A model generated the notes under the pieces. It had not been told where the DNA came from, searched no databases, and worked only from the letters and a program-made list of their open reading frames with translations. Below, one piece after another: positions 1 to 64,000 of a stretch of 64,000 bases of DNA (positions within the stretch are counted from its first letter, which is position 1; every line of letters starts with the position of its first letter). A program made the translations under genes and the position numbers. Source of the stretch: a virus; IMG/VR virus record IMGVR_UViG_3300019889_000001, positions 5,726-69,725 of that record; one strand, written 5' to 3'.

Positions 1-2
1 GC

Positions 3-248
3 ATGAGTCCTCAACCGATCATTTCGCCGACCGCACACGAATGGAAGGGCAACAGCTACCACTGTGAGACATGCGGGCATTCGCTGCACTGCGCGTACTG
101 CGGTGACGGCGCGAACGGCAACCAAGGTCATCTCGTCGGAGATGAGGAGGGCTGGTACACGCTCTGTCAGGATCCGGAACGCTGGGAGCGTCAACGTGCG
201 GCCTTGTTCGAGCGGATGAACAAGGCAGCCCGAAGGATGCAGCGATGA
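3..248 (+). CDS. hypothetical phage protein with CxxC pairs
   Basis: ORF with CETC/CAYC motifs; ATGA overlap with next gene. Confidence 0.6.
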   Translation: MSPQPIISPTAHEWKGNSYHCETCGHSLHCAYCGDGANGNQGHLVGDEEGWYTLCQDPERWERQRAALFERMNKAARRMQR

Positions 249-643
249 CCGGCCATTGGGAACTACGAGCCATGTGCCTGCACGCCGAGACACCGCTCGA
301 CTGCCCCGGCTTCGATGAGAGGGTGTTCGAACCACGCAAGGTGAAAGCAGTCCGAGCGAACATGGAGATCTGGATGACCGAGCACTACCGCAAGACCGGG
401 CATCACCGGTTTGAGGTGACCGACACGAAGATCGAAGAGGTCTCCGTCGCGACCGTCGTCGACCCCAACCAGCTCCTCTTGTCCGACGATCCGTCATACT
501 CGACATTCACGCTCGGATCAGATCATCGACATTTCTGTCTCGTCTGCTCGGACGGGAATAGCCCTGGTCCCGGCTGCATCAACTGTCGCCAGACCGGGAT
601 GGATCAGACCCCGTGCCTCAACTGCCCATCGGAGACATCGTGA
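245..643 (+). CDS. hypothetical protein, Cys-rich C-terminus
   Basis: ATGA-coupled ORF; CLVC, CINC, CLNC. Confidence 0.6.
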   Translation: MTGHWELRAMCLHAETPLDCPGFDERVFEPRKVKAVRANMEIWMTEHYRKTGHHRFEVTDTKIEEVSVATVVDPNQLLLSDDPSYSTFTLGSDHRHFCLVCSDGNSPGPGCINCRQTGMDQTPCLNCPSETS

Positions 644-933
644 CCAAGTCGGAAACAGCGGGTCGATGCGCCCAGTGTGGCAACCCGTTCGATCGTCCGT
701 CGACCCGAGGCCGGTCACCGATCTACTGTTCTCACTCCTGTCGCCAGAGGGTATACGAGAAGCGGCACGCCTACGACCGACAGCTCCTCGTCGAGGTCCT
801 CGTATGCCACCAGCACCGTGACATTGGCCCCTGCTGCTGCGGTTGGCACGTGCTCGGTGAGTCCCATGCCGAGCACGTCGCCGATATCTACGAGGCGTCG
901 TTACTCGCACGAACCGAAGGGGTAGACGCATGA
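640..933 (+). CDS. small Zn-finger protein (CxxCG...YCSxxC)
   Basis: CAQCGNPF...RSPIYCSHSCRQ; GTGA overlap at 640. Confidence 0.65.
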   Translation: MTKSETAGRCAQCGNPFDRPSTRGRSPIYCSHSCRQRVYEKRHAYDRQLLVEVLVCHQHRDIGPCCCGWHVLGESHAEHVADIYEASLLARTEGVDA

Positions 934-1427
934 CCCAGGCGAGTGAACGTTTCACGCTGTACCGCGACAACCCGGTTCAGTCCATACAGGCGCGACGGGC
1001 CGGGCAGGTGCTCTGGGTGATGTTGAACCCGTCGACCGCTGATGCCATCATCGACGATCCAACCATTCGTCGGGTCATGGGATTCTCATGGCGGGAGGGA
1101 TTCGGGGCACTCGCAGTCGTCAACTTATTCGCTCAGCGGTCGACGGACCCAAAACATCTCATCACGCCAGCCCGTCACGTGCAGATCCAGAACATCGAGA
1201 CGATCGAGTACCACATCGACCGCTGCTCGGCGGTCGTCGCCGCTTGGGGGACCACCATCCCGAAGTCGTTGATGTCCTACGCGAAGGCGATGATCGGGAT
1301 CATTCGGTTGCACGCCGACAATCAGGGGAAGCCGATATATCGCCTCGGCGTCACAGCCAATGGCAGCCCGAGACATCCGTTGTACGTGAAGGCTGACGTC
1401 CCGTTCCAGGTCTGGCCGGTGCTATGA
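930..1427 (+). CDS. DUF1643 family protein
   Basis: WVMLNPSTADAIIDDPTIRR, NLFA.RSTDP, AAWG and G.PRHPLYV motifs. Confidence 0.9.
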   Translation: MTQASERFTLYRDNPVQSIQARRAGQVLWVMLNPSTADAIIDDPTIRRVMGFSWREGFGALAVVNLFAQRSTDPKHLITPARHVQIQNIETIEYHIDRCSAVVAAWGTTIPKSLMSYAKAMIGIIRLHADNQGKPIYRLGVTANGSPRHPLYVKADVPFQVWPVL

Positions 1428-1672
1428 ACTGGGTGATCGGCGCCAGCGTGTTCCTTGGTGCCGGCGCGGCGGCGTACATCGCTATGGTGTTCATCGGTCG
1501 CCTGGTCGGCGAAGATGACGATTGGATTGATGAGACCTAAGCAGCCGGTTAGCCGCTATCAGCCCGTTGTGAGTCGGGACGCGATGAAGGGACCGCAGGA
1601 ATTTGACTTTTCCACCTGTTGGTCGGATGCTCCCCGGTCGCATGCGCTTGGTCGTGCGACCGGGGCGACACC

Positions 1673-1894
1673 TCATTCGGTGTCGGACTTCCACCGCCAA
1701 GCATTCCGGGCATAGACCCAGCCATAGGCGAACGCTGAGACGATGAAGCCCCATTGTTCGGTCGCGACCGCGTAAGCGACCCAGAGCACCTGTGCCACCA
1801 GCCCGACAAGCCACGCCCACCAGTAGCGCCGGCCAGCCAGATAGAGGCCGAGAACGCCGACCGCCGTGAGTAAATATGACCAGTACGGATTCAT
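1673..1894 (-). CDS. small membrane protein, PnuC-like
   Basis: Three hydrophobic helices, GxxWWAWLVGLVAQVLW pattern. Confidence 0.55.
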   Translation of the reverse strand: MNPYWSYLLTAVGVLGLYLAGRRYWWAWLVGLVAQVLWVAYAVATEQWGFIVSAFAYGWVYARNAWRWKSDTE

Positions 1895-2328
1895 TCGTCG
1901 ACAGGATGCCATTCGGCGGTCTGTTCGGGGCTGACCTCGAGGATTTCGATGCTGCGCTCGAGCGCAGCTCGCTTGCAGTCGGCCGTCCCTGCGCCGCCGG
2001 GGAAGACGACGAGAAGATCGGGTTGGAAGTCATCGAGCATCTTGCGGTTCCGCACCGGGCCCGCACCGCGGCCGTACGACGTCCAGTCGGCGATGAAACG
2101 CTGGCGCGGAATGTCGTTGGAGTCGGCCCATGTCAGGGCCTGAAGGTCGACGCCGAGTAGACGACCGGACAGTGGCGCGAGCTTACCGGCGTCGCCGGCG
2201 GCAAGCTCGGTGATCCCCGGATCACAGAGGAGCCCGTCCACGTGATCGTGATGCAGCCGATCCAACGTGTCGTAGACGAACTGACGGTCAGGGAACGCCC
2301 GGCCACCACATACCGCTAGACGCATCAA
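1891..2328 (-). CDS. DUF2493 / YspA-related SLOG family protein
   Basis: VCGGR.F.D, ADW..YGRGAGPVRNRKML, VVFPGGAGT. Confidence 0.85.
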   Translation of the reverse strand: MMRLAVCGGRAFPDRQFVYDTLDRLHHDHVDGLLCDPGITELAAGDAGKLAPLSGRLLGVDLQALTWADSNDIPRQRFIADWTSYGRGAGPVRNRKMLDDFQPDLLVVFPGGAGTADCKRAALERSIEILEVSPEQTAEWHPVDE

Positions 2329-2912
2329 GACTCCCTCGATTGCTGACGCCTAAGTCTCTGCGCCTCATTGGTGCAGAGACGGCATTGGCGTTCACTTCTC
2401 CATAGTTCACGCGGATGACCTCGGATGCAATGGGTCTTCAGTTCACCTCGAGGGTAGGAGTCCGCCCGCGGCCTCCGTCTGTTGGCGTTCTGTTCGGGAA
2501 TGGTTGCCCATCGGCAGTTACTCGGCTCGTAGTTTCCATCACTGTTGATGCGATCGAGGGACCAGTAGCTCACCTTGCCCGCCCAACCAGAAGGGTCGGG
2601 CGGTCTCTCGCCCATGTCCGCAAGGAAGTTCTCGAAGACTAACCACCGGTCGCAGACTGTGATGCCCCGATCTACGTATCCCCGTCGGCTCCTGACACGT
2701 TCTCGCATCGCGCGCCACGACCTGTAGGTCGGCAAACGTCGCTTCTCGCGCCATCCATTCACGCGAGGTGTGATCTTGTACGTGAGGCCACTAGGACGCA
2801 CCGCGTGCCGGGACCGACAGAGACTCGAACAATACTTCCCCCGCCCTCGAGCTAGTAGGGCCTCCGTGGTATCAAAGACGGCCCCGCATGGGCATGTCAC
2901 GCAGATCCTCAC
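2325..2912 (-). CDS. HNH homing endonuclease-like protein with N- and C-terminal Zn modules
   Basis: RGITVCDRW..FENFLADMGERP...SLDRINSDGNYEPSNCRWAT. Confidence 0.85.
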   Translation of the reverse strand: MRICVTCPCGAVFDTTEALLARGRGKYCSSLCRSRHAVRPSGLTYKITPRVNGWREKRRLPTYRSWRAMRERVRSRRGYVDRGITVCDRWLVFENFLADMGERPPDPSGWAGKVSYWSLDRINSDGNYEPSNCRWATIPEQNANRRRPRADSYPRGELKTHCIRGHPRELWRSERQCRLCTNEAQRLRRQQSRES

Positions 2913-3196
2913 GGATTTTCAGCTTTGCGAAGCAGGGCGACAACGGCATCATCAGGGAAAGCGAGATAGTTGGCGAACGTCGCTCTGATCTCGTGGAGGA
3001 GTTCGCATGCTTCGCTCATCCACGCCTTCAGCTCACCGTTGACTTCGGATGACTCCTCGCGCTCCATCGTCAAGGTGTTGTCGAGACGCTCGATGGTGTC
3101 GGCGGCATCCCGAAGGGCATCGGCGATACCGAATAGACCGAGACTGTGCTCGGCGAGATTAGCGAGTTCTCGAAGATCGTCGACCCGGGTGCTCAT
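2909..3196 (-). CDS. hypothetical coiled-coil protein
   Basis: Overlap-coupled ORF in operon. Confidence 0.6.
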   Translation of the reverse strand: MSTRVDDLRELANLAEHSLGLFGIADALRDAADTIERLDNTLTMEREESSEVNGELKAWMSEACELLHEIRATFANYLAFPDDAVVALLRKAENP

Positions 3197-3435
3197 CTAC
3201 TGGATCCGTATTCCGCGAGGAGGGCCGCGCCGGCGCTCGAGGTTTCGACGCCATGGACGGCTGCGGCTGCTTTCGGGTCGTTGTGGGACAGGTTTTCGAG
3301 GTGGTGTTGCATGACGTTGTCGACATAGTCACGGGGCGTCATGTTCTCCTGGCGGGCGACGATGATCAGCATGTCGTGGAGATGGACGGGGAGTCTGATA
3401 GCGATCGAGGCTCCTTTAACTTTTGGGCGCGACAT
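3193..3435 (-). CDS. ribbon-helix-helix-like DNA-binding protein
   Basis: SIAIRLPVHLHDML..VARQENMT..DYV. Confidence 0.6.
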   Translation of the reverse strand: MSRPKVKGASIAIRLPVHLHDMLIIVARQENMTPRDYVDNVMQHHLENLSHNDPKAAAAVHGVETSSAGAALLAEYGSSR

Positions 3436-4096
3436 TCGGGGTCTCCTTCGGTTTCGTGGCCCGGTAGCAGGTGTAGTCGATCTGCTCGAGCTGGAACGGT
3501 TGCTCGAGGCTGGCGTTGTAGCTGTCGACGGCGTTGCGGGCGCCTTCCCAATGGCCGTAGTCGTCGACGATGAGGATGCCGCCGGGGGAGAGCAGTGGGT
3601 AGAGGTGGGTGAGTTCGTGGAGGGTGGATTCGTACCAGTCGGTGTCCAGCCGGAGCACCGAGATCAGGTCTGGGGCGAAGAGTGGGATGGTGTCCACCAC
3701 GTTGCCTTCGACCATCTTGATTCGCTCCGGCGGGTAGTTCGTCCACGACATATGGACGCGGACTTCGATCACGTCGGCGATAGCCCACACGTGGTCGGTG
3801 GGTTTCGCCGCGGCGAGGATGTCGGCACCTAGGTGGCCGGCAGGCGTTCGATCGAGGTCGGTGGGTTCGGTCATGCCGGCGAACGTGTCGTACATCCAGA
3901 TCTCGCGGTCATCGACATTCTGATGTAGCGCGGTGATTGCCATCGCCATCGCGCAGCCACCCTTCCAAACGCCGCATTCGACGAACGCACCGGGGATGCC
4001 GTTGTCCATCACGTGCTCGACGGCACGGCATGTCGCGGCGAGGCTCTTGCGCGACGTCATCGTGAAGTCCTGGAGCTGCTGATATAGGTCGTTCAT
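3416..4096 (-). CDS. TylF/MycF/NovP-family O-methyltransferase
   Basis: GAFVECGVWKGG, YDTFAGM, LRLDTDWYEST, GGILIVDDYGHWEG. Confidence 0.92.
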   Translation of the reverse strand: MNDLYQQLQDFTMTSRKSLAATCRAVEHVMDNGIPGAFVECGVWKGGCAMAMAITALHQNVDDREIWMYDTFAGMTEPTDLDRTPAGHLGADILAAAKPTDHVWAIADVIEVRVHMSWTNYPPERIKMVEGNVVDTIPLFAPDLISVLRLDTDWYESTLHELTHLYPLLSPGGILIVDDYGHWEGARNAVDSYNASLEQPFQLEQIDYTCYRATKPKETPNVAPKS

Positions 4097-4398
4097 GGCG
4101 TCCTGACCCATTCGACGTCGAGTTCCATCGGTCGGCGGCGGTACGAATATCCGAACATCCCAGACTGGATCAGCTTCAACGACTCCTCGCAGTCGGCGCG
4201 GGTTTCGTAGCCGAGACTGTTACCAAGGGAATCGTCGACACCACGCAGTTGGTTGACGGTGTCGATCAGCGTGTAGATGACGGTGTTACGCAGATTGAAC
4301 GGCTTCGTCGCTACCACCCACCGGCCGTCAGTGGAGACAGCCTGGATCTCATACGAGTTGTGCTCGCTGACGAACTTGATCCGATCCCCGACGTTCAT
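4093..4398 (-). CDS. hypothetical phage protein
   Basis: ATGA-coupled ORF starting MNVGDRIKF. Confidence 0.65.
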   Translation of the reverse strand: MNVGDRIKFVSEHNSYEIQAVSTDGRWVVATKPFNLRNTVIYTLIDTVNQLRGVDDSLGNSLGYETRADCEESLKLIQSGMFGYSYRRRPMELDVEWVRTP

Positions 4399-5123
4399 GC
4401 CGCGTTCCTCTCGCCGTTCCACGACCAGATTCGTTGGTGGCCTCGTGCCGGTATCGGGTCGCAGCGGCCGAATCCTTTGCATGCAGTGCAGTACGGATCC
4501 GCACCGAGGTTCCGAGGTGCGCTGATCCAGCCGCGCCCCCAGCACCAGGGGCAGCGTTCGGTGGTGGGTGCGGCGTCCTCGATCAGCCAGGCGTAGCGTC
4601 CGGGCGAGAAGTCGCCGTAGGGAGCTTGGCTGGTGATGTCGGCCATCACATACGGCCCGAACGCAATCACCAACAGGTCGGGATTCACCTGCCAGATCGA
4701 GTATCCGTCAACTGGCCATTCGCCCCAGCCGACGATCGGGTAGCAGGCGACCACCCTTCCCGACCCGACGATCGCACCGAGCGGCAGCCATTCGCCGAAA
4801 AGATCAGCGATCGGCTCGCCGGTGTAGCCGTCCTGTCCGATCGTCTCGGCGAGCATCGAGCGACCATCGGTCGTGTTCCAACATGCGTACTCGCCGACTT
4901 CTAGTTCGTTCGCCGGTATCTGTTTCGTGGCGTGGAACACAATCCGTTGGCCGATGAGTGCGGGTGGGCACGGCCACGAGCGTGTCTCGAACCGCTTGAC
5001 CATCGAGCGTGTGTTGCACCGTTCGGCGTGCGGGTCGTTCTCGGGGTACTTGCAGTCGCACAGTTGGCGGGTGGTCAGGAGGCTTGCCCAGGGTTGATGC
5101 AAACTGATCGCGGGCATCGTCAT
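4395..5123 (-). CDS. ASCH-domain protein with Cys-rich insertions
   Basis: AISLHQPWASL...KRFETRSW...GAIVG...GRYAW...IPARGHQRIW. Confidence 0.85.
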   Translation of the reverse strand: MTMPAISLHQPWASLLTTRQLCDCKYPENDPHAERCNTRSMVKRFETRSWPCPPALIGQRIVFHATKQIPANELEVGEYACWNTTDGRSMLAETIGQDGYTGEPIADLFGEWLPLGAIVGSGRVVACYPIVGWGEWPVDGYSIWQVNPDLLVIAFGPYVMADITSQAPYGDFSPGRYAWLIEDAAPTTERCPWCWGRGWISAPRNLGADPYCTACKGFGRCDPIPARGHQRIWSWNGERNAA

Positions 5124-5530
5124 ACCGGTGCCGTCCATCCACCCGAGGTGATGATGCCGGTCGGTAGACCGGCCGAAGGGTCACGGGGTGGGATCTGATC
5201 GGGTACGAGGCCGAGTTCTTCGAGCTGGTCATCGGTGATCTCGCTGAGGCCGTTGGAGCGGATGACGTCGTTGACTTTGCGCTGGAAGGCGAGGATCGCC
5301 TGGTCGCGCCCAGGAGTCGGGGCGGGCTCGGTGCCGGTGAAATAGCTGATGCCGCCGCGGACTGCTCCGAACATCGGCAGGCTGGAGGCGATGGAGCCCT
5401 CGCGATGGTCGACATGCTCTCGTTCTTGTCGCATCGCGAGGACGTTCTTGGCGTAGCGGCGCAGCTTGGCGAGCTGGCCTGTGTCGACAAGCTTGCGGAG
5501 GTTGTAGAGGTCGATCGGGTCGATGGTCAT
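5120..5530 (-). CDS. hypothetical protein
   Basis: ORF from ATG 5530 (MTIDPIDL). Confidence 0.6.
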   Translation of the reverse strand: MTIDPIDLYNLRKLVDTGQLAKLRRYAKNVLAMRQEREHVDHREGSIASSLPMFGAVRGGISYFTGTEPAPTPGRDQAILAFQRKVNDVIRSNGLSEITDDQLEELGLVPDQIPPRDPSAGLPTGIITSGGWTAPV

Positions 5531-5677
5531 GGGATCACCTTGGTTGCTTGGGTTACGTGGTTGGCGAAGGCGCCGCGGGCGGCACGGCGGGTGTCGTGGA
5601 AGTCGCTGGCCCAGCCGCATGTGCAGCGGGCGTTCCAGGCGTGAGAAATGGGTGAGTTTGAGGATGTGGAGGATCAT
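5527..5677 (-). pseudogene. small CxCGW protein interrupted by apparent 1-nt insertion
   Basis: MILHILKLTH in one frame continues as SHAWNARCTCGWASDFHDTRRAARGAFANH in the next frame at CATTTCTCA. Confidence 0.4.
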
Positions 5678-5910
5678 GGGATGCGCTGCCAGCCGTACTC
5701 GGCCATGATTTCGGTGTCGACGACACGGATTTCGTCGAGATCTCGCACGAAGATGAAGATCGGGCACGTGAGCCCCTCCGAACGCAACCAGCCGGAGATG
5801 GCATCAACCATTTCCTTCTGGTCGGCCATCCGGGACGGGTCTTCAGACTTGACGGCGAGGATGAACGGCCCGTCGGGGATTGGCATGGCCTTGAGCTGGT
5901 CGGGGGTCAC
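5674..5910 (-). CDS. hypothetical protein
   Basis: Overlap-coupled ORF. Confidence 0.6.
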   Translation of the reverse strand: MTPDQLKAMPIPDGPFILAVKSEDPSRMADQKEMVDAISGWLRSEGLTCPIFIFVRDLDEIRVVDTEIMAEYGWQRIP

Positions 5911-6086
5911 GTGGATTCCTTTCGGGCGGTGTCGGAGCCGGGAGACATGCGGGCTCGAGGTGCGGGTTCGAACTCGGGTTGCTGGACCGGCTTGTGGTCT
6001 TCGACGGCTTTGGCGAGCCGGTTGAGTGCCTTGACGAGCCCCGAGCCGATGTCGATGATGGCGCGCATGTCGCCGCCGGTGATCAT
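5907..6086 (-). CDS. hypothetical protein
   Basis: SD GGAGG then ATG 6086. Confidence 0.55.
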   Translation of the reverse strand: MITGGDMRAIIDIGSGLVKALNRLAKAVEDHKPVQQPEFEPAPRARMSPGSDTARKEST

Positions 6087-6397
6087 GATCCCTCCTCGAG
6101 CGCTTCGAGGAGGGCGGTGCAGGCTGCGTCCATCGCGTCCCAGGTGCCGTCTGGGACTGTTACGCCGGGGGGTGCACAGAACCGGGCCATGGCGTCGATG
6201 TAGTTGCCGCGGAGTTCCCACAGTCGGACTTGCCGTTCGGATTCGAGGTAGTCGGGGCTCGCGAAGATCGCCTGGAAGTCTGCGCTCTTCTCGAAGGTCT
6301 TCTGGGTGGCGTCGTCGACAGCTTTGGTGACGACTGGGGTGATGGCTTTGAGGGCGGCCGCTTCGGCGATCTGACGGAGTGCGTCGTCGACGGTCAT
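6083..6397 (-). CDS. hypothetical protein
   Basis: SD AGGAG, ATGA coupling. Confidence 0.6.
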   Translation of the reverse strand: MTVDDALRQIAEAAALKAITPVVTKAVDDATQKTFEKSADFQAIFASPDYLESERQVRLWELRGNYIDAMARFCAPPGVTVPDGTWDAMDAACTALLEALEEGS

Positions 6398-6612
6398 GAG
6401 TTCTCCTTGAAGCAGGTGTGGCAGGGTCGGGCGAACAGGTCGGCGTGTTCGCGCCGGAGGTGGGCGGACCACCAGTGGATCTCTGGTTCGGTGCGTCCGC
6501 AGACGGTGACGGCGACGTATCGGAACGAGGGAAGCATTTCGACGTCGGCGATCTGGTGGTAGATGGGCCGCGGGGTGTCGGTGGCGAAGATCATGACTCG
6601 CCCGACGGTCAT
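6394..6612 (-). CDS. hypothetical Zn-binding protein
   Basis: H..., TVCG, PCHTC; SD AGGAG. Confidence 0.6.
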   Translation of the reverse strand: MTVGRVMIFATDTPRPIYHQIADVEMLPSFRYVAVTVCGRTEPEIHWWSAHLRREHADLFARPCHTCFKENS

Positions 6613-7178
6613 GAGGTCTCCTTGTCGGCTGCTCGAACGATGTCCTCGAGTGCTTCGAAGACGGTGGGACGGCAGGCCGAGTGGAAGCGTTTGTCGCTGT
6701 AGGTGATGTGGACGTCGAATGCTTCGGGTTGGATGTAGTCGACGCCCGGGTCGGGGTAGATCTCGATCATGGCGAATCCGTCTCGGGTCAGCCAGGCCAG
6801 CAGGTCGTCGGCTTCGACACGTTCAGCAGTGCGGTACTCTCCGTCGTCTTCGAGATCGGTGGTGATCCATTCGTCTTCGCTGTTGTAGCTCTGGAAGTCG
6901 GGGTTGCGGGGCCACCCGATGATTTCGGCGATCGTGCGGTCGGGTTCGCAGGGAGGTGGCATGCACGGTTTGACTTCACCCCGGTCTGCGGGCGGTGTGT
7001 ATTGGAGGCCGGCGGCTTCGGCGACGATCAGGTCCGGGATGCTGAAGTCGTCCTCGGGCTGGGTCATTGGTTCTTCCGTTTCGATGTCGTGCCGGGGGGC
7101 TGAGGAGAGGAGGCCGCAGAGTGCGCAGGTGTCGGTGGCCGGTTGGAACCGGTGGTTCTCGGGGTGTCCGAAGGGCAT
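6609..7178 (-). CDS. hypothetical protein, first gene of leftward operon
   Basis: Preceded by TACACT-N6-ATG leaderless promoter. Confidence 0.6.
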   Translation of the reverse strand: MPFGHPENHRFQPATDTCALCGLLSSAPRHDIETEEPMTQPEDDFSIPDLIVAEAAGLQYTPPADRGEVKPCMPPPCEPDRTIAEIIGWPRNPDFQSYNSEDEWITTDLEDDGEYRTAERVEADDLLAWLTRDGFAMIEIYPDPGVDYIQPEAFDVHITYSDKRFHSACRPTVFEALEDIVRAADKETS

Positions 7179-7256
7179 TCCCCCAGTGTACCCGTTCCCG
7201 GTCCCGTAAACAAGTGGTTTGCTTATTTTTGCTGTGATTCCGGTAGTGTGTCGGTT

Positions 7257-7466
7257 ATGACGAATCCACGTGTGAAAATCCCGGTCACCTGCACCATTTC
7301 GCCCGACCTCCTCGAAAGACTCGACCGCGCCGCCGAAGCCGAAAACCGCTCCCGGAGCAACATGTTGGAGCGTGTCCTCGACACGGCCTTCGGACCGAGT
7401 CCAGAAGAACAGCTCGAGGAGGCCGCTACCTGGATCGAAGACGACGCCCCCATCGACCTCGACTGA
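7257..7466 (+). CDS. CopG-like ribbon-helix-helix regulator
   Basis: PVTCTISPDLLERLDRAAEAENRSRSNMLE; TAGTGT-N7-ATG. Confidence 0.8.
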   Translation: MTNPRVKIPVTCTISPDLLERLDRAAEAENRSRSNMLERVLDTAFGPSPEEQLEEAATWIEDDAPIDLD

Positions 7467-7659
7467 TCAGCTGGGCCAGTTGCCTTTGAGGATCGACCGG
7501 CGCGGTGTCGCAGCGTCTCATCCCGCCGTTGATGACTGTCGATTTCGGATGTTGGCAGGAGTCCGCGCCGGTCGATCAGATGCGCTCGAAGGACGGTCGA
7601 TGACTGGCAGATCGACCTCGAGTAGGAGGCCCAGAGGCATGTATGTACACTGTTAATAC

Positions 7660-7869
7660 ATGACCCGCCGTCTTGCCTCCTTCCGTCTCCGACCAGAAGC
7701 CATCGAACTCCTCGCCGCCTGGGCCAACCACCACAACACCAGCCAATCCCGCATCATCGAACGCCTCCTCCAACGCCAACCACCCCCCGAAGCACTCGGC
7801 CCCAACGAAACAGCCGTCCGAATCGCCCACCGCACCTACCTACGCTCACTCGAACCGAAAACCCCCTGA
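7660..7869 (+). CDS. ribbon-helix-helix regulator
   Basis: LASFRLRPEAIELLAAWA..HNTSQSRIIERLL; TACACT-N8-ATG. Confidence 0.7.
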   Translation: MTRRLASFRLRPEAIELLAAWANHHNTSQSRIIERLLQRQPPPEALGPNETAVRIAHRTYLRSLEPKTP

Positions 7870-8172
7870 TACGGAACCGAAACGCCCACAAACCGCCTCG
7901 CCCTGAACAGAAACCGCCCCGAACACCCACCAAATCCGTGAAACCGCCCTCACACGCGCAGAATTAGCCATCTACCAGCCCCTACATACCGACCTACGAG
8001 ACGCCAACGGACCGTTTAGGGACGTGTGAAGACCCGGGGACGCGCCCCTTTCCTGGTCTTCCCGGTTTGGAGACCGGTGCGAAACGTTCGACGAAACGGG
8101 AACGCTACGAACACGAAACCGACTTGGGCGGCGCGGCTCACGCGTTGTTGGTGGCGGCGCCGTTGTTCTGTG

Positions 8173-9327
8173 TCAGGCGTTTGTGAGCGCGTTGTGGAGT
8201 GCGATTGCGGCTGTTGCGTGGGATGCGTAGGTGGTGCCGTTGGTGTCTGTCCAGTGTGAGGCGGAGCGGCGTGTGAGTCCTGCGAGTGTTTGGCCTACGG
8301 TCATGGCCCGTAGTGTCGTCAGGGTGTCTCTCCCCGGGCGCTTGGCAGCGCTTCGGCCCGTGGGCGCCTCGACGAGGCCGAGCTTGGTGGGGGTGCTCTC
8401 TGCCATGGTGGTGGCCCTCACGGTGGCGCGGTGGGCGTTGTGTTGTTCGATGCGTGCTTCGTGACGTGCGAGACGCTTGGCGCGGGCCCAACGTGCTCCT
8501 GTGGGTTGAGCGGTGTGTTCGTGGCCGATGAACCATCCGTCGTCACTGAAGCTGGCGAGCATGGTTCTGTCCGCCATGCGCCGGCCGATCACCCTCCGCT
8601 TGCGGCCGTTCTCGTCCACTCCGTCAGCGAGCACTGCGACGCTGGCCTTCGCGAGCTGGGTCTTGGTGTGCAGACGGTTCGCCGCGGAGATCCGCAACCT
8701 TGTCGGCCAGGCGAGCCGCGTGGACTGGTCGGTGACGGCGGATCCGTTGGCCAGATCCAAACCGAACCATGCGCCCAGATCCCCGTTCGAGACGACGATG
8801 GCGCCCATCGCTGAACGTTCCCCGTTCACGACCTGACCCATGCTCGACCGGTCACCTGCGATCACCTGCGGCCGTGTCACCGTGTTGCCGATCAACCGCG
8901 GCCAATCCTCGTCGTCACGACTCAGAAGTGCGTCGGCGGCGGCGATCAGGTTGCGCTCCGTGATGTTGCACTGGCAATGCCTCGCGTGCGTCTCAGTCTC
9001 AGTGCACGGGATGAGACTCGCCACCATGTCGACCACGGGATCGACGTGATGCACGTCGCCTGTCGTGATCAGATGCGTCGGGCGTGGTCCGACAGGGACG
9101 AACGACGAGCGTCCCTTGCGTGACCGGGTGACCCTGGTCTCGGTGCGAGGCAACGGGTTGCGTTCCAGCGGGCCAGTGCTCCAGTTGGACGGTCGTCCAC
9201 CGGACGGGGCGTACGTGACTCCGCTCTCGGTTTCGGTCCTGGAGTAATGCCCGATGACGTCGGGGCTGTGCCCGTCGATCGGACGGGGGTCGGCCGTGCT
9301 CTCCTCGTTGGTCAAGCGGTAGCTCAT
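8173..9327 (-). CDS. large hypothetical protein (384 aa)
   Basis: Long ORF; SD AAGGA before ATG 9327; no recognisable motif. Confidence 0.55.
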   Translation of the reverse strand: MSYRLTNEESTADPRPIDGHSPDVIGHYSRTETESGVTYAPSGGRPSNWSTGPLERNPLPRTETRVTRSRKGRSSFVPVGPRPTHLITTGDVHHVDPVVDMVASLIPCTETETHARHCQCNITERNLIAAADALLSRDDEDWPRLIGNTVTRPQVIAGDRSSMGQVVNGERSAMGAIVVSNGDLGAWFGLDLANGSAVTDQSTRLAWPTRLRISAANRLHTKTQLAKASVAVLADGVDENGRKRRVIGRRMADRTMLASFSDDGWFIGHEHTAQPTGARWARAKRLARHEARIEQHNAHRATVRATTMAESTPTKLGLVEAPTGRSAAKRPGRDTLTTLRAMTVGQTLAGLTRRSASHWTDTNGTTYASHATAAIALHNALTNA

Positions 9328-9628
9328 GGTCGTTTCCTTTGGTTCGGCGGACGCAGATGTCCGCACCACCATTGAATCAGATGGGAACCAGGGTTGCAAC
9401 CCCTGGTTCAGACTCATTGCCCCAGGTAGGTGGGCAACTTGGGAGCTCATGCTCCACGGGGTACAGACATGGTGAGGGTTAGAGCAACCGGACAGGGCAA
9501 CCTAGGCCGGTCGCTCCCCTACCCGGGCAGTCGCCTCACCGGTCGCACTCAGTCACCGCTTGCAGGTGCGAGCACGTTGCACGCTGGCCGCTCCAATCGG
9601 CCCGCGAGCACGACGCTTGCCGGCGCGA

Positions 9629-9773
9629 GCGCACACCTGTTCGCTTGCAGCCGCGAGCACCGCGCTCACTCGAGCGCTCGGACACCTGTTCGTCGAACAC
9701 TCGTCCGCTAGCTGCTGGCTAGCACCCTGGGTGATTCCGCGATCGAACACAGGTACGTCGAACACCTGTACGC
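9629..9773. promoter_or_regulatory. cluster of five SOS-box-like (TCGAAC-N4-GTTCGA-like) sites
   Basis: GCGCACacctGTTCGC, TCGGACacctGTTCGT, TCGAACactcGTCCGC, TCGAACacagGTACGT, TCGAACacctGTACGC. Confidence 0.55.
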
Positions 9774-9912
9774 CGGCCGAATTCGTCGAAGGGGGATCCC
9801 CCCCACGAATAAAGGGGCTTTTTCTGGGGGACACGTCCCTACCCCTCCCGGGGCGCCCAACAAGCCCCCCTCCCCCCATGGCTATTCCGAAGATCTACAG
9901 AAGGGAGACGCC

Positions 9913-10104
9913 GTGAAGCGTCCGCTCTGCGAACTGTGCCCATCGGACGGCACCGCGATCATTCTCGAGCCCGACCCGTTCATGGATCGCCGGTTCTCCG
10001 ACATCCACCGGGTGCGGGTCGTCTGCGCCGAATGCGACCGCCGATTCTCGAACCACGACGACATCCGGTTCACGCCCTTCCATCCGACAGTTTCGACACT
10101 GTGA
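9913..10104 (+). CDS. small Zn-ribbon protein
   Basis: CELC...CAECDRRF; SD GGGAG. Confidence 0.6.
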   Translation: MKRPLCELCPSDGTAIILEPDPFMDRRFSDIHRVRVVCAECDRRFSNHDDIRFTPFHPTVSTL

Positions 10105-10234
10105 TCCGCGCCGTCTTCCAGGCGCTCCGGTTGCTCATCGGCATCACGTTGCTCGTCGTGTGCAAGCTCGCCTACATCGTCCACATTCTCGCCGGCAAAC
10201 TCGCCGGCGTGTGTATCCCCCAAAGGAGACCCCA

Positions 10235-10525
10235 ATGATCATCCCCCTCGCACTCCTCGCGTTGGCCGCGCCGACCGACACCCCGATCGAGCCGATCACC
10301 GAATCGTTGATGACGCTCGGCATCGAATCCGGCGTCATGGACGAATCATGCACGTCGTACGGCGTCGTCATCCCTCTGCTCGCTGTCGCGCTCGACGGCG
10401 ACACCGCGCTCGCCATGGACATCACCGACGGATATTTCATCGTGACGTTCGAAACCGGCTACGGCGGACGCCTCACCGACGAAGCCCGCGAGGCAGTCAC
10501 ATCGTTCCTCCACGGCTGCGTTTGA
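10235..10525 (+). CDS. small exported protein
   Basis: SD AAGGAG; N-terminal MIIPLALLALAAP. Confidence 0.6.
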   Translation: MIIPLALLALAAPTDTPIEPITESLMTLGIESGVMDESCTSYGVVIPLLAVALDGDTALAMDITDGYFIVTFETGYGGRLTDEAREAVTSFLHGCV

Positions 10526-10751
10526 TCCCCCCGGACGCGGCCACAATGACGTGGCCGCGTCTCGCCCGCTGCACTGGAGTGTGTCAACGCAGGTTCGATC
10601 CCTGCCCGGCGGCCTCAACGGAAAGGATGAGCGATGAAGATGCCCTAGCACTACTGGGGGCAGGGCCGCATTGCGGTTTGTCAAATCCTGCCCCCGGTTC
10701 TGGGCTCCCATCGCTCCCCCCGTCAAGTTCTCAACAACAAAGGAGATCCCA

Positions 10752-11015
10752 GTGATCACCCAACTGGTATTCGCAGGCGCCCTGCTGGCGACACCGGCGA
10801 CGGATTCGGGCGACGACACCGCCGCCATGATCCTCGTCATCGACTCCAGCGCGCCCAACCTGTGCGAGCTGGTCAACCACCAGATCGTCATGGGTGAAGA
10901 CCCCGCGGAAGTCGTCGAGCACGGCACCGAGTCGTTCGCGGTCGCATTCAACCCGTCCGACGACGTCGTCGCCCACATGCATCTGACGCTCACGATCTGC
11001 GCCTACGGGTTCTGA
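10752..11015 (+). CDS. small exported protein
   Basis: SD AAGGAG; MITQLVFAGALLATP. Confidence 0.6.
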   Translation: MITQLVFAGALLATPATDSGDDTAAMILVIDSSAPNLCELVNHQIVMGEDPAEVVEHGTESFAVAFNPSDDVVAHMHLTLTICAYGF

Positions 11016-11017
11016 CC

Positions 11018-14000
11018 GTGGACCCCGACGCAGTGTGGGCCGTCCTCAACGACGAGGCCGAATTCGGCGAGGACCGCGACTTTGCCGCATTGGACTTACT
11101 CGTCTGGTTCGCAAAGGGCGGAAGCTTCCCGATGGAAGGTCTCCGACCGCGCTCAGACGCCATCGAACGGTGCGAGCGGCGCCTGGTGGCGGCGATCGAG
11201 GGATCGTGATCGCCGTCGACTTGACCCCGCTCGAATTCGCGCTCGCCTACGTCGGCGCCATCGCCCTGCTCTACGGGGTGTGGCGGCTCGGCATGTGGTG
11301 GCGCTACAACAGGAAGGACCACCGATGACCATTGAAGTGGTTTATGGTCGAGCCGAGATGCTCGGCGACGAATTCAACGCCGACCGAATCCGCACCTACC
11401 TCGACGACGAAGGCAACGTGTGGACCGGCACCGAGACGACAGACGTCGACTACTACTGCTCGCGTGACTGCGCCGAGCGGTCGTTGCCGTGGTTGACCCT
11501 CTCGGCCATGCAGGGCATCGCGCTCCGCGCCGTGTTCGCCAACGCTCAATACTCGGACTTCAAGACGGCCCGAGAGCACGGTAACGCCGGGACGGCCGAC
11601 GCCGGGACTCACTACGGCGACTTCCCGGACTATTCGGTCTACTGCGCGCGCTGCGGCGACACGATCCACCAAGGAGACGACGAATGACCTTTCGCGTCAC
11701 CGAAACGACCCACCACGGCACGTACTACAACGTCGCCGAATCCTTCGGCCCCACACCGCGTGAGGCATTCCTCGCCGCGCTCTTGACGTCGCCGTACAAC
11801 TTCACGGCGACACTCGACAACCGTTACGCCGCCGAATGTCTCGCCGACCTCGTGCTCACCGGGCGCGGAGATTTCGGTTGGGCCCGCTACACCCTCACGG
11901 AGGAATCATGAACATCACCTACGGAAGTGTCTCGCTCAAAGTCAAGGACTCGAGCCCGGCGTTCCACTGCAAGCATCCGGACGGGATGGTTTCGATCCGG
12001 GCGACCACCATCGCCGGGACGGACGTGATGCTCTACCTCGACGGGACACCCGAGGAGTTGCTCGACTGGGCGCTCAAAGTGCGAGTCGCTGCTCATGAGC
12101 TTCAACTCCAGGAGGAATCCGAATGACCAACACCGCGACACCAGAACTGACCGCCGAACAACGAGAACTCCGTCTCGCCTGGCAGATGGCCTTGGATATC
12201 GAACGGGCGTGCCGCATCGTCGGATACGTCCACGAACGCAACGCCAACGTCTGCGAGCGGGGCTGCGAATGGGATGAGCTGGCCGATCGGATTCTCGACG
12301 AACACGTCGGCGACCCCCTGTCGATCGACGTCCAGCTCTCCGGCACCTACGCCGACTACCAGTCCGGTGATCTGTCCGACATGACGCTCGACCACGTCGG
12401 CGTCCTCCTCGGCACCGGTGGCCCGGCCCGCGGCATCGAGTTCCGCGCCTACGGCGATGCCCGGGTGTGGCATCAGGACTGGGGTACGCAGCGTGCCTAC
12501 GCGGTGCTCGGAGACGACGCCGCCGAAACTCTCGCCAACCATTGGGGGATCGACTTTCCATGATGGCATCGATAGTCACTCGGCCGCGACGATTCTGGTG
12601 TCTCGAATGCCGGGAGTGGACGGCGAGCGGCCCGCTCGACTTCGAATGCTCCCGCTGTCGCTCGCAGTACCTCTGCGGCGAATGCGGATTCCAGATCAAC
12701 CAGACCGGTCGGTGTCTCAGACCCGAGCATCTCGGTCCCTGCCCCGAAACCACGGAGGACTCGTGAAGCAAGTCACGGTCAAGTGTGACGGCTGGTGCAG
12801 TCAGGCGCACAACGGGATCACGCACATCGACGAATCCGGCTTCGCCTACTGCGCGCCGTGCGGACTCCGCAGGCAGGCTGACGGCTGGAAGCGTTGCCGC
12901 AAGCTCCGACCCTTCGAACTCCGACGCCTGCTTCGAGGCGAACAATTAGCGAGGTACTGAAATGACACGTATCAAACCGGGCCCTACCGACTCCCCAACT
13001 CCTGTCGGGCAGTCGGCGGCTGCCCGGCACGGGGGTTCGAGATGAAAGTCTCAGAGATGCGCGCCGTCGCTGATGCGTGCGCTACGAGCGCTGGTGTCTG
13101 GCTGAGCTACGCCGAGACCTCGCAGACCGAGGAGGGCACGTTGGCGTACGCCACGCAGTCGCTCGCCTCGATTCAGATCGCCAACTACTGGCGGGAATCC
13201 GCCAACGACATCGAACGGAGCTACGAATGAAGATCAAGGCACGCATCACCGCCCGCGCCCCGAAGCCGCAGGAATCGGTGGAGAGGCTGCAAGCCCAGTT
13301 CGCCGACTGGCCGGACTACGTCGCGGTCGGCAACATCACGCTCGTCTCGAAGTATTCGAACGGGCTCCACTGGATCGCCGCCGTCACCATGGAGAAGGAA
13401 CTGTCGTGAGCTGGTTCCGCGTGTCCTTCTCGCAGACCGAGTACCGCTCGGCGATCGTCGAGGCCGCCTCATCTGAGGCCGCTGTCGAGATGGTGCGCGA
13501 AGGTGACTACGACGACAGCAGTTTCGACATGGCTGAGGGATTCACCTTGGTCGACGTAGAGGAGGTGGAATGAAGCGCACACTCACCTACCTCGATGCAG
13601 TCGGGGAAATCGAAGTATGGGTCATCCCCGAGGACGCTTCGATGTATTGGCATGACGGGATGGTGTTCGTCAGGAGCGACTGGGATGCACTTGGATGGTC
13701 ATCGCGTCGTTGCTTCGCGGTGCCTATCAACCGCTTGTTGCACTACGAGGAGAAGTCATGACCACCAAGAAATCACCGAAGAAGAAGACCGCGAAGAAGT
13801 CGTACGAGACGGACCGCGGTATCCGGGTCTGCCGCGACGAGGACTGTCCGGAGTGCGGCTGGCCTGAGACGTACGCCGAGGTCGACATCTTGACCGGCAC
13901 GCCATGTGTGCTCGCGCTCGGATGCAGTAAATGCGGCTGGAAGGTGGAGGTGTGATGGCCCGCGAACTGTGGCCCGACCCGGACGACAACCTCGACTGGC

Positions 14001-15227
14001 AAGACGAGCAGGACGCGATCGGCGACATACTCGACGACCGCGACGGCGACCACGACGGGTTCGGCTCCCATTGGAATGATCGGATCTCGGCGATCGAAGG
14101 GTACTGCGACTACTGCGAGCGCGAAGGCCACACGTTTCGCTCGTGCCCACGACGAGACGACCACCAGGACCAGTTGTGAGTGGCACCTCCCCGCGGCCAG
14201 GGCGGTCGTGGGTGTGCGAGTCCGATCCTCGTTGCATCCGCCCGGAACATCGCGGCCCGCACTTCTACCGGGAATGCGCGACTGCCGGCTGTACCAGCCA
14301 CGCTCGTCGTGAGGAACCGATGTGCCCTCGGCATGAGGACCGGGCGACGTACGAGAAATACCAAGAGGAGTCATGAGTTTCATCGTCCGCTGTTCTGATG
14401 GTGCGCAACGTCACCGCGATCCGTTTCCGACTCGCCGCCAAGCCGACGAGTTCTCATGGTGGGGTCACTGTTGCACCAGCGAACACGAAATCATCTCCCT
14501 GGAGGAGACATGCCCGCACCCCACGATCTCGACCCCGGCGCCATGACCGAAGCCGAGAGGCTCGCGAAACGCAGGTACCAAGCGCATTTCGCCTTCGAGA
14601 TGATGCCTGACCCGCCCGACGAAGACAAGGAAGCCGAATGAGCACCCAAATCTGGAAATTCCGAATCCCCGTCGACGGAATCACCGTCGACCTGTCCCGC
14701 CCGACCCCGATGTTCGTGGGCTGTGATCCGCGCTCGTCATCCATCGACGATGAAGATCTGCCTTCGATCTGGATCAAATGCCACTCGGATGGGATCCCCA
14801 CTCGACGGCGGTACTACCTCGTTGGCACAGGCCATTCAATACCACCAGGCAACGACCGTTATTGCGGGTCCGCGGTCTGCGGGTCGTACGTGTGGCATGT
14901 CTTCGAATCGGAGAAGCCATGAGTCGCTCAGATCACCCCTCGCTCGCCCAGAACGCTCACATCGAGTACGTCATCCGGTTTGAGGGCGACGACATGGTCT
15001 GCTTCTTACAGGCCGGCGCGAACTTCATCGAGTTGTATCGCGTCGAGCATGGATGTGCTGACGGAGACACAGAGATGTGCCTCGAGCAGCTCAATCGTTG
15101 TCAGTTGATGTGCGAAGACGACTACGGAACCGGTCTGCCTTGGATCGTCTCCCAAGACCCGGAAAACGACCCGCGCCTGTCCTGGACGGGCACGGTCCCT
15201 ACGAATATGAACAGGAGAACCACATGA
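11018..15227 (+). other. operon of about 18 small, overlap-coupled hypothetical genes (early/accessory region)
   Basis: Chain of ATGA/GTGA-coupled ORFs, e.g. 11018-11209, 11325-11687, 11684-11911, 11908-12126, 12123-12563, 12763-12960, 13042-13230, 13227-13409, 13570-13761, 13758-13955, 13955-14179, 14638-14922, 14919-15227; several with CxxC pairs. Confidence 0.7.
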
Positions 15228-15766
15228 CCACGAACGAGTTCATCCCCGGCGAACTGCGAGCCCGGATTGATGCGACGGGCGACGAGTTCGACCGCTTCGA
15301 TCTCGCCCGGAAGTTCATTCGGGACATGAAACGGAAGCATCCCGACGAATGGGACGAGTGGATGTTCGACGCCGAAACGTCACGCATCCTCACCATGATC
15401 CGACGGATCGTGGCGGACCGCCGACACACGGTGCGGAAACGTCACATGCGTGACGTCGCCAACAACCGGGCCTCCGCGACGATCAAGGCGAAGACGCCGA
15501 CCCCGGTTGCGTTTCCGGCCGTCCCGGCGGGCTCAATGCATTACGGCGTCGAGAACGGGAAATTCCGACGGCTGCGCGCCATGCGTCGCCCCGAAGTCCT
15601 CGCTACCGCCGCCCATTGTGAACATCTCGGCCAGGGCTCGCTACTCCAGGCCGCCGTTTTGCGGACCATCGCGAAACGGATGCCCGACGACGTTGTCGTT
15701 GTGCGAGACGTCTGCACCGACGAACAGCTCGACACGCTGTTCGGCGAGCAGCAAGTCACCTTCTGA
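15224..15766 (+). CDS. hypothetical protein immediately upstream of the pentamer array
   Basis: SD AGGAG, ATG 15224; 180 aa, basic central helix. Confidence 0.7.
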   Translation: MTTNEFIPGELRARIDATGDEFDRFDLARKFIRDMKRKHPDEWDEWMFDAETSRILTMIRRIVADRRHTVRKRHMRDVANNRASATIKAKTPTPVAFPAVPAGSMHYGVENGKFRRLRAMRRPEVLATAAHCEHLGQGSLLQAAVLRTIAKRMPDDVVVVRDVCTDEQLDTLFGEQQVTF

Positions 15767-15786
15767 ACGCAGCGCCAGGCTGCTAT

Positions 15787-15962
15787 ACGACTCCCCTCCA
15801 CCCCCCGTCCCAGTTCACCTCATCCCATACCGACAACCCAACCCGTCCCAGTACTGCCCACCCACTGCCCTCTCCGACTACCCGTCCCTCCCCGTCTCCT
15901 TCCTCCCCGCCCCGACCACCCTCCTCTCTCCTGGCCAACCTCGCCCCATACCGACAACCCAA
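15787..15962 (+). repeat. non-CRISPR array: four CCGAC-delimited units of 6-7 (NN-CCC) pentamers; candidate guide RNA
   Basis: (C)CGAC at 15788, 15830, 15874, 15912, 15951; 5-nt periodicity; 18-bp direct repeat CCCATACCGACAACCCAA at 15824 and 15945. Confidence 0.8.
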
Positions 15963-15970
15963 AGGAAACA

Positions 15971-16705
15971 ATGCCCACAGCGACACTCACCAAGCCGACG
16001 TTCAGGGACGTCTTCGCTAAACATCAGCCCAAGGTGTGGAAGCACCGCTACCACGTCGAGCTGTACGTCGAGAACCTCACCGGCGGCACACCAAACGACC
16101 CGCGCGTCATCGAGAAGTGGTTGCGTACCAAAGTGCTCAACGACAACGCCGCCCTGAACGAGGCGATCAGCAAGACGATGGTCGAGATGGGCGTCGACCC
16201 CCTCGAAGATCCGGCCGCCGGCGAGAAGGCGATGGAGAAGTACATCTCCTCGGCGCATCTCAACGGCTTCAAGCGGGTCGAAGGACAACTCATCTACGAG
16301 GGTCGGAACGCGAAGGCCGCCATCAAGGAGGCGTTCGGTGTCGCGCTCGGCTCGGGCCACATCAAGGCTCGTGGTTGGGGTGAGACCAACAAGGGCTCGA
16401 AGGCCTTCGTCGCCGAGCACATCATGATCCCCGACCGATACATCCCCATCCTTCGAGAGGACGGGTCGCCGTTCACGGAACCGACCGGCATCAACCAGCG
16501 CTTCGTCCACACCCACAACGGCGACGGCATCCAGTACGAAGAGTTCTGCGATCCGGCCCTCCTCCGCTTCGAGGTCTGGACTGACTGGGATTTCGACCAG
16601 CACTGGCCGACGATCTGGTCGATCGGCGGCAAGCAGGGCGTCGGTGCGACCCGCTCAATGGGGTGCGGCGTGTACTTCGTCTCGCGTTGGGACAAGCAGT
16701 CATGA
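15971..16705 (+). CDS. solitary Cas7/RAMP-superfamily protein
   Basis: N-terminal strand YHVELYVENLTGGTP; LIYEGRNAKAAIKEA (cf. RAMP IPGSSLKGALR); C-terminal Gly loop GVGATRSMGCGVYFV (cf. GLGGxRSRGYGRV); SD AAAGGA. Confidence 0.75.
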   Translation: MPTATLTKPTFRDVFAKHQPKVWKHRYHVELYVENLTGGTPNDPRVIEKWLRTKVLNDNAALNEAISKTMVEMGVDPLEDPAAGEKAMEKYISSAHLNGFKRVEGQLIYEGRNAKAAIKEAFGVALGSGHIKARGWGETNKGSKAFVAEHIMIPDRYIPILREDGSPFTEPTGINQRFVHTHNGDGIQYEEFCDPALLRFEVWTDWDFDQHWPTIWSIGGKQGVGATRSMGCGVYFVSRWDKQS

Positions 16706-17052
16706 TCGCCCAACTCACCCTCGCGGCCCTCCTGCTCGCCGCTCCCGCACCACCCGAGGTTCCCCAGAGCGAGGTCGACTACATCAACGAGGTGGTGGGA
16801 ATTTACTTCGAGAACATCTTCCCCGACTCGTTCGCCCCCGCGTGCAACGTGACCTTCGCAACGGCGGGCGATGCCGTGACCGGCACGTGCTATGCCTCTA
16901 GCGGAATCTCGGTGATCGTATTGCTCGTCGTGCATTCCGGCATCGAAGTCACCATCATCCCCATCGGTGAGCATCAGTACGTCGACAACGCGGAGATGGC
17001 GAGTCCCGAACTAACACTCACCGCTGACGCTCCACTCGCGCCCACGCCGTGA
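16702..17052 (+). CDS. small exported protein
   Basis: MIAQLTLAALLLAAPAPP signal-like N-terminus; ATGA-coupled to the Cas7-like gene. Confidence 0.6.
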   Translation: MIAQLTLAALLLAAPAPPEVPQSEVDYINEVVGIYFENIFPDSFAPACNVTFATAGDAVTGTCYASSGISVIVLLVVHSGIEVTIIPIGEHQYVDNAEMASPELTLTADAPLAPTP

Positions 17053-17252
17053 GCTTTCGGACCGAACCCATTGTCGTGTCGTCCCTGACATGCTAGGCTA
17101 GCGTCCGTGCAGTTCTCGGACGAGATGAGCCTCATGTTCGGCGGAACCGAGTGCGAGCTGGCGGTTGATGAGATCCGCCAGCTCGTGCTCGACGCCCGCA
17201 CCCGCCTCCTCGAGGCGCATCCATTCTTCAACGACAACAACAAGGAGACTCA

Positions 17253-18275
17253 ATGAAGACCCGCATATTTGCCGCCGCAGTTCTGGCGGCAAGTGCACTC
17301 ACCATCGGCATCGCGCACGGCAACCCTGCCGCCGCCCACCACAACACAGTCAGTTGCCAATCACCCGGTGTCTGGCTCATCGAGAACTCGGAGTCCGACA
17401 AATCCGAGACGTTCGTCACAGACCAAGGTCACTCAGGCAGCATTCCGGGTGGAGAGTCCACGACGGTCGCCTACTCCGGCACGTCGCTGACGGTGACCGG
17501 CACCTGGAACAACGGCCAGAGCCAGTCCACGACCGGAACGGGCGATTGCACGGTTCCGACCGAAACGACTGACCCGCCCGTCGAGACAACCGAGCCTCCG
17601 GTGGAGACCACCGAACCTCCCGTTGAGACGACGGACCCGCCCGTCGAAACCACGGAACCTCCGGTGGAGACAACCGAGCCGCCCGTCGAGTCCACAGAAC
17701 CCCCAGTGGAGACGACCATTCCGATCGACGCCAGTTTCGACATCGACGTCGAAGGCACCTGTTCGAACACGTTGACCGTCACCATCGGCGGCGGACCTGC
17801 CGACCTGTACGCCTACGTCGTCGTCAACGGCACCCCGATCGAAGGTCCGCTCGGCACCTACGCCGAAGGCGTTCACCAGACGAACGGATCACTCGATCAG
17901 GACGTGACGATCGTCTTGACGATCACCGCGACATTCGAAGACGGCACGGTCCTATCCGACACCGAGACGATCGTCGCCGACTGTGCACCCGACGTCACCA
18001 CGACGACGGAGCCTCCGACCGTGACGACTGATCCACCCGTCGTCACGGTTCCACCCGTCGTCACGGTTCCGCCGGTCTGTGAACCGCTCGACGGCGAGCC
18101 GATCGATGGTGATGGCGACGGATTCGTACTCGACGGCACGACCGGTGTCCGACCGCTCCGCACCACCTGCGATCCGCCGACGACCGTCGCTGTGTCGCCC
18201 TCCGTGACGCCGACCACCGAGAAGGGGACCGGCGACACGTACACGAAGCCGCAGACGCTTCCGGCGACACGCTGA
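17253..18275 (+). CDS. secreted Pro/Thr-repeat surface protein ending in LPXT(R)
   Basis: Signal peptide, (PPVETT[ED])n, C-terminal LPATR-stop. Confidence 0.85.
   Translation: MKTRIFAAAVLAASALTIGIAHGNPAAAHHNTVSCQSPGVWLIENSESDKSETFVTDQGHSGSIPGGESTTVAYSGTSLTVTGTWNNGQSQSTTGTGDCTVPTETTDPPVETTEPPVETTEPPVETTDPPVETTEPPVETTEPPVESTEPPVETTIPIDASFDIDVEGTCSNTLTVTIGGGPADLYAYVVVNGTPIEGPLGTYAEGVHQTNGSLDQDVTIVLTITATFEDGTVLSDTETIVADCAPDVTTTTEPPTVTTDPPVVTVPPVVTVPPVCEPLDGEPIDGDGDGFVLDGTTGVRPLRTTCDPPTTVAVSPSVTPTTEKGTGDTYTKPQTLPATR
17560..17718 (+). repeat. 21-bp coding tandem repeat (PPVETT[E/D] x7)
   Basis: Degenerate GA[CG]CC[GT]CC[CG]GT[CG]GAGAC units. Confidence 0.85.
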
Positions 18276-18282
18276 GGTCGCT

Positions 18283-18378
18283 ATGACCTTGCTCATCATC
18301 GGAGTCGGCTGGCTCCTCGGAATCGTCCTGCTCGTCGCATTCTTTGCGGGGGCAGGACGGAACCGAGGCCGCCGATGA
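18283..18378 (+). CDS. 31-aa TM helix plus basic tail (sortase-anchor-like)
   Basis: MTLLIIGVGWLLGIVLLVAFFAGAGRNRGRR. Confidence 0.6.
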   Translation: MTLLIIGVGWLLGIVLLVAFFAGAGRNRGRR

Positions 18379-18596
18379 CCGACACTCCCACTCGGCGTCG
18401 GTCAGGACCACGTCCTCGGTTCGACGCCGAGACCCGGGCTGCCCGCAAAGCCGAACGCAACAAGCGGCATCCCCTCATCAATTCGAGCGCGCTCGCCTGG
18501 CTCGCCGACAACCACCCCAAGATCCACGCCCAAGCCAAGGCATTCGCCGAGGCACAAGTCCTCTCGGAGCGTGGCGCGCTCCCAGGCGACGACTGA
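18375..18596 (+). CDS. hypothetical protein
   Basis: ATGA-coupled ORF. Confidence 0.6.
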   Translation: MTDTPTRRRSGPRPRFDAETRAARKAERNKRHPLINSSALAWLADNHPKIHAQAKAFAEAQVLSERGALPGDD

Positions 18597-18608
18597 ACAG
18601 GAGACAGC

Positions 18609-18914
18609 ATGTCCAGCACACCATCCAACCCGAGGCTCACCCCGCCGATCGTGGAGCCCCCGATCGCCGACGACCTTCCCGATGACTACGTCCCGTACGA
18701 GCCGAAAGAGTCGGTCCCGGCGGCCGACCCGCTCGACGAGATGGTCAACGTCTTGAAGACGAAGCGCGCGGCGGTCGCTGCCAGCATCGAGGAGGACATC
18801 CTCCACCGCGCCGAACTGATGACCCGGATCAACGAGGGCCGCGCCGAACTGAAGCGACTCGACCGGTTCATTGCCGCCGAGACACCGCGCGGTTCGAAGC
18901 CGAAGACGAAGTGA
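18609..18914 (+). CDS. hypothetical coiled-coil protein
   Basis: SD AGGAG. Confidence 0.6.
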   Translation: MSSTPSNPRLTPPIVEPPIADDLPDDYVPYEPKESVPAADPLDEMVNVLKTKRAAVAASIEEDILHRAELMTRINEGRAELKRLDRFIAAETPRGSKPKTK

Positions 18915-19193
18915 CCTGATGACCGTGACCGGCTCGGATTTCCTGTGCCTCACCCCGGCGGGGGAACTCCGAGCCGGAGACGGCGTCTACTTCTTTCGCC
19001 CCGCCTATCCCCAGCGCGGCTGGCTGACTGCGACAGCATTGTCACCGAACGGCAAATGGGTGTATGCCCGAGATCGTAAAGGTATGGCCCGGGTCATCGA
19101 GATCGATTCGATTACCCGGATCGGTCCTGCGCCCACCCCGTATCGACAACGGGAAATCAAGCCACCACGGCGGTCCCGGAAAGGGCGGCGGCG

Positions 19194-19526
19194 ATGACGA
19201 AGACGTACACCACTGAGGAAGCCTGCGAAATAGCGGGCCTTTCCGAACGGGTTGTCCGCTACTGGGTGAGTGTCGGAGCGGTTGTGCCGCTCGTTCCCCC
19301 TGCCGGCCAGGGCTCACACGTCCGGTGGACGCCAGACCAGGTTCATCTCCTCGGGATCATGCGTACCATTCGCGATCACACGATCAACAGTCTCGACTTG
19401 CGGTTCGCGTTCAGCGCGACGACCGCAGGGGAGATCTGGAAGGCTCTCGTGAAGGGCGAGTCGTGGTCGTTCTCGATCGATGTCGATTCGGCCGGTCATG
19501 TCACTCTCTTGTCGAGTGAGCGATGA
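19194..19526 (+). CDS. MerR-like HTH DNA-binding protein
   Basis: YTTEEACEIAGLSERVVRYWVSVGAV.P....GSHVRWT. Confidence 0.8.
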   Translation: MTKTYTTEEACEIAGLSERVVRYWVSVGAVVPLVPPAGQGSHVRWTPDQVHLLGIMRTIRDHTINSLDLRFAFSATTAGEIWKALVKGESWSFSIDVDSAGHVTLLSSER

Positions 19527-19837
19527 AACCGGCCCGGGAGACACAGAGGGCGTACCGCGCTCGAGTGCAAGCCAGCATCATTCGTGGTGAGGTTCCCCTC
19601 ACCGACGAGCATCGTCGGGCCGCCGTTGTGATCGGCTCGACGAAATGGGCGAGCGTCCGTTCTGTCGCCACCGAGCTGGATGTCACGATCTCGAAGGCGT
19701 GGCTCCTCATCCTGAACCTGAAAGCCCACGGGGTCGTCCGGAGTGTTCCTCGTGACGTGAACGTCTTGGCGTTGGCCCCCGACATCACGATCATCGCCGG
19801 CGACGTCTGCCGTGCCATCCGCTTGGAGAATTCATGA
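19523..19837 (+). CDS. winged-HTH protein
   Basis: SVRSVATELDVTISKAW..ILNLKAHGVV. Confidence 0.6.
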   Translation: MKPARETQRAYRARVQASIIRGEVPLTDEHRRAAVVIGSTKWASVRSVATELDVTISKAWLLILNLKAHGVVRSVPRDVNVLALAPDITIIAGDVCRAIRLENS

Positions 19838-20451
19838 CCTACGACCGATCACAGATCGCCGCGATCGATACCGAGACTTTAGGACTGGACCCTGATTACC
19901 ATCCCCTCTGGGAGGTCGCAGTCATCGTCGACGGCGTCGAACACCAATGGTTCCAGAAGGTTGGGTTGCGCGCCCAGCTGCAGGCCGACCCATACGCAGT
20001 CGAACTCGGCGGATTCAACGAACGCTACGACCCCGACATCGCGCTCGACCCGCATGACTCCGTACGACGCTTCAACGAACTCGTCACCGGACGACATCTC
20101 GTCGGCGCCTGCCCCTGGTTCGACTCAGAACGGATGCATCGCACCCATCGCATGTCGCTCCCCGCCTACAACGGTGAAACCGTCGCCGAACAGATGGAAG
20201 CACGCCGCACGCCGTGGCATTACCACCTCATCGACGTCGAAGCTCTCGCCATCGGCTACCTGTGCGGATTGCAACAGGGATCAGACGACTACTACGAGAC
20301 CCGGCAGTTCGCGACCTTGCCATGGAAGTCGACCGAGCTGTCACTCGCCCTCTACGTCGACCCCGAGCAGTTCTTGCCGAAACACACGGCGCTCGCGGAC
20401 GCACGCTGGGCCCTCGCTATGTGGGAAGCCATGATGGGAGATCCGGCATGA
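19834..20451 (+). CDS. DEDDh 3'-5' exonuclease (DnaQ/oligoribonuclease-like)
   Basis: AIDTETLGLD, GA.PWFD, IDVE, HTALADA. Confidence 0.9.
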   Translation: MTYDRSQIAAIDTETLGLDPDYHPLWEVAVIVDGVEHQWFQKVGLRAQLQADPYAVELGGFNERYDPDIALDPHDSVRRFNELVTGRHLVGACPWFDSERMHRTHRMSLPAYNGETVAEQMEARRTPWHYHLIDVEALAIGYLCGLQQGSDDYYETRQFATLPWKSTELSLALYVDPEQFLPKHTALADARWALAMWEAMMGDPA

Positions 20452-20978
20452 CTGCCCGATCCGTTCACAGGAACGCCGAACTGGAAGTCATTCGGGCCGC
20501 TCGGGACCTGATGAACACCAACCCGAACGCCGAGGAGCTTGACCCGTCCGATGGGACGGCGATCATCCAACGCCTTGCGCTGCGTGAACTGATTCGAAGG
20601 TTCGCAGCGCTCGACGCTCTCCCCCTGCCCGATCCTGACGCAGCCCGCTCGAGCCGTGGCGCGCCGCTCACATCGCAGAACGCCGCGGCCTACGTCCGTG
20701 GCCCTCGAGCTGCGTCCCTGTCCGGCCGGATCGTGCGCCGACTGTACAATTCCGGCTTTGGGATGACCGTCGAGGAACTGTGTGACAGCCTCGATCGCAA
20801 GCACCAGTCGACAAGCGCTCGAGTTCATGACCTCAAAGAAACAGGATGGATCACCGGCAGTGATGACGACACCCGCATTACGCGCTCTGGTTCCCCCGCC
20901 ATCATCTGGCAGTTGTCAGACGCGGCCCGTTACCAGCTGACAGCCGCCAAGCTCGAGCACCGAGAGAGGGTGATCTGA
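20448..20978 (+). CDS. winged-HTH protein
   Basis: GMTVEELCDSLDRKHQSTSARVHDL...GWI...RITRSG.PA.IW. Confidence 0.75.
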   Translation: MTARSVHRNAELEVIRAARDLMNTNPNAEELDPSDGTAIIQRLALRELIRRFAALDALPLPDPDAARSSRGAPLTSQNAAAYVRGPRAASLSGRIVRRLYNSGFGMTVEELCDSLDRKHQSTSARVHDLKETGWITGSDDDTRITRSGSPAIIWQLSDAARYQLTAAKLEHRERVI

Positions 20979-21137
20979 TGAAGTCCATGACTGTCGAGGT
21001 TGTCTGCCACGTCTGTGGAAAGCGTCTCCGAGGCACCGAGCGGGCCGCCGGAGGTTTCGAGGTCCGCAACCACAAGGGTCTCAGCGGACGTCCTTGCCTT
21101 GGCGCACGTCTGTTGGTTCATCGGAAGGTGGCTCGTC

Positions 21138-21899
21138 GTGGTTGAACGAACCCCACCGACCAACGCCGAGATCGTCGACGTGTTGCGTCTGGCGATTGTT
21201 GCGGCCGGCGAAATGTCGGATCTGCCGTCGTGGCGTGGCCGTCTGGCCGCGTTGATCCCGGAGGTCGTCGCCACGATCTCTGAAGGCTCCCGCGAGTACC
21301 GCCAGGTCCACGACATGATGACCGCCGTCGTCCTGTCCGCCGAGTTCCTCGGCTTCGAACTCCAGGACCGCTCGCACCGCTGCAAGGTGGTGATCATGGC
21401 CGACTATTCGAAGAAGGGTGAGCCCGAGCATGTCTGGTCGGAACGGACCGACACGAAACTCGGCGCCGCTCAGCTCGCCATCTTGAAGACCTTGAAGAAG
21501 GGCAACAAGGTGCTCGTGTGGAAATCCACTGAGAAAATTGATGACGAACGGAAAGTTCGAATGCTCAATCACATCGCGCGACTTGATGCTACTACGCCGG
21601 TCCCGCAAGCGTCCCCGGCGCCCCAAACACCATCGCCCCAGCCAGAGTCCGCTCCCCCAGCGGAGACTCGGCCGGCGGAATCCCCGACCGGAACCGCCCC
21701 GGTCGGGGAGCAATCTTCCAACATCCCGCCACCCGACCTACACGAAGCGCTCGAGCGCCTGTCGGGCAAGGAGCGGGTCGCGGTGATCCGCTGGGCGAAG
21801 GAGCAAGGCATCGCCAACGTGTATGGCGCCGACCTACTCCCCGAACAGACCAACTCGATCCTCTCCTACATGGAGCTGATGAAACAGGGGATGACGTGA
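21138..21899 (+). CDS. hypothetical protein with Pro-rich linker
   Basis: Long ORF, GTG start after SD-like AAGGTGG. Confidence 0.65.
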   Translation: MVERTPPTNAEIVDVLRLAIVAAGEMSDLPSWRGRLAALIPEVVATISEGSREYRQVHDMMTAVVLSAEFLGFELQDRSHRCKVVIMADYSKKGEPEHVWSERTDTKLGAAQLAILKTLKKGNKVLVWKSTEKIDDERKVRMLNHIARLDATTPVPQASPAPQTPSPQPESAPPAETRPAESPTGTAPVGEQSSNIPPPDLHEALERLSGKERVAVIRWAKEQGIANVYGADLLPEQTNSILSYMELMKQGMT

Positions 21900-22080
21900 G
21901 ACGTCTCGACACACGTCGGAAGGCACGGCTCACCGTGTACGAGCCTGACACGATCGTCATGGCAGCCAACAAGACCACCGGGGAGATCTTCGAAGGCCCG
22001 TTCCATCGGGTCGTCAACCACATCACCATCGGGTTGATGTGCGGCAACACCTGGAAGATCAAGACACGAGAGGGACCATC

Positions 22081-22344
22081 ATGAACCGAGTCATCGACGC
22101 CACTTTCGCTGTCGTCATCGTCGGCAGTCTGACTGCCGCCGGGGTGACAGCTGGCGCGGCGCTTGCTGGCGAAGACAACGAGATCGACACCGAGGTGTAC
22201 AGCTTCGACGCCGGCAGTCACGTCGCTCGGGTGTGGGCGTTCTGTTTCGGTGGCAACGGCATCTACATGGTCGGAGACACCGACCAGTTCCAAGTCCTTC
22301 AAAGCGACGAGGAATGCAACGAGGGAGGGGTGCTCGATGGCTGA
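22081..22344 (+). CDS. small exported/membrane protein
   Basis: Hydrophobic N-terminus, two Cys. Confidence 0.55.
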   Translation: MNRVIDATFAVVIVGSLTAAGVTAGAALAGEDNEIDTEVYSFDAGSHVARVWAFCFGGNGIYMVGDTDQFQVLQSDEECNEGGVLDG

Positions 22345-22699
22345 GCCGCATTGCGTGCCTGTCGTCGGCATGTCGTTCGTACCGGGATACCCGGATTTCG
22401 TTCACACTTTGCGTGAACTCGTCGACGGCCTCACCTGGCAGGACGAACCGATCCCAGTCGTGTTCGTCCGCAACCCGGACAACGAACACGACGCCAACGC
22501 AGTCCAGGTTCATGTTCCGGCGCTCGGGATCATGATCGGACATGTCTCCCGTCAGATTGCCGCCCGCCTCGCCCCCAGTCTCGACGAAGGGGTCGTGTTC
22601 GCGGCGTCGGTCGACAGAGTCCGCGTCGATCCCGATCATCCGGAGAATCCGGGTGTCGACATCAAGTTTCAACGAGAGGAACAGGAGACATCAATATGA
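22337..22699 (+). CDS. HIRAN-domain protein
   Basis: VVGMSF...VRNPDNEHDANAVQV...IGHVSR.IAARLAP.LD. Confidence 0.85.
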   Translation: MAEPHCVPVVGMSFVPGYPDFVHTLRELVDGLTWQDEPIPVVFVRNPDNEHDANAVQVHVPALGIMIGHVSRQIAARLAPSLDEGVVFAASVDRVRVDPDHPENPGVDIKFQREEQETSI

Positions 22700-23280
22700 A
22701 TGTCGGAACTCCTTGCTCAGTCCCGAGCTGCGATCGAAGAGTCACGCAGCTCGCCGAGGTCACAACGGATCTCATGATCTCCGTTGACATCATCGACGAC
22801 ATCATCAACGAAGCCGACTCACACAACGTCGACCAGGCCATCGTTCTGCGCAAAACGTTGATGGATGTCATCGAAAAGGCCCGGGAAGGCATCGTCGCCC
22901 TCGACGTGCACCTGCTGTCCGTGCTCGAGGCGCCCATCCAGTACCAGGGGTGGGCGTTCGAACGTCGGCGCAAATCTGAGTCGAAGCGGTACAACCACAA
23001 GCTGGTCGCCGCCCAGGTCCCTGGCGTCGCAGTGCAACGCACCGCGGACCCCGATACCGGAGAGATGGCTCCGGAGGAGCGCATCCACCGCGAGATCGTC
23101 GACGTCATGCTGAGCCTCTACACGTCGGGGGAACCTGATTCGTCATCGACGTCGGTGAAGGTGACGCAGCTCGACCGGTACGGCATCAGCCGTGACGGCA
23201 TCGTGTCGAAAGTTCCAGGCGAACGGTACATCAACGCCTTTCCGTTGATGGCCGGCGACCAGTCCGCAAGGGAGGCATGA
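22696..23280 (+). CDS. hypothetical protein
   Basis: Coupled ORF. Confidence 0.6.
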   Translation: MNVGTPCSVPSCDRRVTQLAEVTTDLMISVDIIDDIINEADSHNVDQAIVLRKTLMDVIEKAREGIVALDVHLLSVLEAPIQYQGWAFERRRKSESKRYNHKLVAAQVPGVAVQRTADPDTGEMAPEERIHREIVDVMLSLYTSGEPDSSSTSVKVTQLDRYGISRDGIVSKVPGERYINAFPLMAGDQSAREA

Positions 23281-23891
23281 TGTGCCGAGTCAATGACGAT
23301 TTCGATTGGATAGTGGAAGCCACCAATCCGGAGGCCGTGTCGGAAACTGACGAGCACTGCGAGGACTGCGGCCGGAAGATTCCCGTCGGTGAACCACACA
23401 CCGTGTTCACGGCAATGGTCGACGAGGTCGAGCGCGAGCAGTCCCCGCTCGTGTTCGTCGCTCAACATCCGAAGCCGGGCCAGACCTATTTCGACGAGAG
23501 CAGGCCCTTCATCAGACTGCCGGACTTCTACGAAGATCCGCTGACCGACAACGCATTCGAAGCGCTCGGGTTCATCACCGACGAGGTCAGCGAATACGAC
23601 CTCGTACCTCACGAACCGCAGTACCACATCTCGTGCAACCACTGTCGGGCTGCGAACATCTGGCTCGAGAAGGTCTGCGACCAGACCACTGTGCTCATCA
23701 CCGTCGAAGACCTCGCCTCGCATTGGGATGACTACACACCGGAGCAGCTCGGCGCGTCGTTCAGGATTCTCTACAACCTGAGCCGTCAGCAGTGGCGGTC
23801 CGGGACGAGACTCGTCTCCGTGAAAGAGGTGGCCGTGCTGGCCGAAACAGCAGCCGAGTTCGCTCTCGCGGGGAACCTCGTCCATGACTGA
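23277..23891 (+). CDS. hypothetical Zn-binding protein
   Basis: EHCEDCGRKI.VGE...CNHC. Confidence 0.65.
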   Translation: MMCRVNDDFDWIVEATNPEAVSETDEHCEDCGRKIPVGEPHTVFTAMVDEVEREQSPLVFVAQHPKPGQTYFDESRPFIRLPDFYEDPLTDNAFEALGFITDEVSEYDLVPHEPQYHISCNHCRAANIWLEKVCDQTTVLITVEDLASHWDDYTPEQLGASFRILYNLSRQQWRSGTRLVSVKEVAVLAETAAEFALAGNLVHD

Positions 23892-25379
23892 GGAACCGGC
23901 CTACATCCTTCCCGCCGAATACGTCGGCGAAGCACGCCATGATGATGACGGCTGGTTGACCATCGGTCTACCAGACGACAAGGGCGAAGGTGTCGTGCGA
24001 CTCCAGTTGACGAAACCTGGCCTGGTCGGATGGTGGAACACTGGCAGCGTCGGTGTCTATGTACGGCGCGTCTCGGATGATCTCAGCATCGTCGAAATCG
24101 CGATCGCCCGTCACGACGGCCTCGCTCAGGAAGAACTGGACGCCGAAAACGACGAAGCCCAAAGATATCCGCTCGGGCCGAAGGAGTATTGGCGCACGAA
24201 GAGTGTCGGCCACTACACCTACGGCGAAGACGGTCACCTGATGACCGATGACGAGTTCGAGCAGGATTGGCACGACGGATGATCGTGGGACTCATCAATG
24301 AATGGGCTCGTCGCATCTTCGTCCGCCGGCCAGCCGACAGCCGCACCGACGAACAGGTCATGAGCGTCTGGATCTCACCGTCGCGTCCTCGTTGGGATTA
24401 CGTGTCGGAAACCGGTCCGTACCGGCTGATCCGACTCGACCGGTTCGAGAGCCCGGTGTACTGGCTCGAAACCTACGACAAGATCGCCGACGCCATCTTG
24501 GAGTTCGACCGGTTCAACCAGCCGCGGCCCAACCAGATGTGCCTACTCGTCGACGGACGCGACCAGACGATTCTCGGCTGGAACGACCAGGACGACGATG
24601 ATGCAGACTTCCGGTACGCGATTTTTGGGTGCAAGTTCGGCTTCGACCTGCTTGCAGTAATCAACCCGATCGACTCCGCTTTGTGGGAGTCGATCGCTCA
24701 ACGAGAGGAACGACCTTGAACGTTCGCGAAAGCACATTGGGGGCCGTCAACCGGTACCGCATGTTGACCGGGAAATGGCCGACCCGCGACGCCCTGTACC
24801 GGGTGTTGCCCGACCGGGTCAAAACCAAGATCGACGGAAGGCTCGACGCCCTCGAGCAGCAGGGGCTCATCGAAATCCAGCGGGGGCGGATCGTCGCCTC
24901 CGTCATGGTCGCTGAGCGGGAGACGTTATGAGTGACGAGCCCCAGCCCTACGAATGGCTGGTTCCGGAGCCACCCAGGGAACCGGATCTTCTGCCTATGG
25001 CTCGTCTCGAGGAGACGAGGGCTGAGATCTCGATGCCGGCGCTGTCCATCTACGTCGAAGTCGTCGAGCTGTTGCGCGAGTTCTCCGGCGACGAGGCTCG
25101 ACTCTTCGAATTCGTGGGCAAACTCAAGGATTTACTCCGATGAGCTTCCAGCGCATCGAGCAGGAGTTCCCCGTCGGTGACGTCCGTGTCCAGGCGGCGA
25201 AGGCAGCCCGCGAACTGATCGAGGCCGCCCGTCGGGAACCAGACATCAAGGAGATGATCGCCGCGGTGTGTGCCCGTACGGGACATGCCAGCATCATCGA
25301 TCTGGCCGCCGCGGAACCGGCCGACGTGATCATCCTCGCTGAGGAAGTTCTCAGCCTCGCCGAACAGGATTTTGAGTGA
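23884..25379 (+). other. run of hypothetical genes (23884-24282, 24279-24719, 24716-24931, 24928-25143, 25140-25379)
   Basis: Overlap-coupled ORFs; 24716-24931 is wHTH-like. Confidence 0.6.
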
Positions 25380-25942
25380 TCGTCGTTTTGTCGTACGCGC
25401 AGCTCAACGCCGCTCGCCATTGGGGTACGGCGCGGCACAAGCAGCACCTCATCGCCAACCGCGAACGGACGAAGGCTGGGCACGCCGTGGCGATGCCGGC
25501 GATCGGCTGGAAAACTCTGGCGGAACGGATGGAGAACAACGTGTTCTACGCCTCGTCTGGAAGGCATCGCAAGACCAGCAATGCCCGGGATGGGGTCCCG
25601 GCCTCGCGAAAGGCTCTCAAGAAAATCATTACTGCCCTCAATCAGGTCACGATGCACCCAGCGTTGAGGGGCGAGCCTCAGGTCGGCAGCTTTGGGCTCG
25701 TGCTGATGGTGTGGCCGCAAGGCGCCAAATGGTCGCTGTATCCTGTCGCCGATCAAGATCCGGTCTTCTTCGTGCCAATCCAGGAACATCACTCAACGCT
25801 CGGTGTCATCACGTGGTGGCGTCCGCAGGCTGAATGCCCGGCCGACCTACCCGACTTGTTCCCCGATCCGTCAGATCACGCCGGCTGGCTCGTCGGCGGA
25901 CATGACGTCGTTGGAGTCGCCGAGGACCACCGAGGCGCGTGA
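25376..25942 (+). CDS. hypothetical protein converging on terL
   Basis: GTGA-coupled; 3' end overlaps terL 3' end by about 70 bp. Confidence 0.55.
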   Translation: MIVVLSYAQLNAARHWGTARHKQHLIANRERTKAGHAVAMPAIGWKTLAERMENNVFYASSGRHRKTSNARDGVPASRKALKKIITALNQVTMHPALRGEPQVGSFGLVLMVWPQGAKWSLYPVADQDPVFFVPIQEHHSTLGVITWWRPQAECPADLPDLFPDPSDHAGWLVGGHDVVGVAEDHRGA

Positions 25943-27468
25943 CCCGCGGCCTCGTAGGTGGAGGTCGGGGATCAACATTTCGACGACGCTCGAGTCGAGC
26001 ATGTCGTTGATGGCATGCGCAGTAACATCGATCATGTCGTCATTCCTTCCCTTGCGGCCGTCGCCCATCATCTTGCGATGTTCGTCGATGAACGGCGCAA
26101 CCCAGTCCGGTGACTTGCCATCCTTGCCGCGGGGAAGTCTCACTCGTCCCTGTTGCATGAGTGTCGAGTACGGCCGGGCCCGCTCCTCCTTCGAGCCTTC
26201 GGCGCGCGCCATGGTGACGGTGTAGTTCTTCAGTTCCTTCTGGTAGAAGGCGATCACGGCTAGGCCGTCTCCATTCCTGGAGCCCTCGATGAGCACGGGG
26301 ACCGACACTCCGTCGGTGAACGCAGTCACCTTGACTTCGTCCATCACTTCGTTCGCGCCCTTCTGGAATCGGGTGATGTCCTGCACATAAAAGACGTCGT
26401 CGATGTCTTTCGTGACGAGCCCGCCGACGCTGTAGTCGCCGCCACCTTCTGAGGCCGCGAGGTCCCAGGCTCGTCGGCGGGACTGCATCCACGGCTTGTC
26501 GTCCGGGTCGTACCACGCCCATTTATCCGGGGGGAACATACCGCCCGTCGGCGAGGTGGGCTCCTGTTCGTACACGACGGAGAAGATGAACGGAACGGTC
26601 GTGCGCTTGCGCCGGTAGAAGAACGAGTCGTGCCAGCGCTCCGGGTCTTCCTCTTCGCCTGACTTCGAGAACCGCGTCTTCAGGGGTTCACCGCGTTTGC
26701 GGCCGAGGAGGTCGCGCCACTCCGGGTCGTCCGGGTTGTCTTCGTCGAAGTCGGGCTCGGCGATCGCCTTGAACACGAGGGATTCCCAGCGGTCTCCGTC
26801 GTACTCAGGATCTTTCGCCTGGGCGTCGATGCGGCCGGACATGTCGTCGTCCGCAAATCGGGTAGCCCCGAGGAGCATCGTGCCGCCGGGTTGTAGGCGA
26901 GGCAGGATGGCGCCGTGAAACTCTGCCCAGTGCGTTTCCTTCGTCTTCGTTGAGCCGGCTTCCTCCATGCCCTTGATTAGGTCGCCGAGTACGACCAAAT
27001 CTCCTGGCATACCTGAAATTCGCGAGCCGATCCCGACGGACAACATCCCACCTTGGTGTCCAGCCAGACGCCATTCCTGTTTCGACTCGTAGTTCGCGTC
27101 GACGGTCTGGCCGAAGAACTCGGGGCCCCACTTCATGAAGATGTCCCGCACGAGCGCGCCGGAGCGGATCGCGAGGTCGTCGGAGTAGGCGATCAGGATG
27201 ACTCTGGTATCAGGCCAATGGCCGAGCACCCAGAGAGGAGTGAACAGCTCGACCAGGCTGCTTTTCCCGATTGTGGCGGAGCGTTGATCTTCAAGAACCG
27301 CTGGTTTTCACGGTCACTGACCGCGTCCATGATCCGACCTTCACACATCCGCAGCCATGGGTCGGCCTGGTATGTCGACCGGGGGCCGTAGAGATGTGGG
27401 GCAAGCGTTTGTGCAAGTCGGAGCGGTGAGCCGACCTTGCGGAGATGTTCGATGTCGGGGTTAGTCAT
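25871..27468 (-). CDS. terL: terminase large subunit, encoded in two frames joined by a -1 shift at 27262-27268
   Basis: Frame 1 ends INAPPQSGK; frame 2 continues SSLVELFTPLWVLGHWPD...; AWDLA, GGDYSVG, GSKEERA, NDDMID nuclease motifs. Confidence 0.9.
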
Positions 27469-28750
27469 CGACTACCTCGGCGTCGACGACGTCCTCCATC
27501 TTGTCGAGCGGCCCACCGAGAGCAAGCGCCTGGTGGCCGTGTTTCGCCATCAGTTCGAGCGCTGCACTCGTGACGGCAAGCACCCGTTCTGCGGCTGGTG
27601 TGCCCTGGTGACTGACGTTGACGCGGTGTGTCGGTGGACGCCACCCTCTGTCTTGGCCGTGACAGTAAAGCCACATTTGGATCATCGGCGTGTTGTGAGT
27701 CGCGCCGTATTCCGTCAGGAATGTGCCGGTCGATGTCGCGAGGGTGCAGATCTCGGCCTCTCCGTCTGGCTCTGCCGATACCACCTCTCGGAGGCTCTCT
27801 TCTCCGAGACGGCTGAACGTCCTGCCCTCAACCGCGCCCCGCGTCAACCAGTTATCTAGTAGACGCGGGGGGCGCATCTGCCCAAGGAACCGTAGGGTTT
27901 GCCAGCGATCCTTCAGCCTCAGGTAACTAATCGACGACAGTCGGCTGTTCGGGGTCATCCGGCTCCCTTCCTTGTAGGGAAACCCGTGCTCGTCGAGGGC
28001 CTGCTTTACGGCGTCCAGTAGGGGATTCGCATACTGAGAAAACTCGGCAGTGGGCCAACACCGCAGCGACCCCATTGAGATAGAGCCATCAGCGTCGAAG
28101 GCCCCCGCGAGAAACCCTGCCGCGTAGTCCCGCGGGGGTGTGCTCCAGGGAGCGAACGGTCTGACGATCCAGGCCGAACTAGGCCCGCGACGGGGGCCTC
28201 CAGTGGCGAGGCGTTGAGCGATGTCTGGCGGCGTCAACCAGAATAGACGGTTGTCTCCGCCTTGAAGTTGGCGGTTGCGGGTGACTATCCAGGGGTGATC
28301 GGGGGTGCAGCGGACTGACTGGCCGTCAGCGAACCTGAGTCGCCACACTTCGCGGCGATCCAGCCCTGTCGATAGGACCGTAGCGATGCGATATCTCCGC
28401 GCTCTCTCCCCCTCTAGGCGATACTCATCGAATCCAATGAGTCGCTCCCCGAACAGCAGGTCGCCGGCCGCCACCCACTGCAAGTCCTCGGTGAGCACGC
28501 GCACATCGGGTGTTACGCAGTTTCCAGCGATCGCCATGGCCGCCGACTTCTCTTCGATCGATTCGATGAGCTGCTCGCGGGCCGCTTCCATCACTTCGAC
28601 GAACTGGGCGTCCGACTGTAGTTCTCGGAGCTGGCGAAGGCTCCAGCCGACGGCGATCGCTGCGTTCTTCGGTCCGACCCCTTTCGAGATCATGCCGAGG
28701 AACTCCTCCATGCCGTCCAGGACGACGGGAGACAGAAGATCAGTCGTCAT
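27461..28750 (-). CDS. putative terminase small subunit containing an intein
   Basis: Directly upstream of terL; N-terminal HTH-like segment; 153-aa extein after intein removal. Confidence 0.7.
   Translation of the reverse strand: MTTDLLSPVVLDGMEEFLGMISKGVGPKNAAIAVGWSLRQLRELQSDAQFVEVMEAAREQLIESIEEKSAAMAIAGNCVTPDVRVLTEDLQWVAAGDLLFGERLIGFDEYRLEGERARRYRIATVLSTGLDRREVWRLRFADGQSVRCTPDHPWIVTRNRQLQGGDNRLFWLTPPDIAQRLATGGPRRGPSSAWIVRPFAPWSTPPRDYAAGFLAGAFDADGSISMGSLRCWPTAEFSQYANPLLDAVKQALDEHGFPYKEGSRMTPNSRLSSISYLRLKDRWQTLRFLGQMRPPRLLDNWLTRGAVEGRTFSRLGEESLREVVSAEPDGEAEICTLATSTGTFLTEYGATHNTPMIQMWLYCHGQDRGWRPPTHRVNVSHQGTPAAERVLAVTSAALELMAKHGHQALALGGPLDKMEDVVDAEVVDD
27692..28519 (-). mobile_element. intein with LAGLIDADG homing endonuclease (276 aa)
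   Basis: GN/CVTPDVRVLT block A; CTPDHPW block B; FLAGAFDADGSI; ATHN/T C-terminal junction. Confidence 0.93.
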
Positions 28751-28759
28751 GGGCCTACG

Positions 28760-29149
28760 TTACTCGCCGTCGGTGATCTCGAGCACGACGACCGCCACCA
28801 TCCAGGCCGCCAGCCACCACAGCACTGGCGCGGGAACGGGTTCGACGAAGATCCGGAAGCCGAAAAGGACCAGGGCCGTGCAATACGCGGAGGCGCAATA
28901 CGCGCATTGGATCATGTAGCCCAGCTTGTTCCGCAACCAGTACGCCACCTTGCCTCGCGAGTGGTATTCGGGTTCGGCGAGTGGGCGGAAACGGAAGCCG
29001 TCGCGCTCCCGGGTTTTCACTTGGACGGGGTCTTGGAGTCCGCCGACGATCCAGTTGCGGGGCTCGTCGAACAGGACATCGAGGCACACCAGCCGAGTCA
29101 GCCGGGCCGAGGCGAGTGAGATCAGTAGGAAGGCGAGCCAGACGTTCAC
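28760..29149 (-). CDS. DUF1360 family membrane protein
   Basis: ARLTRLV..D.LF...R...LGYMIQCAYCASAY. Confidence 0.85.
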   Translation of the reverse strand: MNVWLAFLLISLASARLTRLVCLDVLFDEPRNWIVGGLQDPVQVKTRERDGFRFRPLAEPEYHSRGKVAYWLRNKLGYMIQCAYCASAYCTALVLFGFRIFVEPVPAPVLWWLAAWMVAVVVLEITDGE

Positions 29150-29481
29150 CGATTACCACATTCGCGGCATTTGTCGTTGAGAGTGAGGACGATCTCGACG
29201 ACGGTGGGGATCGTCCCCTTGAACTCTTGGGACACCCGCAACGATTCGCCGTTGAGACGCAGCTTGCCTTTCTCTTCGGTGACTGTCACGTTCTGCATGA
29301 CGTCGACCTGTTCGCCGCGCCGGCTGCCGGAGTCGAACGACAGGATCGTCACTTTCGACTTCGGGGATTTGCCGATGATGAGCACGACGCCCCGTTCGAT
29401 GTTCGGATACATCAACTCCTTGTTCTTGGCGTAGGAGATCGATCCGTTGTAGCGAGGCTTCTGGAGGATGGTGGCTGCCAT
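29146..29481 (-). CDS. hypothetical protein
   Basis: TAAGCT-N6-ATG leaderless; C-terminal CRECG. Confidence 0.65.
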   Translation of the reverse strand: MAATILQKPRYNGSISYAKNKELMYPNIERGVVLIIGKSPKSKVTILSFDSGSRRGEQVDVMQNVTVTEEKGKLRLNGESLRVSQEFKGTIPTVVEIVLTLNDKCRECGNR

Positions 29482-29507
29482 CGCGTCAGCTTAGTGGTCC
29501 TACCATG

Positions 29508-29948
29508 TCAGCGGGTGCGGGCGTCCCTCACAGCAAACTGCATCGGCCGGCCGTCGGCCTCGGCCCGGCGGATGATCGCCTCCGGGTTGCGTTGCTTGCG
29601 GAGCCACAGCAGATCGTCGAGCGGCATCGAGCGGGTGCCGAAGTCCTCTTCGCAGGCGACAGCGAATCTTGCGCAGTCAAACTGGACGGAGCACAGCGAA
29701 CAGTGACCGAGCGCGACCTCGGTGAGGGCACTGCCGAGGATTGGTTCATCGCCGACCATGTAGGTTTCGTGGTCCTCGACGATCCAGATGGACGGGCGTC
29801 CACCTTTCGGTGCTGACGTCACCACGAGGTTCTCGGATATGCATCGTGCTCCGGCGCGGTAGCCGATCGGCTCGGGCTTGTGCCCCTTGGTGTAGGCGCG
29901 GGGGAGTTGGTCGATGTTGGCGTCCCCTGCGGTCACATACCGAGCCAT
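29508..29948 (-). CDS. WhiB-like transcription factor
   Basis: C...ALGHCSLCSVQFDCARFAV matches the WhiB CxxCxVxxxC pattern. Confidence 0.6.
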   Translation of the reverse strand: MARYVTAGDANIDQLPRAYTKGHKPEPIGYRAGARCISENLVVTSAPKGGRPSIWIVEDHETYMVGDEPILGSALTEVALGHCSLCSVQFDCARFAVACEEDFGTRSMPLDDLLWLRKQRNPEAIIRRAEADGRPMQFAVRDARTR

Positions 29949-29974
29949 ATATCTGAGATTGTAAGATGCTTGGG

Positions 29975-30196
29975 ATGGGAAGTGGTGGCAATCCACAGTC
30001 GCCGCAACTCAAGAAACTGTTCCTCCTGGCCGACGAAATCGGGCTCACCCGCGAGGAACGGATCGAATACGCCCAGTTCCTACTTCGTCGAGACGTCGTG
30101 TCGTGGGCGCAGCTCGAGCATTCCCAGGTGTTGCGGCTCCTCGACGGGCTCGAGTCCTATCAACTGGTGACGGCGCTCATCGACCTGCGGGCCTAG
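29975..30196 (+). CDS. hypothetical protein, divergent from the whiB-like gene
   Basis: TAAGAT-N7-ATG. Confidence 0.6.
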   Translation: MGSGGNPQSPQLKKLFLLADEIGLTREERIEYAQFLLRRDVVSWAQLEHSQVLRLLDGLESYQLVTALIDLRA

Positions 30197-30522
30197 GCAC
30201 CGAGGAGCTGCACGACACGCTCGGCGCAGAGACTCCGTGCGTTCACGAGGCGTCCGACCTTGACACCATGTTCCTTGGCGTAGAGCTTGGCTTCCCGGCT
30301 GGCCGATCGCAGGAAGATCTTCTCGTGTTCGGTGCCGCGCCCTACGATATGGAAGTGGGTGCCCTGGAAGATGCCGGAATACGACTCGCAAGCATAATCG
30401 TCCTCGCCGAGGAGCACCATTGACCGGTCGTTGCGGACCAGATCTTCGTACTGGGCGTTCAGCTTCGCCAGCGCGCCCTTTTTGTTACAGCCGCAAGCGA
30501 TGGCTACTGCCCTCCTCGTTGT

Positions 30523-30726
30523 CTACGCCGAAACCAATGCTCGAACCCTGATCTCTGCGACTGCGCCGCGGAGTCCATCGGTGACCGCCATCGGGACGTC
30601 GCGTAGATGCGCGGCATCGTGAAGCTGGTCCTCGATGACATACGAGAGTAGTCGCTCGCAGAGCGCGAGGAGATCGCCAAGCGTGTCAGCGTCGACCGCA
30701 ACCAGACGAGGGCTCTCCATGTCCAC
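30523..30726 (-). CDS. hypothetical protein
   Basis: ORF in minus-strand operon. Confidence 0.5.
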   Translation of the reverse strand: MDMESPRLVAVDADTLGDLLALCERLLSYVIEDQLHDAAHLRDVPMAVTDGLRGAVAEIRVRALVSA

Positions 30727-30739
30727 ATGTTATCCACAG

Positions 30740-31306
30740 TCACTGCGCCCGTTTAGCGGTACGTCGGTGGCGGTCGCGCGCACAGACCTTACAGTGTCTC
30801 CACCCAAGCTTCGACACATACGTGTTCTCCGGGCTGAAACGATGCCCACGTTTGCATGCTCGCTGATGACGGCGTAGCCCTCCGTCGGGGCCGATGCCGC
30901 GGCGGATGTTCTCGGCGTTCGACACTGGCTCAAGATGATCCGGGTTGCAACAAGCCTCCACGCGACATAGGTGGTCGAGTACGAGTCCCTCGGGGACGGG
31001 CCCGATGAGATGCTCGTAAACCCAACGGTGTACGTAGTGAGTGAAGTTCTTGCCGAGAGCGTTGTATCCAAACATGCCGTGATTTGACCTAGCGAACTTC
31101 GCCTTGGTCCACACCCAGCAGCCGCAATCCCACACCTCGATCTTCTTCGCCAGCTGCTCCATGAGCAGCTCTGCGGCTGGGATCGGGGTGTCTCGATATT
31201 GGTCTGCGATGTAGTGACGCCGACAGAGTCCACGCCAGTAGGCCATCATCGAGCATCCGTCCATCGAGCACCGGACGGATGGGTCGGTCTGGCGGGTTGT
31301 ACTCAT
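30740..31306 (-). CDS. HNH endonuclease
   Basis: GCWVW...HRWVYE.LIGPVPEGLVLDHLCRVEACCNPDHLEPVSNAEN; CKRGH..SPENTY tail. Confidence 0.92.
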   Translation of the reverse strand: MSTTRQTDPSVRCSMDGCSMMAYWRGLCRRHYIADQYRDTPIPAAELLMEQLAKKIEVWDCGCWVWTKAKFARSNHGMFGYNALGKNFTHYVHRWVYEHLIGPVPEGLVLDHLCRVEACCNPDHLEPVSNAENIRRGIGPDGGLRRHQRACKRGHRFSPENTYVSKLGWRHCKVCARDRHRRTAKRAQ

Positions 31307-31323
31307 TACTAATAACCTTACCA

Positions 31324-32007
31324 CTACTTATGGGACCAGGGGCTGCCATTGCTGGGCGCCCACTTCCCGAACTCGGTGTGGACGAGTGGGCCGGTGACGA
31401 ATCGGTCACGCCATCGAGGTTCGCGCAGGACCCGGTTGAACGTGGACATATCGGTCAGGTCTCCGCCATCCATCGGGTACTCGATGAGGTCGTCCAGGAG
31501 CTCAAGGACGTCTGCCCGACTGCCGCCGAGGAGCCCGGCGTTGAGGAGCACGCGATCAGGGAACTCTTCCGCCATCGGCTTGATCGACGGATGGTTGTCG
31601 ACGATCCACTTGTTGGCAACCGTGTCGTTCTCTGATCCGACGTAGAGATGGTCGGCTTCCATCATCGGCCACGGCGGGCGGTTCATCACGACGTCGGAGC
31701 CGTCGGTCATGAACACCTTGTCGACATCCGGCTGATTGTCGAGCCAGACGCGCAGGTGAACCCAGCGGGCGAAGAACAGGTTGGTGTCGGACGACTCGAC
31801 CTGGACGAACTCGACGGGGACTCGGGCCCACTGCCGGCCAATTGCTTGGTGATGCTCGGGCAGTTCGTCGTGGATCACCACGGCGTGGCAGTCCATCAAT
31901 GACTCCAGCCACTTGCGGAGGATCGTGACATCCGGTGAGTAGTTCGAGCACCCGACGCACATTGGATTCTCGATGGAGGTGAGAAGGCAGGTGGCGACGG
32001 TGTTCAA
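31324..32007 (-). CDS. putative GT-A glycosyltransferase
   Basis: VFMTDGSDV (DxD-like), LLNAGLLGG, TDMSTFN, HK end. Confidence 0.65.
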   Translation of the reverse strand: MNTVATCLLTSIENPMCVGCSNYSPDVTILRKWLESLMDCHAVVIHDELPEHHQAIGRQWARVPVEFVQVESSDTNLFFARWVHLRVWLDNQPDVDKVFMTDGSDVVMNRPPWPMMEADHLYVGSENDTVANKWIVDNHPSIKPMAEEFPDRVLLNAGLLGGSRADVLELLDDLIEYPMDGGDLTDMSTFNRVLREPRWRDRFVTGPLVHTEFGKWAPSNGSPWSHK

Positions 32008-32654
32008 GAATGGTCCCCCATCCACAAACGGCGACATGCTCGACAATGACGTACTCCAGTCTTCGGTGCCACGTAGGTGTTCTCCGACGTGTACTCATGC
32101 CCTCGACGGCAGGACGTGGCGGGATTGAGGACCCGCCTCTGGTTGGCTCGCTGGGTTACCGGGTCGGCCCATCGACAATTGGTGGGTTGGTAGTTCCCGT
32201 CGTTGTCGATTCGGTCCAACGACCAATAGGACTTCCGACCACTCCATCCCGGGGGCTCGGGTGGCCGTTCTCCGATGTCCTGAAGGAAACGGACAAACCC
32301 ATCGATCCCCAGCCATTGCTCGCAAACTTGGACACCTCGCCCTCCGTACCGAGGGAAGGCCGAATCATTGGGATTGTGACACCGGCCCAGCATGGCCCGG
32401 TAGGCGTTGTACGTGGCCGAGGCGCGCGGATTACCGCGATGACCGTGGATTCGGTTCGCCGCCGATCCCCGTTCCCTCATCAGGCATCCACAAGAGGAGC
32501 TATCTCCACGTTGAAGCGACGAGAGAGAGACACTCTTGGTCGTCCCGCATTCACAAAGAACGAGCAGTCGGCGCCTCCCCTTGACTATCCCTCCATCGCT
32601 TTGGACGACCCACCGGCCGAACTGCCGACCCATAAGAGCTTCCACGTTTACCAC
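32004..32654 (-). CDS. HNH homing endonuclease-like protein
   Basis: CECG...SCGC, YGGRGVQVC..W, SLDRIDNDGNY.P.NCRWA, CRRGH..TSENTY. Confidence 0.88.
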   Translation of the reverse strand: MVNVEALMGRQFGRWVVQSDGGIVKGRRRLLVLCECGTTKSVSLSSLQRGDSSSCGCLMRERGSAANRIHGHRGNPRASATYNAYRAMLGRCHNPNDSAFPRYGGRGVQVCEQWLGIDGFVRFLQDIGERPPEPPGWSGRKSYWSLDRIDNDGNYQPTNCRWADPVTQRANQRRVLNPATSCRRGHEYTSENTYVAPKTGVRHCRACRRLWMGDHS

Positions 32655-32980
32655 GAGTCGTGCTCCGGCAGCCCGTGGAGCAACACGCCCCAGGTGTCCC
32701 GAAGTCGTTGCTTGACCGCTCGGTAGCACTTGCGGGTCCGGACCTTCAGCCGACGCTGCTCGCGGTGCCACGATGCGTTCTCGGCGCGGACCTTGGCCTG
32801 CTGCTCGGGTGAGAGCAGGTGGTAGGGGCCCTCGGCGTAGAACGTGAACTGGTTCCGAGCGAAGTCCTGTGGGCGTTGGTCAACTCCGAGATCGAGCTGA
32901 CCCGTGCGCTTCTCGTACTCTGTCGGGGTCTGTCGGATCGTGCGAGCGATCCAATCCTGGCCAAAGGGGAACTCCTCCAT
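32648..32980 (-). CDS. hypothetical protein
   Basis: ORF between methyltransferase and HNH. Confidence 0.5.
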   Translation of the reverse strand: MEEFPFGQDWIARTIRQTPTEYEKRTGQLDLGVDQRPQDFARNQFTFYAEGPYHLLSPEQQAKVRAENASWHREQRRLKVRTRKCYRAVKQRLRDTWGVLLHGLPEHDSW

Positions 32981-33024
32981 CGGTGGGCACGGGATCGAAC
33001 GACACGGGTTCGCCGCATCCGGAT

Positions 33025-33519
33025 CTATTTCTTCGCCCATGCGCGCACGTCCTCTCCGAGCTGGTCGACTTCCCACTCCGAGAAGCCCGCGGTTTGCAGA
33101 GCGAACTCCAGCTCGTCCGGCTCGATGTTGGCATAATGACCGGGCACGAGTGGGTCGTCGTGGTAGAGCCCGTGGACCGCCCGTCCGGGTCCGGCCATCG
33201 TCATAACACACATCCCGCCATCCTCCAACATCGCGTAGATGTTGGCGAGGATCTCCCTCATCGCGGGTGTGTGCTCGAACAGCTCGGTGCACAGGACGAG
33301 AGGAACCGGCTGATCGGGTTGCCATGTCGCACCGTCGGCGACGATGTCTACGCCTGGCCCATCGGCTGCGTCGACAACAGTCCAGCGGGCGTTCCGAAAG
33401 ATCCAGCGGGCGTGACCGTTCGTCTCGCGGCCGCCGATGTCGACGGCGACGACGTCAGCAGTTTCGAGGCCAGTGATGGCGGCGAAGTCGGCTACAAATT
33501 TGAGAGCGGCATCATGCAT
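33025..33519 (-). CDS. class I SAM-dependent methyltransferase
   Basis: VDIGGRETNG, GPGVDIVADG, LCTELFEH. Confidence 0.85.
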   Translation of the reverse strand: MHDAALKFVADFAAITGLETADVVAVDIGGRETNGHARWIFRNARWTVVDAADGPGVDIVADGATWQPDQPVPLVLCTELFEHTPAMREILANIYAMLEDGGMCVMTMAGPGRAVHGLYHDDPLVPGHYANIEPDELEFALQTAGFSEWEVDQLGEDVRAWAKK

Positions 33520-34189
33520 CCTGGTTCTCCGGTTCGCGTTCGGCGATGATGGCCCGCATGGCTGCGGGGTTGTTGCGGGCGTGGTAGTAGCGCTGGCTGA
33601 GCGCCGAGTTCGGCTGCCAGCGTTCGCTGCCGATGTCGCGGCAGGCGCCGTCGTGGTAAAGCGACAGCGCCATCCCCGTGTGCCACCGCGGTCGCCCGAG
33701 GATCGCTGTGGCCGCCGAGGTTAGGGCTCCATCTTCTCCGCCATATCCGGTGAAGCGTTCGTCCTGGCCGCCGCACTCCCAGTACGACGTCGGCTTGATC
33801 GCGATGACCGACGAATCATGTTGGAGGGCTTGCCGGGTCGGCATGATCCCGGCGTGGTAGGCGGCGGTCTCCTCCTCGGTGAGGTACAGCATCGTGTCGA
33901 GCCCGAAATGGAGAAGCCCGTCGTCGAATGCCCCGAACACGGCCGCGGTCACCGCTTTCAAATCGGGGATCGTGTCGGCATCGTTGAGGACGACGACATC
34001 CGCCCCTTCCTTCTCTGCGAGCCGGACGCAGGTATTTCGGGACCCGGCCCGCGAGAACTCGGGGTGGCCGGAGTCAGCGGTCCCGAAATACCAGTTGCGG
34101 GCGTTGGTGAGATACCAGTCCCGCACCGTTTGGAACGCGGCGAGACGATCAGGGGTCGGTCTCCAGGGGCACATCACGGTGACTCTCAT
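33512..34189 (-). CDS. GT2-like glycosyltransferase
   Basis: PWR, FSRAGSRN, LNDAD, GGQDERFTGYGGED. Confidence 0.85.
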   Translation of the reverse strand: MRVTVMCPWRPTPDRLAAFQTVRDWYLTNARNWYFGTADSGHPEFSRAGSRNTCVRLAEKEGADVVVLNDADTIPDLKAVTAAVFGAFDDGLLHFGLDTMLYLTEEETAAYHAGIMPTRQALQHDSSVIAIKPTSYWECGGQDERFTGYGGEDGALTSAATAILGRPRWHTGMALSLYHDGACRDIGSERWQPNSALSQRYYHARNNPAAMRAIIAEREPENQDA

Positions 34190-35127
34190 CCGACAATCTC
34201 CTCTAACCGCTTGATGAACCTCGTCAAGGAGTCGTCCTTGGCGAGTTGGTCTGCTCGAGCCTTTGCCCGCTTCGATGCCGCCGCGTATTTGCGGGGGTTG
34301 TCGAGGTCTTCGATGATGTCCAACCAGGCGTCGAGGTCATCACGGTCTGCGAAGAGCCCGGCGTTGCCGAGGGATTCCTTCAGTCCTGGCGTCGGGTGTG
34401 CGATCACGGGAATTCCGGCACACATGGCTTCGATCCCGATCATCCCCCAGGTTTCGTGATCCGATGGCATCAACAGAATGCGGGTCTTCGCCAGGATGTC
34501 GTCGCGGACGTTGCCGGTCGGCTTGATGATCGTGACGTTCTTGCGGGCCTGGCCTTCCGGCTGTGGGCCGTAGCCGCCTCGGACGCCGAGGAAGGGGCGC
34601 TTCGGGAGGTAGCGGGCGAGGGCGTCGAACGTGAGGTAGCCCTTCGGTTCGATCAAGTTGACGAGCGTGATCGAATCGCCTGGTGTCGTCGCGAATTTGG
34701 TGGGATCGATGATGGGGTGGCACACCATGTGTTCGCCGGTGTAGCCGACGTGTTCGGCGAGACTGTACGAGTTGAAGACGGTGAGGGTTGGTTCGCCGTG
34801 CTTCACGAGGTTGTGGAACATGGTGTCATGGGTGCCATGAACGAACCGGACCGACGGGACGTGTTCCGTCATCGCGACGCGATGGAGGCGGGCGTCGTCA
34901 CCGTGGATCGAAATGCAGACATCGGTGCGGGCGAACCTCGGTCGCATGTTGGAACCGAGGTGTTCGACGTGGACGCCGTCGATGTCGTATGACTTGATGT
35001 GGTCGGGAACCTGCACAATGACTTTGTGGCCAGCCGCGGCGAGCCCCGCGAGATAGCTGTGCGTCGCAATCCAACTGCCGACACGGGCGTGGGGTGGATA
35101 TCCAAGAACGAACGCTAAGACGCGAAT
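34186..35127 (-). CDS. GT4 (GT-B) glycosyltransferase; start codon uncertain (ATT 35127 or GTG 35016)
   Basis: GYPP..GSWIATH...GHKV, VNL..KG, MPSDHETWGMIGIEAMCAGIPVI. Confidence 0.85.
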   Translation of the reverse strand: MRVLAFVLGYPPHARVGSWIATHSYLAGLAAAGHKVIVQVPDHIKSYDIDGVHVEHLGSNMRPRFARTDVCISIHGDDARLHRVAMTEHVPSVRFVHGTHDTMFHNLVKHGEPTLTVFNSYSLAEHVGYTGEHMVCHPIIDPTKFATTPGDSITLVNLIEPKGYLTFDALARYLPKRPFLGVRGGYGPQPEGQARKNVTIIKPTGNVRDDILAKTRILLMPSDHETWGMIGIEAMCAGIPVIAHPTPGLKESLGNAGLFADRDDLDAWLDIIEDLDNPRKYAAASKRAKARADQLAKDDSLTRFIKRLEEIVG

Positions 35128-35633
35128 GAGGTGGCTCCCTCTGCGTAGAACAGGTGGAGATTACGCTTTGCTGTCTCGTACGCTGCACCGGCCTCCTCTG
35201 GGGTACTAAAGCTTCCAAGATGTTTGGATTCGCCATTCAGCCCAATGCACGCGGCCCAACGGTTCTTCTTCGGGTAGACGCCCAGCAGACCAGACTTGTT
35301 GTTTGACTTGGGACCCTGGATATTCTGAGCGTTCTGCGCCTGGGTTGCGGGGCGTAGATTGGTGATTCGATTATCCAGTTTGCAGCGGTTGATGTGATCA
35401 ACACCATGCTCCGGCCACGTCCCGTAGAAATGCGCCCAGCCGAGGCGATGTGCTCGATAGGACTTGCCGTCTATCTTGATGGCCCAATACCCGCTACACA
35501 GGGGAGTGCCGGCCACGTCGCCAATTCTGATCTTGATCGCCACTCGGATCTTCCAGCGGAACACGCCAGTGTCGGGGTCGTAGTCGAGGACCTCCCGCAG
35601 GCGCTCCACTGTGAGCGTAGGCTTCGTGGGCAT
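35115..35633 (-). CDS. HNH-AP2 homing endonuclease
   Basis: LDYDPDTGVFRW, AHRL.W, DHINR.KLDNRITNLR, SGLLGV..., LGSFSTPEEA. Confidence 0.92.
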   Translation of the reverse strand: MPTKPTLTVERLREVLDYDPDTGVFRWKIRVAIKIRIGDVAGTPLCSGYWAIKIDGKSYRAHRLGWAHFYGTWPEHGVDHINRCKLDNRITNLRPATQAQNAQNIQGPKSNNKSGLLGVYPKKNRWAACIGLNGESKHLGSFSTPEEAGAAYETAKRNLHLFYAEGATSFAS

Positions 35634-35694
35634 CGGACACCTCCGTTGTGTCTGGTCGGTCCCGGCACGTTCACGCGTGGCCGGGACATTCATC

Positions 35695-35784
35695 CTACTC
35701 ATGGGGATGTAGGGATGTCAGAGTTAAGGAGCCCACGCGGGCATACGGCGCATACCCCAGCTGGAAGCCTAAAATCCGAATCAC
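35695..35784 (-). pseudogene. 29-aa stub homologous to the GT4 N-terminus
   Basis: MIRILGFQLGYAPYARVGS vs IRVLAFVLGYPPHARVGS. Confidence 0.75.
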
Positions 35785-36074
35785 GTGGTGGTTGGGATGT
35801 TCGGGTCGGCGAGCAGCGCGGTACGGGTGGCGACGTCGAAGTTGCCGTTCGGCGCCCCGTCGTAGAACCCGTCTTTGATGAGCTGCTGCTGGAGTAGGGA
35901 CACACTCGAGCGCATGTCGTTCCCGTAGTACCCGTTCACTCGGCCCTTGTAGTAGCCCAAGTCAATCAACAGGCCTTGCAGCTCGCGGTTCTTCGTGGAC
36001 GGCATCCCACCGGGCTTCGATGCCGGTGGGACAGTCACGGGCGGCAGGGGACGCTTCGAGGAGGTGGGAGGCAC
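35781..36074 (-). CDS. stand-alone peptidoglycan-binding (PG_binding_1) protein
   Basis: LQ.LL..LGYY.G..NG.YG..M...V..LQ...NGNFD..T. Confidence 0.75.
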   Translation of the reverse strand: MPPTSSKRPLPPVTVPPASKPGGMPSTKNRELQGLLIDLGYYKGRVNGYYGNDMRSSVSLLQQQLIKDGFYDGAPNGNFDVATRTALLADPNIPTTT

Positions 36075-36215
36075 CCTGACAGGGTAGCCGATGGTGCGAG
36101 TGCCGGGATGACGTCCGCTATTCCCAACGGGCGCCTGGCGGGAGGGGGGTGAAGAATCCGCCGAGCCAAGCGATCAGCCCGCAGCCGACCACGGCGAGGA
36201 CGGCGACAAGACGCA

Positions 36216-36647
36216 TCAGTCGGGCGGGCTGTCCGCCGGTCCGATCTCCTGAAGTTTGGTTTCAGCTTCGCTGTTGCGGACCAGGCCGAAGTACGAGCCG
36301 ATCGCTGCGAGGAATGCCAGGAACGCCGACTTGAGGGAGTCGACTGATATCACTGATCCGCCGCCGTCGATCATGCCGACCGTGACCAACCCTGCGACCG
36401 CGGAAAGCGCAAGGGTGAGCACCTTCTTGAGCCAGGCCGCAGTGCTCGCTTTCGTGACGAGCGCGACGAGCGCCGGGATCAATGTCCCGAGGATCATCGT
36501 GACGACGAACGGATCGAGGTTGAACAGTGAGTCAGCCGTCGAGTCCGGGCCGATCGGAGTGTCGACGGGAACTTGGGCGAAGGCGACCGTCGGGGCGGCG
36601 ATCCCAAGGAACACCGCGGCGAAGACCGCGAACAGCTTTGCTTTCAT
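36216..36647 (-). CDS. putative holin
   Basis: Multi-TM protein, GTLIPALVALVTK motif, near endolysin. Confidence 0.65.
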   Translation of the reverse strand: MKAKLFAVFAAVFLGIAAPTVAFAQVPVDTPIGPDSTADSLFNLDPFVVTMILGTLIPALVALVTKASTAAWLKKVLTLALSAVAGLVTVGMIDGGGSVISVDSLKSAFLAFLAAIGSYFGLVRNSEAETKLQEIGPADSPPD

Positions 36648-36686
36648 GCCGTCATTCTCCACCATCCAACACGTCAAAGGCCACTC

Positions 36687-37604
36687 TCATGCGGCGTCGC
36701 CGTACACGACTTCGCAGGTGATTTCGCCGATCGGGTTCGGCTGCGTGCAGTTCACTGCGATCACTTCCCGCGCCGGCGCGCCGGGTAGGCCCGTCGCGCC
36801 GGGCTGACCTTCCGGACCCGGAGGCCCCGGAATGGCGCAGGTGCCGGAGCCGCCACACCATGCGGCCATCGCGACGTCGACCTGGGCTTGCGTGAAACAC
36901 TGGCCGGCCCCACACGACGACAGAACGACTTGGGCTACCTCTTCGGCGGTTGGAGGTCGCCCGGGCTCGCCTGTGGCTCCCTGCGCGCCGGTGGCGCCGT
37001 CCTCGCCGGGCATTCCGGCACAGTTGCCGGGCTGTGAGCAATGTGCGACAACGATGGCGGAGAGCTGTTCGTCGGTGATCGCTGGAGCATCGACACCTGG
37101 GGCCCCAGTTCCGCCGGATGGCCCGGGACCTCCTGTCCCGCCGGTGTCACCGGTCGATCCTGGGGGACCGTCGCAGACGTCGCTCGAGGCACAGACATCG
37201 AAGACGATCGGTTCGACGAGGGCGCGGACTTCGGCGAGGTCGAGGACTTCGGTGACGATGACCGGTTGCGCGGTTGGGGGTCCGGCCTGCTCGGGCTCGG
37301 TCGGTCGGGGCATCGAGGTGTCCGGCATGATTTGCTCGATAGGGACGTCGTTCTCTTCGGCGGCATCCACCACGATCTCGGCGGGGGTCGGCACGGAGAC
37401 GTCAGGCGACTCCTCCTGGAGGACGTCGTAGCCGTCGGTGAGCCGTTCGATGACCTGGTTCTGCGCCTGATCCGCCACCGACCCGTCGGTAACCGCGTCT
37501 TCCAGGTCGGTCATCCGGCCCGCGAAGGTGAGCCCGATGATGAAGATGAAGATGGCAGCGGGAACGGGCCAGCCAACAGCGATGATGGTGCGTAGGCGGC
37601 TCAC
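36687..37604 (-). CDS. membrane-anchored collagen-like protein
   Basis: N-terminal TM; Gly-X-Y blocks separated by Cys pairs. Confidence 0.8.
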   Translation of the reverse strand: MSRLRTIIAVGWPVPAAIFIFIIGLTFAGRMTDLEDAVTDGSVADQAQNQVIERLTDGYDVLQEESPDVSVPTPAEIVVDAAEENDVPIEQIMPDTSMPRPTEPEQAGPPTAQPVIVTEVLDLAEVRALVEPIVFDVCASSDVCDGPPGSTGDTGGTGGPGPSGGTGAPGVDAPAITDEQLSAIVVAHCSQPGNCAGMPGEDGATGAQGATGEPGRPPTAEEVAQVVLSSCGAGQCFTQAQVDVAMAAWCGGSGTCAIPGPPGPEGQPGATGLPGAPAREVIAVNCTQPNPIGEITCEVVYGDAA

Positions 37605-37607
37605 ACG

Positions 37608-37991
37608 TCACCCACATACTTCGTCGACATCCACCTCAGGCTTCTCGCGATCCAGGACCGCCGTGATCGTGTCGATGATTTCCTGGTCGAACTGGAACTC
37701 GGCCGACAGAGCGAACCATAAGGCGCGGTCGCCAAGGTCGTCGGCGACGTCGGCCTCACAGATGTTGCGTTTGAGTTCATCGACGTCACGCTCACGAAGG
37801 TAGAACGCCGCGGTCAGCCCCACGCCGAAGATGGCGAGCGTGACGGTCATCCATCGGGTTGCATTGGAGAATCGGCGGGTGACCTGCGAGAACGTATCGG
37901 AGTCGACGTAGGAGTCCTTGGTCGTCGTCTCCACTCCGCCTTCGGACGACTTGGACTCGTGGCTGCCGCTTCGCCGGCGGACTAATTTCAT
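37608..37991 (-). CDS. membrane protein (lysis region)
   Basis: Single TM; alternative frame overlaps. Confidence 0.45.
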   Translation of the reverse strand: MKLVRRRSGSHESKSSEGGVETTTKDSYVDSDTFSQVTRRFSNATRWMTVTLAIFGVGLTAAFYLRERDVDELKRNICEADVADDLGDRALWFALSAEFQFDQEIIDTITAVLDREKPEVDVDEVCG

Positions 37992-38238
37992 CGTCGGGCT
38001 CCCGTTCCGACCGCCGTTCCTCTTTCAGGTCTGCCCACTTCAATCCGGCGTGTGAACCGGTGCCGATCGCGGCGAGGGTTGTCATTGCCATGATGTCGGA
38101 CGACATCACTTCGTTGCCTTGGATGAGTCGTAACGCGACGAGGGCGGGGATCATCGCGAAACAGAGTGCCTGCGCCCACTGGATCATTTTGCGTGGCGTG
38201 ATGAATGGCTCCCGGTCGACGGCGCGGCGCTGGTTCAC
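37792..38238 (-). CDS. membrane protein, holin-like
   Basis: Two N-terminal TM segments; 3' part overlaps next ORF so the end is uncertain. Confidence 0.45.
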   Translation of the reverse strand: MNQRRAVDREPFITPRKMIQWAQALCFAMIPALVALRLIQGNEVMSSDIMAMTTLAAIGTGSHAGLKWADLKEERRSEREPDDEISPPAKRQPRVQVVRRRSGDDDQGLLRRLRYVLAGHPPILQCNPMDDRHARHLRRGADRGVLPS

Positions 38239-38308
38239 GTGTCATCCTCTTCCTGTTCAGCGCCGCTTGTCTCATCATTCATCGCCTGACGCGCCTCTCA
38301 GCGCCATG

Positions 38309-39373
38309 TCACTTCCCTCGGACCGCCACCATTCGGGCCGACGACGCCGGCCCGAACTCGCCGTCCGCGGTCAGTCCGTTGTGGCTCTGCCAGAACTTCA
38401 CGGAGTTGAATGTGGCGTCACCGAAATACTGCTGCCCGTTGCGGACCGTGCCGTTGTTCGTCGAGTCGCCACCGACCCACGCCGGGTTGTAGATCGGGTT
38501 GCCATCGGGTCCGGGCATTGAGCACAGGACGGCCTGGAGCCACATCGTGTCCGAGTGAACCTGGCCGCGCTTCATGAGCGGCTGACCGTCAGGGGATGTG
38601 AATCCCATGCCCTTCGAGATCCAGTCGGTTGGTGTCCCTGGCTGTGGTGCGGTGCCAGGGACTTTCAACACCTGGCCGGGATGCAGCATCGTAGACAGCG
38701 AGGCGCCGTTGACGGCGAGGAGCGGACCGACCTCGACGCCGGTCTTGCGGCCGATCGCGAACCAGCCGTCGCCGGCGACGACGGTGTAAGTGCTCGTCGT
38801 CGGGCCGGGGTCGGTCGGCGGGTCCGCCGGTGGCGTCGTGCCGGGCTCGAACACCCCAGCCTTCAGCTGGGCGAACACACCGTCACCCGGGCAGCGTGTC
38901 TTCGTGGCCTTCGGGTGATATTGCGGTCCCTCTCGGTGTCCGATGATGATCGCACCGGGTGCCTTCGCGCGGATCTGTGACACCAGGTTCTGGATCGCAG
39001 CGGTGGCGAACTTCGAGGCGGGGTCCTGCCAGTCGACGAGCACGAGAATCGCGATGGCACGGTCGTTCAGGTTGAGGTTCGCCGCGCACTTGAACGTGTC
39101 GCCTCGGATCTCCCACGTGCCGCCAAGCCAGTCGACCGCGATGCTGTAGCCGAGGCTGTACCCGCGGTTCGGGTCGTTGAGATATGAGTTGTGGGCGCTG
39201 CGGATGTAGTCGTCGAGACGGTCGGCGCTCTCGCCGGGGTCGCCGTCGATCAGGTCGTCGGCGGCGGTGTAGTGAATGACGATGAGGTTGATGCCAGCCC
39301 AGTTGAACGCGGGCCCGGTGACCGGGCGGGTCGTCACCCACGCCGATCGATTGTGCGTGTACGTGAGCGTCAT
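38309..39373 (-). CDS. endolysin: amidase_2 + LysM + PG-binding
   Basis: IVIHYTA, IIGHRE...TRCPG, YTVVAGD..F.I..K.GV...L..NG...L.PGQVLKVP, GLTADGEFGP.S. Confidence 0.92.
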   Translation of the reverse strand: MTLTYTHNRSAWVTTRPVTGPAFNWAGINLIVIHYTAADDLIDGDPGESADRLDDYIRSAHNSYLNDPNRGYSLGYSIAVDWLGGTWEIRGDTFKCAANLNLNDRAIAILVLVDWQDPASKFATAAIQNLVSQIRAKAPGAIIIGHREGPQYHPKATKTRCPGDGVFAQLKAGVFEPGTTPPADPPTDPGPTTSTYTVVAGDGWFAIGRKTGVEVGPLLAVNGASLSTMLHPGQVLKVPGTAPQPGTPTDWISKGMGFTSPDGQPLMKRGQVHSDTMWLQAVLCSMPGPDGNPIYNPAWVGGDSTNNGTVRNGQQYFGDATFNSVKFWQSHNGLTADGEFGPASSARMVAVRGK

Positions 39374-39414
39374 GACGTCATAGTAGTTCGCCGATGTGTC
39401 TATACGCCGGAAGG

Positions 39415-40005
39415 CTAGGCCCGCGGGTAGAACCCGGCGATATGGATCTGGTCGCCGATGGTCCAGATCCAGGGAATGGTGCTGCTAATTCCTGAATAGC
39501 TCACCCAATTCCCTCCCCCGATGACGGTAACGGCGTGGAGAACCAACCGAAGTTGACCCGCCGGAGTGAATTGGGCGCGGCCCGCCACCGACTGACCCGC
39601 AGAAGCATCGATGATGTCTATGAGGATCAGGGGCAGACTTCGCGTCGCAGACGCCGAGGGGCCTTCCGCTATCGGCGGCGAAGTGATGCGCGGTTCGACC
39701 GCACCGAATGTTGCCCCGGTGCCGAACGTGATGTCGATATGGAAGTGGACGAGATCACCGGAGTTCGGCCCATCCACCCAATATTCGCCCTCGACCAACG
39801 ACCCCGACCCGAACGACCATCCTGCCCCCGAGATTGAGGGGTTGTAGGTTTGGCGATCACCACGTGCTTCGAGATCCGTCAACCGGTCCCCGACGCTGGT
39901 TGCGACCTCGAAGATGTAGGGGCTGAGGGCGGAGCCGTTGCCGGAGATCGACAGTGACGAGGACTCAATCGCACAATTGCACTGACCTGTGGAGCAGAGA
40001 GCCAT
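39415..40005 (-). CDS. minor tail protein
   Basis: Cys N-terminus shared with neighbouring gene; beta-rich C-terminal domain. Confidence 0.7.
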   Translation of the reverse strand: MALCSTGQCNCAIESSSLSISGNGSALSPYIFEVATSVGDRLTDLEARGDRQTYNPSISGAGWSFGSGSLVEGEYWVDGPNSGDLVHFHIDITFGTGATFGAVEPRITSPPIAEGPSASATRSLPLILIDIIDASAGQSVAGRAQFTPAGQLRLVLHAVTVIGGGNWVSYSGISSTIPWIWTIGDQIHIAGFYPRA

Positions 40006-40643
40006 CAGTTCTCCTCCCAAGTGATATCCATGGTGATCCAGCAGCTGCTGTCGGATCGCAAAGCGCCAGTGCCGCCGCCGCGACTAGCCGTCAGTGTTGG
40101 AGTCAGCGTGGCTCCCGGAGTGAGGCCATCCCAGATGCCATTCCCGGAGAGTGATGTGCGGACGGAAATTTCGCTGATTGCGCCATAGTAAAGGCCGCCA
40201 TTGATGGTCGCGTTGGCCCCGTCAAGCTGTACAGAGATGGAGAAGTTTGCCGGGTTCGTCACGATGTGGAAGCCAATCAGACTGACGGTTGCTCGTGCGA
40301 CCGTCGCCCATGGAGGGGCCACCACGTCGGGCAGCGTATGCCAGAGAGTCGGCACTCCGGCGGTGAAATCGGTCGTCACCCCCGGGACGAGAGTGCAGTC
40401 GGCGTAGGGCTCCGGGTCGCGTTCGATCCGCCAGTCCGAGCCATCCCAGTAGTAGATCCGGTCCGTGTCGGTCTCCAGGATCTGCTGCCCAAGGAACGGC
40501 GAGCCCGGCCGCGTCACCGACGTGACGATCGTCAGCCCGGTGGATTCCAGGTTGTACGGGTTTCCTGCCGAGCCGTTGCCGGAGATCTGGAGGGACTCGG
40601 ATTGGATCGCACATGTACAAGCACCTGGTGTGCAGAGTCCCAT
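40005..40643 (-). CDS. minor tail protein
   Basis: TRPGSPFLGQQILETDTDRIYYWDGSDW fibre motif. Confidence 0.75.
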   Translation of the reverse strand: MGLCTPGACTCAIQSESLQISGNGSAGNPYNLESTGLTIVTSVTRPGSPFLGQQILETDTDRIYYWDGSDWRIERDPEPYADCTLVPGVTTDFTAGVPTLWHTLPDVVAPPWATVARATVSLIGFHIVTNPANFSISVQLDGANATINGGLYYGAISEISVRTSLSGNGIWDGLTPGATLTPTLTASRGGGTGALRSDSSCWITMDITWEEN

Positions 40644-40667
40644 CGGTTCATTCTTCCACAGTCGTCA

Positions 40668-41147
40668 TCAAAACGGCAGCAAGCGCAGGCCGGGATAGAT
40701 CCAGGATGTTGCGAGTGTCGTCGATCCCCAGGCCCGGAGCGTGACGGTGACGGCCTCATCCACGGAGAAGTCGCCCATCATCGGTATGGGAAGCGACACG
40801 AATCCGGTGACCGGCACAGAGATCCCGATCGATAGACCGGGACCGAGGAGACTCGAGAGGTCGGCTCCGGTTTCGTTGCTGATCAACGCCAGGTCAGTTG
40901 AGAAGACATGCCCCGCGACGAGGGTCGCGCTCGCGTAGGTGAGGGTGTCGACCGCCCATCGTCCGGCCGACACTTCGGTCGAGATGAGGGCGGTCGGGGA
41001 GGTCGAGCCGGTGTCGACGACCGGGGTGCGGACGGACCGCATCGCCCCCGAGTAGGCGCGTTGGCTAAGGTTGCGTGTCTTGGCGTTGAGTGCCTGGACT
41101 TGTTGGACGTGGGCCCGTCCCGGTTCCCGAAGATTACGATCCGACAC
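40668..41147 (-). CDS. minor tail protein
   Basis: Position after baseplate gene. Confidence 0.55.
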   Translation of the reverse strand: MSDRNLREPGRAHVQQVQALNAKTRNLSQRAYSGAMRSVRTPVVDTGSTSPTALISTEVSAGRWAVDTLTYASATLVAGHVFSTDLALISNETGADLSSLLGPGLSIGISVPVTGFVSLPIPMMGDFSVDEAVTVTLRAWGSTTLATSWIYPGLRLLPF

Positions 41148-41148
41148 G

Positions 41149-43014
41149 TCAGGCTCCTTCCACCCAGCCCAAAGGGTAGAGCGTTGGCGCGACTGATTCT
41201 TCGAGTCCGTCGGTGCCTGCGGTGACGGACACCTCGACCCGCTTCAATCTTCCGGCTTGGAGGAGCTGGCGGTAGCCGGAGTCGTGGACGTCGAGACGCC
41301 AGATCGATCCGGGCAGCAAATTGTTGACGTCGACCGGCGCGGACTCTGACAGGATCCCGCCGGAGATGACGGCCGGAGGTTTGCGGCGCAACGCGAGGAC
41401 GGTGTCTGCGCGGCGTTGCAGGGTGGAGTCCGGCAGGTCGATTTCTGCGCCACCGGGTTGCGCGAATGGGTCAACGTCGACGTAGAATAGGACGCCGACT
41501 TCGGCTTGCGACGGGACGTCTTCGGCAACTTTGTAGCGGCGGAAGCCTTCTTCGCCGCTGTCGGCGCTCGTCGAGATCACGAAGTTCGTTTGGACGTCAC
41601 CGGAGATCGCCCATTTCGGGCGGGTCGTGAACGCGGCGTTGGTGAAGGTTCCGAACTCCATGTCGAACGCCGAGTTGTAGGGGCCGGGAAGGACACGTGT
41701 TACGCCGTCGTCGATGTCGACGAACATCCAGCCGCGTCGCGGGTCCCACACGAACAAGGTGTCGAGCACCATGAACGCGTCGATGCTCGAACCCATCAGT
41801 TCTTCGAGCAGCGGCCACGCGTATGAGCCTTGCCGCCATCGGAGCGTCCGGTCGGTGAACACTCCGACATACACCTCGGGGGCTTGGAGACGGTACGGGT
41901 CGGACGGTGACGCGGAGTGAACGTTGATGATGTCGGTGAACAACACCGCGGCATCAACAGAGGTGTAGATGGCTGGTTCGCTAGCGTAGATCGCGGGACG
42001 TTTCATCGTGCGGGCCAGGATGTCTGAGGCTCCAAGGACCAGCTCGGATTCTTCGCGCGTGATCGACGTGATCGGACCGGACCAGACTCGTTGGTCGTTG
42101 CGTTCGATGAGGAGACCGAATTTCCAGGTTTCGATGCCACCGAACTTCTCGACACAGTACGCGCCGCCGAGATGGTCGGGTAGGCGTGCGCCGGCGGTGC
42201 TGATTTCGTCGAGGGAGCGGCTCCAGTTCAGGTTGGTCCAGCCGACTTTGTCGAGGGTGTTGCGGTAGCTGGAGTCGGTGAGCCACACGTTGTACGAGTC
42301 GGGGCAGCCGAGACGCAGACGACGCGGGTTCGCGAACGTAGGAGTGGTTTCGGGTTTCGGGATTAGCGTGGCCGACAGGACAACACCTGCGGTGTTCGCG
42401 GCGGGGCTGTCGACGGACACTTTGCCGAGAGTGGTGTCGACGTTCGATTCCTGGGTCAGTACCGCGCCGGCGACGGAGCCTTCGTTGATCGGGAGAACTG
42501 TCAGCCGGTCGAGGTTCCATCCGCCGGTCGCGTTGATGGAGCCGACGACGGCGTTGTTGCACAGGACGTACAGGTAGTGCATGACGAGCCGGTCGTCGCC
42601 GAGGACGTCCATCGGGGGAAGATCCCATTCGTTGACCGGCAAGTTTTGGAACACATTCCAGAACTCCCAGTACGGATCGGTGTCGGTGACACCGCGGACG
42701 ACGATGGATTGCGCCCACCAGCCGATCTGGGCCGGGGTGTTCTCGTTTCGCTGCAGGATGATGTTCTGGGTGGTGCCGGTGATTCTGCCGGTCATGTAGC
42801 TGTTCCAGCCGCCGGTGCTGGTTTGGGTCCACAGGGTTTCCCAGCCGTCCGGCGCGATGATGTGACCGAAGTTGTCGGCCGCCAATGTGAAGGCGGCGGT
42901 TTTGATGAACGCGACGTCGCCGGGCGCCGCGGCTTCCAACGGGATGGTCAGGGTGTGGGAGGACAGTGTTTCGTCGTACACCCATCCTGACGTCGAGACG
43001 ACGCGGATCGTCAC
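41149..43014 (-). CDS. baseplate hub/minor tail protein with extra N-terminal domain
   Basis: LNWSRSLDEIS.A, LLIERNDQRVWSGPI, NNLLPG; follows Dit-like gene. Confidence 0.75.
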   Translation of the reverse strand: MTIRVVSTSGWVYDETLSSHTLTIPLEAAAPGDVAFIKTAAFTLAADNFGHIIAPDGWETLWTQTSTGGWNSYMTGRITGTTQNIILQRNENTPAQIGWWAQSIVVRGVTDTDPYWEFWNVFQNLPVNEWDLPPMDVLGDDRLVMHYLYVLCNNAVVGSINATGGWNLDRLTVLPINEGSVAGAVLTQESNVDTTLGKVSVDSPAANTAGVVLSATLIPKPETTPTFANPRRLRLGCPDSYNVWLTDSSYRNTLDKVGWTNLNWSRSLDEISTAGARLPDHLGGAYCVEKFGGIETWKFGLLIERNDQRVWSGPITSITREESELVLGASDILARTMKRPAIYASEPAIYTSVDAAVLFTDIINVHSASPSDPYRLQAPEVYVGVFTDRTLRWRQGSYAWPLLEELMGSSIDAFMVLDTLFVWDPRRGWMFVDIDDGVTRVLPGPYNSAFDMEFGTFTNAAFTTRPKWAISGDVQTNFVISTSADSGEEGFRRYKVAEDVPSQAEVGVLFYVDVDPFAQPGGAEIDLPDSTLQRRADTVLALRRKPPAVISGGILSESAPVDVNNLLPGSIWRLDVHDSGYRQLLQAGRLKRVEVSVTAGTDGLEESVAPTLYPLGWVEGA

Positions 43015-44303
43015 CCGCCACCCAACCGTTCCTGGAGTCGCATGGTCACTGCGGGGTAGTGGGGGTCGTCGTATTCGATGCCGTTCCATGTGAACTGGCC
43101 GAGCGCCCACTGCCCGCACAGTGATCCGGGTTCGAGTACGAGATGGAAATGTCCGCAGCCCAACGTGAAATCGCGGGGGACTGGGGGGTCGTTCTCGTCG
43201 AGATATGCGTAGGTTTCGGTGAGGACGCCGGTCGTCACGTCGCGATAGAGGACGCTTCTGCCTGCGACGTCCCACACCATTGTCGACCATGGCGGCAGGG
43301 GGCGGACGTAGATTTCGCCGAGGATGCCGAGACCGCATGGATTCGGGGAATGGCCGATGTCGAGCGGGTCGGCGTACACGATGGCGCGCATCGGGACGGT
43401 GCCTTCGTCATGATCGTTGACCATGGTGACGATCGGGGCCATCGCCCCCATCGGGTCCGCTTCGAAGGAGAGGATGGTGCGGCACGTGTCGTCAAGTTCG
43501 ATGCAGCCGGGACGGCACGGGATACGCGACTGGTTGATCGTGACATCATCGAAACATGTCGGCAGATCGGCGACGCGGTCTTCATCGGTGGCCGGAACTT
43601 CGGTGTCCGGCAGGTAGATGGCGGGATCTCCAGCAGTCAACGTGACTGACGCGGCGCGCAGGAAGCAGGAGCCGCGGGGCACGAGGTCGGCCATCCATTC
43701 GAGACCTGTTGTTACCCCGACGCGCCGCATTTCTCCGAGCCCTTTCGACGGGTTGTCCATCGTGCCGCAGGTGCGTCGAATCAGAAGTGATTCGTCTGCG
43801 CAGCCGCCGCACACCCCGGTCAGGGTCGCTCCGAGCCAGTCGAACAGGTAGATCATGGCTTCTTCGGATCGGGCGAACAGAATGAAGTTCAGCTTCATGA
43901 CTCGTCCGTCCGCGGAGGCGCGGCCGAGTCGTACGCCACCCCCGTATCCACCGATCGGTGACGACGGACGCGACACGTGTCCTTCGCCGAGCCCCGTCCA
44001 GTCGGTGATGAAGAACCCGAGGGCTTCAGCGGATTCCGGATAGTTCGGGTTGTACCACGGTGCCGGATCGGCATCGGGTGACACGAAGTCGAGATGTTCC
44101 CATGTGTCTGGACACCACTGGTTCAGTTCGTCGAACGGCACCCACGAATATGTTTCGCAGGCGTCGTACAGAACGTCACACGGCGAGATGCCGTCGATCG
44201 CGAGGTCGGGGTCCGACAGGTATGCGCCGGTCCGTGCCCAGTTGATGATCTCGAGGACGCTGCTGCCGCTCTTGAGCAGCAGGTAGTTATGGTGTACGCC
44301 CAC
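43011..44303 (-). CDS. distal tail protein-like
   Basis: EIINWART.AY, DPAPWY.P..PES.E.LG actinophage motif; TAGGCT-N6-GTG. Confidence 0.7.
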   Translation of the reverse strand: MGVHHNYLLLKSGSSVLEIINWARTGAYLSDPDLAIDGISPCDVLYDACETYSWVPFDELNQWCPDTWEHLDFVSPDADPAPWYNPNYPESAEALGFFITDWTGLGEGHVSRPSSPIGGYGGGVRLGRASADGRVMKLNFILFARSEEAMIYLFDWLGATLTGVCGGCADESLLIRRTCGTMDNPSKGLGEMRRVGVTTGLEWMADLVPRGSCFLRAASVTLTAGDPAIYLPDTEVPATDEDRVADLPTCFDDVTINQSRIPCRPGCIELDDTCRTILSFEADPMGAMAPIVTMVNDHDEGTVPMRAIVYADPLDIGHSPNPCGLGILGEIYVRPLPPWSTMVWDVAGRSVLYRDVTTGVLTETYAYLDENDPPVPRDFTLGCGHFHLVLEPGSLCGQWALGQFTWNGIEYDDPHYPAVTMRLQERLGGG

Positions 44304-44414
44304 TGCGCGAGCCTAACCTCGCCGTGAGTCGTGGGCGATGAGATCGCTCGGGGTAACGCTGATTCATGGCGTCCCCGATGCTGGAGAATTGGTGTTGTCC
44401 GGTACTGAGGGGTC

Positions 44415-45083
44415 GTGTGCGAGACTCGGCCGATGGGAATCGTGATCATCGGAGCGGGCGGATTCGGCCGAGAAATACTTGACGTGATCGACGCGTCGCC
44501 GATCGCGACCGTTGAGCGTGACGATCGAACGGACCACATGTTCGCCTGCTTCGTCGACGACGGCACCCCCGACCTGGCCAAGGTCGCCGCCCTGGGTGAG
44601 CGAGTACTCGGCGGACTCCAGATGCTCACCAAACTGCGATGCACCTACCTGATCGGCGTCGGGAATCCGGCGACGCGTCGCCTGATCGACGAGCGCGCGT
44701 TGGGGCTGGGCAGGTTGCCGTACCCGATGGTCATGCATTCGACGGCAGCGATCGGTCGGAGTGTCGATCTCGGCGCTGGGGCGGTGGTGTGTGCGCATGC
44801 GGCGCTCACGACGAACATCGTCGCCGGTCGTCATCTGCATGTGAACCTCGGAGCGACGATTGGCCACGACTGCGTGATCGGCGACTACGTGACTTTGGCC
44901 CCCGGCGTCAACGTGTCCGGAAATGTGACGATTGGCGATGAGGTTGAGTTCGGCACAGGGGCGCAAGTACTCCCCGGACTGGCCATCGGCGCCGGTGCTC
45001 GTGTTGGGGCGGGAGCCGTCGTGACACGCGACGTCGAGCCCGGAACCACAGTCATCGGTGTCCCGGCGAAGCCCCGGCGGTAG
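44415..45083 (+). CDS. NeuD/PglD/VioB-family sugar acetyltransferase
   Basis: IIGAGGFGREI, hexapeptide repeats, GHDCVIGDYVTLAPG, VIGVPAK. Confidence 0.92.
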   Translation: MCETRPMGIVIIGAGGFGREILDVIDASPIATVERDDRTDHMFACFVDDGTPDLAKVAALGERVLGGLQMLTKLRCTYLIGVGNPATRRLIDERALGLGRLPYPMVMHSTAAIGRSVDLGAGAVVCAHAALTTNIVAGRHLHVNLGATIGHDCVIGDYVTLAPGVNVSGNVTIGDEVEFGTGAQVLPGLAIGAGARVGAGAVVTRDVEPGTTVIGVPAKPRR

Positions 45084-45091
45084 GTGCTGGC

Positions 45092-47038
45092 TCACGTGAC
45101 GAGTCCAAGGTTGCGAAGGGCGGTGATGATGGCGTTGATCACGGTGGCGTCAGTGCCAGCCGCTACGCCCGGGCTCGCGGCCTTCACGACGGGAGTCGCG
45201 CCGTAGAACCCGGCAGTCGTGCCGTCGTGGTTTAGCGCGCCTCCGATGTTGGCGTTGCGACCAAGTGTGATGTCCCGGGGTCGAACCCCGGCAATACCGA
45301 TGTCGTACGTGTTGTCGGCCGAGAAGGCGATGTGACCCTTGATGCCGAGGAATTGAGCGTTGTAGCAGTAGACCCGGGCAACATCTGGGGTGCCGGCAAC
45401 TCCGAACACGAACCCGCGGATGTTGGCGTCGGCCTTCATGATCTGCGTGGCGTCGGACTCCTTGCCCGCCGGGACGTACCAGACAACATCGCCGTTCGCG
45501 AATGTTTCGATCTGTGTTTCGGCGCCTTGCATCACGGTTTGCACGACCGGGTTGCCAACCTCGCCCTTCAACACCATGCCTTTGTCGTTGAATGAGGTCT
45601 GACCGAACGAATACTTCACGTATGAGAAGGTGTCCACATCGTTGTATGTCCCGAGGTCGGATATTTTGGCGCTGCCAACCAGGTCATAGCCGCCGATGAT
45701 CTTGTTGGCCGACGAGCCCGCCAGGAATTGGATCGAGCCGTCGGGGTTCGCCTCCCAACGGCAGCCGACGTAAACGTTGGCGTCGCCGCCTTCGAGCAGA
45801 GTTGTTTCCTGGCTGGAGCCTTCAAACCCGAAGCACATCCAGGTGTTGCCGTTCGACTGCGCTGTGTTGTCGACCATCACCGTGCCGACGTAGCTGGCGG
45901 CTCCGGAGAAGAACGCGACGCGTCCGTGGAACTCGTTTTGGTTGGTCCAGCCGCTGTTGACCTGCTCGAACTTCACGCCGGTCTTGTTGTCGAGCACCTC
46001 AAGGTCGAATATGTTGTACGACACTCCGGCCGCATCGCCATGCAGCGTGAGTCCGGCGCAGAACTCACGGATGTCCAGATGGAAGCGGGCGTGGTAGGTG
46101 TTCTCGATGACAACGCCCTTCGACGTCGAATCGGTCGAATCCCATAGTCGCGAGGCGCGGTGGATGGCCAGCCGAATGTCGCAGCCGTTCGCCCCCGATA
46201 TCTCCACCGCCGTGCCGGTGCCGCTGTAGGTGATCTGCGTGACGTAGAGCGCGGTCATCGACATCTGGACGTTGATGTTGCCGAACGTCAGGGTGTCCGA
46301 TGTCGAGTACTCTCCCTCCCTGAAAACGAGGGTCCCACCTGGCGCAAGCGAATCGGCGGCAGCCTGAATGGCTGCCGTGTCATCGCCGCCGGATGGCTCC
46401 ACGACAACAAACGGCAGATTGGCTGGAGTGACGATCCTGTCTGTCGCTGTCCCTGCCGCCATGTCGGCGGCATCAGCCGCCGCGCTGGTCACCGCAGGAG
46501 AAGGGATGTTCTCCAACACCCATCCGACGCCCGGGTCCATCGATATGTCGCCGGGGATGGCTGCTAGTCCGGCGGGGTTGACCCATTTCGTGGTGAGAAC
46601 GCCCGCGATCGTCTCTGGGCCGGTTGCTGCTAGTGCGCCTGATCCTGGGGGGCCGGGAGGTCCGACGACGACAGGGGTTCCTTCGAATTCTGCGACCGGG
46701 GTGACGTCGGCCAGGTCAACAGTGGACCCGGACGCCAGGTTCATGAAGAACGAGTAGTGGACGCGTGCCCCGCCGCGTTTCGTGGCGACGTCGACACGCC
46801 AAGTCCAGTCGACCGGATTCAGATCAGGGTCGTCGGTGGCGACGAGTTCGATCGAGAACGACCCGTCTACATCCAGGTCCGCGTCCATGGACTCGGGGAG
46901 CAGAATGACGTTGTCGGAGGCGTCCAGCAGATAACGGACCGAAGGGGTGAACGACACCCGCCCTTGTGCAGCAGTGCCGTCTACCAGCGTATAGGTCCCT
47001 GTTACGGTCCCGGTCGAGACGGACGGAGGCAACGGCAT
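45092..47038 (-). CDS. tail spike/fibre with pectin-lyase-like beta-helix
   Basis: Actinophage N-terminal adaptor (G.V.FTP...LD.DGSFSIEL), A...E..AG....VTPA repeats, GDDTAAIQAA. Confidence 0.8.
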   Translation of the reverse strand: MPLPPSVSTGTVTGTYTLVDGTAAQGRVSFTPSVRYLLDASDNVILLPESMDADLDVDGSFSIELVATDDPDLNPVDWTWRVDVATKRGGARVHYSFFMNLASGSTVDLADVTPVAEFEGTPVVVGPPGPPGSGALAATGPETIAGVLTTKWVNPAGLAAIPGDISMDPGVGWVLENIPSPAVTSAAADAADMAAGTATDRIVTPANLPFVVVEPSGGDDTAAIQAAADSLAPGGTLVFREGEYSTSDTLTFGNINVQMSMTALYVTQITYSGTGTAVEISGANGCDIRLAIHRASRLWDSTDSTSKGVVIENTYHARFHLDIREFCAGLTLHGDAAGVSYNIFDLEVLDNKTGVKFEQVNSGWTNQNEFHGRVAFFSGAASYVGTVMVDNTAQSNGNTWMCFGFEGSSQETTLLEGGDANVYVGCRWEANPDGSIQFLAGSSANKIIGGYDLVGSAKISDLGTYNDVDTFSYVKYSFGQTSFNDKGMVLKGEVGNPVVQTVMQGAETQIETFANGDVVWYVPAGKESDATQIMKADANIRGFVFGVAGTPDVARVYCYNAQFLGIKGHIAFSADNTYDIGIAGVRPRDITLGRNANIGGALNHDGTTAGFYGATPVVKAASPGVAAGTDATVINAIITALRNLGLVT

Positions 47039-47054
47039 TGGTCGGGATCCTAGT

Positions 47055-50000
47055 TCATCCGCCGAGAGTCTCGAAGGCCACGCGGTTCAGCACAGCCAAA
47101 CCGATTGCCTCTGGATCGCCGTACGGCACCACCAGATTCAGGTTTTCGATAGTGGGGCGCGGGGCCTGGTCGTTGGCGCCCGGCAACGCCGCCGCGGCAC
47201 CGGCGGCGGCGGCTTCGAAATCTCGGATCTGCTGGATGAAATTGGCGAGAGCGGTGTCGGACAGGCCGACCTGTTCGACGAGGGCGGCGATCTGGGTGGC
47301 GTTAAATCCGAAGGCGATCGCCGAGTTGACGAGGTTGTCGCGGAAGCCACGGAGATTCGAGACGACCTGGTCGGCGCTTTGACCGGCCTCGAGCATTTCG
47401 GTGGCGAAGCCGCGGATCGACTCGAGCTGTTCGAGGATCAGGGCGTTGTTGGCGAGTCCTTCCGCCGAGAAGTCGAGGGCGGTCAACTGCTGGCGCCATT
47501 GAGCAAGGGCGGCGCTCGACACACCGTAGGCGGCGATGACTTCGTCGACTTGGGCGACGTTGAAGCCGAGGCTGGCGGCCTGGTTGCGAAGCGCGTTGAC
47601 ATAGGCGTTCATGGTGTCGGTGACTCCACCGGCGCTGCTGCCCGCTTCTAGCGCAGCGCGGCCCCATTCGGTGATGCTCGCGATGGCGGACGCGAGGGCT
47701 TCGCGGTTCGCGGAACCGGCGAACGTGCCTTGGCTGAGGGCGGCCGGTCCGGTGGCGAGGATGTTCTGCTGACGCAGCGATAGCGGTTGGGCGACACCTT
47801 CGTTGTTGGTGCCTGCCCGTAGATGCCAGGCATCGTTCCATTCCTGGGCGATCGAAGTGAACGCATCCTGGAATTGGAGGAGGGCGAGGTTGATGCCGAC
47901 CTGGGCCTTCTCCAGACCGCCTGCCGTGCGCGACCCGAGTGATTCGCTTGCCGCCGATCGGAACTGGCCGTAGATTCCTTGCGCCCGCTGATACTCCTGG
48001 ATCACCCGCTGACTGGACGCCGACAGCGATGTTCCTCCTGGAATCAACGACGGGGTGAGCGCGCCGAAGATGGCGGAGCCGACCTGGGCTTTCCGCATTG
48101 CTTCACCGGCACGTTCGGTGCCTTTCGCGATGGCTCCTTCGATGGCGTCGCCCATTGCTTGAGCCATGTCTCCTTCGGCGTCCTGGATGCCCTGGACGAA
48201 GCCTTGGCCGATCTGGGTGCCGATGTCGAAGAACACCTGTGATGGTGAGCGGATCTTCAGTTTCGCCCGTGCCGCCGCAGCGACGATCGCCGCGACATTA
48301 GCGGCGGCGTTCGCGGCCTGTCCGGCTTGCGAGCTGATGCCTTGCGCCATGGCGTTCGTCAGGTTCGCGCCGGCGCTGTACATCGCGATGTTGTACACCC
48401 TGACCGCGCTGACAGCCGCCGCGGCGGGCCGGGCGGCGGCCGATGCGGCTCCGCTGCTGCCGCCGGTGATGCCGGCCGTGATAGCTGACCCGATAGCGGT
48501 CGCGGCACGCAACGCCTGGACCGCGCCGGCGATCAAGGTGGCGACGATTCTGGATGTGACGTCGCGGGCTTGGGCGATGCCGCGGTCGTCGACGGTGACG
48601 CCAACCGAACTCGGAGATTTCGCTCTGGTCTTCGTGGTGCCGGTCACGCTTGCTGTGATGGCGTTCGCGACTTCCTTCGAGGAGGAGATGCCTTCGGCGA
48701 TGCCTCCAGCAATCTTCGTGCCGATTTCACGGGCCTGCGGATAGGTCCCGCCCCCTGCTCCGGCGACAGCCCCGGCGAGAACGTCGTCTGCGGCTTGGGC
48801 GCCGATTTCCATGAATCTGCCTTTGCCTTCGGTGCCCGCCGTGCCTAATTCGGCCGCGACAGCCAGCATGACTGCCTGTGCCTTCTCCTTGACGAGGGCT
48901 CTGGCTTCGGGGGTGTCGAGGGCGTTGACGGCTTCGAGCATGAGGAGTTCGGCTTCGGGGGTGAGGTCGGCGTCGACGATCTGCTGACGTAGCCCGTTGA
49001 GGAACGAATCCATTTCGGCGCCGTTCGTGACGAGGCCTTCGTCGACGGCCTGGCCGAACAGATCGGCGATGCTGTCGCGGAACGGTCCGACGGCCTGACG
49101 GATCGCGGCGGCCTGATCTGCGGGGGCGACGCCTTCGAGGGCGCTGAGGATCTGTTCGTTGACGTTGGGTAGCCCGAGAGCGAATTCGTCGGCGAGCGCC
49201 TGGAACGATCCTCCGTAGCTGCCGATGTTGAGAAGATCTTCGAGGGCGGCCTGCGCGTCATTGGCGGCATCCTTCAAGTCGTCGAGAGGGACCACGACGT
49301 CACCGACAGCACCCTTGATTGCGGACACGTCGGTGTCGTTCAACTTCTTCACGTCGGTGGTAGCCAGCTCGGCATCCAGACCAATCTGAGCGAGCGCTTT
49401 CGCGACGGCGTCGGATTCGCCAGCGAGCACTCCGTGGATGTTGGCGAGGTCGCCCTCGGTGATGCCGAGGAGTCCGAGGATTTCGTTACCGCGGTTCAAC
49501 AGGTCAATCTGGGATTGGTCCATACCGAGATCGAGCAGCCTTTGTGGATCGAGATCGCCGATCTCGGCGAGGTTGAGTCCAAGTTCGTCGACGAGCGCGA
49601 TGAAATCCTCGAACTGTGCTCCGGTCAATCCGACGTCGTCGAGCGCGGCAGCCTCGTCCGCGAGGCCTTGGAGGAAGCGGGTGGCTTCGTCGGCTGGAGT
49701 GGAGATTCCTTCGGTCAGGCGATCGCCGAACGCGACGAAGTCGAAGTCGGCCATGTTCACGAGCGCGTCGCCCCACGCCGCGAATGCGTCGGGTCCGGCC
49801 TCGCTGAGGCTGTTGAGGATGAGCTCTGAGATACCTTGACCGATTTCGATGCCGCTGAGGTCACGCAACGCGTCGACGTAGGTCGAAACTTTCTCGGCAG
49901 CCTTCTCGGCTTCTCGGGCCTGCGATCCGAACAGGGCACCGAGTCCCGCCACTGCGGTGCCGAGAACCGCTCCGATTGCTGTGCCGACACCGGGAGCGAT

Positions 50001-53000
50001 CGACGTGCCAATGGCCGCGCCTGTCGCGCCGCCCGTAAGGAGTCCCAGAACGAGTCCGCCGAAGCTGCCGCTCTGACCAGCAAGGTTGCCTGCTTCAAAG
50101 GCGATGAGGCCGCCAACGACAGCGCTACCGATCGAACGGCCGACGGTTGCCAACTGATCGCGGAAGCGAACGGGGATTTGGGCAGACAGTTTCGTCTGGG
50201 CGATGCCGTCGGTCACTGCGCCGCCGAGTCCAGCCTGGGCGATGCCAGAGGTGACAGCGTTCTTCAGCTTCGCCGATTCGGTGCGGTTACGGAAGATGCC
50301 GACGAGGCCACCGAGGAGTCCTCGACCGGCGGACGTCCCAATGATGAGCGCGCCGACTGCGACAGTGAGCCCGACCGCCGGGTCGGAGAGAATCGCTCCG
50401 ATGGCGTCCGTGAGGAGGCCGGGTCCTTCGGTCTTGATGAAGTCGAACGCGACGCCAAGACCGTCGAGGAGGATGTTGCCCCATTCGTCGGCGTTTTCGG
50501 CGATGCCTTCGAAGACGCCGAGGAGGGCGGCACCGATAGCCGCTAGCAATGCGGCCGCGGTGACGGCGAGTGCGATGACAAAGCGGGGGTCGGAGACGAA
50601 CAGTCCGAGGACGCGTCCGACCTCGCGAATGATGTTGCCGATGTCCTTCGCGACACCGATGACATTCGCCGAGCTGAACGTGCTGGCGAACCAGGCGGTG
50701 ATTGCGTCCCATACCGGTCCGAGGGCGTCGCCGACTTCCTCGGTGATGTTGCCGAGGGATGTCGTCAGGCCGTCCCAGATTCCACCAAGATCGACGCCGC
50801 CACCATCGGCACCGAGTGACTTACCTTCGGTGTCGTTCCCACCAAACAGTCCTTGGATCGCATTGCCGATCGCGTCGGTCAACGGCTCGATCAGGGTGAG
50901 GCCGGTTTGGATGGCGGCGGCGATGGTGCCGATGACGTCCCCGATGAATCCGACGACGTTCGACACGCCGTTCGCGAACGGCCCGCGGAAGAACCGGACG
51001 ATGGGTCCGAGGAATGTGTCTTCGAGGACGTTGAGGATTCGTGTCCCAACTCCGCCCGGGTCGTCACCGAAGAGGGCGTTGAAGATGTCGCCGAGGAACC
51101 CGCCGAAGTCGGCGATGCCGCCGCCGATCGTTTCGACGAGATCGGCGAACGGACCGCGGAAGAATTCGGTGATGGGACCCAGGAAGGTTTGCTCGAGGAC
51201 GTTCAGGACGCGGGTTCCGACGCTCTGGTCGGCCGTAGCTTTGCCCGCGCCTGCCCCACCGCCACCGAAGATCGCCGAGAAAATGTCGCCGCCGAACCCG
51301 CCAATGCCTTCGATCGCATTGGCGAACGGGCCGCGGAAGAACTCGACGAATGGGCCGAGGAATGTGGTTTCGAGGAGGTTGAGGAAGTCGTTGCCGCCGC
51401 GGGCCTCGGCGAACATGGCTTCGCCGGGTTCGATGCCGAACAGGCTTGTCACGATGCTTTCGGAGAAGTCGCCGATGGCTCGGCCGATGTCCTGCAAAGT
51501 GTCGGCGAGGAACCGGCCGCCTTCGCCGATGCGGAGGAAGAATTCGAACATCTTCACCCAGTTGGTGAGACTGACGATTCCGCGTCGCAGGCTTTGGACG
51601 AATCCGGCGACGCGGTCGCCGAGGGACTTGAAGAAGTTCTGATTCCCGAAGATGGCGCTGCTCGCGATGCCGCCGACGAATTCGAGTAGACCGCGAACCG
51701 CTTCGCCGAGCCCGGCGAACGCTGGCTTCAATCCGGCGAGGGCCCCGCGAAGACGCAGGGAGCTGTCCCGGATGCGTCCGAACAACGCGCCGAGGCCGCC
51801 TGCGGCGAGCACCGTCAGACCCAGCGGGCTCGTGAGAGCGATGAGAGCGAGGCGGAGGATCTTGAATCCGCCGGCGAGGGCGAGGACGCCACCGATGGCT
51901 TTGGCCGCATCCCCGAGGGAGTCGCGGAACTGCTTCAGCCGTTCGTTGGTTTCTGCGGGAGGAGTGAAGTTCTCCCAGATTTCGGCGGCGTCTTCGGCGG
52001 AGACGAAGTTCTCGTCGGTGAATCCAAACTGGGCGCGGAGGACTTCCTGGGCGGCGGGGGGCAGATCAAGGATGTTGACTTCGGCGTTCGGGTCGGTCGC
52101 TGCCAGGTCGGCGAACGGGTTCTTCCCGCGGTCCCTCGAGAACATCGAACCCGAGATGAATCCTCCGGCCGCGGAGAGGAACTGGTTGAGGGCGCCCATC
52201 CCTCGCTTCAGCGGGCCTTCGACGAGCCCGATGATTTCGGCGCCGAAGATCGCGAAGTTCTCACGAAGGTTGTCGGCCAGGCCGCCGAGTGATTGACCGA
52301 CTTTTTGGGAGAAGCCTTCGAGTTCTGGGAACCTTGCCGCGGCGCCTTCCTGGAGGGCTTCGAAGAAGGCGTCGGCGGTGATCGCACCACCGAGGTCGCC
52401 GTCGCGTCGGGCCTTTTGGAATGCGGCCTGGTCGCCACCGAAGAACCGGTCGGCGAGAATCGAGACGAGTGGGACGCCGGGGATGGATTCGAGGAGCTGG
52501 TTGAGTTCTTGGCCTTCGAGGCGGCCGGAGGCGGCGATCTGGCTGAAGGCGAGGCGGGCCGCGGCGAACTGCTGTGTTCCGCCACCGGTCAAAGAGACGA
52601 GATCCGAAAGGAAGGTGACGGTGTCGAAGGCGCGGTCGGCATCTCCGAACGCCGCGGTGAGTTGGGCGACTGATCCTGCGACCTCGGTGAAGTCGAAGCG
52701 GGTGGTACGGGCGTAGTCGGAGATCTGCTGAAGCATTGCCGTCGCCTTGGGGCCCGACTGAAGCAGGGTGGTGAACTGGAGTTCCAGCGACTCTTCCTGC
52801 CCGGCGCGAGTGAAGCCGGACGTGAGTAACGCACCGAGGCTGAGCCCGCCGGCGGCACCGGCCAGCCCGAGGCCGCCGAGGATGCCGGACTGCTGTTGAG
52901 CTTGGAATCGCTGCTGAGCCTGTGCTTGTCGGCTGAGACTTGCGGTGAGAGCGCGTTCGCGTCGGCTCATGCTGGTCTGGTAGGCGCGTTCGTCGCGGCT

Positions 53001-53846
53001 CAGCGCCGACGAGATGGCACGGGACACAGCGCCCAACGACGACGTGATGCCGCGGCCGATCGTCGCCAAAGCGCGGTTGGCTCCCGTGGCGAAGGTGGAG
53101 ACCGTCCGGCCGAGTCCCGAGAAGATCGTGGAAACCGTCCGGCCGAGCCCGCGCAGAGTGGTTCCGGCTATGTTGACGAAGCCGCGCACGGCGCGCTCCG
53201 CAGATTTCCAGGTCAGTTCGAAGACGCGGGTGAGTGACCGTTCGATCTGGAGGGCCTGTTTCGAGAAGGCTTTCAGGAGGGCGACGCGCTGCGCCGACGA
53301 GGCCCGCAGGGCGGCGGACTGTGCCTGCTGGTTGGAGATGACGGTGCGCTGGATCTGAGCTTCGGCTTGGAGACGGTCACGGTTCTGCTGATCCTGAGAA
53401 CGGGTCGCGGTGCGGGCCGACGTGGCGAGATCTTTGAGGAGGTCGCGCTGCACTCGGGTCGCCTCGGACAGGTCCTCCATGTTGTTCGCCATCGCAGAGA
53501 TCTGTTCGGCGAGAACGTTGAACGACCGGTTCGTGCCCGACGGGAACTTGGTGGCGTCCGTCGCGGCCTTGCCGACCTTTTTGAACGCGTCGGTCATCGC
53601 CTTCGCAGCCCGGTTGGCCTGCTTGACGGTTTCGTCGAAGGCCTTGTTTGTCGTCTTCGGGATCTTGCCGAGTTCTTTGATGATGCCCGCGACGAGACTC
53701 GTGACGGCTTTGCGGACCCGGGGGTCGTTCATCGCTTGAGCTAGCGCGTCGGAGAATGCGTCCTCGACTTGTTTGGCGCCGGGCTCCGCATTCGCGTTGA
53801 TGTCAACGGTGATTTCTCCGTCGCCACCTCCTCCGAAGGATGCCAT
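47055..53846 (-). CDS. tape measure protein (2263 aa)
   Basis: Long Ala-rich ORF; SQIAASGRLEGQELNQL tape-measure domain; IRSPS.VF motif. Confidence 0.95.
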   Translation of the reverse strand: MASFGGGGDGEITVDINANAEPGAKQVEDAFSDALAQAMNDPRVRKAVTSLVAGIIKELGKIPKTTNKAFDETVKQANRAAKAMTDAFKKVGKAATDATKFPSGTNRSFNVLAEQISAMANNMEDLSEATRVQRDLLKDLATSARTATRSQDQQNRDRLQAEAQIQRTVISNQQAQSAALRASSAQRVALLKAFSKQALQIERSLTRVFELTWKSAERAVRGFVNIAGTTLRGLGRTVSTIFSGLGRTVSTFATGANRALATIGRGITSSLGAVSRAISSALSRDERAYQTSMSRRERALTASLSRQAQAQQRFQAQQQSGILGGLGLAGAAGGLSLGALLTSGFTRAGQEESLELQFTTLLQSGPKATAMLQQISDYARTTRFDFTEVAGSVAQLTAAFGDADRAFDTVTFLSDLVSLTGGGTQQFAAARLAFSQIAASGRLEGQELNQLLESIPGVPLVSILADRFFGGDQAAFQKARRDGDLGGAITADAFFEALQEGAAARFPELEGFSQKVGQSLGGLADNLRENFAIFGAEIIGLVEGPLKRGMGALNQFLSAAGGFISGSMFSRDRGKNPFADLAATDPNAEVNILDLPPAAQEVLRAQFGFTDENFVSAEDAAEIWENFTPPAETNERLKQFRDSLGDAAKAIGGVLALAGGFKILRLALIALTSPLGLTVLAAGGLGALFGRIRDSSLRLRGALAGLKPAFAGLGEAVRGLLEFVGGIASSAIFGNQNFFKSLGDRVAGFVQSLRRGIVSLTNWVKMFEFFLRIGEGGRFLADTLQDIGRAIGDFSESIVTSLFGIEPGEAMFAEARGGNDFLNLLETTFLGPFVEFFRGPFANAIEGIGGFGGDIFSAIFGGGGAGAGKATADQSVGTRVLNVLEQTFLGPITEFFRGPFADLVETIGGGIADFGGFLGDIFNALFGDDPGGVGTRILNVLEDTFLGPIVRFFRGPFANGVSNVVGFIGDVIGTIAAAIQTGLTLIEPLTDAIGNAIQGLFGGNDTEGKSLGADGGGVDLGGIWDGLTTSLGNITEEVGDALGPVWDAITAWFASTFSSANVIGVAKDIGNIIREVGRVLGLFVSDPRFVIALAVTAAALLAAIGAALLGVFEGIAENADEWGNILLDGLGVAFDFIKTEGPGLLTDAIGAILSDPAVGLTVAVGALIIGTSAGRGLLGGLVGIFRNRTESAKLKNAVTSGIAQAGLGGAVTDGIAQTKLSAQIPVRFRDQLATVGRSIGSAVVGGLIAFEAGNLAGQSGSFGGLVLGLLTGGATGAAIGTSIAPGVGTAIGAVLGTAVAGLGALFGSQAREAEKAAEKVSTYVDALRDLSGIEIGQGISELILNSLSEAGPDAFAAWGDALVNMADFDFVAFGDRLTEGISTPADEATRFLQGLADEAAALDDVGLTGAQFEDFIALVDELGLNLAEIGDLDPQRLLDLGMDQSQIDLLNRGNEILGLLGITEGDLANIHGVLAGESDAVAKALAQIGLDAELATTDVKKLNDTDVSAIKGAVGDVVVPLDDLKDAANDAQAALEDLLNIGSYGGSFQALADEFALGLPNVNEQILSALEGVAPADQAAAIRQAVGPFRDSIADLFGQAVDEGLVTNGAEMDSFLNGLRQQIVDADLTPEAELLMLEAVNALDTPEARALVKEKAQAVMLAVAAELGTAGTEGKGRFMEIGAQAADDVLAGAVAGAGGGTYPQAREIGTKIAGGIAEGISSSKEVANAITASVTGTTKTRAKSPSSVGVTVDDRGIAQARDVTSRIVATLIAGAVQALRAATAIGSAITAGITGGSSGAASAAARPAAAAVSAVRVYNIAMYSAGANLTNAMAQGISSQAGQAANAAANVAAIVAAAARAKLKIRSPSQVFFDIGTQIGQGFVQGIQDAEGDMAQAMGDAIEGAIAKGTERAGEAMRKAQVGSAIFGALTPSLIPGGTSLSASSQRVIQEYQRAQGIYGQFRSAASESLGSRTAGGLEKAQVGINLALLQFQDAFTSIAQEWNDAWHLRAGTNNEGVAQPLSLRQQNILATGPAALSQGTFAGSANREALASAIASITEWGRAALEAGSSAGGVTDTMNAYVNALRNQAASLGFNVAQVDEVIAAYGVSSAALAQWRQQLTALDFSAEGLANNALILEQLESIRGFATEMLEAGQSADQVVSNLRGFRDNLVNSAIAFGFNATQIAALVEQVGLSDTALANFIQQIRDFEAAAAGAAAALPGANDQAPRPTIENLNLVVPYGDPEAIGLAVLNRVAFETLGG

Positions 53847-53848
53847 GG

Positions 53849-54376
53849 TTATTCCACTCGATCCCAGAATGGATGCAGTGCGTTCTTGGCGGCGAGGTAG
53901 GCGGTAGAAGCTTCCTCCGGTGTGGCGAAGGCGCCGAGGTAGTACTTCTGGTGATCGACGACGATCTTCGCCTGCCACCGATTGCCGTTCGGGGCGACGC
54001 CGAGGTACCCCGCCTTGTTGCCTCGTTGAGGGCTATGTTGGTTCTGTGCGTTCTGCGTGTCGGGGTCTTCGCGCAGATTGGCGATCCGATTATCGTCTCT
54101 GCGGCCGTTGCGGTGGTCGAGATCGATGGACGGCCAGACACCGTAGATGTACAGCCACGCCAGATGGTGGCCCCTTCGACTTACCCCATCCAGTTCGATC
54201 ACGCGGTACCCATTCGGATTAACACAGCCCGCGCGACCGCCGGGCCGGACGCGACATGCGGCTGGGTGGGGGCGTTTCCGCCATTGGAACACCCCTACGT
54301 CGGGATCGTAGTCGAACACCTCGCGCACCCGGTCGGCTGTCGGCGGTGGATACCGAGAAGCGCGCTTGAATGCCAC
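53849..54376 (-). CDS. HNH-AP2 homing endonuclease
   Basis: DYDPDVGVFQW, DHRNGRRDDNRIANLR, LGAFATPEEA; TAGAAT-N6-GTG. Confidence 0.92.
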   Translation of the reverse strand: MAFKRASRYPPPTADRVREVFDYDPDVGVFQWRKRPHPAACRVRPGGRAGCVNPNGYRVIELDGVSRRGHHLAWLYIYGVWPSIDLDHRNGRRDDNRIANLREDPDTQNAQNQHSPQRGNKAGYLGVAPNGNRWQAKIVVDHQKYYLGAFATPEEASTAYLAAKNALHPFWDRVE

Positions 54377-54417
54377 GGGAGGATTCTACGACGCCTGGGT
54401 GACCCAGAAGTGCGCAA

Positions 54418-55142
54418 TCATGAGGCACGCTTCGCCTTGATGCGTTCGATCTCGGCGTTGAAGTCGTCGAGTTTGCGCTGATCGGCGGCCGTCATGCCTC
54501 CGCCGCCTCGAGGGAGGGCTTTCTGTCCGCCCGACTTCTGTGGTGGTGGGGTGCCTTCGTCGAAGAGGTTCCACATCGTTTCGCGGTACTGGAATGGGTT
54601 GGACATCATCGGCGTCTGACGCATCATGTAAGCCCAGGCCACCGCACAATAATCACCGACCGTAATCCTGTCCGGGTCGCGGCCGGCGAGGATCAGCTCC
54701 CCGCGGATAGCGCTTTCCCACCCGCTCTGCGAGCAGAACGATTGGATCCGGACGACCCGTTCGTAGGGTTTCCGTCCGCCACCGCCTCGGTCATGCGCTT
54801 CATGATGAACAGGAGGCGGTCGATGTTGAGGGCGATACGTGAGGCCATTGCGCTCTGGAACCGTTTGCGGTCGTCGGGGTGGACCATCGACAGCATGTAG
54901 CGCTGAAGGGCGGCGGAGTCGTTCTCGATGTCGCCGAGCCCGGAGACCGCGAAGAAGTTCATCTCTTTCAACAGGAGGTACTCTTCGCCGTAGATCGGTC
55001 CGAATACGACGGTGGCGACGTCTTCCTCTTCGCCGAACTCCTCGAGCATTTCGCTGTCGATGTCGTAGGTCGTCTTCGGCTTGCGTTTCGCGGGCGTGAC
55101 GCGGCCGGACGTGGAAGCCTTGCGGGGAACTGTGGTAGCCAT
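54418..55142 (-). CDS. tail assembly chaperones G/GT with -1 programmed frameshift
   Basis: G ORF 54693-55142; slippery A AAC CCT at 54765-54771; -1 frame open to 54418. Confidence 0.85.
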
Positions 55143-55146
55143 TGGA

Positions 55147-55665
55147 TTACATCCTTGTGGTGGTGGAGTGGGGTTGACGTCGCCGTTGGTTCAATCGTTG
55201 TTCGGTGGGTGTGGACCACCGACAGTTGGCTGGTTCGTAATCGCCCTCCGGGTCTCGCCTATCCAGCGACAACCCCTCAGGTCTGCGTCCCAGGTCGGCG
55301 AGGAAGTTTTCGAACGAGGCCAACCACCGGTCACAGACGTGGATGCCGCGACCGCCGTAGTACTTCCAGTCCTTGTTCTTTGGGTTGAGGCAACGACTCT
55401 TCATCGCTTGCCAAGAGTTGTAGGTCGGTGTTCCGCTCATGCCGTGGGTTCGGTAGTGGGTTCGGTTGTTGGATAGGCGACTCCGATGTCGGCCGCAGCC
55501 ACAGGAGCGCGACCGACCCGACTTGAGATTTTGATCCGTGACGACAGTCTGACGCCCACAATCACACCGGCATTCCCACTGTGTTCTCGCTCCGGGTCGC
55601 TTGACCCGCAGTAGGACCTTGAGGCTTCCATATCGTTGCCGTACTCTTATGGGTGGGGCGGGCAT
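55147..55665 (-). CDS. HNH homing endonuclease-like protein
   Basis: CRCDCG, THGMSGTPTYNSWQAMKSRC, YGGRGI, SLDR. Confidence 0.88.
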   Translation of the reverse strand: MPAPPIRVRQRYGSLKVLLRVKRPGARTQWECRCDCGRQTVVTDQNLKSGRSRSCGCGRHRSRLSNNRTHYRTHGMSGTPTYNSWQAMKSRCLNPKNKDWKYYGGRGIHVCDRWLASFENFLADLGRRPEGLSLDRRDPEGDYEPANCRWSTPTEQRLNQRRRQPHSTTTRM

Positions 55666-55708
55666 TGGGTTGACATGGTAACCGCTTCCTACCATGTCAT
55701 GGTGACAG

Positions 55709-56200
55709 CTACAGACGGCTGACGAATCCGCCGAGCGCCTGCTCGATGCCACGCTCCCAGAAACCACTCCCCGCGGTGCCAGGGTGGATGACGGCTGTCT
55801 TCGAGAAGAACCCCTTCGGCCGCTTGCTGGTGTCCGCCTTGTTGGCGAGCGGCCCGCCCCTCGGAGAGATGGTGTGGGCGACCGAGCCGTAGTTGAGACT
55901 GCCAAATTTCTTCATGAATGCGTCGTCGCCTTTCACTGAGAAAACGAGTTCAACACCGCGCGCCGACGGGTTGATCTTGTAGATGTAGGCGTCATACGAG
56001 AACAGGGGCTCCGAGCGAGCCTTACCTTTGCGTTGGCCGTAGGTGGTGCCGATGATCCCGAGGATTCTGCCGACCGAATCCTCCCCGGTGGCTTCGGCGG
56101 CACGGATCAGCTTCGGCTTCGATGCTTCGACCATGGCGCGGGCCAGCCGTTGAGTGCCGCCGGCGATCGACGTGCGGGCGTTGAACGCGAAGCCGGCCAT
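55709..56200 (-). CDS. tail completion / HK97 gp10-like neck protein
   Basis: NYGS..H.I....V.HPGT....F; position. Confidence 0.65.
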   Translation of the reverse strand: MAGFAFNARTSIAGGTQRLARAMVEASKPKLIRAAEATGEDSVGRILGIIGTTYGQRKGKARSEPLFSYDAYIYKINPSARGVELVFSVKGDDAFMKKFGSLNYGSVAHTISPRGGPLANKADTSKRPKGFFSKTAVIHPGTAGSGFWERGIEQALGGFVSRL

Positions 56201-56730
56201 TACAGATTCAGGGTCGCCCGGAACTGCCAGTTCCATGCGACCCATTTCGATTGCGGCACTGCCGCCTCGTCGGAAACGAACTGGATGGTTTCGCAGCCTC
56301 GAGTACACGCCGGACGCATCACGTTCAGCATGGCGCGGTGCGCCACTTCGGCATGGGAATAGAAGTGGAGTGCGGCGTAGTCGAGGGCTTCGAAGTCGGG
56401 CTTCATGATTCCGCCGCCGACAGCCTTCAATGTCGGGAAGCCCTCCTCGACGAGACGGATGTTGATGGTCGTCACCATCTTCGGGACGAAGAACTGTTTC
56501 GCTCCTGGTGTCGTGGCCCGGGAAGCGATCGGAGTTTTCGGGCCGGTCCAGCCCGCGACGAAATCACCGAAGTTCTGTGGTTCAGCGATCGACACGTACC
56601 GGCCGAACTCGGGGCAGGTTTCACCGATGCAGGCTTCGACGGCGTCGGCGGCGGCATCGACGAGAGCGCGGACCGTTGTGTACAGGCAGTCGCAGCACGG
56701 ATCGATCGGATCACACGGATCGGGGAGCAC
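56200..56730 (-). CDS. tail terminator-like protein
   Basis: Position; Cys-rich N-terminus; TAGGAT-N6-GTG. Confidence 0.55.
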   Translation of the reverse strand: MLPDPCDPIDPCCDCLYTTVRALVDAAADAVEACIGETCPEFGRYVSIAEPQNFGDFVAGWTGPKTPIASRATTPGAKQFFVPKMVTTINIRLVEEGFPTLKAVGGGIMKPDFEALDYAALHFYSHAEVAHRAMLNVMRPACTRGCETIQFVSDEAAVPQSKWVAWNWQFRATLNL

Positions 56731-56821
56731 GACGCGATCCTACGTCAACGACGGGTCGGTAGACTGATGTCCCCGGCGCGCTGTTCACGCCCGGGGACCG
56801 ACCGGACATTGGAGGTGCCCG

Positions 56822-57340
56822 ATGGAACCGAAGCCTACGCTGACGGTGGAGCGGCTGCGAGAACTGCTCGACTACGACCCCGAGACCGGCGAGTTCCGGT
56901 GGAAGGTGCGAGGCAAGGGTCGCCGAGTTGGAGTCTCGGCTGGGGGGCGGCGGGATAATGGTCTTCATCGGATCATGATCGACGGGGCCCGATTCAAGGC
57001 GCACCATCTCGCCTGGTTCTACGTTTACGGCGTATGGCCGACCGGCATCCTCGATCATCGGAACGAGACCCCGGCTGACAACTGGATCTCGAATCTACGC
57101 GAAGCCACCGTGACTCAGAACCAGCAGAACAGGAGCCGCGCCTGTTCTGATAGCCGGACTGGCTTGTTGGGCGTGAGCGCCAACGGGAAGGGGTGGCAGG
57201 CGCGCATCGTCGTCGACGGCAAAACGCGATGCCTCGGAACCTACGCCACACCAGAAGAAGCCCACCACGCTTACCTGGCGGCCAAACGGAAGCTACATCC
57301 GTTCTGGCAGGGCTCAGATCAAGAGAGGCCCCCAGCGTAA
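56822..57340 (+). CDS. HNH-AP2 homing endonuclease, antisense to the tail operon
   Basis: LDYDPETGEFRW, DHRN...DNWISNLRE, LGTYATPEEA. Confidence 0.92.
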   Translation: MEPKPTLTVERLRELLDYDPETGEFRWKVRGKGRRVGVSAGGRRDNGLHRIMIDGARFKAHHLAWFYVYGVWPTGILDHRNETPADNWISNLREATVTQNQQNRSRACSDSRTGLLGVSANGKGWQARIVVDGKTRCLGTYATPEEAHHAYLAAKRKLHPFWQGSDQERPPA

Positions 57341-57352
57341 GCCGGGGGCCTC
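57325..57352. terminator. hairpin between convergent HNH and major tail genes
   Basis: GAGGCCCCC...GGGGGCCTC. Confidence 0.6.
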
Positions 57353-57370
57353 GTCCGCTCTCTAGCCCGT

Positions 57371-58096
57371 TCAACTATACGAACTTGGCAAAGTCGCGTA
57401 CCCGCAGGCGACTGCTCCTGCGATGGCCTCGTACTGCTCCTGCGAGTAGTACACCTCCACCTTCGGCGAGTTCGGAACAACACCCACGTTGGGGAGGTCA
57501 TTCCACGGCCCGAACACCAGGTTCGGGTTGCCTTCGACCGTGCCGGTCAACGCCACGTTGTGTTCGGTGTCGTTGAAGGTGATGGCGTCTTCGGTGAGCT
57601 TCGACTTGCCGAAGATGTAGCCCTTCCACGGCGGGTACGGGTCTTCTGGGTCGGCACATTCGCCGACGCCTTCGGCGGCGTTTTGGACGATGATCTCGAG
57701 GTACACCGACGGGGGTTTCGGGTCGTCGCATGTCGGGGCTGCGTAGCCGCCGACTGATCCGGCCCATGGCACGCCGGCGCTCGCGACCTGGGTGGTGCCG
57801 CCGAAGAGGATCTTTTTCATCTCGGGGTCGTGGAACCCGATTTCGGCGGTGAGCGTCGCCGACTCGAGGCAGCCGGGCTCGACGAAGCTGAACATGCGGG
57901 TGCCGCAGCCGTTGCGGGGCTGGATGCGCCGTTCGTCGGAATACACCGGCGTCCACGTCGCCGTGATGATGCCGGCGGTGACGAAACCGGAGTCGGGCCC
58001 GCCAACCACGGAGCAGTCCGGGTTGAGGAGGGCACCACGGATGATGCAGATGCTATGTTCTCCGAGGCAGACGCCTCCGGGGAGCGCTGACGGCAT
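57371..58096 (-). CDS. major tail protein
   Basis: IR...L..DC, NGCG, G...GNP....GPWND motifs of actinophage tail tubes. Confidence 0.8.
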   Translation of the reverse strand: MPSALPGGVCLGEHSICIIRGALLNPDCSVVGGPDSGFVTAGIITATWTPVYSDERRIQPRNGCGTRMFSFVEPGCLESATLTAEIGFHDPEMKKILFGGTTQVASAGVPWAGSVGGYAAPTCDDPKPPSVYLEIIVQNAAEGVGECADPEDPYPPWKGYIFGKSKLTEDAITFNDTEHNVALTGTVEGNPNLVFGPWNDLPNVGVVPNSPKVEVYYSQEQYEAIAGAVACGYATLPSSYS

Positions 58097-58164
58097 GATG
58101 AACTCCTAATCGAGTGAGGATCTGGTGTCATCTTGGCCTTCGGGCAGGCTCATAGGCAAACGGG

Positions 58165-58530
58165 TCAGGCGAGGTGGTCGACCTCGCACTCGAGCCCGCA
58201 GCCAATCACTGGATCGGGGTGACCTGTCGATCCGCGACGCAACAGGAGTCCATGTCTGTACGCCCAGTCGGGGTTCTCGTGGATGCTGACATGATGGCAC
58301 GACGAACACAGGTCGAGGAAATTCTCGACTACGTCGGCACCGCCCGCGGAGCGCATCCGGCGGTGATGAACGTCGGTCGCGGCACGACGTCCGCACAGTT
58401 CGCAGATGCCTCGTGAGCGGCGTCTAGCGGCGTCCTGTTGGGCCGGTTTGGTCGGGTCGGCGGCATGGAGGCGTTTACGGGGTCGCGAACGCTTCATCGG
58501 CGTCTTGCGAACAAGGGGCGTCCGCTTCAT
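58165..58530 (-). CDS. small HNH endonuclease
   Basis: RSRGICELCG...DVHHR..RSAGG...N..DLC..CH. Confidence 0.85.
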   Translation of the reverse strand: MKRTPLVRKTPMKRSRPRKRLHAADPTKPAQQDAARRRSRGICELCGRRAATDVHHRRMRSAGGADVVENFLDLCSSCHHVSIHENPDWAYRHGLLLRRGSTGHPDPVIGCGLECEVDHLA

Positions 58531-59255
58531 GCCCTGGAAAATAGCATCCAACCATCGTCTATCTCGGGAGAGAGGATCTGGGTGCCGGTGGTCTCAGGGA
58601 TCGACTGCAAAAATCGCGTCGTCCAAATGAGCTGGGAGAGATCGGGGGAGTCGGAACGGGTCGGGTCGAACGGGAGGCGGGCGTTCATGACGATGCCATA
58701 CGCGGCGGCGGACGCGACGCCGGCCGGCAGCATGTGTTCGGCGCCTGCCATGTAGGCGAAGATGTCGCAGGCAATCTCGGCTGCGGCCAAAGTCATCAAC
58801 TGGTTGCGGGGATAGCCGGATTCGACGGTGATTTCGAATGTGTTCGGCTGGGTCGATGCCCGGGCAACACGCTGACACGTCGGCCAGCTCACCGAGTTGC
58901 CGTCGGCGTTGATCCGTTCGAGGACGTACTGGCCGATCGGGTTGATGATGACCGCATACGTCCCGGGATCCACGACAGCGCCGTCGATGAGTACTTCGGT
59001 GACCGTCGGGTCGTGACCGGGGAGGTGAATGCCGAGGAGACGGCAGCAGCGGCACAGGTTGCAGGGGAGGCAGCGGCCGCGGCACGGCCGGTATGCGGCG
59101 GTGCAGCGGCCGAGCGAGGTGTCGGCAAGCATCGACAGGAAATCGGAGGCAGCGTCGAGAACGTTGTTGATGACGTCCTGGTCGGCGGGTAGATCACAAT
59201 CGCAACCCAAATCGGACTCATCAACCAAGCGCTCGCAGGCAACTTGGAGGGCCAT
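58527..59255 (-). CDS. head-tail adaptor protein
   Basis: AASDFL..L....G.C...YRPC, VLIDG, SWPTCQ. Confidence 0.75.
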   Translation of the reverse strand: MALQVACERLVDESDLGCDCDLPADQDVINNVLDAASDFLSMLADTSLGRCTAAYRPCRGRCLPCNLCRCCRLLGIHLPGHDPTVTEVLIDGAVVDPGTYAVIINPIGQYVLERINADGNSVSWPTCQRVARASTQPNTFEITVESGYPRNQLMTLAAAEIACDIFAYMAGAEHMLPAGVASAAAYGIVMNARLPFDPTRSDSPDLSQLIWTTRFLQSIPETTGTQILSPEIDDGWMLFSRA

Positions 59256-59256
59256 G

Positions 59257-60048
59257 TCAGGTAACCGTAGCCCTAACGCTGTGCAGTGGGTTGAATGCGA
59301 CGACGCCGTAGCGCTGCCAGATGCCGAGCAACGTGTTCGTGGTCCGGTCGAGGTGTCCTTCACCGGTCACCATCTTCGGGGCCGTCAGCGAGTAGGCGAT
59401 GGAACCAGTGCCGAACAGATGGTCGTTCAGTCCGTGACCGGAGTCGGAGATGACTCGGTGACCGGCGGGAGACGACAGTTCGCCGTCGCGCAGGAACACG
59501 GCGCTGTGGTCAAACGCGGCGGCGAGGAGACGCAGCGGCACGAAGATGTGACCGCGGGCGTTCGCGATCCGATCGCCGAGCCCGTCTTCAATCAATCCCA
59601 TCGCGTCGGCGATGTCGGTGCCGGCGCCGAGCAACGTCGAGTCGTCGAGGAGGTTCAGGTGGTCGGGCGTGATCTGGGTGGTGATCGCGAGGGTCAGCGC
59701 CGCAGAGCGGGTCAGTTCTTCGTCGGCGAGAAGCATCCGGTTCAGCTCCGGCATTTCCAAGCCGCCGATCGTGGAGCATTGGAGCATGTCGAATGACGAG
59801 AACGGCATCGTCTCTTCGGTGTCGAGGTTGATTTCGCGGGTGTCGATCGCCTCCTCGACATCGCAGTCAACAGGAACCGCGTTCGGGGTGAGCGCGTTGC
59901 GCACGATCCACTTCGCGCCGAAGCCGGTGCGGTCGATGTCTCCGCGCATCATGTCGACCTCGGAGACGACCTGGGTGAACAGGCCCCAGGGGCGCAGCTC
60001 GAGGCGCGGCAGGAAAATCTCCGGGCCGAGTGTGCTCACTGTTGGCAT
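59257..60048 (-). CDS. virion protein following MCP (minor capsid/decoration)
   Basis: Position; SPAGHRVI.DSG. Confidence 0.6.
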   Translation of the reverse strand: MPTVSTLGPEIFLPRLELRPWGLFTQVVSEVDMMRGDIDRTGFGAKWIVRNALTPNAVPVDCDVEEAIDTREINLDTEETMPFSSFDMLQCSTIGGLEMPELNRMLLADEELTRSAALTLAITTQITPDHLNLLDDSTLLGAGTDIADAMGLIEDGLGDRIANARGHIFVPLRLLAAAFDHSAVFLRDGELSSPAGHRVISDSGHGLNDHLFGTGSIAYSLTAPKMVTGEGHLDRTTNTLLGIWQRYGVVAFNPLHSVRATVT

Positions 60049-60068
60049 GTCGTGTCTCCTTGAACGTC

Positions 60069-60108
60069 TGAGGCCCCAGCCCCGTCATTTGCCGGGACTG
60101 GGGCCTCA
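60069..60108 (-). terminator. stable hairpin downstream of MCP
   Basis: TGAGGCCCCAG...CTGGGGCCTCA. Confidence 0.65.
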
Positions 60109-60129
60109 TGGTAGATGGTGGAGGTGGGG

Positions 60130-61776
60130 TTAGGCGGCTTCCTCGCCGGCGCAGTCGAGGGCGACGTCAGCGATCTGGGCGCCGTTGTAACACAATCCCT
60201 CGAAGTGGAGGATGTGGGCCGGACACGACATCGTGTCGACGACGCCCTCGTAGTTCTCGACGAAGAACGTGAACTGGTTCTTCTTCAGCTCGGTGGTGTC
60301 CCGGTAGTAGTTGTTGCCGGTGACGCCGATCTGGAGGGCGGCGCGGTCGATCATCGCGTACTTGCCGATCGGGGCGAGCAGGATGTCGGCCTCGGACGGC
60401 AGTGGCGACAGGGTGCCGAGCAGTCCGGCCGACGGGTTGCCGGCGAACGTCAGGTCGGGCGGCGGCGTACCCCATGAGCCGGTTTCCAGCGTCCACGTCA
60501 TGTTCACACCTTCAGAGACGAACAAGGCGTTGATCTGGGCCTCTGAGGCCAGTTCCCAGGCCCCGTCGCGGCGGCGACGGGACTGGTCGATGCGCATGGC
60601 GTTCAGCAGCCACCGGTGCGACCAGCCGTTCATCGGCTCGTCGTCCCAGCGCTCCAACTCCCGACGCAACGTCAGGTAGTTGAGGATCTGCGTCGTGACC
60701 GACACCGTCGCTCCGTAGCCGAGGGTCTGCGCGTTGATCGTGGCGACTCCGGCGCCCATGGCGTCGAGAAGCTGCCGTTCGGCGAGGCGGGCCCGGGAGG
60801 CGAGACCGCGATTCAGGAAGGCGGCCACCAACTCGGGGTAGGTGAGCGCCGTCCAATTCTTGATGGTCAGGCACCAATAAACCGCGTACATGAGGAAGTC
60901 CTCAGGCGTGCCGCATTCGATGACGTCGCACGGCTTGACGGCCTCCGGGTCGTCGTCGTCTTCGTGGGTCCAGATCCCGGCCTGCGACACGTCGGACAGC
61001 GATGGGGATGACATCGTCGTCACGCCACCGCGGGGCGCCTGGAAGCCGGGGAGGGAGGCGGCGACGGGCCGGCGCAGCGTGTTCTCACATGCCAGGCCGT
61101 AGTACGGCGTCAGCGGCGCACACAGCGCGGCGGTGATCTCCTGGTCGAACCCGAGGTTCTCGAGGAGACGCATGTTGGCGATCGGGTCGGCGCCGAGCTG
61201 GCGTTCGAGGGGGTAGTTCCCTTCGATGACGCCGACCTCGAACTTCTCGTTCGTCGACGGGTTGATTCTCGTCGCCCGATCGTGCAGGGCGTGGGCGACC
61301 TGGTCCCAATCTTCGAACGAGTCGCCGGCGGAGAGTCCGGCGACGCCGTCACGGGCGAGGATGATGTCGGGCGTCAGACCGGAGGCCGGGGCCGTCGTCG
61401 CGCCGGTGGCCGTGCCGACCGGGGCTGGCGCGCCGACCGTCGCGAGTTCGGCGGCGGGGGCTGCGGCGGGCTCGGTGGGAGTCGCCGCGTCGCCTCCATC
61501 TTCCCCGTCGTCACCTTCGGGCGTCTCGGGCTCCACTTCGGGCTCGACCGGGTCGCCATCCTCGGACATGTCCGCAGCAAGCGCCGCGTCCTCGTCGAGA
61601 GCGGTGGCCTCACCGAAGATTTCGGCGGCAAGTGTGCTGGCGCGCCGGGCGTTGTCGCGGAAGTCGTCACCGCGCTCGGCGAGCTGGGCACGGGCGTAGG
61701 CCCGCAGTTCACGGACCAGCGAGCGCAGTTCTGCACTCGTCAGGGCCGAGCGATCTTCGGGAACGTTGGGGAACAC
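60130..61776 (-). CDS. major capsid protein with N-terminal scaffold-like region
   Basis: ALCAPL...Y, LP.FQAPRGG, K.C..IEC...E, RD..L.K.NQF..F.E.YEG. Confidence 0.9.
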   Translation of the reverse strand: MFPNVPEDRSALTSAELRSLVRELRAYARAQLAERGDDFRDNARRASTLAAEIFGEATALDEDAALAADMSEDGDPVEPEVEPETPEGDDGEDGGDAATPTEPAAAPAAELATVGAPAPVGTATGATTAPASGLTPDIILARDGVAGLSAGDSFEDWDQVAHALHDRATRINPSTNEKFEVGVIEGNYPLERQLGADPIANMRLLENLGFDQEITAALCAPLTPYYGLACENTLRRPVAASLPGFQAPRGGVTTMSSPSLSDVSQAGIWTHEDDDDPEAVKPCDVIECGTPEDFLMYAVYWCLTIKNWTALTYPELVAAFLNRGLASRARLAERQLLDAMGAGVATINAQTLGYGATVSVTTQILNYLTLRRELERWDDEPMNGWSHRWLLNAMRIDQSRRRRDGAWELASEAQINALFVSEGVNMTWTLETGSWGTPPPDLTFAGNPSAGLLGTLSPLPSEADILLAPIGKYAMIDRAALQIGVTGNNYYRDTTELKKNQFTFFVENYEGVVDTMSCPAHILHFEGLCYNGAQIADVALDCAGEEAA

Positions 61777-61841
61777 TGTCGCCTCCAGGGCTTGGCGGGT
61801 TGATGTCCGAATCCTTACCCCTGGCGATCCTCATTGACAAG

Positions 61842-62342
61842 TCACGGTTTGGGTCGTCGGGGGCGGCGGTTGCGGGCTTGTTCCGAGCGTGTGGCCCATC
61901 GACAGTTGGCCGGCTCGTAGTTCCCGTCGGTGTTGATCCGATCGAGCGTTAGTCCTTCGGGTCGTTCGCCCATATCTTCATGGAAGTTCTGGAAGGTCAT
62001 CCAGCGCTCGCAGACCGTGATCCCTCGGCCTCCGTAGTCACGGAATTGAGGATGCTTCGCGTAGAAGCATCTCGCTTTCATGGCTTTCCAGGAACGATGC
62101 GCTCCCGACCAACTCATTCCGTGGGTGATTCTCATCGCCGCGGTCACCTCCCGTCGTCGACATCCGCAGGATGTTGTTCCGCTGTGCTTCAGGTCCGTGG
62201 CGGCGATCGCGCAGTTGACACCACAAGAGCAGAGGCACAGCCAGACGAGGGAGTTACCTCGGCGTTTACCCGTGGGTTCCAAGACTGTCAGCCGACCAAA
62301 CCGCTGTCCGGAGAGGTCTTGGGCATTGTGGTGTAGCCGCAC
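61842..62342 (-). CDS. HNH homing endonuclease-like protein
   Basis: DLSGQRFGRLTV, CLCSCG, YGGRGITVCERW, TLDRINTDGNYEP. Confidence 0.9.
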   Translation of the reverse strand: MRLHHNAQDLSGQRFGRLTVLEPTGKRRGNSLVWLCLCSCGVNCAIAATDLKHSGTTSCGCRRREVTAAMRITHGMSWSGAHRSWKAMKARCFYAKHPQFRDYGGRGITVCERWMTFQNFHEDMGERPEGLTLDRINTDGNYEPANCRWATRSEQARNRRPRRPKP

Positions 62343-62379
62343 GGCGTCACCCTATACCGTAGAAGCCTGAAGACGCTGG

Positions 62380-63816
62380 TCAGTCGCTGGCGAGAGCCAT
62401 TGGCAACTCGTCGTCCATCTCGTCGAGTTCGTCGAGATCGAGTTCGATGGCGAGCACGTCGGCCTCGATGTCGTCGGCGGTGGTCTCGTCGTCGAAAACT
62501 TGCTCTGTGGTTTCCGGCGCTGTCGCTGCGGCGGCGAGAGCCTTGCGTTGCGCGATGACACCCGCCATTTCCGACGCGGTGAGTTCCCCGCTGAACTCGG
62601 GCTCCGGGACGTCGACGACTGGGATGTCGGCACCGCGGAGGGATGCGACGAGTTCGAGGACTTCGCCGCCGTCGATGAGGGCGCCATCAGAGTTGGCGGA
62701 GAGTTCGGACCCGGGCATCTTGTAGCCGTCGACGTTGCAGGACACGATGGCGCGGAGTTCGCCGCGCTTCCAGTGACCGGACATGCGCGAGGCGCGAGCG
62801 GCGTACACCGCTTCGGGCGAAGTGCCGGGGCGGACACGGCCGGACATCCATGGTCCGAGACGGCCGTCGGTGACGCGGACATCGGCCCACGTGTTCTCGA
62901 TGCCGCCGTATGCCTTCGCGACGTCGCCGTTCAACGGCTTGTCGGGATGGCCGCCGAGCAAAAAGATGGGCCCGGTCTGCACGAGTCCGCGGTCGGTGAG
63001 GACGTGGGAGGCGTTGAAGCTGGCGTAGCTTGCCGGGCGCGGCGCGAGGACGCAGCGGTCTTCGATGCCGCCATGGCATTCACCCCAGGCGGCGAGGTGG
63101 CCGTACACCGATCCGTCGGCGTCGACGGTGCGCGGCGTGTAGTTCTCGCTTTCGGGCCGATGGAAGTCGGCCCACGCCACGGTCTCAGTGGTGGCTTCGG
63201 AGGCGGTGAGTTCGTCGAGCGCGTCGTCGAAGCCTTCGATGCGGAGACGGAGCTGGCCCATATCGAGGGGCACTTCGAGTTCGTCGGTGCCGGCGATCAG
63301 AGCCGCGGTGACTTCGTCTTCCAGGACGACGCGGGCGTCCTGGAATGCGGGGACACCGACGATGGTGGTGGCGGCGATGTTCGACTTGACGAACAGGATC
63401 TTGTCGATCGTCCAGAAGTCCTCGCCGTCGGCCGGGTCGTCCGACTTCCAGATGACCTTCGCGACGACTTCGGCGAGGTCGACGGAGTTCCCGAACAACG
63501 TCTTCGAAGCGATGAGGGGGACGAACACATCGCGGACGTGGGCGAGGTCGGCGAGCCAGCCGCGGCCGGTGACGAGACCGGTCTCGTGGAACGTGACTTC
63601 CTGGAGGGAGCCGATCGGCACTGAGCCGTCGTGACCGAAGCTTTGGGCGAACTGGGCGAAGATGGTGCGCGGCAGTTCGCGGACACCGGCGCCTTCGGAT
63701 GCGATCTCGCGTCCATCGCCGGTCTTCGAGTCGAGGAGGGCCATCTGCGGGAAGCTGACGGCACGCAACATGCCTGCGGGCTTGTCGGCAGTGAACTGCC
63801 CAAACACTCTTTTCAC
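62380..63816 (-). CDS. capsid maturation protease / scaffolding protein
   Basis: TGDGR, GHDG.V.IG, TIV.VPAF.DA, VYGHLA.WG.CH, SGHW. Confidence 0.8.
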   Translation of the reverse strand: MKRVFGQFTADKPAGMLRAVSFPQMALLDSKTGDGREIASEGAGVRELPRTIFAQFAQSFGHDGSVPIGSLQEVTFHETGLVTGRGWLADLAHVRDVFVPLIASKTLFGNSVDLAEVVAKVIWKSDDPADGEDFWTIDKILFVKSNIAATTIVGVPAFQDARVVLEDEVTAALIAGTDELEVPLDMGQLRLRIEGFDDALDELTASEATTETVAWADFHRPESENYTPRTVDADGSVYGHLAAWGECHGGIEDRCVLAPRPASYASFNASHVLTDRGLVQTGPIFLLGGHPDKPLNGDVAKAYGGIENTWADVRVTDGRLGPWMSGRVRPGTSPEAVYAARASRMSGHWKRGELRAIVSCNVDGYKMPGSELSANSDGALIDGGEVLELVASLRGADIPVVDVPEPEFSGELTASEMAGVIAQRKALAAAATAPETTEQVFDDETTADDIEADVLAIELDLDELDEMDDELPMALASD

Positions 63817-63874
63817 GGTCGTCTCCTTGGGATCTGGCGCGATGCTAGGACGCCGGTGCGCTCAAAGGCGACTA

Positions 63875-64000
63875 TCAGATCGGCTTATCCGCGTCTGGCG
63901 TGTCGTCATCCGAATCGGAGGGTGCACCCGGGTCACCTTCGCCGGGGCCGCTCGGGGCGTCGCCGGCAGGCTTGTCGGCGATGCGGCCGGTGGTGCGCGG
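63875..64000 (-). CDS. 3' end of upstream gene, probably portal
   Basis: Open frame ending PDADKPI-stop; low-complexity Pro/Asp tail; position. Confidence 0.45.
   Translation of the reverse strand, partial: PRTTGRIADKPAGDAPSGPGEGDPGAPSDSDDDTPDADKPI

What the first reader, a model, noticed from the sequence alone, without database searches (positions are those of the whole stretch)
15787..16705. Solitary Cas7/RAMP-like gene with an adjacent pentamer-coded repeat array: candidate phage RNA-guided system
Seen: the 244-aa ORF has RAMP/Cas7 hallmarks (N-terminal strand + GGxP, EGRNAKAAIKE helix, C-terminal GVGATRSMGCGVYFV Gly loop). No cas1/2/3/5/6/10 gene and no repeat-spacer CRISPR array are visible in the window. 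The 5' flank is a four-unit array in which each 38-44 nt unit is CCGAC followed by alternating variable dinucleotides and near-constant CCC triplets, and the last partial unit runs straight into the gene's SD. Established: Cas7 polymerises along guide RNA with a fixed nucleotide step. Inference: one protomer binds each 5-nt step, gripping the constant triplet and displaying the NN bases, so the NN string specifies a gapped target (competing phage, host promoter or self). From memory, a similar solo-Cas7 plus GGY/NN architecture has been reported as VIPR; this needs checking. Here the constant triplet on the gene strand is CCC/YYC, so it would be a divergent variant.
Basis: partly seen in the sequence, partly recalled or inferred. 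Interest (0 to 1): 0.95.

Follow-up and report, generated by a model that had tools for sequence, protein, structure and literature searches.

The report
Actinophage VIPR-type RNA-guided silencing module
A phage gene for a Cas7-like protein sits just behind a short array of five-letter repeats that most likely encodes gapped guide RNAs of the recently described VIPR kind, in a variant form whose relatives aim at conserved genes of rival phages.

Summary
The 244-aa ORF (15971-16705) matches no Pfam, PHROG or PADLOC model, but its AlphaFold model is a RAMP/Cas7 fold (VIA Z 10.7-9.9 to type VII Cas7 and Csm3). Its 5' flank carries CGACNNCCC five times in 165 nt, giving units of 43, 44, 38 and 39 nt.

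VIPR (solo RAMP plus GGY/NN pentamer guides) is in print in 2026 bioRxiv preprints.

Homologues keep the array. In 55 related loci I counted 500 units of the form CGAC+(NNcCC)n, and their lengths peak at 28, 33, 38, 43, 48 and 53 nt (5n+3).

Guides from relatives, read with the published one-base-skip rule, hit conserved protein motifs with the skipped base at the wobble position:
- ImmA/M78 HELGHLVLH: 61 IMG/VR hits, against 4 and 0 for the two controls.
- DnaB GELDLIVAK.
- A primase-helicase Walker A.

The window's own four guides found no convincing target.

This clade differs from published type II VIPR in four ways: the constant letters are C on the gene's strand, the guides are short and GAC-punctuated with no structured tail, the partner gene lies upstream, and the profile link to type II Vipr is only marginal. 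Which strand is the RNA remains open.

Verdict: a VIPR-type system, and a new variant of a known kind.

The parts
15224..15766 (+). Conserved upstream partner gene (about 180 aa from the ATG at 15224; the open frame starts at GTG 15077). Candidate accessory ('vap-like') protein.
   Evidence: It aligns along its whole length with the gene directly upstream of the array or vipr in 14 other loci, at 14-22% identity to the window's copy. None of the 15 has a Pfam hit. The model is helical, pLDDT 81.6. Fold matches are weak: Foldseek gives none at E<=0.001, and the best VIA Z is 4.8, with winged-helix domains among the top rows.
15788..15830 (+). Array unit 1 (43 nt): CGAC, then TCCCC TCCAC CCCCC GTCCC AGTTC ACCTC ATCCC ATA, running into the CC of the next CCGAC.
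   Evidence: Sequence; motif positions; register from the family logo.
15831..15874 (+). Array unit 2 (44 nt): CGAC, then AACCC AACCC GTCCC AGTAC TGCCC ACCCA CTGCC CTCTC. The register after the fifth pentamer is uncertain.
15875..15912 (+). Array unit 3 (38 nt): CGAC, then TACCC GTCCC TCCCC GTCTC CTTCC TCCCC GCC.
15913..15951 (+). Array unit 4 (39 nt): CGAC, then CACCC TCCTC TCTCC TGGCC AACCT CGCCC CATAC.
15952..15970 (+). Terminal boundary motif CGACAACCC followed by the Shine-Dalgarno stretch AAAGGAAACA.
   Evidence: Many relatives have the same ending, with the terminal CGAC..CC 19-37 nt before an RBS and the vipr start. In 34 of 51 loci the last motif lies within 110 nt of the tblastn match start.
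15971..16705 (+). vipr-like gene: a solo RAMP/Cas7-fold protein of 244 aa, with a beta1-GGxP start, an inserted three-helix bundle (about 44-94), helix 111-127 (EGRNAKAAIKEA), a beta-hairpin region 173-204 and a C-terminal Gly loop (GVGATRSMGCG).
16702..17052 (+). Downstream ORF of 116 aa whose ATG overlaps the vipr stop (ATGA). It has a hydrophobic N-terminus. Whether it belongs to the module was not tested.
   Evidence: Sequence. No PHROG, Pfam or PADLOC hit. Conservation in other loci was not examined.

Best explanation
This is a VIPR-type (Viral Interference Programmable Repeat) module of an uncultured actinobacteriophage. It consists of a partner gene (15224-15766), a four-guide array (15788-15961) and a solo RAMP gene (15971-16705).

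Proposed mechanism:
1. Each array unit is (NN-cCC)n closed by GAC, so its length is 5n+3 nt.
2. The array is transcribed.
3. One RAMP protomer binds per pentamer. It holds the constant triplet and exposes the NN pair.
4. The NN string reads double-stranded DNA that carries NN-x-NN-x, skipping one base each step. In coding targets the skipped base is the wobble position.
5. Binding silences genes of competing phages or prophages.

What is shown:
- the fold;
- the array and its 5-nt quantisation across relatives;
- that guides of relatives decode, under the 1-nt skip rule only, to conserved motifs of ImmA/M78 regulators, DnaB helicases and a primase-helicase.

What is inferred by analogy with the published type II system: polymerisation, triplet gripping and silencing.

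What is open:
- Which strand is the RNA. I put about 55% on the C-rich sense strand (the array as leader of the vipr mRNA) and 45% on the G-rich antisense strand.
- What the window's own four guides aim at.

The confidence given is for the core reading, a VIPR-type guide system, and not for the choice of strand.
For: Fold:
- AF2 model pLDDT 82.9.
- VIA Z 10.7 (8yhd_A, rmsd 3.8, 139 aligned), 10.2 (9g9a_D) and 9.9 (6ae2_B Csm3); rows 1-24 are all CRISPR RAMPs.
- Foldseek PDB gives 43 matches at E<=0.001, led by Csm and type VII.
- BFVD hits are viral solo RAMPs, E 8e-11 and 5e-9.

Family: 864 homologues at E<=1e-3. The nearest Atlas clusters are 88-100% viral. The genome is a 69.7-kb virus record.

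Array in relatives:
- 44 of 55 non-duplicate loci hold at least one cluster of 4 or more CGAC...C motifs (93 clusters; 71 with at least 60% of spacings 5n+3 or 5n+4).
- Controls: 3 clusters, none of them quantised, in 94 unrelated loci of twice the total length.
- Of 500 units, length mod 5 is 3 in 236, 4 in 128, 0 in 47, 1 in 28 and 2 in 61.
- Logo: NN variable, then c at 0.45-0.57, C at 0.56-0.71 and C at 0.95-0.69.

Code, tested on guides of relatives:
- The NN string of an L017 guide with one N between pairs gives 61 IMG/VR hits. The same pairs in reversed order give 4, and with two N they give 0.
- 51 of the 61 encode H[ED]LGHLVLH in frame, with the skipped base at the wobble position.
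- 8 of 8 sampled ORFs are Peptidase_M78, and 6 of those 8 also carry an HTH.
- A second guide (L001) gives 12 hits. All 6 in contigs of at least 65% GC are DnaB helicases, at GELDLIVAK or GELELIVAK.
- A third guide (L004) hits a Prim-Pol/D5 helicase at its Walker A, VLYGTGANGK.
- An L002 guide matches L025 at 18 of 18 positions, with the skip at the wobble position.

Literature: mechanism and rule as published.
Against: - No target was found for the window's own guides. The phage's own genome gives nothing above shuffled controls. Unit 2 gives 13 IMG/VR hits, all in contigs of at most 51% GC and with no shared gene. Unit 1 gives 16 hits, a chance-level number, with one in a high-GC terminase gene.
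- The window's array is short and more degenerate than most relatives'.
- Profile-profile similarity to the published type II Vipr family is marginal: hhalign probability 26%, E 7e-4 over 156 columns. Against the single SUSP1 protein it is 0.3%.
- A PDB sequence search finds nothing.
- The pooled cross-locus search showed no general excess for skip 1. Counts at 0, 1 and 2 mismatches were skip0 1/14/227, skip1 1/9/204, skip2 0/7/178 and skip3 0/8/205.
- One 24-base guide pattern gave 0 hits.
- One 22-base guide gave only a 2-mismatch hit that is not wobble-aligned.
- No RNA data exist for the locus, so transcription, processing and binding are unshown.
Confidence: 0.8

Rival explanations
1. The system is the same, but the guide is the G-rich antisense transcript. 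Its units read (GGg-NN)n ending in ...GGG-WW-GUC. That is the published 'NNNGG/NNNNG' kind of consensus with a short constant 3' end, transcribed against the vipr gene.
For: - All published VIPR guides are G-based, and alternative consensuses NNNGG, YNNNG and NNNNG are reported.
- The best conserved letter here (C5, 0.95-0.69) would be the first G of the triplet.
- The constant block (CGAC plus a W-rich first pentamer) would then lie at the 3' end, as the published 'tail' does.
- Strong hairpins flank arrays equally on both sides: 8 of 48 downstream and 9 of 48 upstream at <= -20 kcal/mol. Terminators therefore do not favour the sense strand.
Against: - In SUSP1 the vrRNAs lie on the same strand as vipr.
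- Here 84 of 93 motif clusters are on the vipr strand.
- None of 51 loci has 3 or more antisense motifs upstream.
- Nearest flanking genes within 400 nt are co-oriented with the C-rich strand in 21 of 23 cases downstream and 21 of 28 upstream. The gene caller is crude and makes known errors.
- Only about 20-35 nt separate the last motif from the vipr start. There is no room for a promoter, so vipr transcription must cross at least the last units in the C-rich sense.
- The positions that hhalign aligns to the type II G-contact residues differ: D177-W178 becomes A-[ST], and the thumb RYRPIF becomes IQYEEY. This rests on a low-confidence alignment.
Confidence: 0.36
2. The window's copy is an idle or decaying module. 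The protein may be intact, but the four short, degenerate units no longer guide anything.
For: - There are only four units of 6-8 pentamers, several of them off-consensus.
- The lag-5 signal is modest.
- No target was found in the phage's own genome or in IMG/VR at exact match.
Against: - The ORF is full length and keeps all 37 invariant columns of the family alignment.
- GC3 is 0.86, typical of a live gene in this genome.
- The boundary motif is intact five times.
- Exact-match scans of one viral collection miss targets with any mismatch and miss unsampled phages.
Confidence: 0.12
3. The array is not a guide. It would be a C-rich leader or a DNA-level array of protein-binding sites that merely travels with the RAMP gene.
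For: - Arrays sit as 5' leaders of vipr and of other genes.
- There is no RNA evidence (no RNA holder listed).
Against: - NN strings of guides spell conserved protein motifs of foreign genes in frame under one spacing only, 61 hits against 4 and 0, and this was repeated with two other guides.
- Unit lengths are quantised in steps of 5, which fits one protomer per pentamer.
Confidence: 0.05
4. The clade acts on RNA, or co-transcriptionally, like its closest structural relatives (Csm3, Cmr4, type VII Cas7). Sense-strand C-rich guides would pair with target mRNAs.
For: - The top fold matches are RNA-targeting Cas7 proteins.
- In all 3 pairs found without choosing a strand, and in a fourth that I decoded from one strand only, the C-rich-strand NN string is antisense to the target's coding strand.
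Against: - Four pairs are too few, and one of them is biased by how I looked.
- Published VIPR binds dsDNA on either strand.
- No nuclease motif was examined.
- The reading depends on the unsettled strand.
Confidence: 0.1

Closest known systems
VIPR type II (Escherichia phage SUSP1, P. fulva prophage; bioRxiv 10.64898/2026.04.26.720920 and .720927; Results, Discussion and named Methods sections read, supplements closed)
   Same: - Phage-borne solo RAMP protein with RRM core, helical-bundle insert, thumb and Gly loop.
- Flanking arrays of pentamers with three constrained and two free letters.
- No cas genes and no CRISPR array.
- One-base-skip reading with the skipped base at the wobble position.
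- Targets are genes of rival phages, including lysis-lysogeny regulators.
   Different: - The protein is 244 aa against 195 aa, and the profile link is only marginal (hhalign 26%).
- The constant letters are cCC on the gene's strand, where SUSP1 has GGY on the gene's strand.
- Guides have 5-12 pentamers (28-63 nt), against 9-16 repeats in RNAs of about 100 nt.
- Units abut, punctuated by GAC, with no roughly 40-nt pseudoknotted tail.
- Arrays hold up to about 30 units.
- The conserved partner gene lies upstream of the array, not downstream of vipr.
Other VIPR types with 'related consensus' (NNNGG, YNNNG, NNNNG) and 'staggered arrays with overlapping vrRNAs' (same preprint, text and the legends of Figs S17 and S18 only)
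   Same: If read on the antisense strand, the repeat here is GGgNN, which fits NNNGG. Adjacent units here also share letters: the last pentamer of a unit uses the CC of the next CCGAC. [quoted passage not shown]
   Different: The figures, tables and data files that would show whether this actinophage clade is one of the seven types are not visible to me. The text never mentions Actinobacteria, C-rich repeats or antisense arrays. The staggered type is described with a 1-nt overlap, and the text says sRNA-seq confirmed only the ribozyme-interspersed and single-vrRNA systems, not the staggered arrays.
VIPR-like arrays with non-canonical cores in the COMPASS/Evo-PIN survey (bioRxiv 10.64898/2026.10.21.760802; passages and Methods 4.22 read)
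   Same: Period-5 arrays next to Vipr-like folds whose fixed trinucleotide is not GGY. The survey reports 21 clusters with 6,318 sequences.
   Different: The text names GAC/NN, CAC/NN, WGT/NN and TGH/NN. CCC or GGG cores do not occur in the text, and the full list is in a figure I cannot see. Strand there was set by embedding consistency, not by RNA data.
CRISPR Cas7-family RAMPs of types III and VII (Csm3, Cmr4, Cas7 of type VII)
   Same: They give the best structural matches (Z 10.7-9.2). One protomer binds per fixed step of guide RNA, and a thumb breaks the duplex periodically.
   Different: - No Pfam RAMP hit.
- No Cas10, Cas5, Cas6 or Cas1/2 and no repeat-spacer array nearby.
- The step is 5 nt with 2 read, instead of 6 nt with 5 read.
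- The guides are genome-encoded repeats, not acquired spacers.

Membership tests
VIPR | Vipr protein: minimal RAMP with RRM core, Gly-rich loop and thumb | tested here: met
   AF2 model pLDDT 82.9. VIA Z 10.7-6.8 to CRISPR RAMPs in rows 1-24. Foldseek E down to 9e-6. The Gly loop G223/G225/R228/S229/G231/G233 is invariant in 35 sequences. Thumb and bundle are assigned from secondary structure only.
VIPR | Sequence or profile homology to published Vipr proteins (SUSP1 / X1U2U4 family) | tested here: inconclusive
   hhalign of 35 against 30 sequences gives probability 26%, E 7.2e-4, 156 collinear columns that include helix 1 and the Gly loop. The single-sequence comparison gives 0.3%. Whether the paper's PSI-BLAST set of 2,664 proteins contains this clade cannot be checked, because the supplements are closed.
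VIPR | Tandem pentanucleotide repeats (3 constrained + 2 free letters) in the intergenic DNA beside vipr | tested here: met
   Window. Relatives: 44 of 55 loci, 500 units, logo and 5-nt length steps, against 3 unquantised clusters in 94 control loci.
VIPR | Constant triplet GGY in the RNA | tested here: inconclusive
   On the gene's strand the triplet is cCC, which does not fit GGY. On the other strand it is GGg, which fits the reported NNNGG variant. The transcribed strand is unknown.
VIPR | vrRNA of 9-16 repeats capped by an invariant structured 3' tail (type II definition) | tested here: not met
   Units have 4-12 pentamers, mostly 5-10, and abut with only GAC between them. No tail of about 40 nt is present. 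This feature defines type II, not VIPR as a whole.
VIPR | Target recognition by NN pairs with a one-nucleotide skip | tested here: met
   Met for relatives' guides only: 61 hits (skip 1) against 4 (reversed pair order) and 0 (skip 2). In-frame ImmA/M78, DnaB and Prim-Pol/D5 motifs. An 18/18 match in L025. For the window's own guides no target was found. This is inference from sequence, not binding data.
VIPR | Minimal, mostly viral locus without cas genes or a CRISPR array | tested here: met
   Virus record of 69.7 kb. Actinophage-like MuF/portal relatives. Neighbours have no Cas, Pfam, PHROG or PADLOC hits. No CRISPR-like repeats.
VIPR | Accessory vap gene with a DNA-related function | tested here: inconclusive
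   A conserved partner gene lies upstream in 15 of 15 loci examined. None has a Pfam hit. Winged-helix-like fold matches are weak, Z <= 4.8.
VIPR | Array RNA expressed and bound by the protein | not testable with these tools
   No RNA run was listed for the locus.
CRISPR-Cas class 1 effector (type III/VII Cas7) | Cas7 within a cas operon (Cas10/Cas5/Cas6 or Cas14) next to a repeat-spacer array | tested here: not met
   No such genes among the neighbours scanned and no array.

The most novel reading that the evidence does not exclude
The guide is the C-rich sense transcript. On this reading a large actinophage clade of Vipr-like RAMPs has switched the gripped triplet from GGY to cCC. It strings many short guides head to tail, with a bare GAC as punctuation instead of a structured tail. 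It also carries guides that are uniformly antisense to the coding strand of their targets, so the complex could pair with target mRNA as well as with DNA.
Probability: 0.4. Interest if true: 0.78.

Novelty: new variant of a known kind. Interest (0 to 1): 0.6.

Why it matters
VIPR was described only in 2026, and on G-based guides from proteobacterial phages. This locus belongs to a large clade, mostly viral and actinobacterial (864 homologues at E<=1e-3), whose arrays differ in three ways: the constant letters differ (or the strand is inverted), the guides are short, and a three-letter punctuation replaces the structured tail.

If the RNA is C-rich, the constant triplet of the code is itself evolvable. 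That widens the design space for a very small programmable DNA binder.

The decoded guides also show the logic of the code plainly. By skipping the wobble base, a guide is in effect written against a protein motif (the HExxH of ImmA proteases, the DnaB arginine-finger region, a Walker A loop). It therefore covers many rival phages at once and resists synonymous escape.

A cultured phage with the same system, Microcystis phage Mae-JY09, offers a direct experimental handle.

Tried and rejected
Searches that gave nothing for the ORF:
- Family libraries: Pfam, PHROGs and PADLOC.
- PDB sequence profile: best E 0.17, unrelated.
- Rfam on the whole window: 0 matches.
- RNA evidence: no RNA holder was listed for window 15000-17500.
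- Cultured phages: tblastn against 50,697 phage records found one relative only, Mae-JY09, at 29% identity.

Strand evidence that led nowhere:
- Promoter and terminator scans of the window region gave no promoter and nothing informative.
- L057 has a bidirectional terminator right after its array, and I noted hairpins after arrays in L047, L010 and Mae-JY09.
- The systematic count shows no asymmetry: 8 of 48 arrays have a hairpin <= -20 kcal/mol downstream and 9 of 48 upstream. I therefore dropped terminators as strand evidence.

Targets of the window's own guides:
- The phage's own genome gave nothing above shuffled controls; the skip-3 'hits' are the array itself.
- Unit 2 gave 13 IMG/VR hits in low-GC contigs with no shared ORF.
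- Unit 1 gave 16 hits. Nine belong to one low-GC gene family with short open frames, and one lies in frame in a high-GC terminase. I judge this chance level.

Other negative or weak searches:
- A 12-pentamer guide of L036 gave 0 hits.
- An 11-pentamer guide of L001, searched in 121 genomes, gave one 2-mismatch hit that is not wobble-aligned, probably chance.
- The pooled search of 181 guides against the held loci showed no general excess for skip 1.
- The repeat against the 61 ImmA loci is circular for the L017 and L024 guides. For the rest it gives 12 hits against 8, 7 and 7.
- Of the 12 hits of the DnaB guide, 6 are one identical sequence in short ORFs of 53-60% GC contigs. These remain unexplained.
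- The partner protein has no convincing fold match.

Rows dropped before counts: I dropped L015, L023, L027, L035 and L043 because their upstream sequences duplicate those of L002, L022, L005, L033 and L042 (seen).

Papers:
- I read the Results, Discussion, Methods 18 and 20 and passages of 10.64898/2026.04.26.720920.
- I read sections 5-6 of 10.64898/2026.04.26.720927.
- I read passages and section 4.22 of 10.64898/2026.10.21.760802.
- For 10.64898/2026.10.15.759431 I ran only a term search that found none of my terms.
- Supplementary tables and figures were not visible. They may already place this clade in one of the seven types.
- The statement that a cCC/GAC-punctuated actinophage form is not described rests on searches and on in-paper term searches.
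Full report
**What is there**

The window is part of a 69,725-base single-contig virus record, with 63% G+C. Its structural genes lie on the - strand and are distantly related to those of mycobacterial, Gordonia and Microbacterium phages. A MuF-like protein has 28% identity at best, and 831 records match.

Between a + strand gene ending at 15766 and the ATG at 15971 lies a 204-nt gap that is 57% C and 10% G. In it CGACNNCCC occurs at 15788, 15831, 15875, 15913 and 15952. That is five copies in 165 nt, against 13 on the rest of that strand of the genome.

The four full units are 43, 44, 38 and 39 nt long. They read as CGAC followed by pentamers NN-cCC. The fifth motif is followed at once by AAAGGAAACA-ATG. 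C is periodic at lag 5 (0.195; 4 of 2000 shuffles reach it).

The window's array taken alone, however, is short and fairly degenerate.

**The protein**

The 244-aa product has no Pfam, PHROG or PADLOC match and no sequence relative in the PDB. It has 864 homologues at E<=1e-3, and every one that bears a source name is called hypothetical. Several come from Streptomyces, Actinomadura and Nocardiopsis. The nearest Atlas clusters are 88-100% viral.

An AlphaFold model built on 35 sequences has pLDDT 82.9.
- Foldseek against the PDB gives 43 matches at E<=0.001, led by Csm3 and type VII Cas7.
- The exhaustive VIA search gives Z 10.7 (8yhd_A, rmsd 3.8, 139 aligned), 10.2, 10.1 and 9.9. Its first 24 rows are all CRISPR RAMPs.
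- Among viral models the best matches are solo RAMPs of uncultured phages, E 8e-11 and 5e-9. One of them, of 194 aa, is named 'Cas system-associated RAMP'.

**VIPR is real and in print**

A 2026 preprint describes Viral Interference Programmable Repeat systems. They consist of a solo RAMP (Vipr) and vrRNAs of 9-16 YNNGG repeats with an invariant 3' tail. The NN pairs read dsDNA with one base skipped, usually the wobble base. Targets lie in rival phages. The paper reports seven types, alternative consensuses NNNGG, YNNNG and NNNNG, and 'staggered' arrays.

A companion paper shows one protomer per repeat, with G1 and G2 held by H17, D177, R138 and W178, and Y3 in a pyrimidine pocket.

A later survey reports 21 clusters of VIPR-like arrays with non-GGY cores.

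**Do homologues keep the array?**

I fetched 10 genomic and 50 viral loci and dropped 5 duplicates. Most show the same design directly 5' of the gene.
- 44 of 55 loci hold at least one cluster of 4 or more CGAC...C motifs. There are 93 clusters, 84 of them on the vipr strand, and 71 have at least 60% of spacings equal to 5n+3 or 5n+4.
- 94 unrelated loci of twice the total length hold 3 clusters, none of them quantised.
- In the 250 nt upstream of the gene, 31 of 51 loci have 3 or more sense motifs and none has 3 or more antisense motifs.
- Arrays also occur downstream of vipr, as in L006, L010, L038, L051, L056 and the cultured Microcystis phage Mae-JY09. Rarely they lie on the other strand (L047, L057), where they are again co-directional with the adjacent genes.

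The 500 units have lengths that peak at 28, 33, 38, 43, 48 and 53 nt. Length mod 5 is 3 in 236 units, 4 in 128, 0 in 47, 1 in 28 and 2 in 61.

The logo is C-CGAC, then N N c C C repeated. The last C is at 0.95 next to CGAC and falls to 0.69 seven pentamers on. The first NN after CGAC is T/A-rich.

The simplest description of a unit is (NNcCC)n followed by GAC. The last pentamer of a unit borrows the CC of the next CCGAC.

**Do the NN strings mean anything?**

Because the target is double-stranded, the pattern NN-x-NN-x is the same whichever strand is the RNA.

First guide (ImmA).
- Three loci (L017, L024, L036) carry near-identical guides.
- The L017 string with one N between pairs gives 61 exact hits in IMG/VR. 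The same pairs in reversed order give 4, and with two N they give 0.
- 51 of the 61 encode H[ED]LGHLVLH in frame, with the skipped base at the third codon position. The other 10 are Q/H variants allowed by the pattern.
- 8 of 8 sampled ORFs are Peptidase_M78 (ImmA/IrrE), and 6 of those 8 have an XRE-type HTH.
- The L024 and L036 variants differ in NN in ways that would spell HELGHLV[IM]H and HELGH[IM]V[IM]H.

Second guide (DnaB). A recurrent guide (L001, similar in L004) gives 12 hits. All 6 in contigs of at least 65% GC are DnaB helicases, at GELDLIVAK or GELELIVAK. The other 6 are one repeated sequence in short ORFs.

Third guide (primase-helicase). I decoded an L004 guide by eye as V[FL]YGTGA[NK]GK. 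It hits one of 401 actinobacterial genomes with one mismatch, in a Prim-Pol/D5_N/DUF5906 protein at VLYGTGANGK. The control gives 0.

Fourth pair. An L002 guide matches L025 at 18 of 18 positions, wobble-aligned in a 335-aa open frame.

These results support the one-base-skip code and the rival-phage targets in this clade.

Against this stand several results:
- The pooled search shows no general excess for skip 1.
- A 24-base pattern found nothing.
- A 22-base pattern found only a doubtful hit.
- The window's own guides found nothing convincing.

**How it differs from published VIPR**

In SUSP1 (KT454805.2) the 195-aa vipr gene is flanked by NNGGY tracts on its own strand. Here the gene's strand carries NNcCC.

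The profile comparison with a 30-sequence type II alignment is marginal: probability 26%, E 7e-4. It is nonetheless collinear over 156 columns, including helix 1 and the Gly loop. In that alignment GLGDWRPRFGRF of type II faces GIGA[ST]RSQGxGRY, and the thumb RYRPIF faces IQYEEY. The residues that hold G1 and G2 in type II are thus not kept. This is a low-confidence alignment and I treat it as a lead only.

There is no structured tail, guides are short, and arrays can exceed 30 units.

A conserved partner gene of about 180 aa precedes the array in 15 of 15 loci examined. None has a Pfam hit, and the model is helical with only weak winged-helix-like matches.

**Which strand is the RNA?**

For the C-rich sense strand:
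- Arrays are co-oriented with vipr and with flanking genes. The nearest downstream gene is on the same strand in 21 of 23 cases and the nearest upstream gene in 21 of 28. The gene caller is crude.
- The terminal motif lies 19-37 nt before the RBS and start in many loci, which leaves no room for a promoter. vipr transcripts must therefore cross the array.
- Type II guides are co-oriented with vipr.

For the G-rich antisense strand:
- Every published consensus is G-based.
- The best-kept letter would be G1.
- The constant block would lie at the 3' end, like the published tail.

Hairpins do not decide the matter: 8 of 48 arrays have a strong hairpin downstream and 9 of 48 upstream. No RNA run was listed. 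I put 55:45 on the sense strand.

**Verdict**

The locus is a VIPR-type guide system (0.8). The window's copy has unidentified targets. I could not find the clade's particular form in the text of the four VIPR-related preprints (searches; term searches). I therefore rate it a new variant of a known kind, with interest 0.6.

Noticed in passing
L017:3729-3776, L001:184-231, L002:3674-3722, L004:3491-3543 (guides) and their targets in L063-L123, L160-L168, L025:7947-7972, L169: In all four decoded guide-target pairs the NN string read on the C-rich strand is antisense to the target's coding strand. Three pairs were found without choosing a strand; the fourth I decoded from one strand only. This is too few to call a bias, but if it holds it bears on mechanism and on how guides arise.
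   Followed up: partly
L017:3729, L024:3609, L036:3406: Three phages carry variants of one guide. Their NN differences would change the encoded target motif from HELGHLVLH to HELGHLV[IM]H and HELGH[IM]V[IM]H, as if the guides track amino-acid variants of the ImmA zinc-binding motif.
   Followed up: partly
L062 (PP395641.1 Microcystis phage Mae-JY09) 2989-3735 and 3740-4130: A cultured phage carries a 29%-identical homologue, annotated hypothetical. It is followed by about ten CGAC-delimited units and a strong hairpin near the genome end. This makes it a ready experimental system.
   Followed up: partly
window 15224-15766 and the upstream genes of 14 loci (alignment A3): A conserved helical protein of about 180 aa always lies upstream of the array or vipr. 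It has no family match, only weak winged-helix-like fold hits.
   Followed up: partly
window 17253-18275: A 340-aa ORF with a signal-like N-terminus contains about 7 tandem copies of a 21-nt coding repeat (PVETTEP) at 17561-17717. PHROG 25538, unknown function.
   Followed up: no
window 9780-9920: An intergenic stretch with long G and C runs and palindromes (GGGGGATCCCCCCC, CCCCCCTCCCCCC). It scored in my pentamer scan but has no CGAC motifs.
   Followed up: no
window 19194-20451: A MerR-type HTH gene (19194-19526), a PHROG 'transcriptional regulator' (19523-19837) and a DNA polymerase exonuclease-like gene (19834-20451) lie 2.5 kb downstream in the same early-gene block.
   Followed up: no
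L157-L159, L161-L163: Six IMG/VR contigs of 53-60% GC share one identical 26-nt match to the DnaB-type guide inside short open frames (GELELIVAKLTLPVK). It is not a DnaB gene and remains unexplained.
   Followed up: no

What the first reader, a model, noticed from the sequence alone, without database searches (positions are those of the whole stretch)
15787..15962. Decoding of the array: four distinct dinucleotide strings
Seen: unit 1 (a)CGAC TC ccc TC cac CC ccc GT ccc AG ttc AC ctc AT ccc AT a; unit 2 CCGAC AA ccc AA ccc GT ccc AG tac TG ccc AC (c)cac TG ccc TC t; unit 3 CCGAC TA ccc GT ccc TC ccc GT ctc CT tcc TC ccc GC c; unit 4 CCGAC CA ccc TC ctc TC tcc TG gcc AA (c)ctc GC ccc AT a; then CCGAC AA ccc AA. 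The third base of every triplet is C, while the NN positions use all four bases, unlike slippage-generated microsatellites. Units 1 and 2 share CCCGTCCCAGT, and an 18-bp repeat links units 1/2 and 4/5, suggesting diversification by recombination. Inference: each unit carries 14-16 informative bases, and CCGAC is a processing or boundary handle.
Basis: partly seen in the sequence, partly recalled or inferred. Interest (0 to 1): 0.85.

Follow-up and report, generated by a model that had tools for sequence, protein, structure and literature searches.

The report
Phage guide-RNA array, VIPR type
This C-rich stretch is most likely an array of short guide RNAs of a recently described phage system (VIPR), in which a CRISPR-like protein reads only every second pair of letters, here in an unusual cytosine-based version.

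Summary

Three 2026 preprints describe this kind of system as VIPR. A RAMP filament binds tandem pentanucleotides, hides the fixed triplet (GGY) and pairs the NN dinucleotides with DNA, skipping every third base.

I tested that rule on one unit shared by three arrays of this family:
- True order, 1-nt skip: at least 118 viral contigs.
- Shuffled order: 18.
- 2-nt skip: 0.
- 91 of the 118 hits encode HELGH..., the ImmA/IrrE protease motif.

Differences from the described systems: the triplet is YYC, the units are short (6-9 pentamers), and they are bounded by CCGAC with no 3' tail.

No target was established for the window's own four units, and RNA expression could not be tested.

Verdict: a non-canonical VIPR array and a variant of a known kind.

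The parts
15077..15766 (+). Accessory (vap-like) gene. A helical, basic protein of about 180-229 aa. The ATG at 15224 is the start I used for the alignment.
   Evidence: The same family (cluster c1) lies upstream of the array or the RAMP gene in 37 of 53 loci; alignment A2. The AF2 model is all-helical, pLDDT 82. No Pfam or PHROG hit and no Foldseek PDB match at E<=0.001.
15787..15829 (+). Unit 1: (A)CGAC followed by 8 pentamers NN-YYC. NN string: TC TC CC GT AG AC AT AT.
   Evidence: Its 1-nt-skip pattern has 16 exact hits in IMG/VR. One is in a high-GC contig (L070), in frame in a terminase large subunit as MMVLTGDD. This is a candidate only.
15830..15873 (+). Unit 2: CCGAC followed by 8 pentamers, one of them with an extra base. 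NN string: AA AA GT AG TG AC TG TC.
   Evidence: The scan gave 34 hits, 32 of them in contigs of GC 0.32-0.53 and in open frames of at most 108 codons. The other two (L227, L247, GC 0.60-0.61) lie in one related open frame of 219 and 373 codons that I judged likely spurious by eye, without a test.
15874..15911 (+). Unit 3: CCGAC followed by 7 pentamers. NN string: TA GT TC GT CT TC GC.
   Evidence: With 14 specified bases it is too short for a meaningful collection scan, so it was not scanned.
15912..15950 (+). Unit 4: CCGAC followed by 7 pentamers, one of them with an extra base. NN string: CA TC TC TG AA GC AT.
   Evidence: Not scanned.
15951..15962 (+). Terminal partial unit CCGAC AA CCC AA. 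It runs into the ribosome-binding site (AGGA at 15963-15966) of the RAMP gene.
   Evidence: Eight of the ten related loci printed show the same ending: a last CCGAC unit directly before an AGGAG-like RBS and the start codon. The printout ends before the start in L016, and a further CCGAC lies inside the gene in L009.
15971..16705 (+). Vipr-like RAMP protein, 244 aa.

Best explanation
The stretch is an array of four and a half guide RNAs (vrRNAs) of a non-canonical VIPR system carried by a soil actinophage.

Shown:
- The locus is an accessory gene, the array, then a RAMP gene.
- The array is a lattice of pentamers NN-YYC with a nearly invariant last C. A CCGAC mark with a 3-nt phase shift occurs every 6-9 pentamers.
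- The lattice sits on the RAMP gene's strand in nearly all relatives.
- One family unit decodes by the published 1-nt-skip rule to a conserved gene motif of phage and prophage regulators.

Inferred by analogy with the SUSP1 system (preprints):
- The + strand is transcribed with the operon.
- RAMP protomers polymerise one per pentamer, bury the YYC triplet and present the NN pairs.
- Each unit pairs its 14-18 NN bases with double-stranded DNA of a competing phage or prophage, skipping every third base (the codon wobble), and blocks transcription.
- CCGAC marks where units are separated.
- The last unit, abutting the RBS, may let the protein regulate its own translation.

For: (2) Weak profile homology to the experimentally studied SUSP1 Vipr family. 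hhalign gives E=P=0.0013 over 126 colinear columns that include the G-loop.

(3) Conserved linkage. 33 of 52 viral loci have at least 4 CCGAC in the 400 nt upstream of the gene. 49 of 63 loci have a C lattice of 100 nt or more on the gene strand, against 1 inverted.

(4) Lattice statistics. Unit length mod 5 equals 3 in 218 of 501 units. The lattice C is 86-97% conserved and NN is near random.

(5) The code. The unit shared by the L008, L016 and L028 arrays gives at least 118 contigs at 1-nt skip, 18 with shuffled pair order, 0 at 2-nt skip, and 9 at 3-nt skip. All nine 3-nt-skip hits are lattice arrays themselves: four YYC/NN, four GGC/NN and L260. Of the 118 hits, 91 read HELGH, 102 lie in open frames of 150 aa or more, and 83 resemble HTH+Peptidase_M78 proteins that Pfam confirmed in 3 of 4 tested.

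(6) Strand. SUSP1 arrays are co-oriented with vipr. Downstream arrays here run straight into the RBS of the next gene. Four canonical GGC/NN arrays beside canonical Vipr genes carry the same NN string in the same 5'-3' order and register on the gene strand.

(7) Homo-oligomer model. It is head-to-tail, score 0.51 against 0.03 for the best of 3 controls. The mark was reached by 20 of 30 solved pairs and 1 of 23 single chains; runs agree in at least 84% of contacts; partner pLDDT is at least 73. The pass may reflect likeness to solved Cas7 filaments.

(8) Mechanism as published: preprints 10.64898/2026.04.26.720920 and ...720927 (sections read).
Against: - No RNA data exist, so transcription, strand and ends are inferred.
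- The window's own units have no established target. The own-genome search showed no enrichment over shuffles. The u1 hit in a terminase is a single hit whose chance expectation I could only estimate roughly. The other three units do not converge on that contig. The u2 hits look like noise.
- Sequence homology to described Vipr proteins is weak (hhalign probability 18.8%).
- The triplet is YYC, not GGY. Units have 6-9 repeats, not 9-16. There is no structured 3' tail.
- NN usage fits codon positions 1-2 no better than a fitted independent-base model.
- The accessory protein has no recognisable DNA-binding fold.
Confidence: 0.82

Rival explanations
1. It is the same VIPR-type system, but the guide is the G-rich antisense strand (GRR/NN, with GTCGG at the unit edge), transcribed against the operon.
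For: The main text of the first VIPR preprint names only G-based repeats: YNNGG, NNNGG, YNNNG, NNNNG. As a tandem repeat, the minus strand here reads as NNNGG-like (L049). NN usage resembles sense codons in the minus-strand reading (logL -2840.6 against -2899.1).
Against: - 49 of 50 oriented loci have the C lattice on the gene strand, as the G lattice is in SUSP1.
- There is no room for a separate promoter or terminator. Arrays abut stop codons and ribosome-binding sites.
- The same NN string occurs in the same polarity and register as in canonical GGC/NN arrays.
- A minus-strand triplet would end in a purine, whereas the published Y3 pocket excludes purines.
- In the low-confidence alignment, the residues that read G1 and G2 in SUSP1 (D177, W178) align with A and T here, while R179 is kept.
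- A later preprint reports C-containing triplets, CAC/NN and GAC/NN.
Confidence: 0.1
2. It is a C-rich, G-poor untranslated leader that acts only in cis. It could be a Rho-loading (rut-like) or unstructured spacer, or a binding platform through which the RAMP controls its own translation. In this reading the NN positions carry no guide information.
For: The extreme C>G skew is what Rho-dependent terminators prefer (general knowledge, recalled). The last unit abuts the RBS. The window's own units have no proven targets.
Against: A cis leader does not explain several observations:
- the strict 5-nt lattice with hypervariable NN;
- arrays of up to 48 units, and arrays placed downstream of the gene;
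- a unit whose NN string matches a conserved coding motif exactly, only at 1-nt skip, and is shared with canonical VIPR arrays.
Confidence: 0.05
3. It is a DNA-level element: iterons or an origin, a centromere-like protein-binding array, or a G-quadruplex-forming tract on the minus strand.
For: GGGNN runs on the minus strand could fold into quadruplexes (sequence). Short repeated marks resemble iterons.
Against: The neighbour is a RAMP RNA-binding fold, not a replication initiator or a partition protein. Orientation relative to the gene is conserved 49:1, which a symmetric DNA site would not need. The low-GC member L014 keeps only NNN-YC, so G-runs are not conserved.
Confidence: 0.03

Closest known systems
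VIPR systems (Viral Interference Programmable Repeat), type II of Escherichia phage SUSP1. bioRxiv 10.64898/2026.04.26.720920 and 10.64898/2026.04.26.720927; Results, Discussion and some Methods sections read.
   Same: - Phage-borne minimal locus: a RAMP gene, one accessory gene and intergenic tandem pentanucleotides.
- A fixed triplet alternates with hypervariable NN.
- Arrays are co-oriented with the gene (checked on SUSP1 itself).
- The 1-nt-skip decoding lands in frame on coding DNA of lysogeny-switch regulators. The preprint reports such targets for the P. fulva clade.
   Different: - The triplet is YYC (mostly CCC) rather than GGY.
- Units have 6-9 pentamers (38-48 nt) rather than 9-16 (about 100 nt).
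- There is no conserved structured 3' tail or pseudoknot. Units follow each other directly, marked by CCGAC and a 3-nt phase shift.
- Arrays reach 37-48 CCGAC.
- The protein is longer (221-254 aa against about 190) and only marginally similar in sequence.
- The host range is actinobacterial.
Non-canonical VIPR arrays reported in bioRxiv 10.64898/2026.10.21.760802 (passages read).
   Same: 5-nt periodic arrays next to Vipr-like folds whose fixed triplet is not GGY. The examples named are GAC/NN, CAC/NN, WGT/NN and TGH/NN.
   Different: The text names no CCC/NN or YYC/NN pattern and no CCGAC punctuation. It says the motifs repeat about 10 times. The full list is in a figure and supplements that I could not see, so this family may or may not be among its 21 clusters.
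Class 1 CRISPR backbone (Cas7/Csm3/Cmr4 filament on crRNA).
   Different: Period 5 with only 2 pairing bases, rather than period 6 with 5. There is no CRISPR repeat-spacer array. None of the four ORFs flanking the array that I scanned matches a Cas family; no library of Cas models was run across the window, so absence of cas1/cas2 was not tested. The guides are sequence-constrained.
TIGR-Tas arrays (search listing and abstracts only).
   Same: Phage-associated tandem arrays of short guides that lack CRISPR-type repeats.
   Different: The period is about 18 nt, the guides have dual spacers, and the effector has a Nop domain rather than a RAMP.

Membership tests
VIPR | Sequence relationship to described Vipr proteins (SUSP1 / X1U2U4 family). 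| tested here: inconclusive
   hhalign of A1 against A3 gives E 0.0013, probability 18.8%, over 126 colinear columns. Against the single SUSP1 protein, E is 0.36.
VIPR | Minimal locus of vipr plus one accessory gene, outside a CRISPR-cas context, mostly in viruses or proviruses. | tested here: met
   The record is a complete virus record with terminal repeats and carries phage structural genes. The accessory family c1 is present in 37 of 53 loci. The flanking ORFs tested have no Cas family. Only 4 ORFs around the array were scanned.
VIPR | Tandem pentanucleotide repeats in which a fixed triplet alternates with hypervariable NN. | tested here: met
VIPR | Canonical triplet GGY (or the G-based variants NNNGG, YNNNG, NNNNG). 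| tested here: not met
   The triplet on the gene strand is YYC, with C at 86-97% in the third place. It would be G-based only if the opposite strand is read.
VIPR | vrRNA of 9-16 repeats capped by an invariable structured 3' tail. | tested here: not met
   Units have 6-9 pentamers. The only conserved element is CCGAC(TA)CCC. The preprint also mentions tail-less 'staggered' arrays, which I could not compare because the figure is not held.
VIPR | NN strings match natural DNA targets under the 1-nt-skip rule, with the skipped base at the codon wobble. | tested here: met
   Met for one unit shared by three family arrays: at least 118 contigs against 18 (shuffled) and 0 (2-nt skip); 102 of 118 are in frame in open frames of 150 aa or more. 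For the window's own units the result is inconclusive.
VIPR | vrRNAs are expressed, processed and co-purify with Vipr. | not testable with these tools
   Only 4 DNA runs of soil metagenomes hold the stretch.
VIPR | Vipr protomers polymerise into a filament. | tested here: inconclusive
   The three-copy model scores 0.51 against 0.03 for the best control, with head-to-tail contacts. This is a model only, made without RNA, and may reflect memory of Cas7 filaments.
CRISPR-Cas | Array of identical repeats of more than 20 nt with unconstrained spacers. | tested here: not met
   There is no repeat longer than the 18-mer pair, and the 'spacers' are lattice-constrained. Absence of an adaptation module (cas1/cas2) was not tested: searches scanned 14 ORFs of the window and named no Cas family, and no library of Cas models was run across the window.

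The most novel reading that the evidence does not exclude
This may be an undescribed VIPR lineage, widespread in actinophages. Its RAMP pocket has been re-specified from GG to pyrimidines (YYC/NN). It stores up to about 48 tail-less guides head to tail, separated only by a CCGAC mark and a 3-nt phase shift. Its guides are preferentially antisense to the coding strand of their targets, which leaves open action on transcripts as well as on DNA. It shares at least one anti-ImmA/IrrE guide with canonical GGC/NN systems, pointing to convergent or exchanged targeting of the lysogeny switch of rival prophages.
Probability: 0.3. Interest if true: 0.7.

Novelty: new variant of a known kind. Interest (0 to 1): 0.55.

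Why it matters
VIPR was first described in 2026 and is proposed as the ancestor of CRISPR effectors and as a very small programmable DNA binder.

A large actinophage family that uses a different fixed triplet and much shorter, tail-less guides would show three things. The protein's triplet pocket is evolvable. 14-18 informative bases are enough in nature. Dozens of guides can be packed without processing tails. All three are useful for understanding the code and for engineering it.

The decoded anti-ImmA/IrrE guide gives a concrete, testable case of one phage silencing the lysogeny switch of others in Actinobacteria.

For the scan itself, a tool-less reading of raw sequence recovered the published logic.

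Tried and rejected
Searches that returned nothing useful
- Rfam at E<=10 on 15000-17000: three weak matches (E 1.5-4.5), all in the flanking genes and far below gathering score; none in the array.
- blastn of 15000-17000 against 50,697 phage records: no match.
- tblastn of the protein: one record only, Microcystis phage Mae-JY09, 29% identity. A C lattice lies downstream of that gene.
- The search for related loci with the single protein: none. The alignment was needed.
- Pfam and PHROGs: nothing for either flanking protein.
- Promoter and terminator scan: nothing in the array.
- Foldseek of the accessory-protein model: no match at E<=0.001.

Early ideas dropped once the RAMP fold and the preprints were found
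- A TRAP-like ring binder, a Rho decoy, a G-quadruplex, and iterons.

Target searches for the window's units
- u1 scan: 16 contigs. Ten are one near-identical low-GC cluster in which the reverse NNx frame I examined is open for only 30 codons; the forward frame was not examined. One high-GC terminase hit remains as a lone candidate.
- u2-u4 do not converge on that contig. Its terminase has no relative in the window phage.
- u2 scan: 34 contigs, judged noise.
- u3 and u4 were not scanned, because 14 specified bases are too few.
- The window units are not shared with other arrays.

Other
- NN codon-likeness: the reverse reading beats the forward one but not a fitted null.
- The lattice hit at window 21424 is ordinary coding sequence.
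- Sequencing runs: no RNA holder listed (after a busy answer).
- Supplements of the preprints are closed. They may already list this family.

Full report
**1. Observation**

Window 15767-15970 is the intergenic stretch between a + strand ORF ending at 15766 and a + strand ORF starting at 15971. All 27 triplets end in C, and the 32 NN pairs use all four bases.

- CGAC occurs five times, 43, 44, 38 and 39 nt apart. Only 15 of 10,000 shuffles reach five copies.
- C-C co-occurrence peaks at lag 5; 47 of 10,000 shuffles reach it.
- The stretch is the most C-rich, G-poor part of the window.

The window is a complete 69.7-kb virus record with terminal repeats. It carries terminase, portal, head, tail and endolysin genes.

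**2. The neighbours and the family**

The downstream 244-aa protein has no Pfam or PHROG family. It has 864 relatives at E<=0.001, among them proteins from Streptomyces, Actinomadura and Nocardiopsis.

With an alignment of 22 of these (A1) I fetched 52 viral loci and 10 loci from genomes, nearly all Actinomycetes.

- In 33 of 52 viral loci, the 400 nt upstream of the gene hold at least 4 CCGAC.
- Arrays reach 1,930 nt with 48 CCGAC (L007), 1,330 nt with 47 (L029) and 1,150 nt with 37 (L003).
- Of 501 CGAC-to-CGAC intervals in 26 arrays, 218 have length = 3 mod 5. The other residues are 0: 103, 4: 94, 1: 48 and 2: 38.
- In 197 units anchored on CCGAC, C fills offsets 9, 14, 19, 24, 29 and 34 at 86-97%. 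The two preceding positions are C at 50-85%. The NN positions are near random.

So the array is a lattice (NN-YYC)k, with a CCGAC pentamer and a 3-nt phase shift at each unit edge.

A helical protein family (the window's 15077-15766 ORF) sits upstream in 37 of 53 loci. Its model has no PDB match.

**3. The protein is a RAMP**

The AF2 model has pLDDT 79.7.

- Foldseek: the 12 hits at E<=0.001 are all Cas7-family chains: type VII Cas7, Cmr4 and Csm3.
- By sequence, 4 of 22 members hit Csm4 and 4 of 22 hit Cas6, below threshold.
- A three-copy model gives head-to-tail contacts, score 0.51 against 0.03 for the best of 3 controls. The mark was reached by 20 of 30 solved pairs and 1 of 23 single chains. 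Runs agree in at least 84% of contacts, and the partner pLDDT is at least 73. This pass may be memory of Cas7 filaments.

**4. What is known**

A literature search found bioRxiv 10.64898/2026.04.26.720920. I read its Results, Discussion and three Methods sections. It describes VIPR:
- phage-borne RAMPs (Vipr) with an accessory gene (vap);
- vrRNAs of 9-16 YNNGG repeats plus a 3' tail;
- NN dinucleotides that pair with double-stranded DNA under a '1-nt skip rule', with the skipped base at the codon wobble;
- targets that are rival phages, satellites and prophage lysogeny regulators.

The companion preprint ...720927 (abstract and two sections) shows one protomer per repeat. G1 and G2 are read by H17/D177 and R138/W178. 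Y3 sits in a pocket that excludes purines.

A third preprint, 10.64898/2026.10.21.760802 (passages), reports 21 clusters with non-canonical triplets, for example GAC/NN and CAC/NN.

None of the text I could read mentions Actinobacteria or a CCC/NN pattern. Figures and supplements were not available.

**5. Link to the described system**

I fetched phage SUSP1. Its YNNGG arrays lie on the same strand as its two VIPR genes. A profile of 24 relatives of its 195-aa protein aligns to A1 with E=P=0.0013 and probability 18.8%, over 126 colinear columns that end in the G-loop.

In that low-confidence alignment, SUSP1 D177 and W178 face A and T in the window protein, while R179 faces R. This is consistent with a changed reading of triplet positions 1-2 and a kept pyrimidine pocket. 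This point is an inference.

**6. Testing the code**

*Window units.*
- Against the phage's own genome, the four NN strings at gap 0-3 do no better than shuffles. The preprint likewise reports no self-targets.
- u1 at 1-nt skip has 16 exact hits in IMG/VR. Fifteen are in low- or mid-GC contigs. One is in a 72%-GC contig, in frame in a terminase large subunit.
- The other units do not converge on that contig.
- u2 gives 34 hits that look random.
- No target is therefore established for the window.

*A family unit.* Arrays diverge fast but share single units. One unit lies exactly between two CCGAC and is shared by L008, L016 and L028.

| Pattern | Contigs |
|---|---|
| shuffled pair order, 1-nt skip | 18 |
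| true order, 2-nt skip | 0 |
| true order, 3-nt skip | 9 |

Of the 118 loci at 1-nt skip:
- 91 read HELGH at the site;
- 102 lie in an open frame of 150 aa or more in that phase;
- 83 resemble three proteins that Pfam calls HTH + Peptidase_M78 (ImmA/IrrE).

Pfam confirmed that call in 3 of 4 proteins tested; L095 gave nothing.

The match ends at the unit edges. This supports CCGAC as a boundary.

**7. Which strand**

The nine 3-nt-skip hits are:
- four YYC/NN arrays;
- four canonical GGC/NN arrays;
- one further lattice array (L260) in a short locus.

The four canonical arrays lie on the same strand as a canonical Vipr gene (HMM E 6e-13 to 2e-69). They carry the same NN string in the same 5'-3' order and register.

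Three further points bear on the strand:
- orientation is 49:1 in this family;
- arrays run directly into ribosome-binding sites;
- the third triplet base is a pyrimidine.

I therefore put the C-rich + strand as the guide at about 85%, given that this is a VIPR array.

NN usage (1,028 pairs from 182 clean units) resembles sense codons in the reverse reading more than in the forward one (logL -2840.6 against -2899.1). It fits no better than a fitted base-composition null, -2840.1. A strand bias is possible but not shown.

**8. Verdict**

The finding is a real, non-canonical VIPR array.

It differs from the described systems in four ways:
- the triplet is YYC;
- units are short;
- CCGAC punctuation replaces a 3' tail;
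- arrays are large.

I therefore file it as a variant of a known kind.

Still untested: expression, processing, and the targets of the window's own four guides.

Noticed in passing
L252:6569-6706 (- strand); also L254: In canonical GGC/NN VIPR arrays of high-GC viral contigs, the guides are separated by elements with a tRNA-like T-arm (GGTTCGAGxCC). ARAGORN calls a 94-nt 'tRNA-Ala' directly upstream of the guide in L252. This may be a processing signal for RNase P or RNase Z.
   Followed up: partly
L049:2152-2934: This is the only locus of 63 in which the lattice array is inverted, with G on the strand of the RAMP gene. No second RAMP gene was found in the 4.7 kb held.
   Followed up: partly
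L065 (Microcystis phage Mae-JY09, PP395641.1) 4800-5125: This is the only isolated phage in the 50,697-record collection with a relative of the RAMP (29% identity). It has a C-lattice array with CCGAC marks downstream of the gene, followed by a strong hairpin. It could serve as a culturable model.
   Followed up: partly
L014:2641-2900: A low-GC member (51% GC) keeps only NNN-YC with (C)CGAC marks. The minimal conserved feature of the lattice is therefore the last one or two pyrimidines.
   Followed up: no
L034, L036, L052 arrays (e.g. L036 array positions 147-195): A second unit is shared between diverged arrays at 88-94% identity. Its lattice is irregular. It was not decoded.
   Followed up: no
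L260:83-124: A further lattice array (NNxxC) carries the same NN string as the anti-ImmA guide. The locus held is only 1,971 nt and no RAMP gene is in view.
   Followed up: no
window 17253-18275 (+): A 340-aa protein with PVETTE/PPVETT tandem repeats. Its first residues look like a signal peptide by eye; this was not tested. It has a partial match to phrog_25538, of unknown function.
   Followed up: no
window 14638-14922 (+): A DUF7352 / phrog_3848 protein lies just upstream of the accessory gene.
   Followed up: no
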